From assembly GCA_965198235.1 (NCBI GenBank), contig OZ240248.1:1248001-1312000 (forward strand): a stretch of 64,000 nt of DNA, written 5' to 3'. This DNA is from Candidatus Poribacteria bacterium (lineage in GTDB: Bacteria; Poribacteria; WGA-4E; WGA-3G). The position numbers were made by a program, and so were the translations under genes. The notes under the pieces were generated by a model. The model saw only the letters and a list, made by a program, of their open reading frames with translations, made no database searches and was not told the origin of the DNA. Shown here piece by piece: positions 1-64,000 of this stretch. Position 1 is the stretch's first letter. Each line of letters starts with the position of its first letter.

Positions 1-7
1 TCGGCAG

Positions 8-757
8 GTGCTCCATGTCGCAGAGCGGCACGAGCTCCTTGAACCAGACACCCATCCCGATGCTGGTATTCGCAGAAAAGGCGTTTTTATCTGTGAACAG
101 GATGGATCCGAGACCTTCAGACGTTTTTACATTGACATCCAGAAACTCCGACTTTTCCACGCGCTTCCCCATCACGAACATATCGTGCGTGTTCTGGAGA
201 TCCTATTCGGCGATTCCGTTTTCATCCATCCCCGGCATATATGTCACGCTATCTTCCCAGGAGAACATCAGTATACCACCCCTCCGCATCAGGACTTCCA
301 TCCGGTGCGCGGTGCGCGGGATACATGGACGGTGTGGACACCCCTGGGAGACTGTGATGCCGAGTTGGGGGGCTTGGCGATTGCCCGTGGATCAAACCGT
401 CGTGGGTTCTTAAAGGACAACGATGTCCGTTCATGGAGGTTGATCGAAGACAGGACGGAATGGGTCTGGAACCCCCTCGAGCGCGGAGATGTCGTCATGT
501 TTCACAGTTTAGCGATTCACCGAGGTCGTGACAACATGACCGAGAATCGCATACGACTCGCAACGAGTGCTCGCTACCAGTCTGTCAGTGAACCCGTTGA
601 CGAAGACGCTCTCAGCGTTCATTTGGGCTGTGCGAAATGGGAAGAGGTCTATTCGGAGTGGGAAACGGACGAGCCGCTGAAGTATTACTGGAACGCAATC
701 GACATGGAGGTTCAGCCGGCTTACCATCGCCGCAGGCCAAAACCCGCTGACGAATAG
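8..757 (+). CDS. Phytanoyl-CoA dioxygenase (PhyH) family Fe(II)/2OG dioxygenase, probably 5'-truncated by the window edge
   Basis: TPPHQD (HxD), W-T-V-W-T-P-L-G-D, GGL-x-I-x-x-GS and GDVVMFHSLAIHRG motifs. Confidence 0.8.
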   Translation: MLHVAERHELLEPDTHPDAGIRRKGVFICEQDGSETFRRFYIDIQKLRLFHALPHHEHIVRVLEILFGDSVFIHPRHICHAIFPGEHQYTTPPHQDFHPVRGARDTWTVWTPLGDCDAELGGLAIARGSNRRGFLKDNDVRSWRLIEDRTEWVWNPLERGDVVMFHSLAIHRGRDNMTENRIRLATSARYQSVSEPVDEDALSVHLGCAKWEEVYSEWETDEPLKYYWNAIDMEVQPAYHRRRPKPADE

Positions 758-924
758 ATCCACAATATGAACAAATACGAATTAGAGCTCCAGCAGGGGT
801 TTTTGCTTGGGTGTTTCTTCAACATGTCTATTGCTGTATTTTTTTACACAGAAATGGTGCTTGAATATCTACAACTTTTTAGTAGCAACTTGGGACACTA
901 TCGTTAAGAACCTTAGGTGTAAAA

Positions 925-1713
925 ATGCAAAAAGAAAATCAGGAATTGTCTAAAGTTGAAGCTCCGCAACCCATCCCCGACGGGTTGGTGGTCCTCACCT
1001 TTGATGACGGTAACAAGTCAGATTATACTTATGTCGGACCGCTGTTGAAGCGTTACGGTTTTGGAGCGACGTTTTTCATCACTGAAGGTCTAAATTTCCT
1101 CAACAGCAAGGCGCACTATGTCACATGGGAGGAGATCCTTCAATTGCACGAGGAGGGTTTTGAGATAGGTAACCACACTCGTCATCATAAGAACGTCAAT
1201 ACACAATTGAAAAAAGAGTTGATCGCAGACTTGATACACATTGATAAACGATGTGAGGAATATGGTATTCCTATCCCTGAGACGTTTGGCTATCCTGGGG
1301 ATAGTCATGGGCGAGAGTCAGTGGAAGTGTTGATGGAAAAGGGGTGTCGTTTCGCACGGCGTGGCATTGGACCGGAGTTTCCTTATGATTTAGAAGGCGG
1401 GCGTGGTCCGGCTTACGCGCCGGATGTCCATCATCCCTTACTCATCCCGTCAACGGGCGTACCCGGTCCAAACTGGGGGTTCGAGGATTTGGTCTGGGCG
1501 GTTGAACAGGCAAAAGATGGGAAAATCGCCGTCCTGACGTTTCACGGTGTGCCTGCCCTTGAACACCCATGGGTCGACGTTTCACCCGAGCTGTTTAAGA
1601 CATACATGGATTATCTTCGGGACAGCGGTTGTACCGTTGTTGCGTTGCGTGATCTAACGAAATACGTTGCTACATCAGAATCAGTTGGGCAAAGAATAAC
1701 ACATTTTCCATAA
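925..1713 (+). CDS. Polysaccharide deacetylase (CE4/NodB) family protein
   Basis: LTFDDG, GATFF, EIGNHT-x-x-H, F-x-YP and LTFH motifs. Confidence 0.85.
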   Translation: MQKENQELSKVEAPQPIPDGLVVLTFDDGNKSDYTYVGPLLKRYGFGATFFITEGLNFLNSKAHYVTWEEILQLHEEGFEIGNHTRHHKNVNTQLKKELIADLIHIDKRCEEYGIPIPETFGYPGDSHGRESVEVLMEKGCRFARRGIGPEFPYDLEGGRGPAYAPDVHHPLLIPSTGVPGPNWGFEDLVWAVEQAKDGKIAVLTFHGVPALEHPWVDVSPELFKTYMDYLRDSGCTVVALRDLTKYVATSESVGQRITHFP

Positions 1714-1952
1714 AAAGCCTCAGTAGGGTGATAGGGGTTGTGATGTTTCGCAGTCCACAGTTTGGAAACGCCGGTCGCGTATTGTTCGCATCTACTTGTG
1801 TTATGAAGACTCGCGAAACGCGCGAAATCGCGTAAAAATTAGGCAAAAATGCCGAATATCTCTAAAAGAGACTTTTTTATCGAAAAAAGTGATAAAATTG
1901 GTATAAAAATGGGTTTTTGGGGCAAAATTATGCTTTTTTTTTACAATTTTAT

Positions 1953-1981
1953 TTGACAAACCTTTTTTTGCAGTGTATAAT
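1953..1981 (+). promoter_or_regulatory. sigma70 promoter of the 16S rRNA gene
   Basis: TTGACA (1953-1958), 17 bp spacer, TATAAT (1976-1981); AT-rich UP region; boxA-like TGTTCTTTGAAA at about 2013. Confidence 0.85.
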
Positions 1982-2146
1982 TAACATTACCTTTTGACAA
2001 GAAAGGTGAATTTGTTCTTTGAAAGTTAAATAGTGAACGTGACGTGCCTATTAATAGCTTGTGAGTGCACTCCAAATTCGTTTGGAGATGTACTTCAATT
2101 AAGTGGAAGTGTACTTCAAATTCGTTTGAAGATGTACTTCAAAACT

Positions 2147-3704
<1,558 letters not shown>

Positions 3705-4099
3705 CATTAACATAAGGACTCTTACACAGTACTTATGTTCATTACGCTCTTTACCTTACAAGACACGCACTAAAACTATTTAACTTTCAAGAACATTTTC
3801 TACAGGATACAGCAAGCCTTTTGCTATATTAACCAACCCAATTTTCCTTTTATATCCAATCTAAATTTCCTTAGGGCTCTACTTACAAAAAAGGATTTTA
3901 AGTTTAATAGCACTTACGCACGATGCTCTTTTGTATCACAAACTTTTAGTTTGTGTCCCTGCTCGTGTGAGTCTTTTAGCGGATCGCAATCCAATAGATC
4001 GGGCTACGGTCAAAACTGCGTAAGTCCTGTTTAATTTCTCCGTCCCCCAATTTTCCTTGTCAGGGTCCGAACCATTGACATAACCAAGGGAGAGATGAA

Positions 4100-4852
4100 A
4101 TGAGAACCGCGGTATTTGTCGTAACGCTCCTCTTTTTAACCGGACTTGGCATTGCAAACGCGAAGATTCTTTTTGTTGATGACTTTGAACAGGATAAAAT
4201 TGGTGAAGAACCATTGAGATGGGAACACCTAAACTTTAACTCGGGCAACTCAAAAATCCTTATTGAAAAAGACCCTGCCGATCCCAAAAACAAAGCCGCC
4301 AAAACCACAGGTATCGGGCTTTACATCCCGAAAGCGGATGGAAGAGAAGGATGGCGGGATTATATTTGGGATTTCGACTGGTTGTGGGAAAATGACAGTT
4401 TTGTAGGCACGATTTACAGGGCGGAGGGCGGGCTTAAAGGGGCTGAGGCGCATTTTCACGGCACGCGTCGCGTTGGCGGATCGAATATTCAGATTTATAC
4501 GCGCAAGGCTGGTGCTTGGGCACTACTTGGAACCGGGCAGTTTCCCAATGAGAACAACGTATGGTATACCCATCGACTGGTTATGAAAGGCGGGCAACAC
4601 CAGATGTATCTGAGGAAACGGGAGGAAGAATTAGCACCCGCGGATTGGCATCTCAATGAGAAGCCTATTGTAGAAGTTGATAATGACACTTTCAAGACAG
4701 GTCCTGTTGGCATGATGGGGATTACCAGCGGTGTCAGTTTTTTTGATAATATGGTTGTTGTCGAAAGTATTGCCGATATTGATAAGGTTCGTCCTGTTTC
4801 ACCACGTCTTAAGTTAGCAGCGACGTGGGGAGTAATCAAAACCAGATTTTAA
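4100..4852 (+). CDS. Secreted beta-jelly-roll (ConA/DUF1080-like) protein with C-terminal VSP..KL..TWG.IK motif
   Basis: Signal peptide, FVDDFE start of mature domain, G-x-V-G ... FFDN-x-V-V ending, GGGAGA RBS. Confidence 0.65.
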   Translation: MRTAVFVVTLLFLTGLGIANAKILFVDDFEQDKIGEEPLRWEHLNFNSGNSKILIEKDPADPKNKAAKTTGIGLYIPKADGREGWRDYIWDFDWLWENDSFVGTIYRAEGGLKGAEAHFHGTRRVGGSNIQIYTRKAGAWALLGTGQFPNENNVWYTHRLVMKGGQHQMYLRKREEELAPADWHLNEKPIVEVDNDTFKTGPVGMMGITSGVSFFDNMVVVESIADIDKVRPVSPRLKLAATWGVIKTRF

Positions 4853-4861
4853 CAAATTAAT

Positions 4862-4890
4862 TTGACAAATCTTCTTTTAGCGTGTATACT
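4862..4890 (+). promoter_or_regulatory. sigma70 promoter of tRNA-Ile
   Basis: TTGACA (4862-4867), 17 bp, TATACT (4885-4890). Confidence 0.75.
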
Positions 4891-4965
4891 TAATAGTGCT
4901 TGTTGACAAACGAAAGCGAAACTATTTTTTCGCGAACATCTCTCCTTTTTTAAGGCATTCCTTGT

Positions 4966-5039
4966 GGGCTTATAGCTCAGACGGTTAGAGCGCGCGCCTG
5001 ATAAGCGCGAGGTCCCTGGTTCGATTCCAGGTAGGCCCA
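4966..5039 (+). tRNA. tRNA-Ile(GAT); CCA not encoded
   Basis: GGGCTTA acceptor pairs with TAGGCCC-A; D arm TAGCTCAGACGGTTAGAGC; anticodon arm CGCGC-CTGATAA-GCGCG; T arm CCTGG-TTCGATT-CCAGG. Confidence 0.95.
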
Positions 5040-5128
5040 CTTTTTTCTTTCTCTCCCCATCTCACTTTTACCATCACTCTGTAATCCTATTTTACCCATC
5101 CGCGCACTTATACCGCTCATCCACCAAT

Positions 5129-5645
5129 TATAGTAAAGCCCGAAAATATGTAGACAGTTGTTCAGTGAACGAGGGAAGCACCCTATCAAAACCCCCCCAC
5201 CGCCGCTGGCGAGGATTGTATCCTCGCCTACTGTCAATGTCCAAGTCATTGTGGATTTTACTATAGTGAACGAGGGAAGCACCCTATCAAAACCCCCCCA
5301 CCGCCGCTGGCGAGGATTGTATCCTCGCCTACTGTCAATGTCCAAGTCATTGTGGATTTTACTATAATGATTATCTGGTTATCTATAGCAGAGGTATTTT
5401 TAGGCGTGGCGTACACGTCATTGCTGAGAGAAATGGAACATCGAAATCCACAGTTTCATGCACAAGGGACAGACGTTCTGTAGTGCGTAGGTTGGGTTGA
5501 ACGGGACTCTCCTAAAAACCGCACACAGAGAATGACTTGCAGGGTTCATCGTTATGTGAACTTGTAAATGTGCGTCTCACGGAGGCACAGGAGACCAACG
5601 GTTTCCTATGCTACAAGTGTAAACATATTTTTGGATTTTACTATA
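5129..5645. mobile_element. MITE-like non-autonomous element(s) with TATAGTAAA termini and an internal 101-bp tandem duplication
   Basis: Left end TATAGTAAAGCCCGAAAATATGTAGACA versus reverse complement of right end TATAGTAAAATCCAAAAATATGTTTACA; further right-end copies end at 5265 and 5366. Confidence 0.6.
5164..5366. repeat. Exact 101-bp tandem duplication containing a GGCGAGGAT-tgt-ATCCTCGCC hairpin
   Basis: AGTGAACGAGGG...GGATTTTACTAT starts at 5164 and again at 5265. Confidence 0.9.
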
Positions 5646-5915
5646 ATGAAGAAAAAGCAGTAGATTGGATTATAATACATTGATGCTGCGGATTAAATAC
5701 CGCTGCATCAGCACTCTAAGGCTTGCTGGCAAGGTTTGAAACTTCTGTAGGAGGGATCTCCGAATCCCGACTCCCTCTTCTGTGGAAGGGATTTCCCAAT
5801 CCCGACATCCAGCACAAAACGGATAGAAAACCGGAAACTGAATGGCTCTGGGTAAAGGCGTTTTGCATTTGCTGAAAAAGGGCAAAACTGGTAAACTGGC
5901 AGAGGGGCAAATTTT

Positions 5916-7427
5916 ATGATGACAACACTCATTCGCCGAGAGCTACTTGATAATCTGATGACATTCCGATTTGCCGCAGCTGTTTTCATTATGTTGCTGC
6001 TTGTGGTCGCGAATACCGCTGTCCTTATTAAGGATTATGAGCGGCGTTTGGCAGGCCACAATGCCGCTGTCAAAATGCATCAGCGGCAACTCCAAGAGAA
6101 GAAAACATATTCCGCGGGAATGGAGAAATTGCGCGTCGATCGTCCCCCGAATCCATTGAGCATCCTCAATGCCGGGTTCGATAAACGACTCGGAAACGAG
6201 GTTTTAGTGACACATGGATTTGTTCCGACCCTCTGGGATGCAGGCAGGCACGGCTCGGACAATCCGTTCATGGATATGTTCGCCTCAATGGATATTGTCT
6301 TTATCCTTGAGGTTATCCTTAGCTTGCTGGCATTGATTTTCGCCTACGACGCACTGGCGGGAGAATACGAGCACGGAACGCTACGTTTAGTCCTAACACA
6401 TTCCATTGGGCGTGGATATATCCTGTTTGCGAAATACATCGGTGCAATGCTCTGCCTGTTGGTGCCACTGCTGATGAGCTTAATTCTCTCAGTGATTCTA
6501 CTGGCGATGTCTACCGCTATCTCCCTGAATACCGATGATTTCCTACGGATCGGCGGAATTATTTTCGCATCTATCGCGTATCTTTCTGTATTCTACCTCA
6601 TTGGACTGCTGATTTCAGCGGCGACACGTAGAACCGGCACAGCGTTGATGCTCTCCATGTTCGTCTGGGGGTTTTTGGTGCTGGTGTATCCGAATGTGAT
6701 TCTGGCTGTGATCCCACGCCATGATGAACTGCAGGCGCGTACGACATCCAATTTCAATCGAATCAAACAGATGTGGGAGGAATTCGACAGAGAACGGAAG
6801 CACTTCCTTGCCACCGACGCTTTCCCAGGAGAAGATTGGGGACTTGAACTTAGGGGATGGGGGTCCCGCCACGCTTACTTTTGGGACAACCCCCGCGCGC
6901 TACTATACACCTATGAAAGTGTTATGGAGTTTAATGGGTTTGGTGAGAAAGATGAACCCAAAATGCCCCACGCGCAGATGCATTTCCGTTTCCTCGGACC
7001 CCAGGTGATCGGTACAGCTGACCGAACATGGCTCATTCGCAAGCCAGCACTCGAAGATATCTATATTCACCCTGCAAATGTGGAAAGACTCTGGTTGAAA
7101 CTTTCGCCAGTCGGGATCTATGATGCAACAACACAAGCTTGGGCAGGCACGGATTTGCGCGGGGTCAGAGATTTTTTCGACACCGCAAGACAATATAGAC
7201 AGCAGGTGATTGATTATTTATACGATAAAAAGGCGTTTGGGTCTCGACAATGGTTCTCTTCGGACAAGGAGGCGGCGGATTGGAGTGGGCTGCCACAGTT
7301 TTCTTTTCAAAGGGTCGATGTGAACACAAATGCCAAGCGATCATTGCCGGATGTATGTCTACTGCTCATGATGAATGTCGTTCTGTTCATTGTAATATTT
7401 CTAATTTTCATCAAAACCGAAGTGTAG
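5916..7427 (+). CDS. ABC-2 type transporter permease (array type A, copy 1)
   Basis: LIRRELLD start, YDALAGEYEHGTLRLVLT signature, several TM helices, large extracytoplasmic loops. Confidence 0.85.
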   Translation: MMTTLIRRELLDNLMTFRFAAAVFIMLLLVVANTAVLIKDYERRLAGHNAAVKMHQRQLQEKKTYSAGMEKLRVDRPPNPLSILNAGFDKRLGNEVLVTHGFVPTLWDAGRHGSDNPFMDMFASMDIVFILEVILSLLALIFAYDALAGEYEHGTLRLVLTHSIGRGYILFAKYIGAMLCLLVPLLMSLILSVILLAMSTAISLNTDDFLRIGGIIFASIAYLSVFYLIGLLISAATRRTGTALMLSMFVWGFLVLVYPNVILAVIPRHDELQARTTSNFNRIKQMWEEFDRERKHFLATDAFPGEDWGLELRGWGSRHAYFWDNPRALLYTYESVMEFNGFGEKDEPKMPHAQMHFRFLGPQVIGTADRTWLIRKPALEDIYIHPANVERLWLKLSPVGIYDATTQAWAGTDLRGVRDFFDTARQYRQQVIDYLYDKKAFGSRQWFSSDKEAADWSGLPQFSFQRVDVNTNAKRSLPDVCLLLMMNVVLFIVIFLIFIKTEV

Positions 7428-7549
7428 GATGGCTGTCAGCGGTCAGCCGTCAGCAATCAGTCAAAGATGTCTTTGGGATGGAACATGTCCCAATATACCA
7501 CAAACGAGTAACCGAAAACCGAGAACTGACAACCGATAACTCTAAAAAA

Positions 7550-8962
7550 ATGATTTGGCATATAGCGAAACGCGAACTCTACGATAACCTGAATAGCCTC
7601 CGGTTTGCGCTTGCAACTTTGTTATTGTTGGGCTTGATGTTAACCAACGCGATTATACATCTCCGGGAACACCCGAAGCGGGTTCAGAAATATCTTGATG
7701 CTGTTGCTGGATATCAAAGTCGTTTAATATCTCATGCCGAGAACGGTTTATATGAACTCGCGCAACAGGGTCCTGGATATCTTTACAAAAAACCATCGCC
7801 GCTCCGTTTTTGTGCAGACGGGGGCGAAACATTTTTGTCAAATCAGGCAGAAGGCGGATACCATCGATGGAGCACCGACAGATTAAAAAGTTTCTGGATA
7901 TTGGCATATCCATCGGTCACCCCCAATCTGGACAAGGTCCACCCAGATGTCACCAAAGTGGATTGGGGCTTTATCATGGGGTACGTCTTAAGTCTCGTCG
8001 CGCTTCTATTTACCTTCGATTCCATTTCCGGTGAGCGTGAGCGTGGCACCTTACGACTGACCTTGGCGAATTCAATTCCACGGCACACTGTACTCATTGG
8101 CAAATTTTGGGGGGCATTAATAAGTGTTAGCATCCCGTTTATGCTTGCTGTGTTGGTGAATCTGTTGGTGATCTCTACGTCAAGTGAGGTTCATCTTGGG
8201 ACAGACACGTGGGGACGTTTAGGTATCATCTTCGGTATCGCGTTCCTGTACACATGTCTGTTTCTGGCATTAGGCTTGTTGGTGTCTACTCGTGTGCAGC
8301 GGAGTGCTGTCAGTCTTGTGATACTTCTATTGGTTTGGGTTACCCTTGTGGTCTTTATGCCGAGCACCCTTGCATCTATTGCAGGCGGCTCTTCGTCACC
8401 CAGGCCCACCTTCGGATTTTCGGAACGCTCTTGGCAACTTCACAATGAACTTGGGGAAGAATACGGGAGGCATCGGTATGGACCACGTGAGAATTCAAGG
8501 GAAAGCATGCAATTGTCAGGCGAGTACGTTATCAAAGACGCGGAACAGCAAGAACGCTTGCACGAAGAACGCTTAAACCAGCGGGTTTCTCAGGTGAACC
8601 GAGCGCGTGCCATCACCCGGCTTTCACCTGTCACGATTTTCCAGCATCTCCTTGAAGCCTTTGCTGGCACAGGCTTTGAACGACATCTACAATTCTTGGC
8701 GAACGTGAAATCTTACACGCAGCAATTCCGGGTGTTCATCAATGATGCCGATAGAGCCGATCCGGAAAGCCTACATATCTTTGGTGTTCGTAAGGGTATG
8801 TCGCAGAAGCCTGTCAGTCCAGAAGCAGTGCCAAAGTTTGAAGACACGCTCAGCCTCAGCAAAGATTTCAATGCAGCAGCAGTCGATCTGCTGTTACTAA
8901 CGCTATTCGTCATAGTCCTTCTATCCGGAGCATATCTGGCATTTGTTCGCGTTGAGGTGTAA
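7550..8962 (+). CDS. ABC-2 type transporter permease (array type B, copy 1)
   Basis: MIWHIAKRELYDN start (ATG 7550 preferred to the ORF-track start 7250), FDSISGERERGTLRL, C-terminal F-x-R-x-EV. Confidence 0.85.
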   Translation: MIWHIAKRELYDNLNSLRFALATLLLLGLMLTNAIIHLREHPKRVQKYLDAVAGYQSRLISHAENGLYELAQQGPGYLYKKPSPLRFCADGGETFLSNQAEGGYHRWSTDRLKSFWILAYPSVTPNLDKVHPDVTKVDWGFIMGYVLSLVALLFTFDSISGERERGTLRLTLANSIPRHTVLIGKFWGALISVSIPFMLAVLVNLLVISTSSEVHLGTDTWGRLGIIFGIAFLYTCLFLALGLLVSTRVQRSAVSLVILLLVWVTLVVFMPSTLASIAGGSSSPRPTFGFSERSWQLHNELGEEYGRHRYGPRENSRESMQLSGEYVIKDAEQQERLHEERLNQRVSQVNRARAITRLSPVTIFQHLLEAFAGTGFERHLQFLANVKSYTQQFRVFINDADRADPESLHIFGVRKGMSQKPVSPEAVPKFEDTLSLSKDFNAAAVDLLLLTLFVIVLLSGAYLAFVRVEV

Positions 8963-8965
8963 TAG

Positions 8966-10492
8966 ATGCTAATAACACTCATCCGTCGAGAGCTCCTCGA
9001 CAATCTCATGACATTCCGGTTCGCTGCAGCAGTCTTCATCACCCTCTTGCTTGTGGTCGCCAATACCGTTGTGCTCCTCAAGGACTATGAACAACGACTA
9101 ACCGCTTACAACACGGCTACCGAGGAAAGTCATCAGAGATTACGCGAGGAAAAAGCCTATTCCTATTACTATGAAAAATTAGTTGTCCATCGTCCTCCTA
9201 ATCCGTTGAGTATTTTCAATCTGGGATTGGATAAACAGGTAGGTAACGCAATTTATGTATACCACGCGTTTGTGCCAACAATTTGGGATGCAGTGAAGCA
9301 CGGGGCGGATAATCCGTTTCTCAACCTCTTCACTTCGATTGATATCGCGCTTGTTTTTCAGGGGGTCCTGAGTCTCCTCGCGCTGATTTTCGCTTACGAT
9401 GCCCTCGCTGGCGAACATGAACGTGGGACCTTACGCCTCGTGCTGACGCACCCAATCCGGCGCGGATACATCCTATTTGCCAAGTACATTAGCGCAATGC
9501 TCTGCCTGCTTGTGCCGTTGCTGATAAGCCTTCTCCTGTCCATCATCTTGCTGACGATGTCCACTATCATTTCCTTGAACACGGATGAATTTCTTCGCAT
9601 CGGCGGGATTGTCCTGACATCACTGCTTTATGTGTCGCTGTTCTACCTCATCGGCTTATGCATCTCCGCGATGACGCATCGAACCAGTACCGCGCTCATG
9701 CTTTCCATGTTTGCTTGGGGATTCTTGGTGCTTGTGTATCCAAATCTGATTCTTACCGCAGTTGACATCGTCCCGCAACCGGAAACGCAAACCTCTGTTT
9801 ATAATCAAATCAAACAGATGTGGGAAGAATTGGATAGAGAAAATAAGCAGTTTCTCCGCAATGATGCCGTCTTAGGTCCTCTATCGCGTAACGGCGAAGG
9901 TTGGGGATTTTACGTGGAAGGCGGTGAATATACCTTTGATGAGAGTGAAGACAACCCCTCAATATTGCTCTATTTCTACCAAACCGGATTCTATGCTGGA
10001 AAAATTGGAGCAGAATCTGAGCCACAGGTGCCACACTTACAGAATTATTACCGCTTCTACAATAGAGAAACTGTCAATACCGTCCAACAAACGTGGCTTG
10101 TCCGTAAACCGGCATTAGAGGCTATCTACATCCAACCCGCGAATCTCGGTCGAAGGCTGTTAAAGTTTTCACCCGTCGGGTTGTATGATGCGGCAACAGA
10201 AGCTTGGGCAGGCACCGACTTGAACGGTATTCAAGACTTTTTCAACGCGGTCCGACGTTACCGACGCACAGTCCTTGACTATTTCGATGATGAAAAGATA
10301 TTTGAATCGCGACAATGGTTTGCTGCCGACAAAGGCACAGCTGACTGGGATGCACTCCCACGCTTCTCCTTTCAGAGAAGTGGTATAGACATCAATGCAA
10401 AGAGGGCGTTACCCGATCTGTTCCTACTTCTCATGATTAATGTCGTTCTGTTCGTAATAATATTTCTGATTTTCATCAGGAGTGAAGTATAG
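8966..10492 (+). CDS. ABC-2 type transporter permease (array type A, copy 2)
   Basis: Paralogue of 5916-7427 with the same signature motifs. Confidence 0.85.
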   Translation: MLITLIRRELLDNLMTFRFAAAVFITLLLVVANTVVLLKDYEQRLTAYNTATEESHQRLREEKAYSYYYEKLVVHRPPNPLSIFNLGLDKQVGNAIYVYHAFVPTIWDAVKHGADNPFLNLFTSIDIALVFQGVLSLLALIFAYDALAGEHERGTLRLVLTHPIRRGYILFAKYISAMLCLLVPLLISLLLSIILLTMSTIISLNTDEFLRIGGIVLTSLLYVSLFYLIGLCISAMTHRTSTALMLSMFAWGFLVLVYPNLILTAVDIVPQPETQTSVYNQIKQMWEELDRENKQFLRNDAVLGPLSRNGEGWGFYVEGGEYTFDESEDNPSILLYFYQTGFYAGKIGAESEPQVPHLQNYYRFYNRETVNTVQQTWLVRKPALEAIYIQPANLGRRLLKFSPVGLYDAATEAWAGTDLNGIQDFFNAVRRYRRTVLDYFDDEKIFESRQWFAADKGTADWDALPRFSFQRSGIDINAKRALPDLFLLLMINVVLFVIIFLIFIRSEV

Positions 10493-10774
10493 AGTGGCTG
10501 TCAGCAGTCAGGTCGCTGCGCTTTCAGCGATCAGTTAAGAAACATATATGGCGGTTGCTCGTGTGCTTACTCCCGTAAACTGCTGATTACCGACTGCCCT
10601 TATGAATATGGCACAACCGTTCTTTGCTGAAGGCTGATTACTGACGGTTTCCGACAGCCCTTCTGCCGATAAACGTGTCCAATGAAGGTAAGCCCAACCA
10701 ACGGGCGGGCTGGATCTACGGAGGAAATCGTTTTTTTCTCAGATTTCCTGAACGACCCGCAAGGAAAATTAAAA

Positions 10775-12199
10775 ATGTGGCATATTGCGAAACGTGAAAT
10801 CTACGATAACCTCAATAGCCTTCGATTTGCCCTAACAACCGTGTTGTTGCTGGCACTGATGGTAACCAATGCCGTTAGGCATCTCCGAGAGCATCCAAAA
10901 CGGGTACAGAGGTATCAGACCGCTGTCACCGAATCTTTGAATCACTTAACGGATCGCGCCGACAACAGCCTCTATAAACTGGCACAATACGGACCGGGAA
11001 ATTTCTACAAAAAACCGTCTCCTCTTCACTTCTGTGCAAACGGAGGTGAACCCCTTTTACCAGATACGGTTGAAGTGGAAGAACCATTTGTGTTCGCGAC
11101 GGATTCAGAAGATAACGTGCTACTCAAAGGAATCTGGAGCCTGTCCTATCCAGATGCCAACCTCCAGAATAAGGACGTTGGACCGGACGTTTCACAAGTG
11201 GATTGGGCATTCATCATCGGTTACATCTTGAGTTTGCTGGCACTCTTGTTTACCTTTGATGCCTTCTCCGGTGAACGCGAGCGCGGCACACTCCGATTAA
11301 TGTTAGCAAATTCAATTCCCCGACACACTGTCCTTATCGGTAAGTTCTTAGGGGCATTGCTCAGTATTAGCATCCCATTTATACTTGCTGTGTTGGTGAA
11401 CCTTCTATTGATTTCTACTGCAAATACTGTTCACCTGACGACAGAGGCATGGGGACGCTTAGGTATCATTTTCTTTCTTGCCCTTTTATACACGAGTCTA
11501 TTTCTGGCGTTAGGACTATTGGTCTCCACGCGTGTACAACGGAGCACGGTGAGTCTGATGATACTTCTTTTGACGTGGGTAACCTTTGTCGTTTTTATGC
11601 CCAGCACCCTCGCTTCAATTGCAAGCAGTTTCTCGCCTGCCGTATCCTTCGATGAATTTTGGAAGCAGCGTAACCCAACTCAAGAGGATTTATGGGATAA
11701 ATACCGCGAGTGGCTCTGGTCGAGTGAAGTGGACGACAGCACGTTAAGGGGGAAAAGCGAGTTTTACACCGAAAACGCTGAAAGAGAGGAAGGCTGGCAC
11801 GAAGAACAATTAAAGTACCGGGCTTCTCAGGTGCGCCGCGCGCACGCTATCACCAGCATCTCACCCGCCACACTTCTCCAGCACCTGATTGAAGCGTTTG
11901 CTGGAACGGGGTTTGAGCGGCATTTGCAATTTGTGGAGAATACGCAACGTTACGCCCGACAATTCCGTGAATTCATCGTTGACATTGATAGAGCCGATCC
12001 GGAGAGTCTCCATATCTTTGGTGTTCGTGAGGGTATGTCGCAGAAGCCTGTCAGTCCAGAGGCAGTTCCGAAATTTGAAGACACGCTAAGCCTCAGTAAA
12101 GACTTCAATACCAGAGCAATAGAGATGCTGCTGTTGGCGTTGTTCGTTGTGGTGCTTCTGTCCGGAGTGTATCTCGCGTTTGTGCGCGTTGAGGTGTAA
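10775..12199 (+). CDS. ABC-2 type transporter permease (array type B, copy 2)
   Basis: MWHIAKREIYDN start at 10775 after AAGGA; paralogue of 7550-8962. Confidence 0.85.
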   Translation: MWHIAKREIYDNLNSLRFALTTVLLLALMVTNAVRHLREHPKRVQRYQTAVTESLNHLTDRADNSLYKLAQYGPGNFYKKPSPLHFCANGGEPLLPDTVEVEEPFVFATDSEDNVLLKGIWSLSYPDANLQNKDVGPDVSQVDWAFIIGYILSLLALLFTFDAFSGERERGTLRLMLANSIPRHTVLIGKFLGALLSISIPFILAVLVNLLLISTANTVHLTTEAWGRLGIIFFLALLYTSLFLALGLLVSTRVQRSTVSLMILLLTWVTFVVFMPSTLASIASSFSPAVSFDEFWKQRNPTQEDLWDKYREWLWSSEVDDSTLRGKSEFYTENAEREEGWHEEQLKYRASQVRRAHAITSISPATLLQHLIEAFAGTGFERHLQFVENTQRYARQFREFIVDIDRADPESLHIFGVREGMSQKPVSPEAVPKFEDTLSLSKDFNTRAIEMLLLALFVVVLLSGVYLAFVRVEV

Positions 12200-12205
12200 G
12201 ACAAA

Positions 12206-12619
12206 ATGCTTAAAACACTTATTCGCAGAGAACTCCTTGACAATCTAAGGACCTTCCGTTTCGCAGCGGTACTGCTCATCACGCTGTTGCTCGTTGTTGC
12301 AAACGCGGTGGTGCTTATTCAAGATTATGAACAACGTTTGGAGAGTTACAATAATGCTGTCAAAATGCATTATGCCCGTGAATACCGCGAATTCGTTATT
12401 GATACGGATAGGGCAGATCCAGAGAGTCTCCATGTCGTTGGGATTCGTGAAGGTATGTCGCAGAAAAGCGTCAGCCCGGAGGCGATCCCCAAATTTAAAG
12501 ATACGCTCAGCCTCAACCGTGATTTCAACACCGCGGCGACGGATTTACTGTTGTTGGTGCTGTTTCTGGCAGTCCTTGTATCAGGCATGTATCTCGCGTT
12601 CGTGCGTCTTGAGATTTGA
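12206..12619 (+). pseudogene. In-frame chimera: N-terminus of a type A permease fused to the C-terminus of a type B permease
   Basis: Residues up to NAVKMH match type A; from YAREYREFVIDTDRADPESLH onward they match type B; junction at 12370/12371. Confidence 0.8.
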
Positions 12620-12737
12620 ATGGGTGATAGGGAAACTAAATGATGCTGCTTAGAAATCTGAATCGCTTGCTTTTTCAAAATTTTTCGTGTATACTTTAGA
12701 ATAAGTAAACTTGAAACTTACCAATGAGGTAACAGCA

Positions 12738-13031
12738 ATGAACGACTACACAGGCATTATTACCGTTGAACCGGGCAAACGCAGCGGGCAACCGTGCATT
12801 CGGGGCATGCGGATCACCGTTTACGATATCTTTGAATATCTTGCATCCGGTATGACAGTGGCGGAAATTCTTGATGATTTTCCCTATTTAACTGAAACGG
12901 ATATTCGCGCCTGTTTTGCGTATGCCGCCGACTGGAAAAAATCACAGATGGTTGTTTACACGAATGAAACTCCTATTCGATCAGAACCTATCGCCGAATC
13001 TTGTGAGTCTGCTGGCGGATCTGTTTCCTAA
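12738..13031 (+). CDS. DUF433 family antitoxin
   Basis: PGKRSGQPCIRGMRITVYDI...GMT..EIL.DFPYL...DIRA motif; GAGG RBS before ATG 12738. Confidence 0.85.
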   Translation: MNDYTGIITVEPGKRSGQPCIRGMRITVYDIFEYLASGMTVAEILDDFPYLTETDIRACFAYAADWKKSQMVVYTNETPIRSEPIAESCESAGGSVS

Positions 13032-13040
13032 TTCCACAAA
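12964..13040 (+). pseudogene. Truncated DUF5615 (PIN-like) toxin
   Basis: MKLLFDQNLSPNLV..LADLFPNS is the typical N-terminus; similarity stops after about 25 codons. Confidence 0.7.
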
Positions 13041-13165
13041 CCGGCTAAAGACTCTTCTTTCATGCTTCTGTTCTTCCATTTTTCCATCTTTTTATCAAAC
13101 CGCATTTAAAGGCAACGGTTCACCACCGAGAGTTCGTAATTGATACCGATAGAGCAGATCCGATT

Positions 13166-14659
13166 TCAACCCATCACCTGCCAAATTGGCTCCGCGCCCT
13201 CAACACCGACGAGTTTCTGATCTAAACCGCCGTGGAAGTAAGTGAGTCGATTCGGGTCAATCCCGAGTTGATGAAGGATTGTTGCATGCAGATGCTTGAC
13301 ATGAAACGGATCCGTGACCGCCGCGCTACCGAGTTCATCGGTCTCACCAACGCTCATACCGCCTTTGATCCCGCCGCCCGCTATCCACATTGTGAAGCCG
13401 TAGGAGTTGTGGTCACGCCCTGTGCCTTTGGCGTACTCTGCTGTCGGCTGACGACCAAATTCACCGCCCCAGACAACGAGTGTTTCATCGAGTAGCCCGC
13501 GTTGTTTGAGATCTTTAAGCAACCCGGCAATCGGTTTATCAGTCGCCTTGGCATGCTTGTTGTGGTTTTTCTCAATGCCGTCGTGTGCGTCCCAATTGTC
13601 GTCATTATGTGCGCCGCCAGAGTAGAGCTGAATGAACCTAACACCCCGTTCAACCAACCGTCTCGCCAAAAGGCATTTCGTGCCAAACTCCTCCGTCTCC
13701 TTTTCATTGACCCCATAAAGTGCTTTAATGTGCTCCGGCTCGCTATCCAAATCTACTGCTTCCGGCGCCGTAGACTGCATCTTGTAGGCTAACTCATAAC
13801 TCGAAATTCGAGCTGAGAGATCGGTGTTGTCGGTGCGTTTGGAGAGATGGGTCGCATTGAATTGGCGCAGATAATCGAGTAGCCTGCGCTGTTCGCTTCG
13901 GTTCATGTCGTTCGTATGCTCCAAATCGAGAATCGGTGCACCTTCCGAACGGAAAACCGTACCTTGATAAACGGCGGGCATATACCCGCTACTCCAGTTC
14001 TTCGCGCCGCTGATGGGACCACCTGTCCGGTCAAGCATCACAACGTATCCCGGAAGATTTTCGTTCTCACTGCCGAGTCCATAATTCACCCAAGATCCGA
14101 GCGACGGATGACCACTCAACACGCGACCTGCGTTCATCATCAGCATCGCGGAACCGTGCAACGGTGAGTCTGCAGTCATTGACTTAATAAAGGCGATGTC
14201 ATCAACGCAGGTTGCGAGGTGTGGGAAAAGCCCTGAGACCCACTGTCCTGATTCGCCGTACTGGTTAAAATCCCACTTAGGACCAACGATACGTCCCTCT
14301 GATCTCTCACCACCGCGTCCTTTCGTTTTGACTTGAACGGTCTTGTCGTTGAGTTTGTACAAAATCGGTTTGTAGTCGAAAGTATCAACATGGCTTGGAC
14401 CGCCATACATGAACAGGAAAATCACGCGCTTCGCCTTCGGTGTGAAGTGCGACGGTTTAGGCGTGAGAGGATTAAGATACGGTGTCACGCCATCTGCAGC
14501 GACGGCTTGTGAATCGAGAAACCCGTCTGTGGATAGAAGTCCTGTCAACGCAAGCGATGCGAAACCGCCAGCAATGTTGCCGATAAATTCTCTGCGTGTC
14601 TGACCACAAAAGGCACCTTTTGAATTTGTATCTCTCTTGGTCTTAGATTGACTGTTCAT
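13166..14659 (-). CDS. DUF1501 domain protein with twin-arginine signal
   Basis: TRREF Tat motif, AKRVIFLFMYGGPSHVDTFD, LARRLVERGVRF, WD-x-H, GEFGR-x-P, GRDH. Confidence 0.9.
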   Translation of the reverse strand: MNSQSKTKRDTNSKGAFCGQTRREFIGNIAGGFASLALTGLLSTDGFLDSQAVAADGVTPYLNPLTPKPSHFTPKAKRVIFLFMYGGPSHVDTFDYKPILYKLNDKTVQVKTKGRGGERSEGRIVGPKWDFNQYGESGQWVSGLFPHLATCVDDIAFIKSMTADSPLHGSAMLMMNAGRVLSGHPSLGSWVNYGLGSENENLPGYVVMLDRTGGPISGAKNWSSGYMPAVYQGTVFRSEGAPILDLEHTNDMNRSEQRRLLDYLRQFNATHLSKRTDNTDLSARISSYELAYKMQSTAPEAVDLDSEPEHIKALYGVNEKETEEFGTKCLLARRLVERGVRFIQLYSGGAHNDDNWDAHDGIEKNHNKHAKATDKPIAGLLKDLKQRGLLDETLVVWGGEFGRQPTAEYAKGTGRDHNSYGFTMWIAGGGIKGGMSVGETDELGSAAVTDPFHVKHLHATILHQLGIDPNRLTYFHGGLDQKLVGVEGAEPIWQVMG

Positions 14660-14713
14660 CGCCTCATCTCCAATGTTAGCGTCCCTGCTTCGCAGCAGCG
14701 AAAACAGGTCGTC

Positions 14714-17611
14714 TTAATCCAAAAAGATAAATTCATTTAAATTCAATGCCAATAACGCAAATCGGTCGAGTGCTACTTCTGAATTCACGCCCTCGTGCTG
14801 CTGAAGTTCTTGCATGAAGGTCAACGCTTGTTGAATCTCTGTTGGCTCCGGTTCACGACACAATACAAGCCGCAGCCCAAATCGCACACGATCTTCGACC
14901 GACACACCACCTTCCCACCGCATCCTGTTGGCGAAAGCGAGTGCTTGATCGTTGATAAATTTCCCGTTGAGCATAGTCAGCGATTGTGTCGGCACCGTTG
15001 TCGAAAAACGGACCGGACATGTCGAATCGGTGTTCGCTTGGTCGAATTGGTTCAGAATAGGGACGAGCAACGAACGCTTGACCTTCACATAAACACTGCG
15101 ACGGTTTGCCTCATCCGGCGGTGATTGTCCCCAAACACTCCTTGGTCTTGAGGACGTTGCCAACACCTCTTTCGGTAGTTCAGGAAAAACACTCGGCCCT
15201 CCCATTTTGAGGTTCAGTTTCCCAGTGATCCAGAGTACTGTATCCCGAATCTCTTCTGCAGTCAAGCGACGCATGTCGAATCGCCAAAAGAGATCATTGT
15301 TCGCGTCCTGTTCAACGCATCTCGGATTGCTCTGTGCCGACATCCGATATGCATTCGAGGTCATTATCAACTTGTGCATTGCCTTTAACCGCCAGCCAGA
15401 CGCAATGAATTCAGACGCGAGCCAGTCGAGAAGCTCTGGATGTGTCGGGCGTGTACCGAGCTGTCCGAAATCGTTGGTTGATCGGACAATCCCACGTCCG
15501 AAGTGGTGTTGCCAGATGCGATTGACCATCACCCGGGCTGTCAGTGGGTTCTCAGCACTCGCCACCCATTTCGCGAAGATACGCCGTTTTCCAGATAATT
15601 TTGCCTCCTTTGGAATAGGCGGCACGTCTACAACAGGAAGGTTCAACACCGCAGGAAATGCCGGTTTAACCTCACGTCCGACGAGGTGCGGATTGCCACG
15701 TCGTAAGATGTGCGTCGGTGTCTGCTTGCTCTCTGAAACCGCTAAAACCTGATGATCGTAAGGCACACGCTGTCGCCGCCGCTGATCCCGCTGTTTTTTT
15801 AACTCCTTCTGTTCATCGACTAACGCCTTCAGCGATTCGTTCGTTTCAATAAGTGCTGCGTGTGTTTTGAGCAACTCGCCAAAATTGACTGTAGTGTTTG
15901 TTGAGAGTGGCTGTTTCTCAAAACTCGCTCCAGACCACCAAACCTCCAGATGCGGGTTATCTAAATCTTTATTGAAATACTCAAGACGAATCGGCACATC
16001 ACCACGCATGAGTGCAATTTCCACGTCTCGCTCACCGATCAATTCAGCGACCTTATAACTATTGAGAATCAGTCTACAGGTGCCGTGCAGATTAATATGT
16101 AACGTATAAGTCGCATCTTCTGGTACCCGTAACGTTCCTTCAAAAACCAAGCCGATGTCTTTCTTTCTGCTGGCAGGTGCAAGTGAGAATAGGTTGCTAA
16201 ACAATCTACCTTCGGCAGTAGGTTCAAGGAGATCAAAATCATCAGGAAACTGCTCAAAGGTGCCGCGATAGAAGCGATATGTCAGATCACGCATCGGGGA
16301 CACTGGAGCATCAGGCACTATCTCCTCTGAAATATTTTTAGCAAGTTCGATTTTGATGATTTCTTGTATCTCAAAGAGTTTATTCTGTGCTTCTTGTTCG
16401 GCGAGTCGCTTTTCAGCGAGTTGCTTATCACGTACTGCCTGCTGTTCAGGGGTACCGATGTCGGCAAGCGGTCCGCGGTTGTTAGGCGTGATGTCATGGA
16501 AAAACGCGAGCAGACTATAATAATCCCGAGTCGAAATCGGATCGATTTTATGGTCGTGGCATCGGGCGCAACCGATTGTCATACCGAGCATCACCTGCCC
16601 TGTTGTCGAAACAATATCATCAAGATAGTCGTACCGCGCGAGTTTCCGATCGGCAGGTCCATCGTCCCAAACACCGAGTCGGTGATACCCGGTCGCAATG
16701 AGGGTCTCTGTAGTTACAGCATCCAGTTCATCCCCCGCCAGTTGCTCCTTGATGAATTGATCATACGGCTTGTCTTTATTGAAAGCGTTAATGACGTAAT
16801 CGCGGTATCGCCAGACATAGGGCTTGTCTGAATCGCTTTCATAGCCGTTTGTCTCGGCATAACGGACAAGGTCGAGCCAGTGCCGTCCCCACTTCTCACC
16901 ATACCGTGGAGACTTCAGGAGTTTATCGATTAATTTTTCATAAGCGTCGGGTGCTGTATCGTTCAAGAACGCCTCCACCGCTTCAGGTGAAGGTGGTAAT
17001 CCTGTGAGGTCGTAGTATACCCGACGAATCAGTGTCAGTTTGCTGGCGGGTACGGCTGGCATTAAACCGTGTGCCTCCAGTTTTGCGAGAATAAACGCGT
17101 CGATCGGGTTACTGACCCAATCCGATGCGTTTACCGACGGCACTTGCAGTCGTTTTAGCGGACGATATGCCCAATAATCTGATCCTGTTTTAGAAATCGG
17201 TTGCACGTCGGTATCTTGAACGGGATAGGGGAGTCCTATGTTAATCCATTTCGCTAAAATCTCAAGAGCAGCAGCATCTAACCTACCGTCCGGTGGCATT
17301 TGTGCAGTCTCTTGACCGTACCCGACCATCTGCAGCAAGAAACTGTCAGCGGGGTTTTCTAACGACACCGCAACTCCATAATCCCCACCTTTGAGGATCT
17401 TTTCCCGACTCGTCAATTGGAGTCCACCCTCCACTTCAGCCCCCTCGCCGTGGCATTGGAAACAGTTTTGTTCGAGGACGGGTTTCACTTGAGAATTGAA
17501 GAATTCAACCTTTTCTGCATCACTCAGATTATTCGCGTAACCGATATTGAGAAAAGTCAGCGCGCACAGAAAGGCTATGGCAAGAAAACGGGAACGATGA
17601 GGATGTTGCAT
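14714..17611 (-). CDS. Planctomycete-type cytochrome c / DUF1549 (PSCyt2) / PA14 / DUF1553 (PSD1) protein
   Basis: CFQCH and CARCH heme motifs, [45 protein letters not shown]; internal PA14-like segment. Confidence 0.9.
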
Positions 17612-17792
17612 AGTCGCCTCCGTTCAAAAGTGACACTTCGGAACGCTTTAAGCGGGTGAAAGACCTTTTGAACCACGATACATTGCCATCAATTCTAAAG
17701 AAATCGATTGTCTATTTGACGTGAATTCGACTTAAGGGTTTAGTGGGATGTTGGGTTTCACTTGCGTTCAACCAACCTACGTCTCCATTACC

Positions 17793-19349
17793 CTACGACG
17801 ATGCTTCTGACTCTCCTGTTTCCGCTGGTACGACAGAAATCCGCGCCAGAAAAGCGTTGGTGCTTCCCTTCTTACAGAACCAATTACCCGTCGCGCCTAA
17901 CTTAAACCGTTGTCCGCGTTCAAACTGGTGAAGGATTTGTCCTGTGTCGCCGGGCGAAATATCCCATACGGAAGCCAGTGCTTCGTCTGGAAACCCTTCT
18001 GTCGGTAGTTCAGCATCGCCAGCAAACAGGTCAAACGAACCCGTCGCCTCACCCGCACCTACCTGTATATTAAGGATCAGGGTTCCGCCTTGCTCAAAAG
18101 ATGTGGTATCAATCTCGACAGTTGTATAATCCTGATAACCGTCTCCGGGTCCACGAAAAACGTTCAAAACCTCCATCACCTCTTGCGGCGAACTGAGGTC
18201 TAATTCTGACACCGATTTCTCTTTGTTCTCGTTGGCGGGGTTTGTAACCTCGCCTTTCGCAACGTCCGCTAACAGTGTTAAATATCTTTGTGCCGGATTG
18301 CGGCCCGGGAGTTGGTTTTCTGGTTGGTGCATTATAATCTCACCTTCAGGATTCAGCACCTGAATATCCACCGCACCGACGTAATGATCTTTGAGTGTTT
18401 TGGCGAAAACACTGACGCTGTCCTCGTCTGGATCGTCTACCAATTCTGCCAAATCGCGAAAGAGCACCCAAGTATTCACAAAATTCTCGTTGAGGGTTTT
18501 GATGATTTCTGATTTCGAGAGCGGACCCGCTCTCAAGTTCTTACCGTTCGCTCAGCAAGATTCATCGTCTAAGGGACCCCAGGAGAGGACTGCATGGAGC
18601 GGACGCTGCGTCGCCTCCGCTTTTTCGACTGCTTCCTCGAGCGGCAGCCAGTTAATTTCAGCGGATTTGTAGAACTTCAATTCCAATCTTCTGCGTGCCC
18701 CTTCGGATGTGATAGCACTTTCCCACGCAATGCCGTCCCGGGCTTCTGTCGAGGTGGCATGGAGTTTCATACGTGGTACGAAGACCATATCAGCATACCC
18801 AAAGTCATTGATGTCTACATTGCTATTGCGTGGCGGAAGTGTGAGGGAAAAGTCACAAATAACACCGGTCTTCAAGTTGATTAGCAACTGTCCGGCATAT
18901 TGCGATGGAATAAATCGGGCTCTTTGCACATGATCCTCATCGGCATCGGGTTCCGATCCCGGTTTAGGGCGGATCGCCAAAGTAAACTCCGCATGAATTC
19001 GGAACGTGATGTCGGCATAATCCGGTGAAAGTGCGCGTAAGCAGGCGAAAGCCCCCTTCTGCCCGTGACGTAACTCGCCTGTAGCGCCCGGGTGAAACTG
19101 CGAAAGAAACGGGATAACGCTATCCAGATCCAGTTCCCAAACATCTCCAACTGCTACAGTTGACGCGGGGAGAAAAGCGTTGAAAGCCTGTCCGTTATAT
19201 TCTCTAATAGGTTCGTTTGGCGATAGATCAAAGAGTTGAATGTTTTCTGGTTCTTTGTGTAGATTGTGAGTCGCATCGGAGATTGGATCCCAATGCGCAT
19301 GGACTTGTAAAGGTGCTGAATTCTTCAGGACATTGTTCATATCTATCAC
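17793..19349 (-). CDS. Selenoprotein N (SELENON)-like selenoprotein; UGA at 18554-18552 read as Sec
   Basis: ORFs 18552-19397 and 17793-18536 are in one frame, separated only by TGA plus 5 sense codons: WGPLDDESC-U-ANGKNLRAGPL. SECIS-like hairpin follows. Start GTG 19349 (7 nt after GGAGG) or ATG 19340. Confidence 0.85.
18515..18536 (-). promoter_or_regulatory. Bacterial SECIS-like hairpin
   Basis: mRNA UUGAGAGCG-GGUC-CGCUCUCGA, starting 15 nt after the UGA; G-starting apical loop 24 nt from the UGA. Confidence 0.75.
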
Positions 19350-19454
19350 TGGTTTTCCTCCATTGCATAACTTGCTTATAAACGTTCTCGGATGCACTTT
19401 TTACCGATGTTCAGATCTTTTGTGGGAGGGGTTTGTAACCCCGACTCTTTATGT

Positions 19455-19577
19455 AAGTCCTAATCTACAATTACTTGGACATTGTGGATGGGCGGAGGAA
19501 CACCCAAGCAAAACACCCCGCCAGCGATGGAACGGATTGTTTCGTAAAGGGTCAATATATTTTTGGACTTTACTGTA
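19455..19577. repeat. Degenerate copy of the MITE-like element at 5129-5645
   Basis: AATCTACAATTACTTGGACATTG and ATATATTTTTGGACTTTACTGTA resemble the two end types; internal CACCCAAGCAAAA motif also occurs inverted near 800. Confidence 0.45.
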
Positions 19578-19593
19578 AATTGTTAAGTCGCGC

Positions 19594-20496
19594 CTATGGC
19601 AACGGTTCGCCTTCGTTGGCAGTCAGTTCTGCGTAAAGTTCCTGTAGTCGGGTGGTCACGGGACGTATCCCCTCGTCTCCAATTTTCCTGCCATCAACCT
19701 CTAAGACCGGGCTCAACTCACCCACGGTGCCGGTCGTGAAGACTTCGTCTGCGGTGTAGACCTCAGTCAACGAAACGTTCCGTTCCGTCAGCGGGATACC
19801 CGCCTCGCGAGCGATCCGAATAACCGTGCCTCGTGTAATCCCCGGTAGGCAGCTATCGGCGTGTGGTGTCAGTACCTCCCCACGCTTTATGAGAAAGATG
19901 TTCGTCGCGTTCGTTTCTGAAACGTAACCGAAGATGTCGAGCATAATCGCATCGTCCACACCAGCGACATTCGCCTCAATCTTGGCGAGGATGTTGTTGA
20001 TCAGGTTGTTGTGGTGGATCTTAGAATCAACACATTGTGGCGGATTCCGTCGAATCGCTGAGGTGATTAAACGGATACCGCTGCTGGCATAGATGGGTGG
20101 CTTCCACTCCGCGATCGCAATTAAGGTGGTGCCATACTGATTGACGCGTGCGTCCATACTGGAGGTAACCTTTTTCCCGCGACTGAGCGTTAGACGAATG
20201 TGAACACCGTCTCGCATGCCGTTAGCGTGGAGCGTCTCAAAAATCGCTTTTTTCACCTCATCGCGCATCGGAATACTTGCGAATGCCATGGCGTGCGCTG
20301 AATCTATGAGTCGATCCAGGTGTGCATCCAGGGCAAAAATTTTTCCGTTATAGACGCGCAAGCCTTCCCATACGCCATCTCCACCTTGGACGAGGCTGTC
20401 GAACACGGAGATCTTCGCGTCTTCGCGGGGCAGCAATTCGCCGTTGACGTGGATTAATATGTTTTCATTTCTTGAATCAGGTAATTTAGGTTCCAT
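19594..20496 (-). CDS. Class IV PLP aminotransferase (branched-chain amino acid aminotransferase-like)
   Basis: GDGVWEGLR, H-L-D-R-L, catalytic K in SKIHHNN, ETNATNIF, LPGITR, ADEVFTTGT. Confidence 0.9.
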   Translation of the reverse strand: MEPKLPDSRNENILIHVNGELLPREDAKISVFDSLVQGGDGVWEGLRVYNGKIFALDAHLDRLIDSAHAMAFASIPMRDEVKKAIFETLHANGMRDGVHIRLTLSRGKKVTSSMDARVNQYGTTLIAIAEWKPPIYASSGIRLITSAIRRNPPQCVDSKIHHNNLINNILAKIEANVAGVDDAIMLDIFGYVSETNATNIFLIKRGEVLTPHADSCLPGITRGTVIRIAREAGIPLTERNVSLTEVYTADEVFTTGTVGELSPVLEVDGRKIGDEGIRPVTTRLQELYAELTANEGEPLP

Positions 20497-20687
20497 ATCT
20501 CCTCCATTTTAATAGTTATCAGTTATCGGTTTGCCTCGCATTGTCCCGCAAGCCTCTATAGGCTTGCGCAGAGTTGTCAATCAGAGGACTCTGATAACAA
20601 GTCACTTGGCTTGGGTTTTCAGGAGGGGTAAGTTTTTACAGAACACCTCTTAACTGATAACTGACTGCTGACAGCCGATAGCCACTC

Positions 20688-21467
20688 CTACCATGTATCT
20701 CGAACGCTCACACCTTCCTCCGCCAGATAGGTTTTGATGTTTTCAATCGTAAATTCGCCGTAGTGTGTGATAGAAGCGACAATAGCGGCATCGGCGTTGC
20801 TTTCAACAAAAACGTCCCGTAGGTGTTGTGGGTTCCCTGCACCACCAGAGGCGATGACCGGCACCGGCACCAGATCAGCGATAGCACCCGTCAATTCGAG
20901 TTCATACCCGGCTTTCGTGCCATCTGCATCGATGCTATTGACGACGATTTCGCCCGCGCCCAAGTCAACTCCACGCGATGACCATTCCAGTGCATCCCAA
21001 CCGACTGGTGTTCTCCCACCGTCTATGAAAATTTCATAGCCACTTGGGATCTGTTCGCTTTTCGGGACCCGCTTCACTTGCATGCTCAGCACGACGCACT
21101 GACTACCGAACGCCCGCGCGCCCTCCGCAATGAGTTCAGGATTCCGCACGGCACCGGAGTCTATGCTTACTTTTTCTGCACCTGCAAGTAGCACACGGCG
21201 CATATCCTCAAGTGTACGCAACCCACCGCCGACAGAAAACGGGATAAAGATTTCAGCGGCGACAGCGGAAACGACATCAATCATTATATCGCGTCGTTCG
21301 TTGCTCGCTGTGATGTCGTAAAAGACGAGTTCATCGGCACCGCCTTCATAATAGAATCGTGCCATCTCAACCGGGTCACCCACATCGACATTGCCCTTGA
21401 AAGCGATGCCTTTGGTAACCTTCCCCGCTCGTACATCTAAACATGGAATTATCCGTTTCGTTAACAT
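20688..21467 (-). CDS. hisF: Imidazole glycerol phosphate synthase cyclase subunit
   Basis: [28 protein letters not shown]-x-DGT-x-x-[11 protein letters not shown]. Confidence 0.97.
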
Positions 21468-21657
21468 TTTTTAATTATATATCCTGGACGGCGTTTCGTT
21501 GTCAACGCCGATTTAAAATTGTTAAAAATCCTGCTTTAGACTTGAAATGGTTTTTTAACAATTGGAGGACTGCCCTTTGACCATCAACTCGCCTCCGTTA
21601 TAAATGTTAAGGCACGAGTTGATGGTCAAGACGGAAGGGCAGCTCAGATTCAATAGT

Positions 21658-23298
21658 TTAAAAAAGTCGCTGTTTGAATATATTCAGAATATCGTCAAAT
21701 TCCGAGACCTTCAAAAGTTTATACATTCCCGCGAGTATCAGCAGACTCAATCCGATGGGTGCAAACACCCCGATAATGCGTGGAATAATACCTTCCGTAC
21801 CGAGCCAATCCTTCTCAATGACCCCATTTGTCAGCCAGCAGACGAATCCCATCACCGCTGAAGCGATTAAAATCTTGAGCGTCAACGTGATAAGTGATTG
21901 AAGTCCCAATCGTCCAACCTTCCGGCGGAGCAGTAACAGTAAAGCGGCACAATTTAGTGTTACAGTCAAAACCGTTGAGAATACCACAGCGCGCGGGTCC
22001 AAAAAAAATCCGCGATAGATAAACAGGTAGTTGAGGCAAATATTGAGCACAACGGCACAAATGCCAACGATAACGGGCGCGCGAATATCTTTGTAGGCAT
22101 AGAACCCATCTGTAACAATCTTGACGGTTGAAAACCCGCATAAACCGAAGGCATAGACGAATAAGATCCCTGCTGTTTCGATTGTGTCTTCTTCGAGAGT
22201 TACACCCCATTCGTAAAGCAAACGGCAGATCGGTTCTGACAGCACCATGAGCCCAATTCCAGCCGGAATTGTCAAGGCAAACATTAAGCGAAGGGCATAA
22301 GAAAGCGCGTTGCGGAAATTCTCTGTGTCCCCTGCTGTTACAAGCCTCGCGAGTTGCGGCAGTGCCACCGTTGAAATCGCAACGCCGAATATCCCGATAG
22401 GGAGATGCATGATGCGATACGCCCTACTGATCCAAGTCAACCATCCAGAATCTGAGGTAATAAAGAATGTGTTCGTAAGTAGATTCACCTGCACAGCCGC
22501 GACCCCTAATACAGCGGGTCCGATGAGATGAACAACTTGGAGTACTCTCGGATCTCGCAGACTCAGCAGCGGACGATACTGAAAGCCGACCCGGTACATA
22601 GACGGCACCTGAATTAGGAATTGGACAATACCGCCGACAATTACACCAATAGCCATGCCTGTTACTGGGTGAATTTCTACCAGTGGACACAAATAGTAGC
22701 CGCCTATTCCGATAGCGAGAGAGCTCACGTTAAAGAAGGTGGACGCGCAGGCGGGGATACCAAACCGGCCCTTGCTATTCAATAATCCCATAGCAATTGC
22801 CGCAAATGACACAAAGAGTAGATACGGGAACATCAATTGCGTGAGATAAATTGCCAGTTCAATCTTGCTATCAAATCCAAAATGTTCGATGGTATCTAAA
22901 TTTCTGTCAAAGTTGTCTCGTGCCAACACATCGACAACATCGGGGGCGAAAATGATACCGAGTGCTGTGATACCGATTAAAACGAGGAATGTTAGATTAA
23001 AGATGCGGTTCGTAAGATTCCACGCCGCTTCTTCGCCATCTTCAGCTTCTGTCGAGAGGAATGTGGTAATAAATGCCTTGCTCAAGATGCCTTCGCCGAA
23101 CAAATCGCGTAGAAAGTTCGGGATACGGAAGGCAAGGTAGAAGGTGTCCGCGCTGACTTTTGAAGGGAAGTAATAACCTATTGCCGTTTCGCGGGCAAGA
23201 CCCAATACCCGAGAGACCATCACAGCAATGCTGACAACTCCGGCTGCACGGGTGACCTTTTGATTATCTTGCTCTGTGGATTTCGTTTCGTTTTCCAT
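21658..23298 (-). CDS. murJ: Lipid II flippase MurJ (MviN)
   Basis: SRVLGLARE, AFRIPNFLRDLFGEG, LPIGIFGVAISTVALP; ATG 23298 preferred start. Confidence 0.95.
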   Translation of the reverse strand: MENETKSTEQDNQKVTRAAGVVSIAVMVSRVLGLARETAIGYYFPSKVSADTFYLAFRIPNFLRDLFGEGILSKAFITTFLSTEAEDGEEAAWNLTNRIFNLTFLVLIGITALGIIFAPDVVDVLARDNFDRNLDTIEHFGFDSKIELAIYLTQLMFPYLLFVSFAAIAMGLLNSKGRFGIPACASTFFNVSSLAIGIGGYYLCPLVEIHPVTGMAIGVIVGGIVQFLIQVPSMYRVGFQYRPLLSLRDPRVLQVVHLIGPAVLGVAAVQVNLLTNTFFITSDSGWLTWISRAYRIMHLPIGIFGVAISTVALPQLARLVTAGDTENFRNALSYALRLMFALTIPAGIGLMVLSEPICRLLYEWGVTLEEDTIETAGILFVYAFGLCGFSTVKIVTDGFYAYKDIRAPVIVGICAVVLNICLNYLFIYRGFFLDPRAVVFSTVLTVTLNCAALLLLLRRKVGRLGLQSLITLTLKILIASAVMGFVCWLTNGVIEKDWLGTEGIIPRIIGVFAPIGLSLLILAGMYKLLKVSEFDDILNIFKQRLF

Positions 23299-23501
23299 TT
23301 CGGTGAAATTTACTGTTGTAAAATTTCGGACAGGTTTCCGTTCAAATTTGACTCTCAACGCGGCTACAACCCTTTTCAAACAGTGGCGCGTTGAGAGTCA
23401 AAACTCTTCCTTGACATCGCTTGCAATTCGGTGTAAATTTTAGAGCAGTGCCAGCATAAATTTAATACACGTTCTCGCTACGAACATAAGGAGACTTAAA
23501 G

Positions 23502-23882
23502 ATGCAGGAAAAGCGATATTTTACGCTTGAAGAAGCAAATCAATGCATCCCCGAATTAGTTGATGAAATTTCACTGTTAAGAGCAATAAGAGCCCAACTC
23601 GCAGGGCTCCACGCAGAAATTACGCCACTCCTGGAGGTGGTTTCCTCCAACGGTGGCAGTAAGCGGACACCCGCATTGCTCAACGCAACTGAACGTTTTC
23701 AGGAAATTCTGGATCGGATTGAGGCACGCGGGTGTCATCTGAAAGGGCTTGACCCAGGATTAGTCGATTTCCCACACCTCCGCAACGGCAAAGAGGTCTA
23801 CCTCTGTTGGCGAATGGGTGAAAAGAAGATCCGCTACTGGCATGAAATTGAGGACGGATTTGAGGGACGGCAGTCGTTGTAG
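23502..23882 (+). CDS. DUF2203 family protein
   Basis: FTLEEAN, GLVDFP, YLCW-x-x-GE-x-x-I-x-YWH-x-x-x-x-GF-x-GR; TTGACA-17-TAAATT promoter at 23411. Confidence 0.85.
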   Translation: MQEKRYFTLEEANQCIPELVDEISLLRAIRAQLAGLHAEITPLLEVVSSNGGSKRTPALLNATERFQEILDRIEARGCHLKGLDPGLVDFPHLRNGKEVYLCWRMGEKKIRYWHEIEDGFEGRQSL

Positions 23883-23891
23883 TCAGCGCAA

Positions 23892-24674
23892 TTACGCCTT
23901 AAAAAAATGGTTCGTCGGACCGTGTCCGTGTCCGATATCCAAAGCGTGCTGGATGGCACCCGTGATATACGCCTTTGCCGTATTGATAGCATCGCTCAAA
24001 TCTTTACCGTGTGCGAGTTGTGTCGCGATTGCCGCCGAGTAGGTGCAACCTGTGCCGTGCGTGTTTTCTGTCTCGACCCGTCCCGCCTCAAAAAAAGTCC
24101 ATTGACCATCGCAGTAAAGCACATCGGTTGCCTTGTTTCCAATGAGATGTCCACCTTTGACGAGGACAGCGTGACAACCGAGTTCCGCGATCGCTTTTGC
24201 GGCATTTTTTGCATCGTCTGTGTTTCGGATGTCCTGTTGCGCGAGGAGTTCTGCCTCGTAAACGTTGGGCGTGATCACTGTCGCAAGCGGAATCAACGCT
24301 GTTTTGAGGCTATCAATTGCCGCCTCTTTTAACAGTGGAAATTTGCTTTTGGAGATCATCACTGGATCTACAACAATGGCTGGGGGTGTGTATTCCCTCA
24401 ATTTCCCCGCAACCGCCTCGACAATCGCTGGCGAGGAGAGCATCCCCGTTTTAACGCTGGCAACCTCAAAATCTGTGAAAACAGCGTCTAACTGCGCTGC
24501 AATCAGTGAAATAGGCAAGTCAAAAGCGTCTGTGACAGCGACCGTGTTCTGTGCTGTAACGGAGGTAATCGCTGACATAGCGAAGCCACCATTAGCCGAG
24601 ATCGCCTTGATGTCCGCCTGTATGCCGGCACCCCCGCCTGAATCTGAGCCTGCAATCGTTAAAATCTGTTTCAT
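23892..24674 (-). CDS. thiD: Hydroxymethylpyrimidine/phosphomethylpyrimidine kinase
   Basis: LTIAGSDSGGGAGIQADIK, VKTGML, VKGGH, NTHGTGCT. Confidence 0.97.
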   Translation of the reverse strand: MKQILTIAGSDSGGGAGIQADIKAISANGGFAMSAITSVTAQNTVAVTDAFDLPISLIAAQLDAVFTDFEVASVKTGMLSSPAIVEAVAGKLREYTPPAIVVDPVMISKSKFPLLKEAAIDSLKTALIPLATVITPNVYEAELLAQQDIRNTDDAKNAAKAIAELGCHAVLVKGGHLIGNKATDVLYCDGQWTFFEAGRVETENTHGTGCTYSAAIATQLAHGKDLSDAINTAKAYITGAIQHALDIGHGHGPTNHFFKA

Positions 24675-24886
24675 TTTTTAAACTATTAGCTCCTGGACGC
24701 TGCGCCATTACATTTCGCAGCGGTTTCTGGTTAAATCCAACGGGGTTACAGCGAAATCACGTTCTCTTTCCAGGAACCATCGTGAAACGTTTTTTTACGA
24801 TTGACCTTCGCGCTCCCCTCCATTCCATTACGGGCAGGTTTTAGATGAATTCAGTTACGTTCATCAAAAACCATCGTGGAATGAAA

Positions 24887-25576
24887 TTAGGTTTCCTTAA
24901 ATGGCATAATTTTGCTTCGCAGCGAGAATGCTTTACATTTGGAACGATGCGCGAGGGCCAAAGAATTTAAAAAACGTTTTGCTTGTATGCCTGCACCTTT
25001 GGGTGACATAACACCTGACATGACAGCCACCCCGAAGGCTCCCGCGGTTAAACATTCCGGTACGCGTGCGGGTGTGATGCCTCCCAATGCGAAGACTGGC
25101 AGTTTCACGCCTTCGACCACCTCAGCGAGGCTCGCTGTGCCGACAGCGGGACCGTATCCGGGTTTGCTTGCTGTCCGGTAGATAGGACTGTAGGTCACGA
25201 AATCAGCACCTTCTGCTTCCCGTTTTTTTGCCGCATCAAAATAGTGCACTGAGCACCCAATATAGAAATTATCGCCTGTTTCTGCCTTTACGGAATCTAC
25301 GGGTTCTGCATTCGCTGGAAGATGAACCCCCGCAGCACCGACATCACTGGCAACACACGTATGTGTATTGATAAAAAGATTTGCTTCGTAATTGTGACAC
25401 AACGCTGCAATCGGTTGTGCCAATTTAATCAACTCAGTGTCGCTTAAATCTTTCTCACGTAATTGGAAAGCGGTGACTCCGGCATCCAGCAACTCCGAAA
25501 CAACATCGACTAATGGAGTGGGCGCACATTGGTGTCTATCAGTAATGGCGTACAACCTAAAATCAACTCTTTTAAT
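24887..25576 (-). CDS. thiE: Thiamine phosphate synthase; start uncertain (ATT 25576 or TTG 25555)
   Basis: LYAITD, QLREK, GVHLP, G-x-S-x-H, SP-x-x-x-T-x-SK, ALGGI; adjacent to thiD. Confidence 0.85.
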   Translation of the reverse strand: MKRVDFRLYAITDRHQCAPTPLVDVVSELLDAGVTAFQLREKDLSDTELIKLAQPIAALCHNYEANLFINTHTCVASDVGAAGVHLPANAEPVDSVKAETGDNFYIGCSVHYFDAAKKREAEGADFVTYSPIYRTASKPGYGPAVGTASLAEVVEGVKLPVFALGGITPARVPECLTAGAFGVAVMSGVMSPKGAGIQAKRFLNSLALAHRSKCKAFSLRSKIMPFKET

Positions 25577-25759
25577 TTTCCTTGCGGTTCGGTAAGGCGG
25601 GTTTAGATACTGACGTGCCTTTCCGTAGATCCGCCCTCCATTTCATTACAGGCTACGGTTTTGACTGATGCTCTAAAGGAAACCCATCTTTTAATTTACC
25701 TGTATCAGTTAGGAAGTTGCGAAGTTGGAAAATTCTAACTTCCTAACTTTCGCACACTT

Positions 25760-27151
25760 CTAAACTTCTTTTCGGAGACGTGCCGCGAATGTTCCGTCAA
25801 CCCCGTGTTCATGTGGAAATGTCTGGACAAAGCCTTGTGATGTTATTGCACTCGGCGGAACATCGGGCAGGAAACGTCGTGCGTTTTCTATCGTATACAT
25901 CGGAAAGTCTGCCAAAAATCGCTGGATGACTTCCTCGTTTTCCATCGGTTCTACGCTACACGTACTGTAGACGAGAATACCCCCCGGTTTGATATGTGCT
26001 GCTGCGTTCTTCAGTAGATTATATTGTAGCTCGCTGAGGGCGCGAACCTGTTCGAGTGTTTTGTTCCATCGGATGTCAGGATGCCGCCGAAGCGTTCCGA
26101 ATCCTGAACAAGGGGCATCGATAAGCACGGCATCCGCTGTTTTGATAAACTCGAGGTCGGTTTTCGTCGCGTTCATTACGCGGGTCTCAACGTTGTGCGC
26201 ATCGACGCGCCGGCAGTTTTTTTGCAACAATGCTATTTTTTCTGCTGAGGCATCCACGGCGATAATTTTTCCGGTATTCCTCATGAGGTGTGCCAAATGC
26301 GTCGTCTTGCCACCCGGCGCGGCACACAGGTCTACTATGAATTCCGCGTCCTCCGGTGAGAGTAAATGTGCCACTAACATGGCACTCTCGTCTTGGACAT
26401 AGATGTCATTTCTGTTAAGGATATCCTTCAATTGCATCGCAGTGGAATTTTGCTCAGCAGCGTCGAAAGTGGTAATTGTGCGGTTTTCGAGTACTATCCC
26501 ATCGGGTGCAATTTTGGAATGGGATGCGGGTAAGCCTTTCATTTCCAAAGATTGGCAAACTTCTTCGCGTTGTGTCAGGAGGGTGTTTACACGGAACGCA
26601 AGCGGTGCGATTTGGTTGCTCGCGCGGCAAAACGCCAGCGTCCACGAAACGCCGCGTGTTTGAAGCCATTGCTTTACTAACCACGTTGGGTAGGACAGCG
26701 AAAACGCAATATGTTCAGTCGGGTTTGCATCGAGTGGTGGATAGGCGACTGTTACGCCTTCACGTTGGATAGAGCGGAGCACTGCATTGATAAACCCCGC
26801 GGTCTTTCGTCCACGTGAGGATTTGCGTGGATCGGAAGTAGCAAGCTGAACGGTTTCAAAAATCGCTGCGTGGGCAGGTATCCCATCGAGGTGTAGCAGT
26901 TGGAACGCGCCAAGCCGTAGGATATTACGATGCCTCGCGTCTAACTGAAATTTGGGATTGATAAACTGATTGAGCACCCAGTCGAGTTGCTTCTGCCACC
27001 GAATAACGCCGTAGACGAGCCCATTTACCAATCGGCGTTCGCGCCCGTCAATTGCGTACCGTCCAAAAGCACTGTCGACAACGGATGATATTGACGCGCT
27101 GCTGTGCGAGAGGGTCAACAGACATTCTAAGGCGACTATGCGCGCGTTCAT
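25760..27151 (-). CDS. rsmB: 16S rRNA m5C967 methyltransferase (NusB-like plus NOL1/NOP2 domain)
   Basis: QDESAM, DLCAAPGGKT, DAPCSG-x-G, PDI-x-W, YSTCS. Confidence 0.95.
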   Translation of the reverse strand: MNARIVALECLLTLSHSSASISSVVDSAFGRYAIDGRERRLVNGLVYGVIRWQKQLDWVLNQFINPKFQLDARHRNILRLGAFQLLHLDGIPAHAAIFETVQLATSDPRKSSRGRKTAGFINAVLRSIQREGVTVAYPPLDANPTEHIAFSLSYPTWLVKQWLQTRGVSWTLAFCRASNQIAPLAFRVNTLLTQREEVCQSLEMKGLPASHSKIAPDGIVLENRTITTFDAAEQNSTAMQLKDILNRNDIYVQDESAMLVAHLLSPEDAEFIVDLCAAPGGKTTHLAHLMRNTGKIIAVDASAEKIALLQKNCRRVDAHNVETRVMNATKTDLEFIKTADAVLIDAPCSGFGTLRRHPDIRWNKTLEQVRALSELQYNLLKNAAAHIKPGGILVYSTCSVEPMENEEVIQRFLADFPMYTIENARRFLPDVPPSAITSQGFVQTFPHEHGVDGTFAARLRKEV

Positions 27152-27245
27152 ATCTCGCGATAACGCGAGGTTTCGGATTCACTGTTCCGATGCCTCGCGA
27201 GCCTCCTTTGTTTTGACAGCAATTCGTCTAATAGTAAAGTCAAAA

Positions 27246-27518
27246 TTACGCTGCTTCCGCAGTGAGGACATTCAATTTGCGGGTGAGTCGGGACTTTTGA
27301 CGGTTCGCTGTCCCTTTTTTGATAACACCTTTACCAGCAGCTCTATCTAAGAGGCTTCCCATGGTTCGGCACAATTCCTGTGCTGTTTCGATGTCCCCTT
27401 CCGCAAGGGCTGTTTCTGTCTGTTTCATCACTGTCCGAAGCATTGATTTACGGTGTCGATTGCGTGTCCGCTTTGTTTTGTCAGCACGTGCATGTTTCTT
27501 TGCAGATTGTCGATGCAA
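27246..27518 (-). CDS. rpsT: 30S ribosomal protein S20
   Basis: SAKK...RN...KS-x-LRT, LD-x-AA-x-KGVI, A-x-R-x-KSRL; GGGAG RBS before TTG. Confidence 0.92.
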   Translation of the reverse strand: MHRQSAKKHARADKTKRTRNRHRKSMLRTVMKQTETALAEGDIETAQELCRTMGSLLDRAAGKGVIKKGTANRQKSRLTRKLNVLTAEAA

Positions 27519-27865
27519 AACGAATACTCCCTTATTGGTTGTCAGTTTTAATAGTTATCGGCTTTCGGCGGTCAGTAAAGAGGTTCTCTGATAAATCAGG
27601 GTCCTCTTGCTGACCCCTGACAGCCAATATAAATGTGTGTACTTAATGATACCACAAAATATCGGGTTTGTCCATATTTTTTTTCTGAAATCCTAAGCCA
27701 TTTAGCCGCTGCAATAGTAGCCGCTCAATAGTGATCTCTCTTCTGTAGGCCCGAGTTCCTGATCGCGACTCTCAGTCTCCAAAAGCGGAATCGTTCTGGA
27801 ATGGACGCGTTTCTATTTGATTTCTCTCCACAAAGGCGGTAAAATATATATCAAAGGAGAATGCT

Positions 27866-29641
27866 TTGATGAAATTACCGTCCCTTCTACTGATTTTCAC
27901 GATTGGCATCGGATTTTGCACCGCTCTGGCGGCACCCCAAGATACCATTGACACACCTCCCTGGCAACCTACAGGACAATACATACATCCCGATATTCGA
28001 GAGAGCTCCGGCATCGTCGCAAGTCGACAGTTTGAAGGTGTCTATTGGACCCTCAACGACTCTGGGAACCCCGCAGCACTGTACGCCACAAAACTCAATG
28101 GCGAATTAATCCAAGAGGTCGCAGTACGCGGTTCCGGGAACTTCGATTGGGAGGCACTCGGTATTGACAACAAAAATCAACTCTGGATCGGTGAAATTGG
28201 TAATAACAGCAGGTTGCGATTCGATCTGAAGATCGTTGTCGTTGCAGAGCCAGATCCGTTCACTGAGACGGAAACGGAGGTCATCGCAAGTTATCCGTAT
28301 CGATACCCCAATGAAAATGTAGATGCCGAAGGACTTTTTGTTGTGGAAGATATCCCCTATATCGTCTCTAAAGAGCGAGAACGCGCCGTGCTTTACCGTT
28401 TCCCTTCACTGCAAGCGGATACAAAACAGGTATTAGAGAGCGTTGGTGAATTCACCGGAGCAAAGTTTGCGACAGGTGCCGGGGTGTCAGAGGACGGAAC
28501 TTGCCTTGCCCTCTGTACTTACGACGCACTCTGGGTATATCACGGCACAGCGGGTGATTTAGCACAGATGATTCAGAGCACACCATGGCACTTACCTCAC
28601 AGTTTCTATGGGGAAGCAGTCTGTTTTGATGGCTATGATCTCGTCTTAACCAATGAGGCACGAGACATCTTCTACCTCCCACAATTTTGGTATGAGAAGG
28701 AGTGGACATTACCACCCCAGGACACCCACTCGGCTATTGACCTATTGCCTGAGACAACAACACACGGCATAGCGGTTCAAACAGGAAGCTACCGAGCGGA
28801 GGGCATTGATATTGGTGGAAGTTATGTCACTTTCACGCCGGAAACTGTAGGGAAGACAGGATACCTGACCGTTCCGATTGAAGTGCCTTACAGAGATGTT
28901 TATGAAATTCGTGCTATTTTAACGCGTGGACGGGAGTATGCGCGCGTCCAATTGTCTGTAGACGACACAATGGTCGGAGCCCCTTACGATTGCTATTCTT
29001 CTGAGCCGATAGCTGGGACGCTGGTTTCATTTGGGACTGCCCCTTTGAATGCCGGTGAAAATCAGCTTGTGTTCAGTATTGTCGGAAAAGCCTCCGAAGC
29101 CACAGACTATAAAGTTGGTATGGATTCCTATCAAGTATTAAACGCTTCTCCTTATGTGGAACGCTACGCGGTTTTAGGTCCGTTTCCCAAAACAGATGTT
29201 GCTACGGTTGATGAATTGCTGCGGTCTGGCAGTCGATTGGACTTGGAGAAAACTTACATAGGTGTTGATGGCAAAGTCGTCCACTGGCAGGAAGCAACTT
29301 CAAGGGAGGACGGTTATCTCGATTTACGCAAAGACCTCAGTCCTACCCCAATGACTGTCGGGTACACGTTGGTATACGTCCACGCGCCGAAGACGACCGA
29401 TTCTGTAATGTTGATTGGAAGCGATGACGAAATCGCTATTTGGTTAAACGGAACTGAAATTCACCGGAAGCGTATCGACGCTGGAGCAACGGCGGATGCA
29501 GATGCGATTTCGTGTCAACTGAAAGCAGGATGGAACACGGTTCTGTGCCAAAAAGTCGATCTTGGCTGGTCGTGGGGACTCTATTTGCGATTCACGGACG
29601 CAGATGGAATTCTCAAATATGCCACCCAACTAACAGACTAA
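27866..29641 (+). CDS. Secreted multidomain protein (beta-propeller N-terminus, beta-sandwich C-terminal domains)
   Basis: Signal peptide; ESSG, WTLNDSG, DWEAL, GEIGNN, DAEG propeller motifs; GSDD...WLNG...L-x-x-GWN C-terminal domain. Confidence 0.65.
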   Translation: MMKLPSLLLIFTIGIGFCTALAAPQDTIDTPPWQPTGQYIHPDIRESSGIVASRQFEGVYWTLNDSGNPAALYATKLNGELIQEVAVRGSGNFDWEALGIDNKNQLWIGEIGNNSRLRFDLKIVVVAEPDPFTETETEVIASYPYRYPNENVDAEGLFVVEDIPYIVSKERERAVLYRFPSLQADTKQVLESVGEFTGAKFATGAGVSEDGTCLALCTYDALWVYHGTAGDLAQMIQSTPWHLPHSFYGEAVCFDGYDLVLTNEARDIFYLPQFWYEKEWTLPPQDTHSAIDLLPETTTHGIAVQTGSYRAEGIDIGGSYVTFTPETVGKTGYLTVPIEVPYRDVYEIRAILTRGREYARVQLSVDDTMVGAPYDCYSSEPIAGTLVSFGTAPLNAGENQLVFSIVGKASEATDYKVGMDSYQVLNASPYVERYAVLGPFPKTDVATVDELLRSGSRLDLEKTYIGVDGKVVHWQEATSREDGYLDLRKDLSPTPMTVGYTLVYVHAPKTTDSVMLIGSDDEIAIWLNGTEIHRKRIDAGATADADAISCQLKAGWNTVLCQKVDLGWSWGLYLRFTDADGILKYATQLTD

Positions 29642-30010
29642 AAAGCGACATTTCATTAGGGTTTAACTCCACTATTCCTTTCTGATATAGTTTTCAACCT
29701 CCCTTGAGTCTACCAACCCCTTTCTTTAAATTTCCTATCTATAGAAGAGGGTGTTGCGTAACTGTGGTGAATTATCAAAATATGTGGGCATTCACCAATA
29801 GCAGCATCGTTCTTGAAGGTTCCAAAGTCCCCCTGATAAGGGGGATTTAGGGGGTTTCTTGCAACCCGAAATCATCAGAAATCATTATTAAGGTGATACC
29901 CTCCTGTAGAAAACTAAACCATCCCACCTGTACCCATTTTCATTAATTCAACGTTAAGCGTTGTAGATACATATATCACTAACTTCAAAAATAGCAATGG
30001 GGTATATCCG

Positions 30011-31945
30011 ATGCAATTCAATTTTCTTCGATGGAGTAGACAACGCCTGCTGCAAATCGTACAAAAAGTCGGTATCGTCGGAATGATGTTGGCAGCCGTA
30101 TCCGTTTCTGCGGGAACTTCCAGCATAAGCCAACGGGATATTTTTGTCGGAGCAAGTGCACGCGCCGTCGGCATGGGCAGTGCTTTCACCGCAGGTCCCT
30201 CCGCAAACAACGGTTTTCTATGGAATCCGTCTTCATTAGGATTTATGGAAGGTGTGGAAGTCAATATGGGTGGGATGCCGTTTCCGGGAAATTTCCCAAG
30301 CCGCGATCAGGCGTTTTCAGTCGCCGCGAATCCGCAGACGTTCGGTGTGACGAACAGAAATTTAGGAAATGTCTCCTTCGCGACGTGGCTTGATGGGTGG
30401 AAAAATAACACAACGGAGTCTACACAGATTGTCCTTTTAGGATACGGACTTGCGCTCAGTCAGCGTGCCTCGGCGGGTGCGAACCTACGCTACTATCAGA
30501 ACAACACACCCATCAGAACCAATTTTCTCTGGAGTGTGGACTTAGGGATGCAGTTCGCCTATCCATTACAAAAATGGGGTGATTCGGTAACCGTGGGCAT
30601 GAACTTCTCCGAATTGAGCAGCGGTATTCGTGAGAACGGCGTACTTCTTGAGAGTGCACCCTTAGCGGCACGCTTCGGGACAACTTATGAGTTAGGCGGG
30701 GACACACTCTTTTCCGCAGACCTCGCTGTCCGAGGTAAGAACGACGTAAATTGGGGTGAGCGGCTCCGATTGCACTTCGGTGCGGAACATTGGTTCATTG
30801 ATGGGCATATCGGGCTGCGCTTCGGTTATACTGCTTTGACCGCTTCTGAAAGGTTCTGGAGTGGTGAATTGGCACGGGGACTTAGTTTCCGAAATTCCGC
30901 TGGACAACTCGATTATGCCTATGTCAGTGGCAGTGAATTGGAGCAAGGCGTGCATTGGATCTCCGCGACGTTACGCTGGGACGGAGGCGACATAGCACCC
31001 GTATCGGTGGCAACCCGTACCGAGGCATCTGATGTCGATGAAACCGCCACGATCTTAATGCCGACAACACTCGAAATAGACCCTGAAACCATTGATGGAG
31101 AGTTGGATCTCTCCGAACCCGCAATTTCACCGAATGGCGATGGTGTTTCGGATAGCACCACATTTCGCTTGCGTCTTGGAGAAAATGGCACCCTACCCCT
31201 ACGGTGGCTGTTGGACATCCGGGATGAGTATATCGAAAGCGTGTGGGAGAAATCTGGGACAGGTGTGCCAGCAGAAGGTATCGTCTGGGATGGCTTCGCA
31301 GATACCGGCAACTTGGTCCCTGATGGAAATTACGAGGTTCAGTTCCACATTCTCGACACACAAGACACACGATACCTCATAGATACCGAGACAGTGACAG
31401 TAGACCTCATTCCAACGACATTGGAGCTTTTCGCGAAAACACCGACAACTGTCGGTGTGAAGGCGTGGGACATCAATCCGCTTGCACATTGGAAACTTGA
31501 ACTTTTCAACGCAGGGAACGCGCTTGTCGAGCAGGCGGAGGGAAATGGTTCACCTCCTGCCGAAGTCGTTTTGAGCAAGATTCAAGCGGATCCGAACGCT
31601 GTGTACACTGGCAAGTTACACGTTCAGGACATTGCTGGCAATCGGAGCACGGAACAAACGCAGCTACAGTTTGGGGTGAACAATCATCCAAGAAGAGCGT
31701 CTATGTCCAAGATGACACTTATGGTGGGTTCATTCGTAGAACTTTACTACGCTGAAGCTATGGAAGAAAGATTACGGTTGCAGAATCCAAATCAGAAGGT
31801 TGCTCTCCGTGTTGCTACTGTTGACGGAAAAACTATGCACCGCGTAACAATCGGTGAGTTCAGCACACGGGCAGAATCAGCAGAGTTGAAGCAACACATT
31901 CAAGAGACACTCGGAATCGAACCCGTGTTGATCACACTCCAATAA
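30011..31945 (+). CDS. PorV/FadL-like outer-membrane barrel fused to FlgD-Ig-like and SPOR domains
   Basis: GASARAVGMGSAF...WNPSSL, alternating beta strands ending DYAY...HWIS, ISPNGDGVSD, WDG...G-x-x-VPDG-x-Y, C-terminal VGSF...HRV-x-IG-x-F-x-x-R-x-E. Confidence 0.65.
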   Translation: MQFNFLRWSRQRLLQIVQKVGIVGMMLAAVSVSAGTSSISQRDIFVGASARAVGMGSAFTAGPSANNGFLWNPSSLGFMEGVEVNMGGMPFPGNFPSRDQAFSVAANPQTFGVTNRNLGNVSFATWLDGWKNNTTESTQIVLLGYGLALSQRASAGANLRYYQNNTPIRTNFLWSVDLGMQFAYPLQKWGDSVTVGMNFSELSSGIRENGVLLESAPLAARFGTTYELGGDTLFSADLAVRGKNDVNWGERLRLHFGAEHWFIDGHIGLRFGYTALTASERFWSGELARGLSFRNSAGQLDYAYVSGSELEQGVHWISATLRWDGGDIAPVSVATRTEASDVDETATILMPTTLEIDPETIDGELDLSEPAISPNGDGVSDSTTFRLRLGENGTLPLRWLLDIRDEYIESVWEKSGTGVPAEGIVWDGFADTGNLVPDGNYEVQFHILDTQDTRYLIDTETVTVDLIPTTLELFAKTPTTVGVKAWDINPLAHWKLELFNAGNALVEQAEGNGSPPAEVVLSKIQADPNAVYTGKLHVQDIAGNRSTEQTQLQFGVNNHPRRASMSKMTLMVGSFVELYYAEAMEERLRLQNPNQKVALRVATVDGKTMHRVTIGEFSTRAESAELKQHIQETLGIEPVLITLQ

Positions 31946-32125
31946 CAATCCAGATCTGGTAGGTGTTTTTGTTAATGGCTGTCGGAAACCGTCAGCGATC
32001 ATTTTCCCTCAGTGGAGTCCTTCGTCCCCGCTGGCGAGGTTTCTAACCTCGCCCTTTCCCCAACAGCGGTAGGTGCGGTTTCCTAACCGCACCGGATCAC
32101 TTCATATCCCGTCCTCTGCTCCTTA

Positions 32126-33343
32126 GTGGTTCACTCGCTAAGAATTTGTGATATAATTCTCCTATCTATTGAATTGAAATGGAAAGGAGAATTTAGATGG
32201 GCAAACGTATACATCACCTTCGGGAAGTCAGTGAAGCAGAAGTCTCACAACTAAGGATCCTGTCTAACTCACAGACAGACTCGTATCGGAGTGTGCAGCG
32301 CGCCAAGTTGATAGTCAGCATGATTGATGATGACACACTGACAGCCTCTAAAGCCGCAAAGCAAGTTGGTTTCAAATCAGAGGTTTCCGGTGCGTATTGG
32401 GTCAATCGGTTCAACGAAGAAGGTGTCAAAGGTCTTTCGGATAAACCGCGAAGTGGCAAACCGCAGACGCATTCAATGCGAGTGCGGAGTCAACTCATTG
32501 ATTTAGCGATGCGCAAACCTCGTCGGCTAGGTTATCCCTTCGAGGTGTGGACGCTGAAACGACTGCAAAGTGCCTTCAAGGAAAGAGAAGGGGTTCATCT
32601 CTCGGATTCGACGATATGGGAGTGGTTGAAAAACGAGGGGTTGCGTTGGAAGCGTCAACAGAGCTGGTTTGGTGATGCCGAAAAACACGACGAGGCGTTT
32701 GTAGAAAAAAGGGGGCGATAATTGAGGCGTATACCAAGCGACCCCCTCAGACGCGTGTCATTTGTATTGACGAGATGGGTCCGATAGCCGTGAAAACGTA
32801 TCGGGGTGAGGTCTGGCAACCGGGTTTGAATCGTGCGACTTTTGAGCCGGACTACGGACGTAGAGGGAAAGTGTGGGTGCATGGCGCATTTGAACCGGCA
32901 ACAGGTCAAGCGGAGATCGTGCTATCGCCTCGCAGAGACACAGCGAGTCATATTCAACTCATTGAGAAAGTGATAGATAAGTTTGCCTGCGAGAGGTGGT
33001 TACTCATTGAAGACAATCTTTCGACACATCACAGTCGTGATGTGAAGACAGCTTTATTAGCGTGGCCGGAGGTGCGGGTGCAGTTTATTCCGAAATATGC
33101 GTGTTGGTTGAACTTAATAGAACCTTGGTGGAAACAGTTGAGGTCTTTGGCATTGAAAGGTAGGCGATTTGAGACGCTGGATGAGTTGACCGATGCGCTC
33201 AACGGTGCCGTTTGTTGGTGGAATGCGCATAAATACCCTTACCGGTGGAAGAAAGAGCCGCAACAGCAACCCAGCTACAAGTTAGGTGCTTATGGGACTA
33301 GCATCGAAAAAAATATAACTCAACAACTTAGCGAGTGAACCAC
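32126..33343 (+). mobile_element. IS630-family insertion sequence (1218 bp)
   Basis: Perfect TIRs GTGGTTCACTCGCTAAG / CTTAGCGAGTGAACCAC, flanked by TTA on both sides. Confidence 0.9.
32197..33338 (+). CDS. IS630 transposase, OrfA (32197-32721) joined to OrfB by a -1 frameshift
   Basis: HTH OrfA; slippery AAAAAAG at 32705-32711; the -1 frame reads GAIIEAY...CIDEMGP, EDNLSTH, WLNLIE (DDE). Confidence 0.88.
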
Positions 33344-33438
33344 TTAGTCCTGTAGGGACGATATGTTTATAGAAAAGCGTTTCCCGCTCCTCTTTGGTTT
33401 TCCATAGAGGTAGTATGCTTACAGGGTCTTTTCTATGA

Positions 33439-34293
33439 TCAATTTTCTTTGACTGGAATCGTATAACCGAATGCCTCCGATATCCTTGCTACAAAAGTCT
33501 TATCGTGTGGATCGACTGCCCGGTACCAGGCAATTAGGTAATCTGCAAGTTTGTCCGAAGAATTCGGTAATTTACGGATAGCGTTCCATCCATTAGGAAT
33601 CTTCTCGAAGATGGGTAGTAGCTGATATACTACCAACTTTTGATTATTTCTCTGCTCTCTTTCATCAATAGGACTTTCACGTAACTCATTTTCGCGTAAC
33701 GATAGCCAACTATGAAGGAATATGCCTTCGGGTAGCTGTGCTTCTTGATTATTAAGCAAGTTTTTCCAATAGTCCCTTAATGCCACTGCGTAATCAGTGC
33801 GCTTTGGGAATGCTGGATGAGTAAGCCATCGTTGGGCCATACGCCGAATGGTAAATACAGATGCGAGTTCACAAAGTGATTCATGAAACCAATTATTTGG
33901 ATTTTCTTTAAGGTTTTCATATCCCAACAGAACATGGCAAAATTCGTGAGCAAACTGGTACGCAAATTTGCACCAAAAATCATCTCGAGCAGAGATCCAG
34001 ATGGTATATGGTTCCTCTGGTGATGAACGATATAAAACCTTAGGATGATCGACTTGTGAAGGAACCACCTGAATTTTTTCATGAAAAGGAACCCAGAGCA
34101 ATCGGTTAATGTGAAAAGCGGTGTCTTGTAATAATGCAGCAATCTCGTTAGGTTGAATATTGCCCCAATCAGCCTGTGATACATGAAGTTGTATCTTAAG
34201 CATCTGCTTGTTTCCAGTCCGATGCACCTTAGTCTGCCTTTTTTTAGTTCGTTTTTTTGTGAGATGTCTAGCAGTGTCGCGTTTTTTAGCCAC
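33439..34293 (-). CDS. Uncharacterised zincin-type (HExxH) protein, last gene of the CBASS-like operon
   Basis: YQFAHEFCHV followed by WFHESLCELAS; co-oriented, 46 bp after the upstream gene. Confidence 0.6.
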   Translation of the reverse strand: MAKKRDTARHLTKKRTKKRQTKVHRTGNKQMLKIQLHVSQADWGNIQPNEIAALLQDTAFHINRLLWVPFHEKIQVVPSQVDHPKVLYRSSPEEPYTIWISARDDFWCKFAYQFAHEFCHVLLGYENLKENPNNWFHESLCELASVFTIRRMAQRWLTHPAFPKRTDYAVALRDYWKNLLNNQEAQLPEGIFLHSWLSLRENELRESPIDEREQRNNQKLVVYQLLPIFEKIPNGWNAIRKLPNSSDKLADYLIAWYRAVDPHDKTFVARISEAFGYTIPVKEN

Positions 34294-34339
34294 TACATTT
34301 CCTCCTATCGAAACATACCACGTTACTAATGGATGCTTG

Positions 34340-35059
34340 TTAGGGGTTACTTCCCTTTAGGAGCAGTCTTAGAAATTCATCCTCATTGAAGTGACATTCT
34401 TTGTACTTCTTGCCGCTTCGACACGAACACGATCTGTTCAGATAATGTTTTATAGGTTCAACGTCGTTGAAGTGACATCTTTTGTACTTCTTGCCACTAC
34501 CACAAGGACATAAGTCGTTTCTACCGAGATTGGACTTCGCGTAATTGATCATTTCAGCAAAGTACTCTTTGATCCCTTCGGCACCATGCGAGTACTCTTC
34601 CCAATGGTCATTGCTACTTATATCAGTTCCAAATTTTTCCACGTAAGAAAGACGGTAAAGAAATGGAATCACGCGTTCGTGAAAGAAGGGTTCAATTCTA
34701 AAGGTTCGGTTATCGGGGGATTTAATACCTAGGCAACAACTATTATCCTCCGGATTGATGTGCAAATCAATAATCTCACTATTACAATTTTCAGCGATTT
34801 CTTGATACCTTTTGCCGACTTCATACACTTTCGGCCATCCGTTCATATCTAAGTCGCCTAAGCAAATCTCAACTTCGTAAACGTCGCGAATCAAGAAATC
34901 CATTTCATCAGCAAGATTACCAATTATTACTTCCTGTGATTTGTCATCGTACGCAGCACAGAAATCGAGTTCACCTACGATTTTTTGGGATTTTTCGTCG
35001 TATTGTAGGTTAGGAAAATGCACTTTTAACCATTGGATTTCATCATTGTTGATCTTCAT
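34340..35059 (-). CDS. Prokaryotic E2 (UBC-like) domain plus two SEC-C zinc-binding motifs
   Basis: WPKVYE, DLHINPEDNSCCLG (UBC H-x-N...C-L like), GRNDLCPCGSGKKYKRCH and CSCRSGKKYKECH; ATG 35059 matches the paralogue start. Confidence 0.7.
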   Translation of the reverse strand: MKINNDEIQWLKVHFPNLQYDEKSQKIVGELDFCAAYDDKSQEVIIGNLADEMDFLIRDVYEVEICLGDLDMNGWPKVYEVGKRYQEIAENCNSEIIDLHINPEDNSCCLGIKSPDNRTFRIEPFFHERVIPFLYRLSYVEKFGTDISSNDHWEEYSHGAEGIKEYFAEMINYAKSNLGRNDLCPCGSGKKYKRCHFNDVEPIKHYLNRSCSCRSGKKYKECHFNEDEFLRLLLKGSNP

Positions 35060-35066
35060 AGCAAAA

Positions 35067-36035
35067 TCACCTTGCGTATAACTTCGGAGCACTTACTATT
35101 ACCGGAGCAGATTTCTTATTCCCGTTATCGTCTTTAAGTTCTCCGAAATTCTCACCAAACAACTTTCTCCACTTTCTGACGCTGGTATTGTGATCTTTGG
35201 CATCAAAAGCTTCGTTTATCTTAGAGTTGTAAAGATCGAACATTTCCCGGAAATGACGATATTTGTCTTGGTCCCAATGTCTGGTGAAACTTTCTGTGGA
35301 TAGGACTGGATTGCAAATTTCGGGCATTGAGATATTAGCCTGCAAAAAATTGTTTATCCGGTTTGAAATCGTTTTTAAAGACGTTGGAATGTCCTTAAAA
35401 TCTTCGCCCCATTCGTCACTGGAATAAACGCTGTTCCCAATGAGCGTGGTCAGGAGGATTGATTTCACGGAAAAGTTTCCTTTATGGTCACGAAGAAATT
35501 TTAACAACCGCGTATCCCGCTTTAGGTTTCCATTGGTGATTCTCGTTTTCTCGTTGAACCAATCTCTATAACCGGTGCCGTCGGTGAGTTCAAATTTATT
35601 TTCCTTGTTATTGCATATAAAATACTCTTCCTCTTGCGTAAGCCAATTCTGTTGTGTAATACATGGCACAAGATCTAGGTGAAAGTCGCCGGCATAATCG
35701 ATATAGACACATCTGGTTCTTCTATGTACCTTATCCTTATAATTGTCGTTTCCTTTCAAACAATCATAGACATCATTGATGTAGTCCTTCGGTTCTTTCT
35801 CCTCATCGTACGCCATGTACAAGAGTAGATCTGCGTCATATTCACGGGTGCCGACCGGTTTGATGATTGTTTTCAAACCGTAAGATCCTTGTCGTTCCGT
35901 TTTTTCGTATAAATCTAAATTTCCGCTCAGGAACGTATCCACAGCTGAGGAACTACTATCCAATCTTTGAAGTCTCGTTGGATTGAGGTTAACCTCTTCG
36001 GAAAGGAAATCTTGGAAATACGTTATATGCTTCAT
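35067..36035 (-). CDS. CD-NTase (cGAS/DncV-like, SMODS) cyclase 2, intact
   Basis: QGSY...YDADL, RC-x-x-I-x-YA, FHLDLVP, LLK-x-LRD, SILLTTL, NPV; ends APKLYAR. Confidence 0.85.
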   Translation of the reverse strand: MKHITYFQDFLSEEVNLNPTRLQRLDSSSSAVDTFLSGNLDLYEKTERQGSYGLKTIIKPVGTREYDADLLLYMAYDEEKEPKDYINDVYDCLKGNDNYKDKVHRRTRCVYIDYAGDFHLDLVPCITQQNWLTQEEEYFICNNKENKFELTDGTGYRDWFNEKTRITNGNLKRDTRLLKFLRDHKGNFSVKSILLTTLIGNSVYSSDEWGEDFKDIPTSLKTISNRINNFLQANISMPEICNPVLSTESFTRHWDQDKYRHFREMFDLYNSKINEAFDAKDHNTSVRKWRKLFGENFGELKDDNGNKKSAPVIVSAPKLYAR

Positions 36036-36133
36036 TGGTCTATTTCTCCTTGTCTATCAGACTGAATAAAAAAATTAAAAATTCACATAAAATCTGTCGC
36101 TATCCGATTTTTGGATGTTAACGGGGCTAATTT

Positions 36134-37078
36134 TCATTTGTGCAATTTGTGAAAAGGCTTAAATGATTCAGCAGGATTACCCAAAAAAACCTCGCGAAGT
36201 TTAGGCAACTCATGGCGCGCTTGAAAAGCCCCCATACCTTTCAAGGAGTCAATTTCCTCTATTCCATCCAAACTAAATTTTCCTTCGGACACGTCTTCGT
36301 CAACTCTGATAACATTATCATGTCCTGCAAGAAGTTGTGCTGTTCCGAAAGACGCACTGGATTGGGCATGCATGAATACGTCAAAAAGCTTGAATGCCCA
36401 GTATGGTTTACCGAGTGGAGTTCTTCTTCCTTTGTTAACATTAAGTGGCTCGGTCGTGCAACCTAAACTCAAGACCTTCAGAGAATTCCTCGGCCAGTCA
36501 AGCACTGTAATTGCCTCAACAACAGCCATCCCTACGGGATTATTTGCCCATATGCCTCCATCTATCAAAGGGATTCCAACGGACGACTGATGAGTGGGAA
36601 AGTAAGTTGGAGCAGCTGCCGTTGCCAAAGCTACATCAACTACCCTTTCCTTATAGTCCATTTCTAATCGTGGATGATGAGCTGTTTTGTAGATGTAAAC
36701 TTTGCCATTTTCGAGATTTAACGACGGAATGACAAGTCGTTTTTTGCTATCACCTAATTTCTTATCACCAAAACAGGTTTCTAATGCCTTTTGAAGCGGG
36801 GCACTACTGTACTTGGTAGTACCCGGCCACCTGAACCAACGGTTTCCGTTGGTTCCACCAAAGATGACGGGACCAAATTCTTCGTAAAATGTCAATATTT
36901 CCTTAGCGGATAATCCCAATCCGAGCCCCAAAGCGATAATTCCACCTGTAGAGGTGCCGACGATCAGATCGAAATAATCTGCTATATTGCCTTCGATTGA
37001 ATTATCAACAGTAGCGAGAAAAGATGCTGGGCATACACCCTTAATCCCTCCCCCGTCGATTGTTAGGATACGTTTCAT
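36134..37078 (-). CDS. CBASS patatin-like phospholipase effector (CapV-like)
   Basis: IDGGGIKG, GTSTG, AAPTYF, DGG-x-WANNP; AAGGAGG RBS before ATG 37078. Confidence 0.9.
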   Translation of the reverse strand: MKRILTIDGGGIKGVCPASFLATVDNSIEGNIADYFDLIVGTSTGGIIALGLGLGLSAKEILTFYEEFGPVIFGGTNGNRWFRWPGTTKYSSAPLQKALETCFGDKKLGDSKKRLVIPSLNLENGKVYIYKTAHHPRLEMDYKERVVDVALATAAAPTYFPTHQSSVGIPLIDGGIWANNPVGMAVVEAITVLDWPRNSLKVLSLGCTTEPLNVNKGRRTPLGKPYWAFKLFDVFMHAQSSASFGTAQLLAGHDNVIRVDEDVSEGKFSLDGIEEIDSLKGMGAFQARHELPKLREVFLGNPAESFKPFHKLHK

Positions 37079-37157
37079 TGTGCCCTCCTTAATTCCGAAA
37101 AAATTACTTTCTGTTTTTACTTGAAAGTTGTTTTCTGATACAATGTTTTCATAGGTA

Positions 37158-38327
37158 TTAGTTAATTTTGAGCACCCTTCTGAATCTATCCTGACTATCA
37201 TCATATTCATATACGAAAATCTCAGGATCTGATTTTGGCAGAAGAACCCGACCACACTCAACTGCAATTGGTGCTGGAACTGCTGGGATAATAGAGATTT
37301 GGCAAGAGTCTCCATGCGTAGATTGAATCTCGTTCAGCAATTTCCTGTATTCGCGACTGAACCCTTCTAACTGTTTACGGGATTTCAAAAAATATATAGA
37401 AGGTTCTTCAATAGTTATCTCATAAATGCTAAAACCTTCCGATTCCAACCTTTCATACCGATCACTATCAATTTTGTCACTTAGAGACAATACGACTGCA
37501 ACGTTTCTGCTGTTCTTATTGGTGTGATGAGAATTCACGACATAGCACGTTTCTGTGTCTTGTTCCTCCTCCGACCAAGACCAAGTTTGGTTTGTGTCAT
37601 CAATATTTCTGTGTGACTGGTATAAATCTGCTGGAACAGTATCACCTATGCACTTTCCCAAGAACATTAATAGAGGCATGGGACCAATGGCGAATACGGA
37701 AAGGTGTTTAATCTTTTTTTCATCTATTCCTTCCTCAAAGGACCACTTAACTTTTCGCTGAATCTCACTCGCAAAAGCCTGCCAGTACTCTGCATCGTTG
37801 TGACCATTAAAATTGTTCTTGGCGATACTAATTCCTTTTTCATCAGTCGGATATTTGGGAAACATTGCATTACGATATGCCTCGGGGTTAATCGGAACAA
37901 TTCTATCACCTATATTCACGGAGAATAATAGGACGGTAGATTTGTGAATATCCTCTGGATATCTGGTTTGAATTTCAATTCTAACCTCATGCTTCCATTT
38001 CCACTCGCTCAACAACTCTGGTGGATATTTGTCGGGTTTATCATCAATTTCCTTATGGCATTGTTGGCACAGCAGCATGAGATTAGAGAATTCAATTTGT
38101 AGATTCGCAGACTCTTCATTGCCTCTTGGACCGTCTTGACTCACGGGAATGATATGAGCTACCTCCCCAAAATTTCCATCGGTTAACGTCAGGTCATTAC
38201 GCCAAACAAGTTTGTTACAGCCACTAAATTCACAACGCCCTGCTGATTTCCCAAACAATTTCAACTTAGTATGTAGGGGAACATTTTTACGGGTAATCTT
38301 GGGTTTTACATTTCTTCTAATAGTCAT
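37158..38327 (-). CDS. CBASS HNH endonuclease-SAVED effector (Cap5-like architecture)
   Basis: GRCEFSGC, AHI...GPRG, NLMLLCQQCHKEID HNH; C-terminal SAVED (SVFAIGPMP, LSLS, PA-x-PAP-x-AV-x-x-GR-x-x-x-PK). Confidence 0.88.
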   Translation of the reverse strand: MTIRRNVKPKITRKNVPLHTKLKLFGKSAGRCEFSGCNKLVWRNDLTLTDGNFGEVAHIIPVSQDGPRGNEESANLQIEFSNLMLLCQQCHKEIDDKPDKYPPELLSEWKWKHEVRIEIQTRYPEDIHKSTVLLFSVNIGDRIVPINPEAYRNAMFPKYPTDEKGISIAKNNFNGHNDAEYWQAFASEIQRKVKWSFEEGIDEKKIKHLSVFAIGPMPLLMFLGKCIGDTVPADLYQSHRNIDDTNQTWSWSEEEQDTETCYVVNSHHTNKNSRNVAVVLSLSDKIDSDRYERLESEGFSIYEITIEEPSIYFLKSRKQLEGFSREYRKLLNEIQSTHGDSCQISIIPAVPAPIAVECGRVLLPKSDPEIFVYEYDDSQDRFRRVLKIN

Positions 38328-38435
38328 GGGTTCGATCTCCTTATTTCCTATTATGATAGAGTTAGATTCTAACTATTCGTTGGATGATGCTAATGCTTGT
38401 GATTTGAATGATACGTAGACCTAACAGGCTTACCT

Positions 38436-39098
38436 CTAAGGTCTCCGACGAGTTATAGCATCAGGTGTTGTTTCCCTTATACGCCGTTTTACAGCTTCAA
38501 CTTGATCCATGTGGCATTTTTTATACTTTTTGTCGCTTCCACAAGGACATAAATCGTTTCTGTTAGGTTGGTGCTTTGCTAAATTTAACATTTCAACTTC
38601 ATATTCTGCCCGCCCTTTTTCGCCATGGGAATATTCGCCCCAAAGGTCATTACGGCTAGCGTCAATCCCAAATTTCTCTGTGTAAGAGAGTTGATAAAAA
38701 AATGGAATTACTAATTCAGGAAGGAAATCTTTGATGTGAAAATTCCTGTTACCCCCGTATTTGAGACTTAAGCAACACGTACTGTCATCTGGGTTAATGT
38801 GTAAATCTATGACTTCAACGTTGCACTTTTTTGCAATTTGATGATACCGTCCACCGACCTCATAAACCTTTGGCCATCCGTTTTCATCTAAATTGGCCAA
38901 GTGGATTTCAATCTCGAAAACGTCATAAATAAATCGCGCCATTTCTCTGGCATGGTCACCAATTCTCAACTCTCCTGACTCCCTATTATACGCTGTACGG
39001 ATGTCAAGTTCCCCTACGATTTTTGAGGAACTTGACTCGTATTGTAAACCCGGGAGATGTGACTCTAACCATTCGATTTCGTTAGCGGTTAGTTTCAT
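38436..39098 (-). CDS. Prokaryotic E2 (UBC-like) domain plus one SEC-C motif
   Basis: Paralogue of 34340-35059: WPKVYEVGGR, DLHINPDDSTCCL, WGEYSHG, RNDLCPCGSDKKYKKCH. Confidence 0.7.
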   Translation of the reverse strand: MKLTANEIEWLESHLPGLQYESSSSKIVGELDIRTAYNRESGELRIGDHAREMARFIYDVFEIEIHLANLDENGWPKVYEVGGRYHQIAKKCNVEVIDLHINPDDSTCCLSLKYGGNRNFHIKDFLPELVIPFFYQLSYTEKFGIDASRNDLWGEYSHGEKGRAEYEVEMLNLAKHQPNRNDLCPCGSDKKYKKCHMDQVEAVKRRIRETTPDAITRRRP

Positions 39099-39702
39099 GG
39101 CTGAAATTACCGTGCATAGGATTTACTGGGCACTACTGTTGCTGACAGAGTAGAGGCAGGACGACTTATTCTGTCGGGAACGCCTCGTAGTCCCTCATTG
39201 ATAGCTTGCTCACCCAAGCAAGGTTTTAGTGATTTTCCAACACTCTGAATATCACTCATGCCTAAAGCTTGGGTCAGATCATACTGTGCCTGCTTAAGCC
39301 ATTCCATGAAACACGTTTTTCGAATCGGATACTCTTGCCATTTGTCGGCGAAGTTTTCAAGTGGATTCACCGGATTACGTATAAGTGCCACATCATTGTT
39401 AGAATACTCAATATGACACGGCATTTCTGTGACAATCTTCAACAAAGCTTTTTGAAGATCTGCCTCATTGTCGTAGGCGTGGGCAGCGAGTGTTGTGATG
39501 ATGATAGAGATCGGTTTTGCATTTTTGTCATAGACTGATTGGTTCTTGTCAAACCAGATATCGCGGTGCCGCTTCAATATCTGAATTGACCGCTGAAGTG
39601 GGGTCTTCACTTTATATTCCGGAACATCATCAACCTGTCTTTGGATTAGGGACTTTTGAATGGCGTCGAACCTTGTTTGCATGCGACTTTGAAACCATTC
39701 TG

Positions 39703-40945
39703 TGAAGTGCATACGCTTATTTAGACCACAATTTCGCAAAGTTAAGATAAGGTTTGTCGTTGAAATTCCATAGGAGTCAAATACCCTAACGCCGAATGCG
39801 GGCGTTTCTGATGATACACCTGTGTGATAAAATGTCCGATGCGATCTCTCGCCTCGGTGATGCTTTGATAGTCATTGATGTGAACTTCTTCCTCTTTGAG
39901 CGTGCGAATGAGTCTTTCCGCATATCCGTTCTCCCAAGGCCGTCCGCGCTGTGCGACGGAAATCTCAACGCCATGTTCTTGGAGCGTTGTGATGTAGGCA
40001 CTTGAAAGATACTGCACGCCTTGATCGGAATGATGAATCTCAGGGACGCTGTGGCGTAATGCTTCTTTGAGCGGTTTGAGCGTCAGAGATTGGTTCAAGT
40101 GCTGACTGATCTGCCAAGCTTTGATGATTCGGGTGAAAACATCCATGAGCAGGCAGACATAGATGAAACGTCCATTGAGACGAACATAGGTAATATCAGA
40201 CACCCAGACCTGATCCTGACGAGAGACCTCAAGGGTTTCGAGCAGGTTGCTCCAAGGTTTTTCACCCTGAAGCGATTTTGTTGTTTGACACGCACGCTTG
40301 ACAGTGACCAAAAGATTCCTATTTTTCATCAATCGTGCGACGCGTCGGGTCCCAACGGTGTGTCCCATACGCAGTAGCAACTGCGTGATACGCCTATACC
40401 CGTATCTCGGATACCGTCCCGCAAGCGTCTCTATTTCCGATCGTAGCAGATCTTCGGACGGATCCTCTTGGGGGTGATAATAGAAACTGCTGCGGTTGAA
40501 ACCGAGTGTTTCACAAATCTCTCGCACGGAATACTCCTTGTGCAATGCCGAAATGAGGCTTCGCTTTTCGGATAAGGTCATTTCAACCAATCCAAAGCTT
40601 TTTTTTGGATGTCTAATGCCACGGTTAATCTCCCAACAAGCTGCTCAAGATGGGCGATACGCTTCTCGGAAACCTCACTCGACTGCTTATCAGTAGAGTC
40701 AAACAGCGTCGACGCATTTTCAAGCAACTGTCGCTTCCACTGTGAGAGTTGATTTTCGTTGAGATTATGTCGTCGACACACTTCTGCTTGGGAAGTCGCA
40801 CCGCTGAGGACTTCAAGAACAACTTCAGCTTTAAACTCAGGCGTGAATTTTCTTCGTTTCGCCATCGGATAACTCCTTTCTAATGAGATTGTATTGTAGC
40901 ACAATCTTCCTTTAGGGAGTGGTCTAAAAAACCGTAGGCAGTACA
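39703..40945 (-). mobile_element. IS3-family insertion sequence (1243 bp) with 3-bp TSD
   Basis: TG...CA imperfect TIRs TGTACTGCCTACGGTTTTTTAGACCAC / TGAAGTGCATACGCTTATTTAGACCAC; CTG duplicated at 39700-39702 and 40946-40948. Confidence 0.92.
39742..40865 (-). CDS. IS3 transposase, OrfA (40865-40578) joined to OrfB (rve DDE) by a -1 frameshift
   Basis: RRKFTPEFK HTH; A8G slippery run at 40606-40598; YGYRRI, W-x-x-DITY, HHSDQG-x-QY, ENG-x-x-ER. Confidence 0.9.
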
Positions 40946-41642
40946 CTGCATACCCTTTTGGATTACTATGGGGCCAATCAAGGTCGATCTTACAGTAGTT
41001 AGGTAGCGTATTATCCGTAATTGCAATTACTAAATCTGACCAGTTAGAGGGTGAGTAACCTCTTGATTTAAGGGATAGTTTGAATGGTTCAGCGTCTGGG
41101 ATCGCAGGCAATATATCCGCGTGGAACTGAGCACCATCTGCGTAATTCAGTGTCCAGCAGCGTCTGCTCTCTTCCGGTCGGGAATTCATGTTGTTAGCAT
41201 GGGCATAAGACTTGATTTCATGACCAACTAAATACTTTAGTCTTTCTTGGCTGACTTCAGTTTTTTGAAGGCTCAACTCGCTGACAAGGTCTATGTCATA
41301 CTCCTCAGCACCAGAAATGGGTTTTGTAACCGTGCCAATCAGAAAAGAACCTTGTGGATAAATATCAGGACTATAGCAAGTAACTATAGATTCATCCCGT
41401 TCGAGCCATGCACCAATGGATTCGTAGCGTTTTACGGCTTGTTCATAGTGATGTTCGGGGATGTCCAATGCTTCAGATATAGCCTCAAGTAGTGAGGTGA
41501 AATTATACATGGGAGAATTCTCCTTCATTTTTAGGTTGGTTCGCGAGAGTGCGAACTCGATTATCATGAGTGGATTGGTTTCTACTTTGCCAGTTCATTG
41601 CAAATCCTCCTATTTGATATTGTAGGAAAGATATATGTGTAT

Positions 41643-41671
41643 ATAATACCATCAATTAATTCACATGTCAA
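41643..41671 (-). promoter_or_regulatory. sigma70 promoter of the CBASS operon
   Basis: Minus strand TTGACA (41671-41666), 17 bp, TATTAT (41648-41643), in an AT-rich divergent intergenic region. Confidence 0.7.
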
Positions 41672-41914
41672 GGAAAATTTAAATTTTTACTACTTTTTCT
41701 CTGAAATACATATATTTTTAAATTTTTCACATATATATTAATTTTTAATGTATAGATGAAAATTATATTATTAATAATAGTCGATAATAAAACAGATGTG
41801 AAGAAATTAGGTAAATTCCGTAAAAATCGAACGTGTTTTTTGTCTTTACTTAAAAGTTTGTTTTCTGATATACTATATTTGCATGTGTATTATCATTGGG
41901 GAGGAACAACTGTC

Positions 41915-43153
41915 ATGAAATTAGGAGAGCGTCTTCGTCTCATTCGTAAAGAGAAAAAGTTGATCCTGAAGGATTTGGGTGAACTCGCGGATTTGTCTGT
42001 GCCTTATCTTTCGAGTATGGAGCGCGGTGTTGTTAATCCTTCTGTAGAAACCCTACAAAAGGTTGCCAAAGCTTATAATATGACAGTCCAAGACCTTTTT
42101 AGTGGTGTGGAAGAATTAGGAGAATTGATACATACTACGCATCCTACAGGATTTGAATCCTTTCTAAGGGACTTCGAGTCTAGTTATGGAATTATTAGTG
42201 ATGACTGGAAGGAATTGCTGCTGAAAATCAACTTTCGCGGCAGGCAGCCGTCCTCTCAAACGGAATGGCTTGAATTATATCTTTCTCTCAGACGAATTCT
42301 TTCACCTAAGGAGGAGAAGGTGAACAATCCGAAAAAGCATATTATCAAATTGGTTCAGGATACTGTCAGAGAATATAGTTCAACCCAGGTTCCTAATTTT
42401 GGCGAAATATGCACTGGCTTGGAATTAGATGTACAAGAAGCCTCGTTACCAGACGGGATAGACGGAATGCATAGAGGAAGGACAATTTTTATTAATTCCC
42501 GGATTAAGAATGAAGAGCGTAAGCGATTTACCCAATTTCATGAAGTCACGCATTATTTGATTGAGAAGGATGGAGATCTAATCTCTAATCTTCACGATAC
42601 TACTTGGAGCCAGGATGATGGATACGAAAGGCAGTTGGAACAACTTTGTAATATTGGTGCGGCTGAGTTTTTGATGCCTAGAAAGGTATTTGCGGGACTC
42701 TATAAAGAAAGGGAGTTTAATGTCGAACTGATACCATATGCTGCGCGTTACTTTGGGAGTTCGACAATAGCGACAACTATACAACTTGCTCAAGTTGCAC
42801 CAAATTCGTGCATTACTGCTGTTTGCGAATTAATACATAGCGATCCAGAATCGTCGCAAACTCGTTTTTCTAGCGCAAAGGATAGCTCCACCAAGCAAAA
42901 ATTGCATATAGCCTATTCTGCCTCGTCCCCCTCAACTGAATATTTGTTAGCAAAATGCACAGAAATTCCTGAAGACCACTTAATCAACCAAGCATTTTCG
43001 CAAACTCAACTAGTTGGAGGGGACAGTTACGTCCCTTTTCGGAGTGGCAAGAAAATGCCTTGTTACTGTGAAGCATTGGCAGATGGCGATAGGATTTATG
43101 TATTATTCCATTTGACACCTTCGCCAAATCCTAATCAAGGGACACTTTTTTGA
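41915..43153 (+). CDS. Fused XRE-HTH (CapH-like) and ImmA/IrrE metallopeptidase (CapP-like) regulator
   Basis: LGERLRLIR...LSVPYLS-x-x-ERG-x-x-NPS HTH; RFT-x-FHEVTH, E-x-LCN-x-GAAEFLMP; GGGGAGG before ATG 41915; divergent from CBASS. Confidence 0.8.
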   Translation: MKLGERLRLIRKEKKLILKDLGELADLSVPYLSSMERGVVNPSVETLQKVAKAYNMTVQDLFSGVEELGELIHTTHPTGFESFLRDFESSYGIISDDWKELLLKINFRGRQPSSQTEWLELYLSLRRILSPKEEKVNNPKKHIIKLVQDTVREYSSTQVPNFGEICTGLELDVQEASLPDGIDGMHRGRTIFINSRIKNEERKRFTQFHEVTHYLIEKDGDLISNLHDTTWSQDDGYERQLEQLCNIGAAEFLMPRKVFAGLYKEREFNVELIPYAARYFGSSTIATTIQLAQVAPNSCITAVCELIHSDPESSQTRFSSAKDSSTKQKLHIAYSASSPSTEYLLAKCTEIPEDHLINQAFSQTQLVGGDSYVPFRSGKKMPCYCEALADGDRIYVLFHLTPSPNPNQGTLF

Positions 43154-43259
43154 GATTTTCCGATTGATGATATTAACTTTAAAGCACTTGAGTCGTTACG
43201 CGTGGAGACAGAGTTTTAATTGCTCTGTATGTGTGAAATCATAGATTGTTTTTACTTGA

Positions 43260-46217
43260 TTAATCAAGATACCAACTCGGGAAAGGAATACCCTTCAGTT
43301 TAAGCTTCGCTAATTCCGCGTCAAGATTGCACTTGCACTTCTTCTCACCTTGGATGCTTGGTTCTGCACAGAGCATTTCACGCAGCGTCTGCATGGATGC
43401 AAGAATACCTACATCTTTGATACCAAGCACCTCCGTCAGAATATCTGTATCCAATTCGTGTCGGATAGGGTCGTGATCACATTCATTGACTGGCAGCATC
43501 CGCTTATACTTTAACCGTTCAAAGAGGGCTTCAGCGTTTGCTAGCTGCTGATTGGAGAGTCGGCGAACATCCAGCGTTGGCAGTGTTTTTAATGTCTGCT
43601 GACGCAGCGTTCCACGCCCCATATCCTGTTTACTGCTATGTAACCAGTGGCAGAAAAAGCCAAATGTTGAATTGCACCAGAGGGTCCACGCAATTTCATG
43701 CCGCAGGTCATTGAGTAAAACATTTATCATTGAACGTACGCCAATGGAGGGTTCCTCAGTGAAGGAAGAAAGCATGGAGTTTGAAGTGAATCTCATATTG
43801 ATGTGGTAATGGGTCTTACTGTTGCAGTCTAAAGCGCGATTAACGATCGCGTTCTCATTTGAACGGGGGATCGCTGTTGCATTTGGTTCAGCCATCATTG
43901 ACCGCTGCAAGGGTGCCTCAACTTTCCATAGCGCAGGGTAGCCATCACTGTTCCGTTCATATCCCTTTACTATGATAAATGGACCGTTCTTTTTTCTGTA
44001 CAAATCTGCTGAGCCAACTTGTGCTATGTGTTGCACTTGACAAATATCAAGAGGGATAGGTTCTCTTTCCATAGGCAGATGCAGTGCTCCGGCCTTGAGC
44101 TTGTGTGCACTCTGTAGCAATGCCATTGATCGTGCCCGTGTTGCAACCCACGCAACACCATCTTTGATGGGACAGTCTAGTATCTGGCCACTCTTCGTGT
44201 TGCCAACGCTGATAATATTTCCTCCATTAGGGGCATCTTCGAGTTTTCGCGTGCCACTGCTCCGAGATATCCGATTTGCGATTTCCATTGCTTCAAGTGG
44301 TTTCTTGGGCCTCTGATTTAAGCAGACAAACGTGCCGCGTCCAGTATTTTCTCCTACGCCCTTTGTCGCAACGACGATGCATTCCGCCTTTTTTGTGTCT
44401 GCAGAGAATGCACAATCTGCAGCCTCTGCTTGTGCCATAGTTATCACAATAACATCGTGATATTCAGTTGCCCACATATCTCTAATTTTCTGTGTGATAG
44501 GTGATCTTAATACTGTCAACAGTAGAATGAAACCCATCGTCCCCCCATGCTTAAGTTTCTTGTCCGAGAGGTCAACAAAATTCGGAGCAAAGTCAGCAAT
44601 TCCATCGGATACTCTTCTATCTTTAAGTTTCAGTGCTGCCTGCATCATTTTCTGCTCTTCCTCAGAGCGGTCGCTACCTTGGAATGTAGATTTCGGTACA
44701 TCAGTGTTGCTATCTGATCCCCCTCTGGTAAACGGGGGATTTTGTATAACAATATCAAACTCAAAGTGTTGAAAAACTTGTTGGAATTTAACTACTGTGT
44801 TCTCTTTGCCGCCGATCTGTTCAGCATCCGTATCAAATAGTTTCACGTCGTCAAGCAATTCGAGGGAACCTATCGCATAACTACCGTCCTGCATAAGTCC
44901 ATAAGGTGCAGTCAGAATGCGGGTATCCGCTAGTTTGATATCCGCATACGTGCTGGCGAGAGCAGCTGCTGTCAAGTGTGTGGCATTCGGCATGACATCT
45001 GCACCGCCAATATTTTCCTTAAGCATCTTCTGGTGGATGTCCCTTCCGTTTCCACCTTGCTGTTCATATAGGGATAAAATGCGTTGGTATACGCCGTTGA
45101 GGAGTGCCCCAGTTCCACAAGCAAAATCCGCTACTTTCGGGAGTTTACCCTTAGGCAATTCAGGCATTACAAGGGTTGACAACAACGTCGCGCTTTCTGG
45201 CAGCGTATAGTTTGCCTTAACATATTTTCTATCGGTGATTAACTTTTGAAACACTATGCCCGCAAGTTCGTGGATTTGCGCGATACCGGTGTCAACGAGG
45301 TCTTTAGCTGCCTTGCACAGCAACTTTAAGATATGTTTAACCAGTTTGTCGTCTGTCGCAAGTGCCTTAACGAGTTCACGGGCATCCTCAAAGATAGGGC
45401 GGTAGTTGACTTTAAGAATAGTGTTCCAGTCTTCTATAACATCGGAATAGTCAATCGTAGAAAGGAGTTGACGGAGTGAACGGACAGATGTCATTTCTGC
45501 CTTGCCCGCGAGCGAACTCTGGAAAACGAAGGCATCGGTGATAATCAGTGCCGCCATGCGGAGGGTTTGTGTATTGAGTTTTTCTTTTTCGTCATTTTCA
45601 TCTTTAGAGAAAACCTCTTGGTGTAGGATTGACTCGATTTTCGTCCCGATGGCACGGTGATCAGTAATAGCGTTTTCAAGTAGATGGGCTGCCCTGTTGA
45701 TATTAAGTTCCATGTCCTCCGCTGCTTGTTCCAACTGTGAGTTGGGTATTGCACCGACGTGTAACGCATTGGCAATGTCTCCCACTGTGCCAGTTGTCCA
45801 CCCGTTTTCTGGGAAGTGTCCGACGGTATCCCCGAGAGTACTGACGAGTTTGTACTGTAAGTCATCCGCCTCATGGAGTTGTGGAGTAATGTCCCGTCCT
45901 GACATTCTCTTAAAACGATCAGGATATAGGATTGCCATGACATTGTTGAGGGTTTTCGCTGAGATATAGTATTCTGCTTCAAGTTCATAGACGAGTCTTG
46001 TTTCGGCTTGTTTGATAAGGTTTTTAGCATTGGTGGTAGTAGCGAATTTGGCTTCTATACCAATGGCTTCTCTACCGCGTTCAATCACGAGGGCATCAAG
46101 TTCGCTGTTGCCTTTGATGAAGGCATGAACAGCCGTTTCGACTTCCCATCCGTGGCGCATGTTTCGTAGGATATTAACCAAGTGATTTGTAATTGTCGTT
46201 TCGTGTTGATTCGGCAT
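43260..46217 (-). CDS. Type IIG-like fused restriction endonuclease / N6-adenine methyltransferase
   Basis: N-terminal D...IEAK nuclease-like motif, NYT-x-P, DFACGTG (motif I), NPPF (motif IV), C-terminal TRD-like region. Confidence 0.75.
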   Translation of the reverse strand: MPNQHETTITNHLVNILRNMRHGWEVETAVHAFIKGNSELDALVIERGREAIGIEAKFATTTNAKNLIKQAETRLVYELEAEYYISAKTLNNVMAILYPDRFKRMSGRDITPQLHEADDLQYKLVSTLGDTVGHFPENGWTTGTVGDIANALHVGAIPNSQLEQAAEDMELNINRAAHLLENAITDHRAIGTKIESILHQEVFSKDENDEKEKLNTQTLRMAALIITDAFVFQSSLAGKAEMTSVRSLRQLLSTIDYSDVIEDWNTILKVNYRPIFEDARELVKALATDDKLVKHILKLLCKAAKDLVDTGIAQIHELAGIVFQKLITDRKYVKANYTLPESATLLSTLVMPELPKGKLPKVADFACGTGALLNGVYQRILSLYEQQGGNGRDIHQKMLKENIGGADVMPNATHLTAAALASTYADIKLADTRILTAPYGLMQDGSYAIGSLELLDDVKLFDTDAEQIGGKENTVVKFQQVFQHFEFDIVIQNPPFTRGGSDSNTDVPKSTFQGSDRSEEEQKMMQAALKLKDRRVSDGIADFAPNFVDLSDKKLKHGGTMGFILLLTVLRSPITQKIRDMWATEYHDVIVITMAQAEAADCAFSADTKKAECIVVATKGVGENTGRGTFVCLNQRPKKPLEAMEIANRISRSSGTRKLEDAPNGGNIISVGNTKSGQILDCPIKDGVAWVATRARSMALLQSAHKLKAGALHLPMEREPIPLDICQVQHIAQVGSADLYRKKNGPFIIVKGYERNSDGYPALWKVEAPLQRSMMAEPNATAIPRSNENAIVNRALDCNSKTHYHINMRFTSNSMLSSFTEEPSIGVRSMINVLLNDLRHEIAWTLWCNSTFGFFCHWLHSSKQDMGRGTLRQQTLKTLPTLDVRRLSNQQLANAEALFERLKYKRMLPVNECDHDPIRHELDTDILTEVLGIKDVGILASMQTLREMLCAEPSIQGEKKCKCNLDAELAKLKLKGIPFPSWYLD

Positions 46218-46396
46218 AATGTTCCCTTAGAATTGCTTTCAATGATGTGTGAATCTAGTGAAGTTACGGGAAAGCACCTGCCAGGTGTGGTGGCGATGCA
46301 TTTCTATAGAAATGCCATCCGTACGGGGCTGAAAAATTAACCTTGCAACTGGGCGATGTTACAAATCCTGCCAGTTGGAAAAGGACATTTGTAATG

Positions 46397-46786
46397 CTAC
46401 CAAATTTTCACAAGGGTAGCAACGATTTGCAAAACCTGAACAACGGTTTCATCTGGCATATCCCCTGCGTGCCGCGCGCGTCTTTCCCACCAATCAAGGC
46501 TTTTGATATGATCTGCTTGGATGACTCCGTCAAGTTCAATAATTCTGGTAAGGTCCTTGCTACGGATTTCTACTCCTGGTGGGATCGGAACATCAAGATC
46601 TGCGCGGTAGGGTTTCCGGCTGGTCGTGATTGGACACATAATTGCCAACCACAGTCTGCGATTATAGATTTCTTCAGAGAGTACAAGAGCCGGACGCTCT
46701 TTTGCTTGCTCATGTCCAGCGTGGGGCTCAAAGTCAATCCACACAATATCACCGTGTCGTGGAACATACATAGTGGCGTTTACCAA
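46397..46786 (-). CDS. mazF: MazF/PemK endoribonuclease toxin
   Basis: YVP-x-x-GDIVWIDFEP-x-AGHEQA-x-x-RPALVLS, CPITT, ADH-x-KSLDW-x-x-R. Confidence 0.88.
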   Translation of the reverse strand: MVNATMYVPRHGDIVWIDFEPHAGHEQAKERPALVLSEEIYNRRLWLAIMCPITTSRKPYRADLDVPIPPGVEIRSKDLTRIIELDGVIQADHIKSLDWWERRARHAGDMPDETVVQVLQIVATLVKIW

Positions 46787-47019
46787 ACCTCCCTGCCCAC
46801 TGGCGGTCCGGTGTCTGTCTCTTCTGAAAGGCCGGGTTTTCGGACTTCAACTTTAGGTTCCGGTACCTTGGCTAAAAGTTCTTCTATTGTATAATTCGGA
46901 CGCGGTATAGGTCTACGCCTTTCTTGGTTACAAGGTGTTATCTCAACCTTCTTACCACGCAATTTAGATTCTGGAGTTTTGGCAGAGAATTTCTCGGGCG
47001 TACAGTCTGTTTTTTTCAC
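46780..47019 (-). CDS. MazE-like antitoxin with atypical or degenerate N-terminus
   Basis: C-terminal YT-x-EELL...DTGPPVGREVW, overlaps the toxin start; AAGGAG before GTG 47019; no clear AbrB N-terminus. Confidence 0.6.
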   Translation of the reverse strand: MKKTDCTPEKFSAKTPESKLRGKKVEITPCNQERRRPIPRPNYTIEELLAKVPEPKVEVRKPGLSEETDTGPPVGREVW

Positions 47020-47063
47020 AAGGTGGCTCCTTAACGATCGAAATGAACAAAACACTTGAGTAA

Positions 47064-47627
47064 TTATAATTTGAATGTTGTATATTCGTCTGCTTCAACA
47101 CCCATCAACTCCCGGTAGGTTTCAAGTGGAATGAATGGCGTTTCGCCTTCTTGTCGATCCGCATCAAAGTAGTCGAAACAGACTTCCCATAAAACGAGGG
47201 CGTATTTACTGGTGAACTGGTTTTGCAGCCGTAGGTTCAACTTGGCGTAGACGCGCGGGTTGTGAAGTCTCAGCCGCAATGTGTGTGGGAACTGATAGAA
47301 GCAGATACCATCGTGAATACGAACCTCTGCTAAGAGATGCGCTACACCCCACTCTTGCTTTTTGTCTTTGCCGAGAATGTTCCATTTCACTTTGAAATCA
47401 GCAATAGATTCTAATATCTCTTTTAGGTAGTCATCGTTCTTGCTATCGAAACCAAGCTTCGCTGTCAATTCAACCATACTCACGCGATGGATTTCTTTAT
47501 CTGGAAGTTCCTTGTAGGCGTTGGCGAGCAGGACGTTCCATGCCCGGCGTTGTAGGAGCGACATCTTGCTCTGGACATGAATCGCCGGACTTGCTTTGAT
47601 AACATCACTAATTTCTGTTAAATTCAT
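47064..47627 (-). pseudogene. Truncated Rep_3 (RepB) plasmid replication initiator
   Basis: LLQRRAWNVLL-x-NAY, L-x-NP-x-x-YA, F-x-SKYAL-x-L-x-E, R-x-LMGV...Y-x-x-FK then stop at 187 aa, inside the second winged helix. Confidence 0.75.
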
Positions 47628-47690
47628 GAGATATACCCCCTTTTAGTATAGTCTGTCATAAAGGAAAAGACTTGTCAAGACTAAATTATA

Positions 47691-47802
47691 CCTTTAACCC
47701 CATAAACCTATGCCTTTAACCCCAAAAAACTGTACTTTCTTTCAGCTATAGTCAGGAATCTACAAGCGTTACTGCCTTTTCCCCATAAACCTATGCCTTT
47801 AA
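47691..47802. repeat. Iteron-like direct repeats of about 22 bp upstream of rep
   Basis: CCTTTAACCCCATAAACCTATG (47691), CCTTTAACCCCAAAAAACTGTA (47713), CCTTTTCCCCATAAACCTATG (47775), partial CCTTTAA (47796). Confidence 0.7.
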
Positions 47803-47872
47803 GTCCGGAAACGTAGGCGTGGCGTGGGTTAGTGGCACCTTTAAAACATTTAAAAGTATATATTAAAATAGT

Positions 47873-48964
47873 TAGGACTTACGCAATAATGTTTGACATA
47901 GACTCCGCAAAACACTAATATGGTGTTTGAGGAGGTAAATAAAGATGGTTAGCCCCACACGTCTGGATTACTGTCAGTATCTACTCAGCACGCCTATTCA
48001 CTATACGTTGACTCATTTCGCAGACCCCTGTGAGAGATTTAGTCATGATCAGATAAACCGTTATCTCGCAGGTGACCGTCTCAGACCGCGCACCATCTGG
48101 GAACATGTCAAATCTGATGTCGTGCAAACCGTCGATGGATATATCATTTTTGATGACACCGTCTTAGACAAACGGTATGCCAAAGAGATAGCACTTGCGC
48201 AGAAACAATATAGTGGCAACGCGGGTGGCATCATAAATGGTATAGGCATTGTCACGTGCGTCTACGTCAATCCAGTGTTAGACCGGTATTGGCTAATTGA
48301 TTACCGTATCTACGATAAACAAGGCGATGGTAAATCAAAGTTGGATCCTGTTCGAGAGATGCTCTCAGTCTTGGTAAACTCGCGTAAAGTTGCTTTCTCG
48401 ACGGTGTTGATGGACTCGTGGTATGCCAGCAAATCGCTGCTGCTCTACATTGAAAGTCTTGATAAGACGTATTATGTTCCGTTGAAATCCAATCGTCTTG
48501 TTGACGATTCTAAGGGCAGCAAGCCCTATCAACGCATTGATACTTTACACTGGACAGATGCTGAACAGCAATCGGGTAAACGCGTCAAACTCCATAAGTT
48601 TCCGAAGCATCAGAAGGTGAAAGTCTTCCGGGTAGCGTCTTCTCGACGCACGGATTATATTGCCACCAACGACTTGAGTCAATCCGATGTGTCCGTCGTC
48701 CGACAGGTGTGCGATGTCCGCTGGAAGATTGAACAACTTCACCGTGAATCGAAACAGTTGACAGGACTTGAAAAATGCCAATGTCGTCTCCCCCGTATTG
48801 TTCGCAATCACATCGCATCTACGTTTCTCGTTTGGGTTCATCTGATGCGTCAGGCTTATGAAAAAGGTCAAACGCTTTATCAGGTCAAACATGGAATGCT
48901 CTCTGAATATCTCTGTCAACAACTTAAATCACCTATGCTAAAAATTGGGAATGCGTAAGTCCTA
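47873..48964 (+). mobile_element. IS701-family insertion sequence
   Basis: TIRs TAGGACTTACGCA / TGCGTAAGTCCTA around the transposase; no obvious TSD. Confidence 0.85.
47945..48958 (+). CDS. IS701 (DDE_5) transposase
   Basis: SHD-x-INR, DDTVLDK, DYRIYD, VLMDSWY, RWKIEQ-x-HRE-x-KQ. Confidence 0.88.
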   Translation: MVSPTRLDYCQYLLSTPIHYTLTHFADPCERFSHDQINRYLAGDRLRPRTIWEHVKSDVVQTVDGYIIFDDTVLDKRYAKEIALAQKQYSGNAGGIINGIGIVTCVYVNPVLDRYWLIDYRIYDKQGDGKSKLDPVREMLSVLVNSRKVAFSTVLMDSWYASKSLLLYIESLDKTYYVPLKSNRLVDDSKGSKPYQRIDTLHWTDAEQQSGKRVKLHKFPKHQKVKVFRVASSRRTDYIATNDLSQSDVSVVRQVCDVRWKIEQLHRESKQLTGLEKCQCRLPRIVRNHIASTFLVWVHLMRQAYEKGQTLYQVKHGMLSEYLCQQLKSPMLKIGNA

Positions 48965-49340
48965 AAAATGCACTTTTTTTCAGAAAAATCGGTGAAATTC
49001 GTCATTTTAACGCAAAAAAGTTGCATTTTTAATTTGACATTTGCTTGGAAATGTGGTACCATAGATATAATGGAAGGCTATATAATGGAAAGCGGAGGGC
49101 AACCCGCAATGTATAGAAGCCATCAACGATTAACCTTGAAAGCCTCGTCCAAGCGGCGCAACGCGTTAGACGGGCCACCTGCCCCACATACAAAAGCAAA
49201 CGCGGGCAGATTTATCAGGCAACCGCGAAGGTCTATTTTAATTATACTGCATACCGACGCGGTTGTCAAGAGGACGAAGATGACGAATTTGGTTTTGATG
49301 ACTTGACACTTCTCTCTCAGAAAGTAAGGAGAAACTATCG

Positions 49341-50153
49341 ATGATACGAGTATTGGTGATAAAGGTCATAGCTTGCGCATGTCTAGCTTCTGCGTTCCCT
49401 GTACTAAGCGCAGCTGAAGTTAGCGTAGATGACGCAATCGGGATATGGCTCTTTGACGAAGGTAAAGGAAATGTAGCTAAAGATTCCTCACCCAATGGCA
49501 ATGACGGCGAGCTCATAGCCGGACCCAAATGGGTTGAAGGTAAGTTCGGCGGTGCTCTGGAATTTGATGGCAGCGGGACCTCGGTCGAGACGGAAAGTGC
49601 TGACAAACTGAAAGAGTTTGAACTCGGCGATAAGACCGACTTTACGGCTACCGCTTGGTTTAAAACGGATACGGGCACGGGGTTCGTAATGAGTAAAACA
49701 AGGCTGGCTGGAGACTGGACTGGGTTTGAAGTCAAGTTCAGTGGCGGAGGACAAATCAGGACCTGACTGCAGACTGAACCTGTCACAGTTTGTGACAACA
49801 GAGGCGCGGGTCTTGACGACGGGAAGTGGCATCATCTTGCGGTGGTTTTTAGCAGAACAAAGGGTGAGCGATATATCTACGTCGATGGAGAACAGCAGGG
49901 AAACCCTATTGACCATCGCGCGGTCAAAGGTAGCATTGATCACGAGAACGGCTTTGCAATCGGAGTCAGCATGGGGGATCACAGAGGCGGTTCATTTTTC
50001 AACGGTGTCATTGACCAGGTCGCCCTTTTCAAAGGTGAGCTGGATAAAGACGATATCGAGACGGTCATGAATAATATGGAGGAATTTCTCCCAGTTTCTC
50101 CATTGGGGCACCTCACTACCACATGGGGTAAGGTTAAGCAGGCTTCCCAATAG
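49341..50153 (+). CDS. Secreted LamG-like jelly-roll protein with in-frame TGA (49764-49766): candidate selenoprotein, otherwise a nonsense pseudogene
   Basis: Signal peptide, W-x-FDEGKG, GKFGGALEFDG, then IRT-TGA-LQTEPVTVC...DGKWHHLA, YVDG, F-x-G-x-ID, VSPLGHLTTTWGKVK, all in one frame. Confidence 0.75.
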
Positions 50154-50619
50154 ACACTCCCTTTCATACAACTTATGGCGCAAACGGCAGATTAGATGCT
50201 CCGCGAAGCGCATAAGCCGAGTTTTTGGAAGTGAGAAAGCGGAGGTTTCACCGCTTTCTCACTTCGCGTTATTGGCGGATTGATGATTTTTTCGTCTTTT
50301 GAAAAGTGTCAACCTAATTTTCGCGGGAAATGAACCATCCCCATATTTGTATATTTGCATATTCCTCTGACTTTTCCCCACTCACATATTCCATCTCCCA
50401 TAAAAGCGCAATTTCGTGTGGTGCTGGGTATAATCAAGGCTTCAGTATTATACATAAAACGCATTCCCTTCCACCCGGTTTAACTTCACATTCTCCCTCT
50501 TCGCCTCTGAGCTTTAGTGTTTTGATGTAATCCCGCGCTGCATTTCCTTTTCTGGTTGGCATCCTTTTCCCTGATCCATTCTTCTGATAGCCCACGAAAG
50601 GCATGGATAGGACACTGCA

Positions 50620-52605
50620 ATGAGATATATCTGGCGTTTCATCCTGATAATAACGGGTTTCTTGATACTGGCTCTGAGCGCGCCAAACGAAATCACTTAT
50701 CCTGCTAGCGAAACTGGCATGGCCTATAAGATGAAGTATATCCAGAGCGCGCTTGGCGAGAATATGTCCATCCAGGTTAAATTCTTCCGATCCGAGTTCA
50801 CTTTATCTGCGGGTGGCTTTCTCATGTCGTTAGCCGCTTTATTTGTCGGCATGATTCTGATAACCCCCTCGGCCCGGAAATGCCTTAAGTCGCTTATCCG
50901 CCAGCCTCGGCGGCTGACTCTTCTGCTTCTCGCTTTGGGATATCAACTCTTCACGTTGAAGCCAAGTGAGAAAGGCTGGCCAATTGTGTTATACCTCACG
51001 CTTGGAACAGCGGGGATAACGATGATATTCGTCGGTGCCTCATCCCTGGTGGACACTTTAATCTTTCAGCTGAGAAGTCTAGGACAAAAGATTGAGCGAT
51101 GGTTCTATGGGATGCCAGCTGGGACGCTGCTCGCGTCACTTTTCGCCCTGGTCTTCACCGCAACAAATCTGGGTTCTTATTTCCTTTTCGAGCACATACC
51201 CCACGTCGCAGACAGCGTTGACCAAGTCTTCCATGCCAAGATATTTCTTCTCGGCAGACTCACGGTTCCATCGCCTGAACCCAGAGAACTCTTCGACTTC
51301 ACACTCATGATTAACAATGGCAGGTGGTACTCCCAGTATCCGCCGGGACAGACCCTCTTACTGAGTCTCGGTCACATTCTTCACGCCCCCTGGATTATTA
51401 ACCCTTTGCTTGGATCCCTCTGCATCGTTCTGCTCTATTTCATCGGGAAAGAAATATACTCTGAAAGAATAGGAAGGCTGGCCGCACTCCTGGGTGCTTT
51501 GTCACCGTTCTTGGTCTTCATGTCGTCTGAGTATATGAACCATACACCCACACTCTTCTTCTTCGAGCTTTTCCTGCTCGGATTTGTGCGTATGGTAAAG
51601 AGACTCAGGACAAGGGACGCTTTACTGGCTGGGGTTGCTCTGGGATATGTGGTCAACATGCGCCCACTGACGGCTGTTGCTATTGGCATTCCGTTTCTTA
51701 TCTATGCCATATCCAAACTTGTTATGCTGTTTATGACATCGAGGAAGGAATCCTTTCGCTTTACAGGGCTCTGCTTCACGGCACTGGCAATGTTCGGAGT
51801 GATGTTCGGAGGACTCCTCACGTTCAACTATCTCACGAACGGCGATCCGCTGACCTTCGGGTACCACGTCCTGCATGGCACGGATCATGATCCCGGCTTT
51901 GGTCATAGTGCCTGGGGTGAACCTCATACACCCCGGCGGGGTCTCATCCAGACCCTCAACAACCTGAATGCCTTGAACAAGTTTCTCTTTGAGCTTCCGA
52001 TTCCATCTCTGATCTTCGTTTTCCTTGCATTCGTCTCTTTAAAAGCAAATACCTGGGATTGGCTTCTCATAGGTTATGCCTCGTCGCTGATACTTGCCTA
52101 CTTTACCTACTGGCATCAGGACTGGTGTTTGGGTCCCCGGGTTCTGTTTTCATCAACTGCTGCCTTCGTTCTGCTCACCGCACGTGGAATAGCCGCCGTG
52201 CCAGATATTGTCCACAACCTCTTCGGTATCGTCGATAAGAGCAGAGTGAAAGGTTACATTGCCATTCTCCTCATAGCCTGCTTTTGCCTGGGGTTCGCAT
52301 CGAACATACCGAGTCTGTTGAGAGTCTACTCGGACGGCTACTGGGGCGCAAACGCGCAGATTCTGAAAGCCGTCAAAAAGATGCAGATAGACAACGCCAT
52401 CGTGTTCGTCAGATCAGAGAGGCCTATGGGGTATAGAAGTGTATTTCCACAGAACCATCCGCTTTTGAAATCCGATGTTATCTATGCAAGGTTTCTCGAC
52501 GAGAGAAAGAATGCCGAGCTGATGAGGCAGTTTACCGACAGAAAGTTCTACATAGCAGACGGACCTTCTATTACGGAGTATCCGGTCAAGGCACCCACAC
52601 GCTAA
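50620..52605 (+). CDS. GT-C fold membrane glycosyltransferase (ArnT/PMT, GT39/83-like)
   Basis: Many TM helices, HVADS...AKIF-x-x-G, YSQYPPG, SPF-x-x-x-x-S-x-x-YM-x-H, RPL. Confidence 0.75.
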   Translation: MRYIWRFILIITGFLILALSAPNEITYPASETGMAYKMKYIQSALGENMSIQVKFFRSEFTLSAGGFLMSLAALFVGMILITPSARKCLKSLIRQPRRLTLLLLALGYQLFTLKPSEKGWPIVLYLTLGTAGITMIFVGASSLVDTLIFQLRSLGQKIERWFYGMPAGTLLASLFALVFTATNLGSYFLFEHIPHVADSVDQVFHAKIFLLGRLTVPSPEPRELFDFTLMINNGRWYSQYPPGQTLLLSLGHILHAPWIINPLLGSLCIVLLYFIGKEIYSERIGRLAALLGALSPFLVFMSSEYMNHTPTLFFFELFLLGFVRMVKRLRTRDALLAGVALGYVVNMRPLTAVAIGIPFLIYAISKLVMLFMTSRKESFRFTGLCFTALAMFGVMFGGLLTFNYLTNGDPLTFGYHVLHGTDHDPGFGHSAWGEPHTPRRGLIQTLNNLNALNKFLFELPIPSLIFVFLAFVSLKANTWDWLLIGYASSLILAYFTYWHQDWCLGPRVLFSSTAAFVLLTARGIAAVPDIVHNLFGIVDKSRVKGYIAILLIACFCLGFASNIPSLLRVYSDGYWGANAQILKAVKKMQIDNAIVFVRSERPMGYRSVFPQNHPLLKSDVIYARFLDERKNAELMRQFTDRKFYIADGPSITEYPVKAPTR

Positions 52606-52685
52606 AGCGTGGGGAAACCTATGCTTCGTAGCAGTCAGCCTTCCGAGGAAGGACTTACATCTGCTCCACAGAGGGAGAAAATTTC

Positions 52686-54137
52686 ATGGACAATAACAGG
52701 AGTTCGACCCTACTATTTTTTGACGATTGGTACCTGCATCGCCGGGAAAACCTCGTCCGTCATGTCGGACGTCCTCAATTAGTAACTGAGGGGATATTTA
52801 TAGACCCTCATCTCGATGCTTCCTGGGGCTATCCAACTGTCTTTGTAGACGCCAATACCGGTCGCTGGCGGTGTCTGTATCAGGGTCAACTCGAGACTCA
52901 ATACACAAGGCGAGGCCGTCGGATGCAGCACGTCGCGGTAGCCGTCGAAAGCGATGACGGCGTCAGATGGGAGATTGAAGACCTATCGGATAAAATACAA
53001 ATCCCAGATCGTGCTTGTTCTCACCAGGTCCTTCCTCTTGAAGGGTTCGGCGAATGGGGCCCGTGTTTCTTTGATGCCCATACGGATAACGCCGCTGAGC
53101 GGATTAAGGCTTTTGTCAGTTCTAGTAACCTCAAAAAAGGCTCCCAAAGACACTCTCCTTTGTACGTTTCACCCGATGGTTTATCCTGGAAACTCATCGA
53201 AGATGCTCGGTGGCACCCATTTGGAATAGACCCGGCGGTATCGGGTTTCTGGAACCCTATCCGGGGTAGCTACGTTATTGCAGCAAGGCCGAAAGGGGGA
53301 GATCGCCGGATCTCGGTTTATGAAACCAAGGATTGGCGTACCTTCTCCCACCCCGAGGTGGCTCTCCGGACCGATGCCCAGGATACGCCAGCCTCTGAGG
53401 TCTATGGTATGCCCGTTTTCCCCTATGAGGGCATATTTGTCGGATTCCTGTGGATATACCAAGTGTCCCCTATTGTTGACAGCCCGGGTAAGTACATACA
53501 TGGAAAGGTGCGGTGCCAACTCGCTTACAGTTATAATGGGTTGCACTTCCAGCGAGCCCTCAGAGAGCCGTTTTTACCCAACGCCGAGCCAGGTGAATTC
53601 GGGTATGGGTGTATCTACCCATCGAGTATGGTCATGACTGAAGACAAAAAGATCAGGATCTATTCCAGTGCCTCAAAGGGAGAACATGCCCAGATCCACG
53701 CACGTCCGGATCTAGGGGAGGGAGCAATATTAACCCACGAGTTAAGGCTCGATGGATTTTCCTATTTTGAACCCCAAGGGGGTCCAGGATCTTTTACGAC
53801 GCGGCTGTTCTTCTTCCACGGTGAAAAACTCACCCTCAACGTCCAGGCCCCTCAGGGGGAGGTCCGGGTTCAGATAACAGATCCAGATGGCAAACCTCAC
53901 CCAGGGTATACCTTTGAAGATTGCATACCCTTTACGGGTGATGATCTTTTTTGGGAACCAAAGTGGAAGAATCACCCATCCGTCTCAGAATTTATGGAGA
54001 AGGTGGTGCGGCTCGAGGTAAAACTCTTCAACGGCAGGATCTACAGCATCCGCGGTAATTTTATCCCCATTCGGAGCGGAGATTACCGGGGATTCAAAGA
54101 TCAGGGCATACCCCCAAATCCAATGTATGAGCATTGA
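52686..54137 (+). CDS. Beta-propeller glycoside hydrolase-like protein (GH32/43-like) with C-terminal beta-sandwich
   Basis: LFFDD start, S-x-DG-x-x-W repeats, YGMPVF-x-YEG, LR-x-DGF. Confidence 0.6.
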   Translation: MDNNRSSTLLFFDDWYLHRRENLVRHVGRPQLVTEGIFIDPHLDASWGYPTVFVDANTGRWRCLYQGQLETQYTRRGRRMQHVAVAVESDDGVRWEIEDLSDKIQIPDRACSHQVLPLEGFGEWGPCFFDAHTDNAAERIKAFVSSSNLKKGSQRHSPLYVSPDGLSWKLIEDARWHPFGIDPAVSGFWNPIRGSYVIAARPKGGDRRISVYETKDWRTFSHPEVALRTDAQDTPASEVYGMPVFPYEGIFVGFLWIYQVSPIVDSPGKYIHGKVRCQLAYSYNGLHFQRALREPFLPNAEPGEFGYGCIYPSSMVMTEDKKIRIYSSASKGEHAQIHARPDLGEGAILTHELRLDGFSYFEPQGGPGSFTTRLFFFHGEKLTLNVQAPQGEVRVQITDPDGKPHPGYTFEDCIPFTGDDLFWEPKWKNHPSVSEFMEKVVRLEVKLFNGRIYSIRGNFIPIRSGDYRGFKDQGIPPNPMYEH

Positions 54138-54235
54138 AATGAGGTATCATCATGAGAAGTCAAGTACCCAAGTCTAAAGACTTGGGCTTGCGAAAGAGCG
54201 TTTAACTCCAGCAAGCCAAAGGAGGCTTTCAAATC

Positions 54236-55840
54236 ATGGAAAATAATGAGAAAGAAATTCTATATAATGGCATTCGTCTGCCCGAAGAGTGGCCCCCACG
54301 AAATTTGTCTGACACATCCCTTTCACCTCTCTCAGTACCCTACTTAGAAAATCCCCCGACAGTTATTTACATAGATAAGGGAAGACAACTGTTTGTAGAT
54401 GACTTTCTCATTGAAAATACCAATCTAAGAAGGGATTTTCACAAACCACGCTTATATGAAGATAATCCGGTTTTAAAGCCTGAAACGCAACTGGAGATCA
54501 ATAATGGGAAATATCCGGTTGCCTCTCCGTTTAATGACGGGGTTTTTTATGATGCCGAAGAACAGTTATTTAAAATGTGGTATCATGCTGGATGGTTCGA
54601 TGGTGTGGGTTATGCAATAAGTGAAGATGGCTTACATTGGGATAGACCCATGTTAGATGTAGTGCCAGCGACGAACAGGGTACTTCCGGTAAGGCAAGGA
54701 TATCGGCGAGATGGAGCCGCAGTCTGGTTAGACCCCGAAACAGACGACCCGAATCAAAGGTTTAAAATGTTTGTATATTTCCGTTCTCCTGATGGGGAAG
54801 GCGGGGAAGTTTATACCTCATTTGATGGTATCCACTGGGGGAAGCCAGTCAGAACGGGTCCTTGTGGGGATAATACGACTTTCTTCTATAATGCCTTCAG
54901 GAAAAAGTGGGTTTATAGTATTAGGACCTCGAATCGTACGCTTGGACGCACCCGAAGTTATCGCGAACACGAGGATTTTATCAAAGGCGCTTCATGGAAG
55001 AAGGAAGATGTGGTATTCTGGGCGAGAGCTGATGAACTCGACCCAGCTGACCCTGACCTCGGATACTCACCGCAGCTCTATGACGTTAACGCAGTTGCCT
55101 ATGAGAGCTTGCTTCTGGGCTTGTTTGCAATTTTTAAAGGTCCACCCAATGAGCTCTGTGCCATAGGGGGATTCCCTAAGACTAATGAACTGGTGTTAGG
55201 GTATAGCCGCGATGGTTTCCACTGGCATAGACCTGTTCGCAGTCCTTTTATAGCCGCATCGCGAAAGGAAGGCAGATGGAATAGGGGTTATATTCATGCG
55301 GCGGGTGGTGGATGTTTGGTAGTCAATGATAAGATTTACTTTTATTTTGGCGCCTGGTCGGGAGAGTCACCTACACTCGGTAGACATATGTATGCAGGAG
55401 GTACGACTGGACTCGCAATACTTCGCCGAGACGGTTTTGCTTCCATGAATGCCGGTTTATCTACTGAATCTTTAACAACTAAACCCGTGATATTTAATAA
55501 GGGCAAGCATCTTTTTGTGAATACGAATACAAAAAAGGGTATGCTCCAAGTTGAAATTTTAGACGATCAAGGCAATGAGATTCAGCCATATTCGCATATA
55601 AACTGCGTTCCCATAAGCAAGGATACTACCTGTCAATTAGTAAGGTGGAAAAAAGGAGAAGATTTATCTTCTCTGGCGGGTAAGTCGGTGAAATTTAGGT
55701 TTTATTTAACAAACGGAGAGTTATATTCTTTCTGGGTCAGTCCCGATTTAACAGGCGCCAGCGATGGCTATGTAGCGGCTGGAGGTCCAGGATTTAGCAC
55801 TGCCCTTGATGCCACAATTCCTTCAGTTGATTTGGACTGA
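54236..55840 (+). CDS. Beta-propeller glycoside hydrolase-like protein (GH32/43-like)
   Basis: RQLFVDDFLI, NPVL-x-P, S-x-DG-x-HW repeats, YSRDGFHW, LRRDGFASM, F-x-L-x-x-x-x-LYSF. Confidence 0.65.
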   Translation: MENNEKEILYNGIRLPEEWPPRNLSDTSLSPLSVPYLENPPTVIYIDKGRQLFVDDFLIENTNLRRDFHKPRLYEDNPVLKPETQLEINNGKYPVASPFNDGVFYDAEEQLFKMWYHAGWFDGVGYAISEDGLHWDRPMLDVVPATNRVLPVRQGYRRDGAAVWLDPETDDPNQRFKMFVYFRSPDGEGGEVYTSFDGIHWGKPVRTGPCGDNTTFFYNAFRKKWVYSIRTSNRTLGRTRSYREHEDFIKGASWKKEDVVFWARADELDPADPDLGYSPQLYDVNAVAYESLLLGLFAIFKGPPNELCAIGGFPKTNELVLGYSRDGFHWHRPVRSPFIAASRKEGRWNRGYIHAAGGGCLVVNDKIYFYFGAWSGESPTLGRHMYAGGTTGLAILRRDGFASMNAGLSTESLTTKPVIFNKGKHLFVNTNTKKGMLQVEILDDQGNEIQPYSHINCVPISKDTTCQLVRWKKGEDLSSLAGKSVKFRFYLTNGELYSFWVSPDLTGASDGYVAAGGPGFSTALDATIPSVDLD

Positions 55841-55931
55841 GATTTTCTATCATTTCCATGCGATAGAGTCAATCACAGTCTTCATTATTTGTCAATGACT
55901 AACTGTCGAACTTCTATCAAAGGAGTAGCGA

Positions 55932-57056
55932 ATGGACACATCATCTATACATTGGAGTCAAACCGACACCGTCGCCCCAGCAAGCCGCGTGCAGGACCTG
56001 CTGCGGCCGGAAGTGCTTCAGGCATTTGACCGCACATTCTTCGAGCGCGAAGGATATTGGGTGTGGGAGGGGATACTGACCGATGCCGGCCGCAAGCGGT
56101 GGACGGAGAGCTTGCAGAAGCTACAGCAGATGAACGATGAGATCGCCATGGACACCGACTGGGCTGCCATCGACTTCGCGGGCCGGGGGCTACAGCCGCC
56201 GTTGCCGGAGCAAATCACCCCGGAGTTTTTGGCAACGTGTTGCGGGGGCTCAGAGCAGATGCGCTTCATGCCACGAGGACTGAATCAATACATGCGCGAC
56301 CCCGGGCTGTTCGGCCCAGGTCCTGCGTTGGTGACACGCGGGTACGAGTCGCAGGGAGTCATGCCGGAACATTTCTCGATTGGATACGACGACTTCATCA
56401 GGGATGTCGCCACCGCCCACCCTCAAATGATGGCGCTATTCAGCAAACTTTTCGGTGATCGCTTCATACTCGACCACTGCAACATGCTCAACCGGACCCC
56501 GGGCTCAATAGGGCGGCGGTGGCATGCTCACCAGTATCGGCAGGGGCAGTACGAGGTCGAAGATCCTATCGGTACCGGAGACGCCCTGACCCCCGAGTTT
56601 CTGCAACGGCAGTGTATTCGGACGCTCTGCTACCCAGAAGGTGCAACCCTCGAGGAGGGTGGGGAACTTGGGGTCATCCCGGGCGCTCATCTCTACCGCA
56701 TTCCGTACAAATGGAACACCGAGCGACCCGATGATGACACCGCCATGAAAGCGGGCTGGCTGAAGGGAAAGATCCACGCCTTCACCGGCAAGCCGTTGGA
56801 AATGGTACGCTTCTCGCTACCGCCCGGGAGCATGGTCTCGTTTCCCCATCACATGCCACATCATGTCGGCCATCGCAAGCCAGGAACCCCGACCCGATGG
56901 GGCTTGCTGATAGCGTATCGGACACCAGACCCCGACGCAAGCCCGGCCAAATGGACAAATGGCATACCTGCCCATTGGGTGGAACGGGCCGCGGCGGAAG
57001 GAAGGCTCTCCTCTGCGGCACGCCGAGTGCTTGAGGCGGACAATCCCCTCGACTGA
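55932..57056 (+). CDS. PhyH-like dioxygenase, atypical metal motif
   Basis: F-x-REGY, HP-x-M-x-x-L-x-x-KL-x-G, WHAH, GG-x-L-x-VIPGAH, PGS-x-V...HH. Confidence 0.65.
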   Translation: MDTSSIHWSQTDTVAPASRVQDLLRPEVLQAFDRTFFEREGYWVWEGILTDAGRKRWTESLQKLQQMNDEIAMDTDWAAIDFAGRGLQPPLPEQITPEFLATCCGGSEQMRFMPRGLNQYMRDPGLFGPGPALVTRGYESQGVMPEHFSIGYDDFIRDVATAHPQMMALFSKLFGDRFILDHCNMLNRTPGSIGRRWHAHQYRQGQYEVEDPIGTGDALTPEFLQRQCIRTLCYPEGATLEEGGELGVIPGAHLYRIPYKWNTERPDDDTAMKAGWLKGKIHAFTGKPLEMVRFSLPPGSMVSFPHHMPHHVGHRKPGTPTRWGLLIAYRTPDPDASPAKWTNGIPAHWVERAAAEGRLSSAARRVLEADNPLD

Positions 57057-57197
57057 TTGGACATTTCAAATGGACAAAATCCGGCTTCAGCCAAAGCGTT
57101 ATGACTGACTTTGGTAGCAAAGCGCCACCCCCTACCAAGACGACCGACGGTTGGGAAATCAGGAAAGAGAATAGGGAGTTTTACTGCACCCTGACAG

Positions 57198-59159
57198 ATG
57201 AACAAGTCAAAACGGTTCGATACTTACTTAAACCCCACGAGCAAATCTGTTGGCATATCATCGCGGGCAGTTCTCATTGGGCTAGTCTGTGCCGCCGGGG
57301 AATGTATGATTGCGCCTTACAATGATTACGTGATTCGCAATGTCTTTCTCGCTGGCGGTCATTTTCCTGTCGGTCCATTTTTTGTCCTGACCATCCTCGT
57401 GCTGATTGGCAACCGCATCTTGAGCGCAGTTTCTCCCAAACTCGCACTGTCGGCGGGTGAATTGGTGACGATCTGGTGTATCATGGCAGCCGCCTCCGGC
57501 ATTCCTTCGACAGGCATGATGAGATATGCGTTTCGCCCGCTTGTCGCCTACCAGTATTTTGCAACACCCGAAAATGATTGGGAAGCACTTTTCCATCAAT
57601 ATATTCCCCACTGGCGCGTTGTTCGTGATGAGAATGCTATCAAATCCTTTTATGAAGGCATCTTTTTGGGGGAATCCATCCCCTGGGGGGCATGGCTGAT
57701 ACCTCTATTCGCTTGGACACTTTACGTGTTTGTCCTCTACTTCGTTGTGATATGCCTCTCGGTGCTGCTGCGCAGACAATGGGTCGAGATTGAGCGGTGT
57801 AGCTTTCCGCTGGTTGTGTTGCCTGTGGAGATGGCAAACAACCCGCCGGGAGCGAGAAATTCACTCTTCAGGAACAGAGCATTATGGGTCGGATTTGCCG
57901 TTCCCCTATGCATTCACACGTTGAACGGCCTTCATGCGTTCTTCCCTGGCGTGCCGGAATTTCCCGTCCGATTCAATCCCCATCCCTACTTAATTGAAAA
58001 TCCTTGGAGTGCACTGAGACCTTTGCAACTCAACTTGTATTGTTCGATAGTGGGGTTCAGCTATTTACTGCCGCTTGAGGTGTCGTTTAGCCTGTGGTTT
58101 TTCTTTCTATTCTTCAAACTCCAATGTCTTATCGGCTCGATGCTCGGTTTCCAAATCACCAAAGGTCCAGGCGTGCAGTGGAACGCGTATTCGTTCAGCG
58201 CTTCTCAGGAAATCGGTGCGTGCCTCACCTTTGTCATCTGCACCCTTTTCATAGCACGGCATCACATCAGAAGTATGCTTGTCAGTGCCTTTCGCAAAAG
58301 CGATGACTCAAACGAGGCGATGCCCTCTGGTTTGACAATTACCGGTCTCGTCGGCGGGATATTGCTGCTGGCGTTTGCAAATCATCTGATGGGAATGTCG
58401 TTGGGATTCGCACTGCTTTTTGTGCTGGTGCTTCTAGGAATTTACATTGTCTTGACATGGCAAGTCATCCACGGAGGAATTCCTTTTGTCAATCCTTCGT
58501 ATTCAGCGCATTACGTTCTCTTTACCACGCTGGGGTCGGCGAGAATCAATCCTTCAACCCTGACATCGCTGTTTATGCATCCGGTCTCTCTCACGCGCGA
58601 CTTGAGGGAGATTATGATGCCGTATGTGGCAAACGGTCTCAAGGCGGCCGATGACGTCAAGGTCAGACGGAGGGGGCTGTTAATAGGTATGGGCGCGGCG
58701 ATGGTTATCGGAACCCTTGTCTCATATTATTCCGTCCTCAAGGTCAGCTATGCACATCGTGCGCCGTACACAGGGGGGGCGGGCGACATGCGGTGGCTGA
58801 CTTCTCTGCTCGTTAGCGCCGAGACCGGGACGGACTGGACGAACACAGGTTTTATGGTCGGAGGCAGCCTTTTCATGGGGCTGTTGATGTGGCTGAGAAG
58901 GGTTTTCGTGTGGTGGCCGCTTCATCCAATCGGGTATACAATGCTTAGTTCTTGGGCCTCATTAAAGCTGTGGCCCTCAATCTTTCTAGGCTGGATGATG
59001 AAGTATATTCTCGTCAGGTACGGGGGATTGAGAATGTATCGAGGGGCGAGGCCGATATTCCTTGGGCTTGTGCTTGGCGAGATGACCTGCGCTGGAATCT
59101 GGGCACTTGTTGGAATGGCAACGGGCGTCAGCACGGGTTATCGAATCTTGCTTAGTTAA
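57198..59159 (+). CDS. Polytopic membrane protein (DUF6785/DUF6784-like putative transporter)
   Basis: RRQW-x-x-x-ER-x-x-FP, WWPLHPIGY, R-x-GG-x-x-x-Y-x-x-x-x-P-x-FLGL-x-x-GE; many TM helices. Confidence 0.65.
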   Translation: MNKSKRFDTYLNPTSKSVGISSRAVLIGLVCAAGECMIAPYNDYVIRNVFLAGGHFPVGPFFVLTILVLIGNRILSAVSPKLALSAGELVTIWCIMAAASGIPSTGMMRYAFRPLVAYQYFATPENDWEALFHQYIPHWRVVRDENAIKSFYEGIFLGESIPWGAWLIPLFAWTLYVFVLYFVVICLSVLLRRQWVEIERCSFPLVVLPVEMANNPPGARNSLFRNRALWVGFAVPLCIHTLNGLHAFFPGVPEFPVRFNPHPYLIENPWSALRPLQLNLYCSIVGFSYLLPLEVSFSLWFFFLFFKLQCLIGSMLGFQITKGPGVQWNAYSFSASQEIGACLTFVICTLFIARHHIRSMLVSAFRKSDDSNEAMPSGLTITGLVGGILLLAFANHLMGMSLGFALLFVLVLLGIYIVLTWQVIHGGIPFVNPSYSAHYVLFTTLGSARINPSTLTSLFMHPVSLTRDLREIMMPYVANGLKAADDVKVRRRGLLIGMGAAMVIGTLVSYYSVLKVSYAHRAPYTGGAGDMRWLTSLLVSAETGTDWTNTGFMVGGSLFMGLLMWLRRVFVWWPLHPIGYTMLSSWASLKLWPSIFLGWMMKYILVRYGGLRMYRGARPIFLGLVLGEMTCAGIWALVGMATGVSTGYRILLS

Positions 59160-59232
59160 AATGACTAAAATGCCCGGCGAAGGCGACATTGACACTCAGC
59201 ACAATCGGGGTCAGGTGTGCGGTAAAAAGATC

Positions 59233-59661
59233 ATGATGACACCCATGACAACCAAACAGACCAAACCAACCGTCCACACAGATGAAATCTTTGAGATGCA
59301 GGATCTCTTTGAATCGGAGCGCATCCCGAACATCGGGGTGGCGACCGACGGTGCCGCCCTGGCCTTTGCGAGGACAGGACGCCTGCTCCGCCGCAGTGAG
59401 GACGGCGGTCAGACCTGGAGTCCGATTCAGGAGGTTGGACAGGATGCCGGGGGCAGTGCTGTCATCGACGAAAATAGTGGAGATGTGATGGTCGTTCACG
59501 CCAGGGCCGGCCACCTGTGGCGCAGCCACGACCCTGGCAAGACATGGGAGAGAGAGACGATCTCCCCCAAGCCAAATGCGGTGGGACACGGGACGCCGGA
59601 CGCGGTTCCCGCGCAAACAGCCTGTTCAGAGTCAGGTGTCACGTTGCTTTATACCGAATAG
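59233..59661 (+). pseudogene. Truncated sialidase/BNR-repeat protein
   Basis: RIP motif and Asp-boxes SEDGGQTW and SHDPGKTW; ends after about 140 codons, overlapping the convergent gene. Confidence 0.65.
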
Positions 59662-60488
59662 AATGCCGCAGCGTTTTCATAAAAGAGCCTATTTTTCTCC
59701 GCGTCCGACGCATCCTCAACAGCCCATGAGAGTGCCGCTACCCATTCCTGATATGTTGCCGCCAAGGTACACACGGGCCAATCACTCCCAAACATCAGCC
59801 GTTCATAGCCGAAAGCCTCTACCAGATGACGGATATATGGCTTCAGTTCCTCACAGGTCCAGTTCTCACTCGCAGTCGTCACAATCCCCGATACCTTGCA
59901 GTGGACGTTTTCAAAGGAGGCGAGTTCGTTTATGTATGTTGCCCACGGCTCGAATTGTCCGCCTTTTATGTCCGGTCCCCCGCAGTGGTTAAGGGCATGC
60001 CGAACGTCCGGTGTCGCCTTGATGAGTTCGATTGCCGCCGGAAGCTGCGCATAATTCGCACAGAGCTCAAAAGAGAGATCAAACTTCGTCAGCAATTTCA
60101 CGCCATTAATCAGTTCAGGCGTAGCGTAGAACTGCGGATCGGGATGATGCCACGCCATTCGACGCACCCCGACGACAAGCCCGAATCCCGTAAGCTGCTC
60201 AAGAATAGCCTCGGCATTCGGCTTTTCAAGAGGTGCCGCCGCCGCTATTGCACCTATCATCCCATCTGTCTCGGATATTTGTGTTAGCCACTCGACCTCC
60301 TTGACGACATCCGCTTCAGCGGGATCCCCTTCAACGTGTACCGATCTGACGACGTTAAGGTCCCCAATCGCCTCACGATAGTCTTCCGCTGTGTATCGCT
60401 TTCCCAATAGGTCGAACCCTTCTAACCAAGGGTATTCCAAATTAGAGGTGTCCCAAAGGTGTTGGTGGGTATCAATTATTCTAAGCAT
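59649..60488 (-). CDS. Amidohydrolase_2 family (sugar lactonase-like)
   Basis: IIDTHQHLW, LNH-x-G-x-P, CKVSG, RLMFGSDWPV. Confidence 0.85.
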   Translation of the reverse strand: MLRIIDTHQHLWDTSNLEYPWLEGFDLLGKRYTAEDYREAIGDLNVVRSVHVEGDPAEADVVKEVEWLTQISETDGMIGAIAAAAPLEKPNAEAILEQLTGFGLVVGVRRMAWHHPDPQFYATPELINGVKLLTKFDLSFELCANYAQLPAAIELIKATPDVRHALNHCGGPDIKGGQFEPWATYINELASFENVHCKVSGIVTTASENWTCEELKPYIRHLVEAFGYERLMFGSDWPVCTLAATYQEWVAALSWAVEDASDAEKNRLFYENAAAFYSV

Positions 60489-60600
60489 CTATCGCTCCTC
60501 ACCTGAAAATGATTTGAATTTCGTCAGAATATCCTGTATAATTTCTTAACCTAACAGATATTTAACAGCAGCAATAAAACACAATGTGGAGGTGTCTATC

Positions 60601-61296
60601 ATGTTTTTGGGTTTCTTTGATCCGCTCTATTTCGTGTTCCTCGCACCGGGACTTGCACTGTCCCTCTACGCGACGTTTCGCACAAAATCGACATTCTCAA
60701 AATATTCAAAAGTCGGATCGCGTAGCGGGCTGACAGGCGCGCAAGCCGCCGATCTGATGCTAAAAAGACACGGTGTTAGCGACGTACGGATCGAACGTTC
60801 AAGTGGATGGTTAAGTGACCACTATGATCCGGGTCAGAAGGCACTTAGGTTGTCCGACAATGTCTATTCAAGTCAATCGCTTTCCGCAATAGGGGTCGCT
60901 TGCCACGAAGCCGGACATGCGATGCAGGATGCACACGGCTATGCAATGCTAAACCTGCGTACTGCCCTCGTCCCTGCGACGAACTTTAGTTCGATGTTCT
61001 CTTATATCCTGATAATGGTAGGGTTCTTTATTCAACCCTTCCTACTGTTCGGTGTTGGACTCTTTGCGGTAGGTGTCGTCTTTTCGTTGATAACGCTTCC
61101 CGTTGAATGGGATGCAAGCAAACGTGCCAAAGTCGCAATGGCGGAAGCGGGGATGCTCTCGCAAGAAGAGAATCAGCATGCCAGTAAGGTGCTCAACGCC
61201 GCATTTTTGACGTATCTCGCGGCGGCAGTGACAAGCCTCCTTACACTGCTCTACTACCTATTCCGATTGGGATTGTTGGGTGGCGGTGACGAGTAA
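60601..61296 (+). CDS. Membrane zinc metallopeptidase (YugP / Zn_peptidase_2)
   Basis: LSDHYDP, HEAGHA-x-Q, TLPVE-x-DAS-x-RA, AA-x-LTY-x-AA; GGAGG before ATG 60601. Confidence 0.88.
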   Translation: MFLGFFDPLYFVFLAPGLALSLYATFRTKSTFSKYSKVGSRSGLTGAQAADLMLKRHGVSDVRIERSSGWLSDHYDPGQKALRLSDNVYSSQSLSAIGVACHEAGHAMQDAHGYAMLNLRTALVPATNFSSMFSYILIMVGFFIQPFLLFGVGLFAVGVVFSLITLPVEWDASKRAKVAMAEAGMLSQEENQHASKVLNAAFLTYLAAAVTSLLTLLYYLFRLGLLGGGDE

Positions 61297-61476
61297 TTAG
61301 ATGGCTGGCAATTTTTTAATTTATGGGCCTTTGAACTGCTCCCCATTTCATTACGGGCAGGTTTTCAGTACGATCCACACGGGTCAGGTTCGCTGAACCC
61401 CTTTCGTACTTAACCAGAAACCACCGCGTAACGTAGTGGAGCGGTGCCCAGGGCCCCATAATTAAAAAAATCGGCT

Positions 61477-61905
61477 TCAATTCTTGCTATCAATGTCTAC
61501 ACCGGGCCACTGGTCGTCTTGTTCGGTAATATCAACGACGATCCCATCCGGGTCTTCCACTTTGAATGCTACTGAAGGCGGTTCGTCCGAATTCGGGTTG
61601 TAAGGTTTGTTACCGTCTAATCCTTCCCAGGTGATTTCAAAACCGAGGTCTTCACATCGCTGTGCCGCTTCCCCCAAGTTCGGGACGCGAACGCCGATGT
61701 GGAGGTAGTCTAACATCCCGCCGACATGTTTCGGACGTTCGGGACCCCCGTGCTGAAACACACGGAAGTTGTGATAGCCGTCCGTGAGATCGTAGCATCC
61801 ATTCATCGTTGAGAAAACCCGCAATCCGAGCGCATCGCGCCAGAAGCGGATGCTCTTCTCCAGGTCAGTCGTGCGGACACCAATGTGTACAAGTGTTGTT
61901 GACAT
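61477..61905 (-). CDS. VOC/glyoxalase family protein
   Basis: HIG-x-x-x-x-DLEKS-x-x-FW-x-x-x-LG, HIG-x-x-V, DPDG-x-x-V-D. Confidence 0.85.
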   Translation of the reverse strand: MSTTLVHIGVRTTDLEKSIRFWRDALGLRVFSTMNGCYDLTDGYHNFRVFQHGGPERPKHVGGMLDYLHIGVRVPNLGEAAQRCEDLGFEITWEGLDGNKPYNPNSDEPPSVAFKVEDPDGIVVDITEQDDQWPGVDIDSKN

Positions 61906-62020
61906 AGGAAATCTCCTTGTAAAAATATCATATCAGAAAGTTACAAACCCAGTACAAACTTGACCAAAAACCTGCCTGAAACGTAGTGGAAGGCAGACCA
62001 GAAACTTAATAATTAAAAAA

Positions 62021-62809
62021 TTAGATCCAGACAGTCGGTTCTCGGTTTTCTGCGCGATGCTCATAGAGCAATTTGACATCATCCGGTAACTTATCAAACG
62101 TTTCGCTGGGAATCGTGGCGGTATTCGCACCAAAAAGTTCTAAATTCAACCACCACGGCGCGTATCTGATGACAACCGCAGTCCGTTTACCGGCACTCGG
62201 GTTTTCTGCGTTGGAGTGCCAAATCCGGCTGTCCATGATGAGTACACTGCCCGCACTTCCAATGGCTTGCATTTCCCCGTCAATTGGAGCCCGGTCACCA
62301 ATGCCGTCTGCTTTGCCTCTGGGGTTCCGAAGGTCCACATGCGTCTTCGGAACAATCCAGGTCCCTCCGTTTTCTGTTGTGAACTCGGAAAGCATCCAGA
62401 GGGTAGTGATACCGATGACAGCACTCGGAAACGGCTGTGGAATGTGCCACTTCTGGTTCAGATCGTATGGAAAATCGGAGTGGTATGCACGCATCAATTC
62501 GTAATGTGGAGGACGGATCTTATACTCAGTCTGTGAAATACGTACTTGTGGCCCGAGTAACTGTTGGATAGTGGTGAGGAGCCGCTCGTTCGCGAGGTGC
62601 GCGGCGAATTTTGGCATGAAACTGATGACGTTACGTCCCCATACACCGTGCTCTTTTCTGAATTCATTATAGTCGGCTTCAGAGGTTTCGACCTCTTCGC
62701 GAACCTCATCAACCACATCGGCGGGTACAACGTTCTCTAAGACGCACCAGCCCTCTTCTCGTAGTTGCGTAACGTGAGGTTCAATTGTTTCTAATAGATT
62801 GTCTGACAT
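62021..62809 (-). CDS. PhyH family dioxygenase
   Basis: EG-x-x-VLE, HSD, WMLS-x-FT-x-ENGGT-x-x-VP-x-TH, GS-x-x-x-x-DSR-x-WH. Confidence 0.85.
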   Translation of the reverse strand: MSDNLLETIEPHVTQLREEGWCVLENVVPADVVDEVREEVETSEADYNEFRKEHGVWGRNVISFMPKFAAHLANERLLTTIQQLLGPQVRISQTEYKIRPPHYELMRAYHSDFPYDLNQKWHIPQPFPSAVIGITTLWMLSEFTTENGGTWIVPKTHVDLRNPRGKADGIGDRAPIDGEMQAIGSAGSVLIMDSRIWHSNAENPSAGKRTAVVIRYAPWWLNLELFGANTATIPSETFDKLPDDVKLLYEHRAENREPTVWI

Positions 62810-62826
62810 TGACGCCTCCTGAAATC

Positions 62827-63225
62827 TTAGGAATTGAAACCTGTTTCTCGCTCGCGGTTGTAACGGACTGCTGCCTTGATGAGCGGTGCGAGCCGCATCA
62901 CCTTACCAAGGGAACCGATGATGCCGATCTCGCGTGTCGTTATCGCTCCCATAACGTTGAGTTTGCCTGTCCAAAATTTGTAGGCGACGTCACCCGTCAT
63001 AGTAAGTTCAACATCTGGGGGAGTGTCGTCACAGGTGCCGCGGGCAACGGTATATTCGCCATTTGCTGCCGTTAAGGTCATCTGGCAATCGGGCGCGCTG
63101 TAGTTAAATTGAACGCTCAGCGTCAGCGACTTCAGTGCCTCTTTCGCTTCCGGTAGCGTAGCGATTTCTTCAAACAGTTCACTGATGTAACTATAGAGCT
63201 GATCGGGTGTTTCAAATATAACCAT
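62827..63225 (-). CDS. SCP2 sterol/lipid-binding domain protein
   Basis: PDV-x-L-x-M...FW-x-GKLN-x-x-x-A-x-x-x-x-x-I-x-x-x-G. Confidence 0.7.
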   Translation of the reverse strand: MVIFETPDQLYSYISELFEEIATLPEAKEALKSLTLSVQFNYSAPDCQMTLTAANGEYTVARGTCDDTPPDVELTMTGDVAYKFWTGKLNVMGAITTREIGIIGSLGKVMRLAPLIKAAVRYNRERETGFNS

Positions 63226-63273
63226 AGTTTGCGGTATAGCATACTGTACAACAAATTGGAAGTCAAATAAAAA

Positions 63274-63861
63274 ATGAAAATGAATCCATCTAAACTATTT
63301 CGTGAAGAAATCTCCAAGGAGATATCTTTTGATGCGCAATCTTACGAAAATGCTCGAAATTACTTTGCTTCTCGGACTATTGCCTACGAGTCTCCGATGG
63401 GATGTATGGGCATAGTCGCGGCAGATCAGGAGAGTATTTCGCATGTTTTCTTTACCGATGATTTTCCATTCCGTGAACCATCACCTATCCACATGCAATA
63501 TCCTGTACTGACTTATGCTCAGGAACTGCTCGACCGATATTTCGCTGGTGAGCCGCTTGAGGTCTCTGCAGTTCCGATCCGAGTAGACTGGGGGACAGAC
63601 TTTCAGAACAGGGTGTGGGAGACTATTCGTCAGATTCCTTATGGAGAGGTGCGTAGCTACAAGTGGATCGCAGAACAGGTAGGAAGACCAAAGGCAGTTC
63701 GGGCTGTCGGCAGCGCGGTTGGGGCAAATGCCGCAGTTATTCTCAATCCGTGTCATCGTGTCATTAGAAGCAATGGCGCGTTGGGAGGCTACGGTGGCGG
63801 TCTGGAACGGAAACTTCAGTTGTTAGCACTTGAAGGTTATCCTATCAAACAATTAAAATAA
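63274..63861 (+). CDS. ogt: Methylated-DNA--protein-cysteine methyltransferase
   Basis: GT-x-FQ-x-x-VW, IPYGE-x-x-SY, RAVG-x-A, PCHRV, LL-x-x-EG. Confidence 0.93.
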   Translation: MKMNPSKLFREEISKEISFDAQSYENARNYFASRTIAYESPMGCMGIVAADQESISHVFFTDDFPFREPSPIHMQYPVLTYAQELLDRYFAGEPLEVSAVPIRVDWGTDFQNRVWETIRQIPYGEVRSYKWIAEQVGRPKAVRAVGSAVGANAAVILNPCHRVIRSNGALGGYGGGLERKLQLLALEGYPIKQLK

Positions 63862-63914
63862 GTGCCTTTCTTTTGCAAGTGCTTCCAGCACAAAAACCTC
63901 CGAGGAGTTTTTTT

Positions 63915-64000
63915 ATGACATCTCAGAAAAATTTAGGTAAAGCCACCCAAGCCATCCATGCGGGCGAGGCACGGGCATCCTCCACTGAGAAAACTGGGGT
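63915..64000 (+). CDS. N-terminus of a probable Cys/Met metabolism PLP-dependent enzyme (runs off the window)
   Basis: GAGGAG RBS, MTSQKNLGKATQAIHAGE (T-x-x-IHAG motif). Confidence 0.55.
   Translation, partial: MTSQKNLGKATQAIHAGEARASSTEKTG

Follow-up and report, generated by a model that had tools for sequence, protein, structure and literature searches.

Selenoprotein N (SELENON) takes part in redox regulation of SERCA in the lumen of the endoplasmic reticulum (ER), a compartment that bacteria do not have. Its loss causes congenital myopathy, and both its substrate and its structure are poorly defined. In the literature that we searched, it is treated as an animal selenoprotein that a few algae also have. 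According to the accessible text of one account, its SCUG motif is thioredoxin-like and has been likened to the GCUG of thioredoxin reductase (PMC12839072). In SEPN1 a small hairpin in the coding RNA, the SRE, adjoins the UGA (PMC8584023), and pathogenic SRE variants lie at U+1, U+4 and U+7 (PMC3541580). On the bacterial side, the available part of a marine selenoproteome survey describes selenocysteine (Sec)-containing Prx-like, Trx-like and DsbA-like families (PMC2398784). Here we analyse a bacterial locus that we compare with each of these systems.

The window is a stretch of 64,000 nucleotides from a Candidatus Poribacteria bacterium (assembly GCA_965198235.1, contig OZ240248.1, positions 1,248,001 to 1,312,000). 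On its minus strand, an open reading frame at 18552..19397 runs to ...PLHAVLSWGPLDDESC and then a TGA, and a second frame, 17793..18536 (-), lies in the same register; the two are joined by TGC-TGA-GCG. When the TGA is read as U, the translation continues as ...DDESC-U-ANGKNLRAGPLSKSEIIKTLNENFVNTWVL, identical to the one in an earlier note on this DNA, which had been made from the letters alone. The resulting coding sequence, delimited by the read-through translation and by homology to SELENON, occupies 17796..19349 (-) and has 518 codons, including a single UGA for Sec at residue 266; the true stop codon is the TAG at 17793..17795 (-). We place the gene start at the GTG at 19349, the alternatives being GTG 19397 and ATG 19340. 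Orthologues have an ATG in the column of 19349, and the 518-aa model, which agrees with the length of about 518 aa first proposed, therefore stands. We are highly confident that the locus is a single gene for a bacterial SELENON homologue of 518 aa, and not a pair of genes, and that its UGA is decoded as Sec. The gene is one of five family copies in this genome, each of which has one TGA.

Gene callers and NCBI see such loci differently. As the earlier note had foreseen, pipelines split the gene: database entries of ~281-303 aa, named 'hypothetical protein [Candidatus Poribacteria bacterium]', stop exactly at ...DDESC, and ~240-aa pieces are annotated downstream. This annotation amounts to a reading in which translation truly ends at the TGA and the frame beyond it is either an independent gene or a decaying one. 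A TTG start at 18536 and the use of TGA as a normal stop in the genome speak in its favour. However, the TGA (18552..18554, minus strand) stands in the same column in 40/40 distinct homologous genes, six of them from a second phylum and five from this genome. None of the 40 ends there, and in all of them, at 36-77% identity and across two phyla, the frame past the TGA is open and conserved. Furthermore, full-length forms with Cys or Gly in place of Sec are single proteins, the alignment to animal SELENON crosses the TGA, and the thioredoxin fold is complete only across it, with beta1 before and alpha1 and the rest after. Codon conservation across the TGA and the domain that spans it rule out two independent genes, and to the reading as a whole, pseudogene included, we assign hardly any probability.

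Conservation of the site extends well beyond these genes. In the listed rows of a 61-genome sample of this phylum, TGA is missing from only four: two stop short of the site, and the other two have Gly. Among 151 genomes of the second phylum, all six full-length copies have one TGA. The earlier note had suggested looking for a conserved TGA or Cys at this position, and Cys forms do exist: the non-Sec residues in 95 bacterial rows are Cys (5), Gly (4), Thr (1), Ala (1) and Trp (1). The Cys forms P0128, P0150, P0151, P0171 and P0217 read ...SCCGSGK or ...ACCATGK, and the DNA of one Cys form has TGC at the site. A scan of the genome collection with the Cys forms as query gave one locus, itself a Sec form; a scan of metagenomes gave four loci, which a script classified as one Sec form, one Cys form and two without a match to the motif. 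The codon directly 5' of the UGA is an invariant Cys codon, TGC at 18555..18557 (-), the same codon in 615/615 divergent sequence pairs, and its residue is the proposed selenenylsulfide partner of Sec.

The genome also encodes what Sec insertion requires, each component scoring above its curated cut-off: selB (348 bits vs 242), selA (592 vs 268), selD (360 vs 125) and, beside selB, a tRNA-Sec (78 vs 47), which ARAGORN likewise calls tRNA-SeC with anticodon TCA. Neither selA nor selB has an in-frame TGA, and selD itself has one, at the canonical site. TGA terminates 10/32 long ORFs in the window and is therefore a normal stop here, which rules out a genome-wide reassignment. A narrower possibility is that this UGA is read as Trp, Cys or Gly, by near-cognate decoding or a variant code. 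Relatives with Gly, Trp or Cys in the column would suit that idea, a hairpin could in principle promote plain read-through, and one RNA-library contig has a variant hairpin loop (GAUC, below). Against it stand the complete machinery with its TGA-containing selD, the stop function of TGA in those 10 ORFs, and the position itself, where a thioredoxin fold has its redox-active centre and where, on the accessible text of PMC12839072, animal SELENON has its known Sec. We give decoding as a standard residue only a very small chance. The UGA at 18554-18552 is, on this comparative evidence, most plausibly recoded as Sec, and it would be decoded by the bacterial system of SelA, SelD, tRNA-Sec and SelB. 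The earlier note had staked its reading on similarity to SELENON on both sides of the TGA, on homologues that continue past it and on Sec machinery in the genome; all three were examined and all three were found.

Downstream of the UGA lies a SECIS-like hairpin within the coding sequence (18515..18536, minus strand), UUGAGAGCG-GGUC-CGCUCUCGA, whose stem of 9 bp includes one G-U pair and a conserved 7-bp core. The 5' arm occupies 18536-18528, the loop 18527-18524 and the 3' arm 18523-18515, and the loop starts 24 nt past the A of the UGA. These positions confirm the hairpin described earlier, and the offset is identical in 40/40 homologous genes. The predicted energy is -14.7 kcal/mol (z = -1.43) and 13 of 200 shuffled sequences fold equally well, so energy alone is unexceptional; conservation is what exceeds chance. 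Paired cells make up 97.8% (26 sequences with the loop type of the window gene) and 97.6%, against 35-80% when the partners are slid. Compensatory changes in the stem are present, one kind being between two third-codon positions, but true ones are few (2/182 and 2/84 cells), and the observed covariation was reached by 8 to 10 of 500 shuffles, values that, as the tool warns, related sequences can give without structure. At the codon level, identical-codon use among the 615 sequence pairs of less than 55% identity is 0.62 over the hairpin codons vs 0.43 gene-wide, and the top 8 of 182 analysis windows for synonymous constraint all lie between codons -5 and +9 relative to the UGA. The stem overlaps the conserved codons L-R-A-G-x-L-S. 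As a control to set RNA constraint apart from that on the protein, we looked for TGA-less homologues without the hairpin; the DNAs available (two Gly forms and only one Cys form) still pair, the Cys form at -7.6 vs about -12 kcal/mol.

In Rfam, no family matched the hairpin, the region around the UGA gave chance-level matches only, and no SECIS family reached its gathering score anywhere in the window. A hairpin drawn by eye after the UGA of this genome's selD is weak, differently spaced and not the minimum-energy fold. One sponge metatranscriptome contig, which as an RNA-library contig is no proof of transcription, bridges the UGA of the window gene with a single difference, a G>A change in the loop that turns GGUC into GAUC; the GU lost in this variant is presumably a SelB contact. 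We regard the hairpin as a SECIS-like element and a candidate bacterial SECIS, which, judging from its conservation, would recruit SelB from a site inside the gene, 15 nt past the UGA. The E. coli fdhF SECIS is similar in being a hairpin shortly after a UGA. We take its apical loop to be GGUC as well, with the G and U as the SelB contacts, and the loop of the window gene to lie about 6 nt further from the UGA.

The read-through protein matched nothing at E <= 1 in Pfam, NCBIfam or the PDB sequences. A phmmer search of 1.84 billion representative proteins gave 692 matches at E <= 1e-3, and two of the 150 listed, when looked up, proved to be animal proteins, from wombat and Nematostella (E of 2.8e-24 and 2.6e-23). 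Their relatives bear the name Selenoprotein N or SELN in NCBI and UniProt, a human entry among them. BLASTP against animal SELENON gave 2e-30 at 31% identity over 246 columns that span the Sec site (query residues 97-310, animal residues 259-490). Such alignments begin at query residues 67-100 and at animal residues ~117-260, downstream of the EF-hand stretch. In the reverse direction, each of five animal SELENON proteins matched 205-211 bacterial proteins, with best E values from 1.4e-34 to 4.6e-43 and alignments of up to 416 columns. Similarity is thus significant on both sides of the TGA in phmmer, in BLASTP and reciprocally, the point on which the earlier claim of a bacterial SELENON homologue had been open to refutation. 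The Sec column and its flanks coincide between bacterial and animal proteins as WG.LDD.SC-U-..G+.LR. The flanks of the human motif given in the earlier note were matched by vertebrate sequences, in database models from which the U itself is absent. The upstream blocks that it had named also recur, all within the animal BLASTP alignment, as F-x-P-S-Q-x-x-G, NVD, P-x-M-x-L, W...A...LE and LP...A..A.A. These comparisons support the view that the bacterial gene is a true relative of SELENON, homologous on both sides of the UGA.

An AlphaFold2 model of the whole protein (pLDDT 88.4) has three domains: an N-terminal beta-rich domain (~residues 1-200; 18750..19349, minus strand), homologous to the SELENON region that precedes the thioredoxin-like part; a thioredoxin-fold domain (~residues 215-365; 18255..18707, minus strand), with the C-U centre between beta1 and alpha1; and a bacteria-specific C-terminal beta-sandwich (~residues 389-508; 17826..18185, minus strand). 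The SELENON-homologous core is the N-terminal domain together with the thioredoxin-fold domain. Foldseek with the three-domain model returned mostly generic beta-sandwiches (TMq ~0.15) and was uninformative for the core, and the Sec domain was therefore modelled alone (pLDDT 87.5, pTM 0.83). With this domain, nearly all matches through rank 50 were thioredoxin-fold proteins (including 7tkv, 3ira, 1sen, 2ju5, 1vrs and 2dlx) at a probability of ~1.0. The C-terminal domain resembles GOLD and collagen-binding-type sandwiches (TMt 0.5-0.63); it is present neither in animal SELENON nor in bacterial paralogues of 372-385 aa, and it is found also behind M56 and S9 peptidase modules.

Fold searches of this kind raise the question of whether the likeness to SELENON is that of a generic thioredoxin fold and not of one family. 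No Pfam or NCBIfam model connects the two proteins, the Foldseek neighbours are generic and of modest E (best 5.5e-5), and ~35 genomes of the Planctomycetota phylum have weak matches to the thioredoxin segment only. Yet the SELENON alignments extend over 246-416 columns and take in ~150-200 residues from the N-terminal domain, which precedes the thioredoxin part, and their E values (1e-24 to 5e-43) go far beyond fold-level similarity. Moreover, each direction of search retrieves the other group specifically, and the Sec column coincides together with its flanking motifs. The probability that only the fold is shared is, in our judgement, close to nil, and we treat the bacterial and animal proteins as one family.

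In the model, the Cys-Sec pair is at the active-site position of the thioredoxin fold, where thioredoxins have CxxC. The SC-U redox motif claimed for this protein is indeed kept: it reads SC-U-A in the window gene's clade, and many paralogues have SC-U-G. Chemically, the protein is most likely a thiol/selenol oxidoreductase, in which a Cys-Sec selenenylsulfide cycle would reduce disulfides or sulfenic acids on the oxidised cysteines of client proteins, a mechanism also proposed for animal SELENON. The clade of the window gene has no signal peptide or hydrophobic N-terminus and is therefore probably cytoplasmic; paralogues with a predicted signal peptide probably work in the periplasm.

Fusions give a further indication of function. 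Members of the family are fused to Redoxin/AhpC-TSA (E of 1e-20), one paralogue of this genome included, and in other genomes to ECF sigma regions r2 and r4, which is what one would expect of proteins that relay and sense redox changes. The bacterial family is, in these searches, large, mostly Sec-containing and, in this phylum, multi-copy, with up to 26 matches per genome in Poribacteria-like bacteria. It is found also in Planctomycetota, in six genomes of the phylum of a Planctomycetota MAG and on further metagenome contigs. The papers that we searched, as far as their text was accessible (PMC13326102, PMC13188914, PMC2398784, PMC12839072, PMC7539508, PMC9312934 and PMC11227280 among them), contain no bacterial SelN, though supplementary selenoproteome tables might list one. 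In the accessible text of the BSepDB paper (PMC13326102), the matches were to 'selenoprotein name' only, and that of PMC2398784 has 0 occurrences of 'SelN' or 'selenoprotein N'. Neither these papers nor the family libraries describe the bacterial family.

The earlier note had asked whether the gene passed from a sponge host to its symbiont or is of bacterial ancestry, and had proposed a phylogeny with eukaryotic SelN. We computed a quick unrooted tree (LG+G4, 238 columns) with five animal sequences and no sponge, alga or protist. The animals, Nematostella and vertebrates, form one clade (SH-aLRT 100) with all bacteria outside it, and this clade attaches inside a bacterial group of 41 rows (SH-aLRT 97); the window protein and the Poribacteria sequences are in the other bacterial group, of 59 rows. 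The bacterial clusters nearest the animals are named only 'hypothetical protein', with no organism. Of the two origins, ancestry in bacteria gains from the attachment of the animal clade inside bacterial diversity, and recent transfer loses from the placement of the window gene in the other group.

There are, nonetheless, grounds on which a recent transfer, with bacterial SelN derived from animal SELENON, might be argued. Candidatus Poribacteria, the source of the closest named homologues, live as sponge symbionts, the window stretch is contained in 'sponge metagenome' sequencing runs, and a tree without sponge SELENON allows a donor outside the cnidarian-vertebrate clade. (Runs with small word shares were left aside as evidence of habitat, as were uncovered bins in another run, and a joint in one run that skips 18254-19419 was discarded, its shorter side being only 22 letters.) Besides the two well-supported nodes, however, the bacterial sequences are highly diverse (692 clusters at 50% identity), the family reaches a second phylum, and the bacterial genes have the hairpin in the coding sequence and extra domains of their own and have no EF-hand region. 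The tree, as far as such a reconstruction goes, speaks against a recent host-to-symbiont transfer, which we consider improbable; the family seems long established among bacteria and not newly acquired from a sponge host. A wider synthesis would derive animal SELENON from an ancient bacterial selenoprotein family, see in the SRE a vestige of an in-gene SECIS, and let the family radiate in Poribacteria-like bacteria into a selenium-based set of redox enzymes and sensors, at work in cytoplasm and periplasm and connected to ECF sigma factors and redoxins. Taken as a whole we put it forward tentatively, as possible but rather unlikely.

These findings would add a major mis-annotated family, its genes routinely split into two 'hypothetical proteins', to the bacterial selenoproteome, and they make it probable that a human disease gene came from bacteria. 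Bacterial members offer tractable models for structure determination, substrate trapping and Cys-Sec chemistry, and the ECF sigma and redoxin fusions hint at partners and at a sensing role. The family also suggests a connection, open to testing, between a bacterial SECIS and the SRE hairpin of human SEPN1, which is relevant to disease.

Compared with animal SELENON, the bacterial protein has in common a core of ~250-400 residues, made of the N-domain and the thioredoxin-like domain, and Sec in the same column after an invariant Cys, with SC-U-G in many paralogues; in both groups Sec forms outnumber Cys forms. In contrast, judging from Pfam, the alignments and the N-terminus of the clade, the bacterial proteins lack both the N-terminal transmembrane segment and the EF-hand region, and their Sec would be specified via a hairpin in the coding sequence, that of animals via a 3'UTR SECIS. 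The bacterial protein has an additional C-terminal beta-sandwich, and the bacterial genes are multi-copy, with cytoplasmic and exported paralogues predicted and SC-U-A in the clade of the window gene. Like the SRE of SEPN1, the bacterial hairpin is a small coding-sequence hairpin near the UGA, over codons U+6 to U+13; the Arg codon U+7, one of the positions of pathogenic SRE variants, makes up its 5' arm, a likeness drawn by codon position. The SRE differs in working in concert with eukaryotic factors and a 3'UTR SECIS.

The bacterial Prx-like, Trx-like and DsbA-like selenoproteins resemble the SelN homologue in having the same kind of fold and a probable thiol-redox role, and also, in the available text of the survey, a UGA with a downstream hairpin, SelB and Cys homologues (PMC2398784). 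Their centres, however, are CxxU or UxxC, whereas that of the SelN homologue is an adjacent C-U, and only the latter has the large N-terminal domain in common with the eukaryotic protein. The nearest solved folds are of the Thioredox_DsbH/DUF255 type and of ER proteins (7tkv, 3ira, DsbH 2ju5, ERp19 1sen, AGR2 and the UAS domain 2dlx), with TMq of 0.47-0.55 and TMt of 0.5-0.63, but identities are 9-22%, E values are modest and phmmer finds no match in the PDB sequences; we know of no C-U centre in any of these proteins. An adjacent Cys-Sec pair capable of forming a selenenylsulfide is found in the GCUG of mammalian thioredoxin reductase, where it lies on the flexible C-terminal tail of a flavoenzyme, whereas that of the bacterial SelN is placed at beta1-alpha1 of a thioredoxin fold.

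On the minus strand, two ORFs share one reading frame: 18552-19397, which ends in LHAVLSWGPLDDESC followed by TGA, and 17793-18536. Reading the in-frame UGA (18554-18552, junction TGC-TGA-GCG) as U in the window's translation gives a single open frame, ...DDESC-U-ANGKNLRAGPLSKSEIIKTLNENFVNTWVL, just as an earlier note, made by inspection, had proposed for a split selenoprotein N (SelN) gene of about 518 codons. Because ATG stands in orthologues in the column where the window has GTG (19349), the best gene model is 17796-19349; it encodes 518 aa, the 266th being Sec, and is followed by the stop codon TAG (17793-17795). The gene is set off by intergenic gaps of 245 and 181 nt, and its neighbours are unrelated housekeeping genes: a class-IV aminotransferase, a HisF-like gene, MurJ and ThiD upstream, and a PSCyt/DUF1553 plus DUF1501 pair directly downstream (13166-17611, minus strand). 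This pair, a 965-aa PSCyt1/PSCyt2/PSD1 (DUF1549/DUF1553) protein and a DUF1501 protein, is typical of Planctomycetes-like genomes. Elsewhere in the window, a complete bacterial 16S rRNA gene (2147-3696) is followed by one tRNA (4966-5039); since no 23S or 5S rRNA reached the gathering score in the remaining 60 kb, the rRNA genes appear to be unlinked here.

The read-through protein had no match at E <= 1 in Pfam, NCBIfam or the PDB sequence set. An exhaustive phmmer search against 1.84 billion cluster representatives returned 692 matches at E <= 1e-3, with 430 at <= 1e-10 and 71 at <= 1e-30. The best 150 of the 692 were nearly all apparently bacterial fragments, and the animal proteins among these 150 came from Vombatus ursinus (wombat; E 2.8e-24) and Nematostella vectensis (2.6e-23). 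A profile of these two proteins retrieved 305 proteins, the best 120 of which were all vertebrate entries, mostly named 'Selenoprotein N', 'SELN protein' or 'selenoprotein N-like' and including one Homo sapiens entry. BLASTP aligned residues 97-310 of the window protein with wombat 259-490 (E = 2e-30, 31% identity over 246 columns), a span that contains the Sec position and all of the upstream blocks picked out in the earlier note. In the reverse direction, five animal SELENON queries (wombat, Nematostella, coelacanth, lamprey and human) each found 205-211 matches among the bacterial proteins collected, with best E values of 1.4e-34 to 4.6e-43 and alignments of up to 416 columns; those with bacterial fragments of ~300 aa stop at the fragment's last residue, which corresponds to the animal Cys preceding Sec. 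From these alignments, the homology takes in the N-terminal domain along with the thioredoxin part, and it is family-level rather than fold-level. Also, the Sec codon was wrong in all public vertebrate SELENON gene models examined (P0254, P0260, P0279, P0303, P0310, P0321, P0365 and P0367), the U being dropped, replaced or trailed by intron-like sequence.

The TGA is conserved across the bacterial family. The window's genome has five SelN loci with exactly one in-frame TGA apiece, and 45 of the 61 genomes sampled in the phylum have SelN matches, up to 26 per genome; by family, the counts are 35/36, 5/6 and 4/11, with 0/7 for five other families together. All but four of the rows listed for this sample have the TGA; two stop short of the site, and the remaining two encode Gly there, having GGA or GGC where the others have TGA. 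Every fetched locus has the TGA in the identical column, as do all 40 distinct sequences in a set from which duplicates had been dropped and to which two loci from outside the phylum had been added. Sec forms with the same hairpin also occur in one Planctomycetota MAG and one metagenome contig, and among 151 genomes sampled in the phylum of that MAG, six have full-length copies (E <= 2e-70), one TGA each. A further ~35 genomes there (e.g. L074-L081) have weak matches (E 1e-11 to 1e-4) to the thioredoxin/Sec segment of the profile only; most contain a TGA, and they may represent other thioredoxin-fold selenoprotein families with similar Sec context. Among 95 bacterial rows covering the Sec site, 83 end exactly there, the gene caller having halted at the TGA, which is the splitting that had been anticipated; the others have Cys (5), Gly (4), Thr (1), Ala (1) or Trp (1).

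TGA is a normal stop in this organism, since it ends 10 of the window's 32 long ORFs. The Sec machinery that the earlier note had named as a check on its reading is encoded in the genome: selA (592 bits, cut-off 268), selB (348, cut-off 242), selD (360, cut-off 125) and, adjoining selB, tRNA-Sec (78, cut-off 47), which ARAGORN calls tRNA-SeC with anticodon TCA. With one TGA of its own, at the canonical site ...KCAG-U-ASKLAPGEL, the selD gene (G000:C1:3115227-3116150, L012; G000 being the window's own genome) encodes a selenoprotein too. At the level of sequence, the UGA data show the comparative pattern by which genuine bacterial selenoproteins are normally recognised.

The predicted SECIS-like hairpin was found at 18536-18515 (minus strand), with a 9-bp stem (UUGAGAGCG / CGCUCUCGA, one G-U pair) starting 15 nt past the UGA and a GGUC loop starting 24 nt past it. 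With this hairpin, every detail of what the earlier note had observed in the sequence is borne out. The 54 nt from the UGA align gap-free in the 40 distinct sequences and fall into two hairpin classes. Class 1 (26 sequences, including the window and both out-of-phylum sequences) has a 7-bp stem and a GGUC loop, with 97.8% of 182 cells paired versus 34.6-68.1% after a shift of the partners by 1-3 columns; class 2 (14 sequences) has a 6-bp stem in a different register and an AGUU or AGGU loop, with 97.6% of 84 cells paired versus 46.4-79.8% after such a shift. True compensatory changes are few, two cells per class, those of class 2 being G-C to A-U at a pair of two third-codon positions, and the covariation scores were matched by 8-10 of 500 shuffles and are of a kind that related sequences can give without any structure. 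Synonymous sites provide a stronger argument: over the 615 of 780 sequence pairs below 55% amino-acid identity, identical residues share the identical codon at 62% across the hairpin codons versus 43% gene-wide (Gly 1.0, Pro 0.90 and Leu 0.95 within the hairpin), and among 182 seven-codon windows the top eight all fall -5 to +9 codons from the UGA. Other observations weigh against the hairpin: the folding energy is unremarkable (z = -1.43), no Rfam family matches, and the stem overlaps conserved residues. It also persists in two Gly forms and one Cys form, more weakly in the latter (-7.6 vs about -12 kcal/mol), and in a sponge metatranscriptome contig a single base change at 18526 alters the loop to GAUC and replaces Gly by Asp at U+9 (the ninth codon after the UGA). 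On these grounds, the identification of the hairpin as the SECIS has good support but falls short of proof.

In a metatranscriptomic run labelled 'sponge metagenome', 84% of the sampled words are present; a 1,941-nt contig from it covers 17700-18813 with one difference and bridges the UGA, and a second covers 18898-19347 with none. These contigs hint at expression of the gene, although RNA-library contigs do not prove transcription.

An AlphaFold2 model of the read-through protein, built from a 35-row alignment (mean pLDDT 88.4, pTM 0.71), has a beta-rich N-terminal domain (about residues 1-200), an alpha/beta middle domain (about 215-365) and a C-terminal beta-sandwich (about 389-508). Modelled on its own (pLDDT 87.5, pTM 0.83), the middle domain had Foldseek neighbours in the PDB that were nearly all thioredoxin-fold (probability about 1.0, TMt 0.5-0.67), including Thioredox_DsbH 7tkv (E 5.5e-5), 3ira, ERp19, AGR2, AGR3, DsbH, the DsbD C-terminal domain, the UBXD7 UAS domain and thioredoxins. 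In this domain the C-U pair follows the first strand and precedes the first helix, a position held in thioredoxins by CxxC, and the Cys before Sec is invariant, its codon always TGC. The 2026 SelN review likens the animal SCUG motif to the GCUG of thioredoxin reductase. The most likely mechanism would be that of a thiol/selenol oxidoreductase cycling through a Cys-Sec selenenylsulfide.

This mechanism agrees with the domain fusions of the family. A Redoxin/AhpC-TSA domain (E 1e-20), possibly a built-in redox partner, lies C-terminal in a paralogue (G000:C1:1798438-1799772, L026) and its orthologue; at the usual CxxC position, the domain in loci L026 and L053 reads W-S-G-F-C, with a single Cys. 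Other members carry an ECF sigma factor (Sigma70 regions 2 and 4) N-terminal to the SelN module (database proteins P0036, P0126, P0171 and P0114-P0121), with a hydrophobic segment between the two in P0171, a layout reminiscent of a sigma/anti-sigma sensor in a single protein. BlaR1-type M56 and S9 peptidase modules, too, can be followed by the C-terminal sandwich. The window gene's clade lacks a signal peptide; hydrophobic N-termini are present in several paralogues and in the Planctomycetota copy. Paralogues often form tandem arrays of three to five genes (G000:C1:5037523-5047156, with L024, L025 and L028, and, in other genomes, G024:C1:2395644-2400237, G026:C123:6376-14530 and G049:C38:59771-72654). 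A few listed matches contain two TGAs, and in the database protein P0003 (541 aa) the post-Sec half of one module continues, uninterrupted by a stop, as the pre-Sec half of a second, which suggests two-module proteins with two Sec residues. P0002 (374 aa, 80% identical), a close relative, lacks roughly residues 165-325 in the alignment, Sec site included; this gap has the look of a deletion in frame, or else of an artefact of the gene model, in a related genome.

Whether such a gene passed from host to symbiont or is of bacterial ancestry had been left as a question. In a quick, unrooted tree (IQ-TREE, LG+G4, SH-aLRT only; 100 rows, 238 columns from the N-terminal 240 residues), with animals represented by five sequences and none from sponges, algae or protists, the animals form one clade (support 100) whose long stem joins within a 41-row bacterial group (support 97). 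The second group, of 59 rows, contains the window protein and the sequences named Candidatus Poribacteria; non-Sec forms are scattered tips. A recent move of the gene from sponge host to symbiont is disfavoured by this topology, in which bacterial rows are not nested in the cnidarian-vertebrate clade and sponge-symbiont sequences are not nearest to the animals, and by the large size of the bacterial family. An old bacterial SelN family is favoured instead, and may have been the source of the eukaryotic gene. SELENON is also reported from a few algae (PMC7539508).

We found no description of bacterial SelN in the literature searched, supplementary tables and subscription papers lying outside its scope, so that an earlier mention is possible; the text consulted of two prokaryotic selenoproteome reviews (2022, 2026), the BSepDB and GOS selenoproteome papers and the 2026 SelN review does not include it. 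No model for it exists in Pfam (with models to 2025) or in the June 2026 NCBIfam. The finding places a known protein family in a different domain of life, where its members are decoded in the bacterial manner, carry additional domains and have expanded greatly into paralogues. GGUC also caps the fdhF SECIS of E. coli, where it lies about 6 nt nearer the UGA. In animals, the SRE (selenocysteine redefinition element), a coding-region hairpin of SEPN1, has pathogenic variants at G463, R466 and R469, that is, U+1, U+4 and U+7 (PMC3541580). Arg at U+7 in the bacterial genes is always encoded by AGR and forms the 5' arm of the hairpin. The SRE might be a remnant of an ancestral bacterial SECIS.
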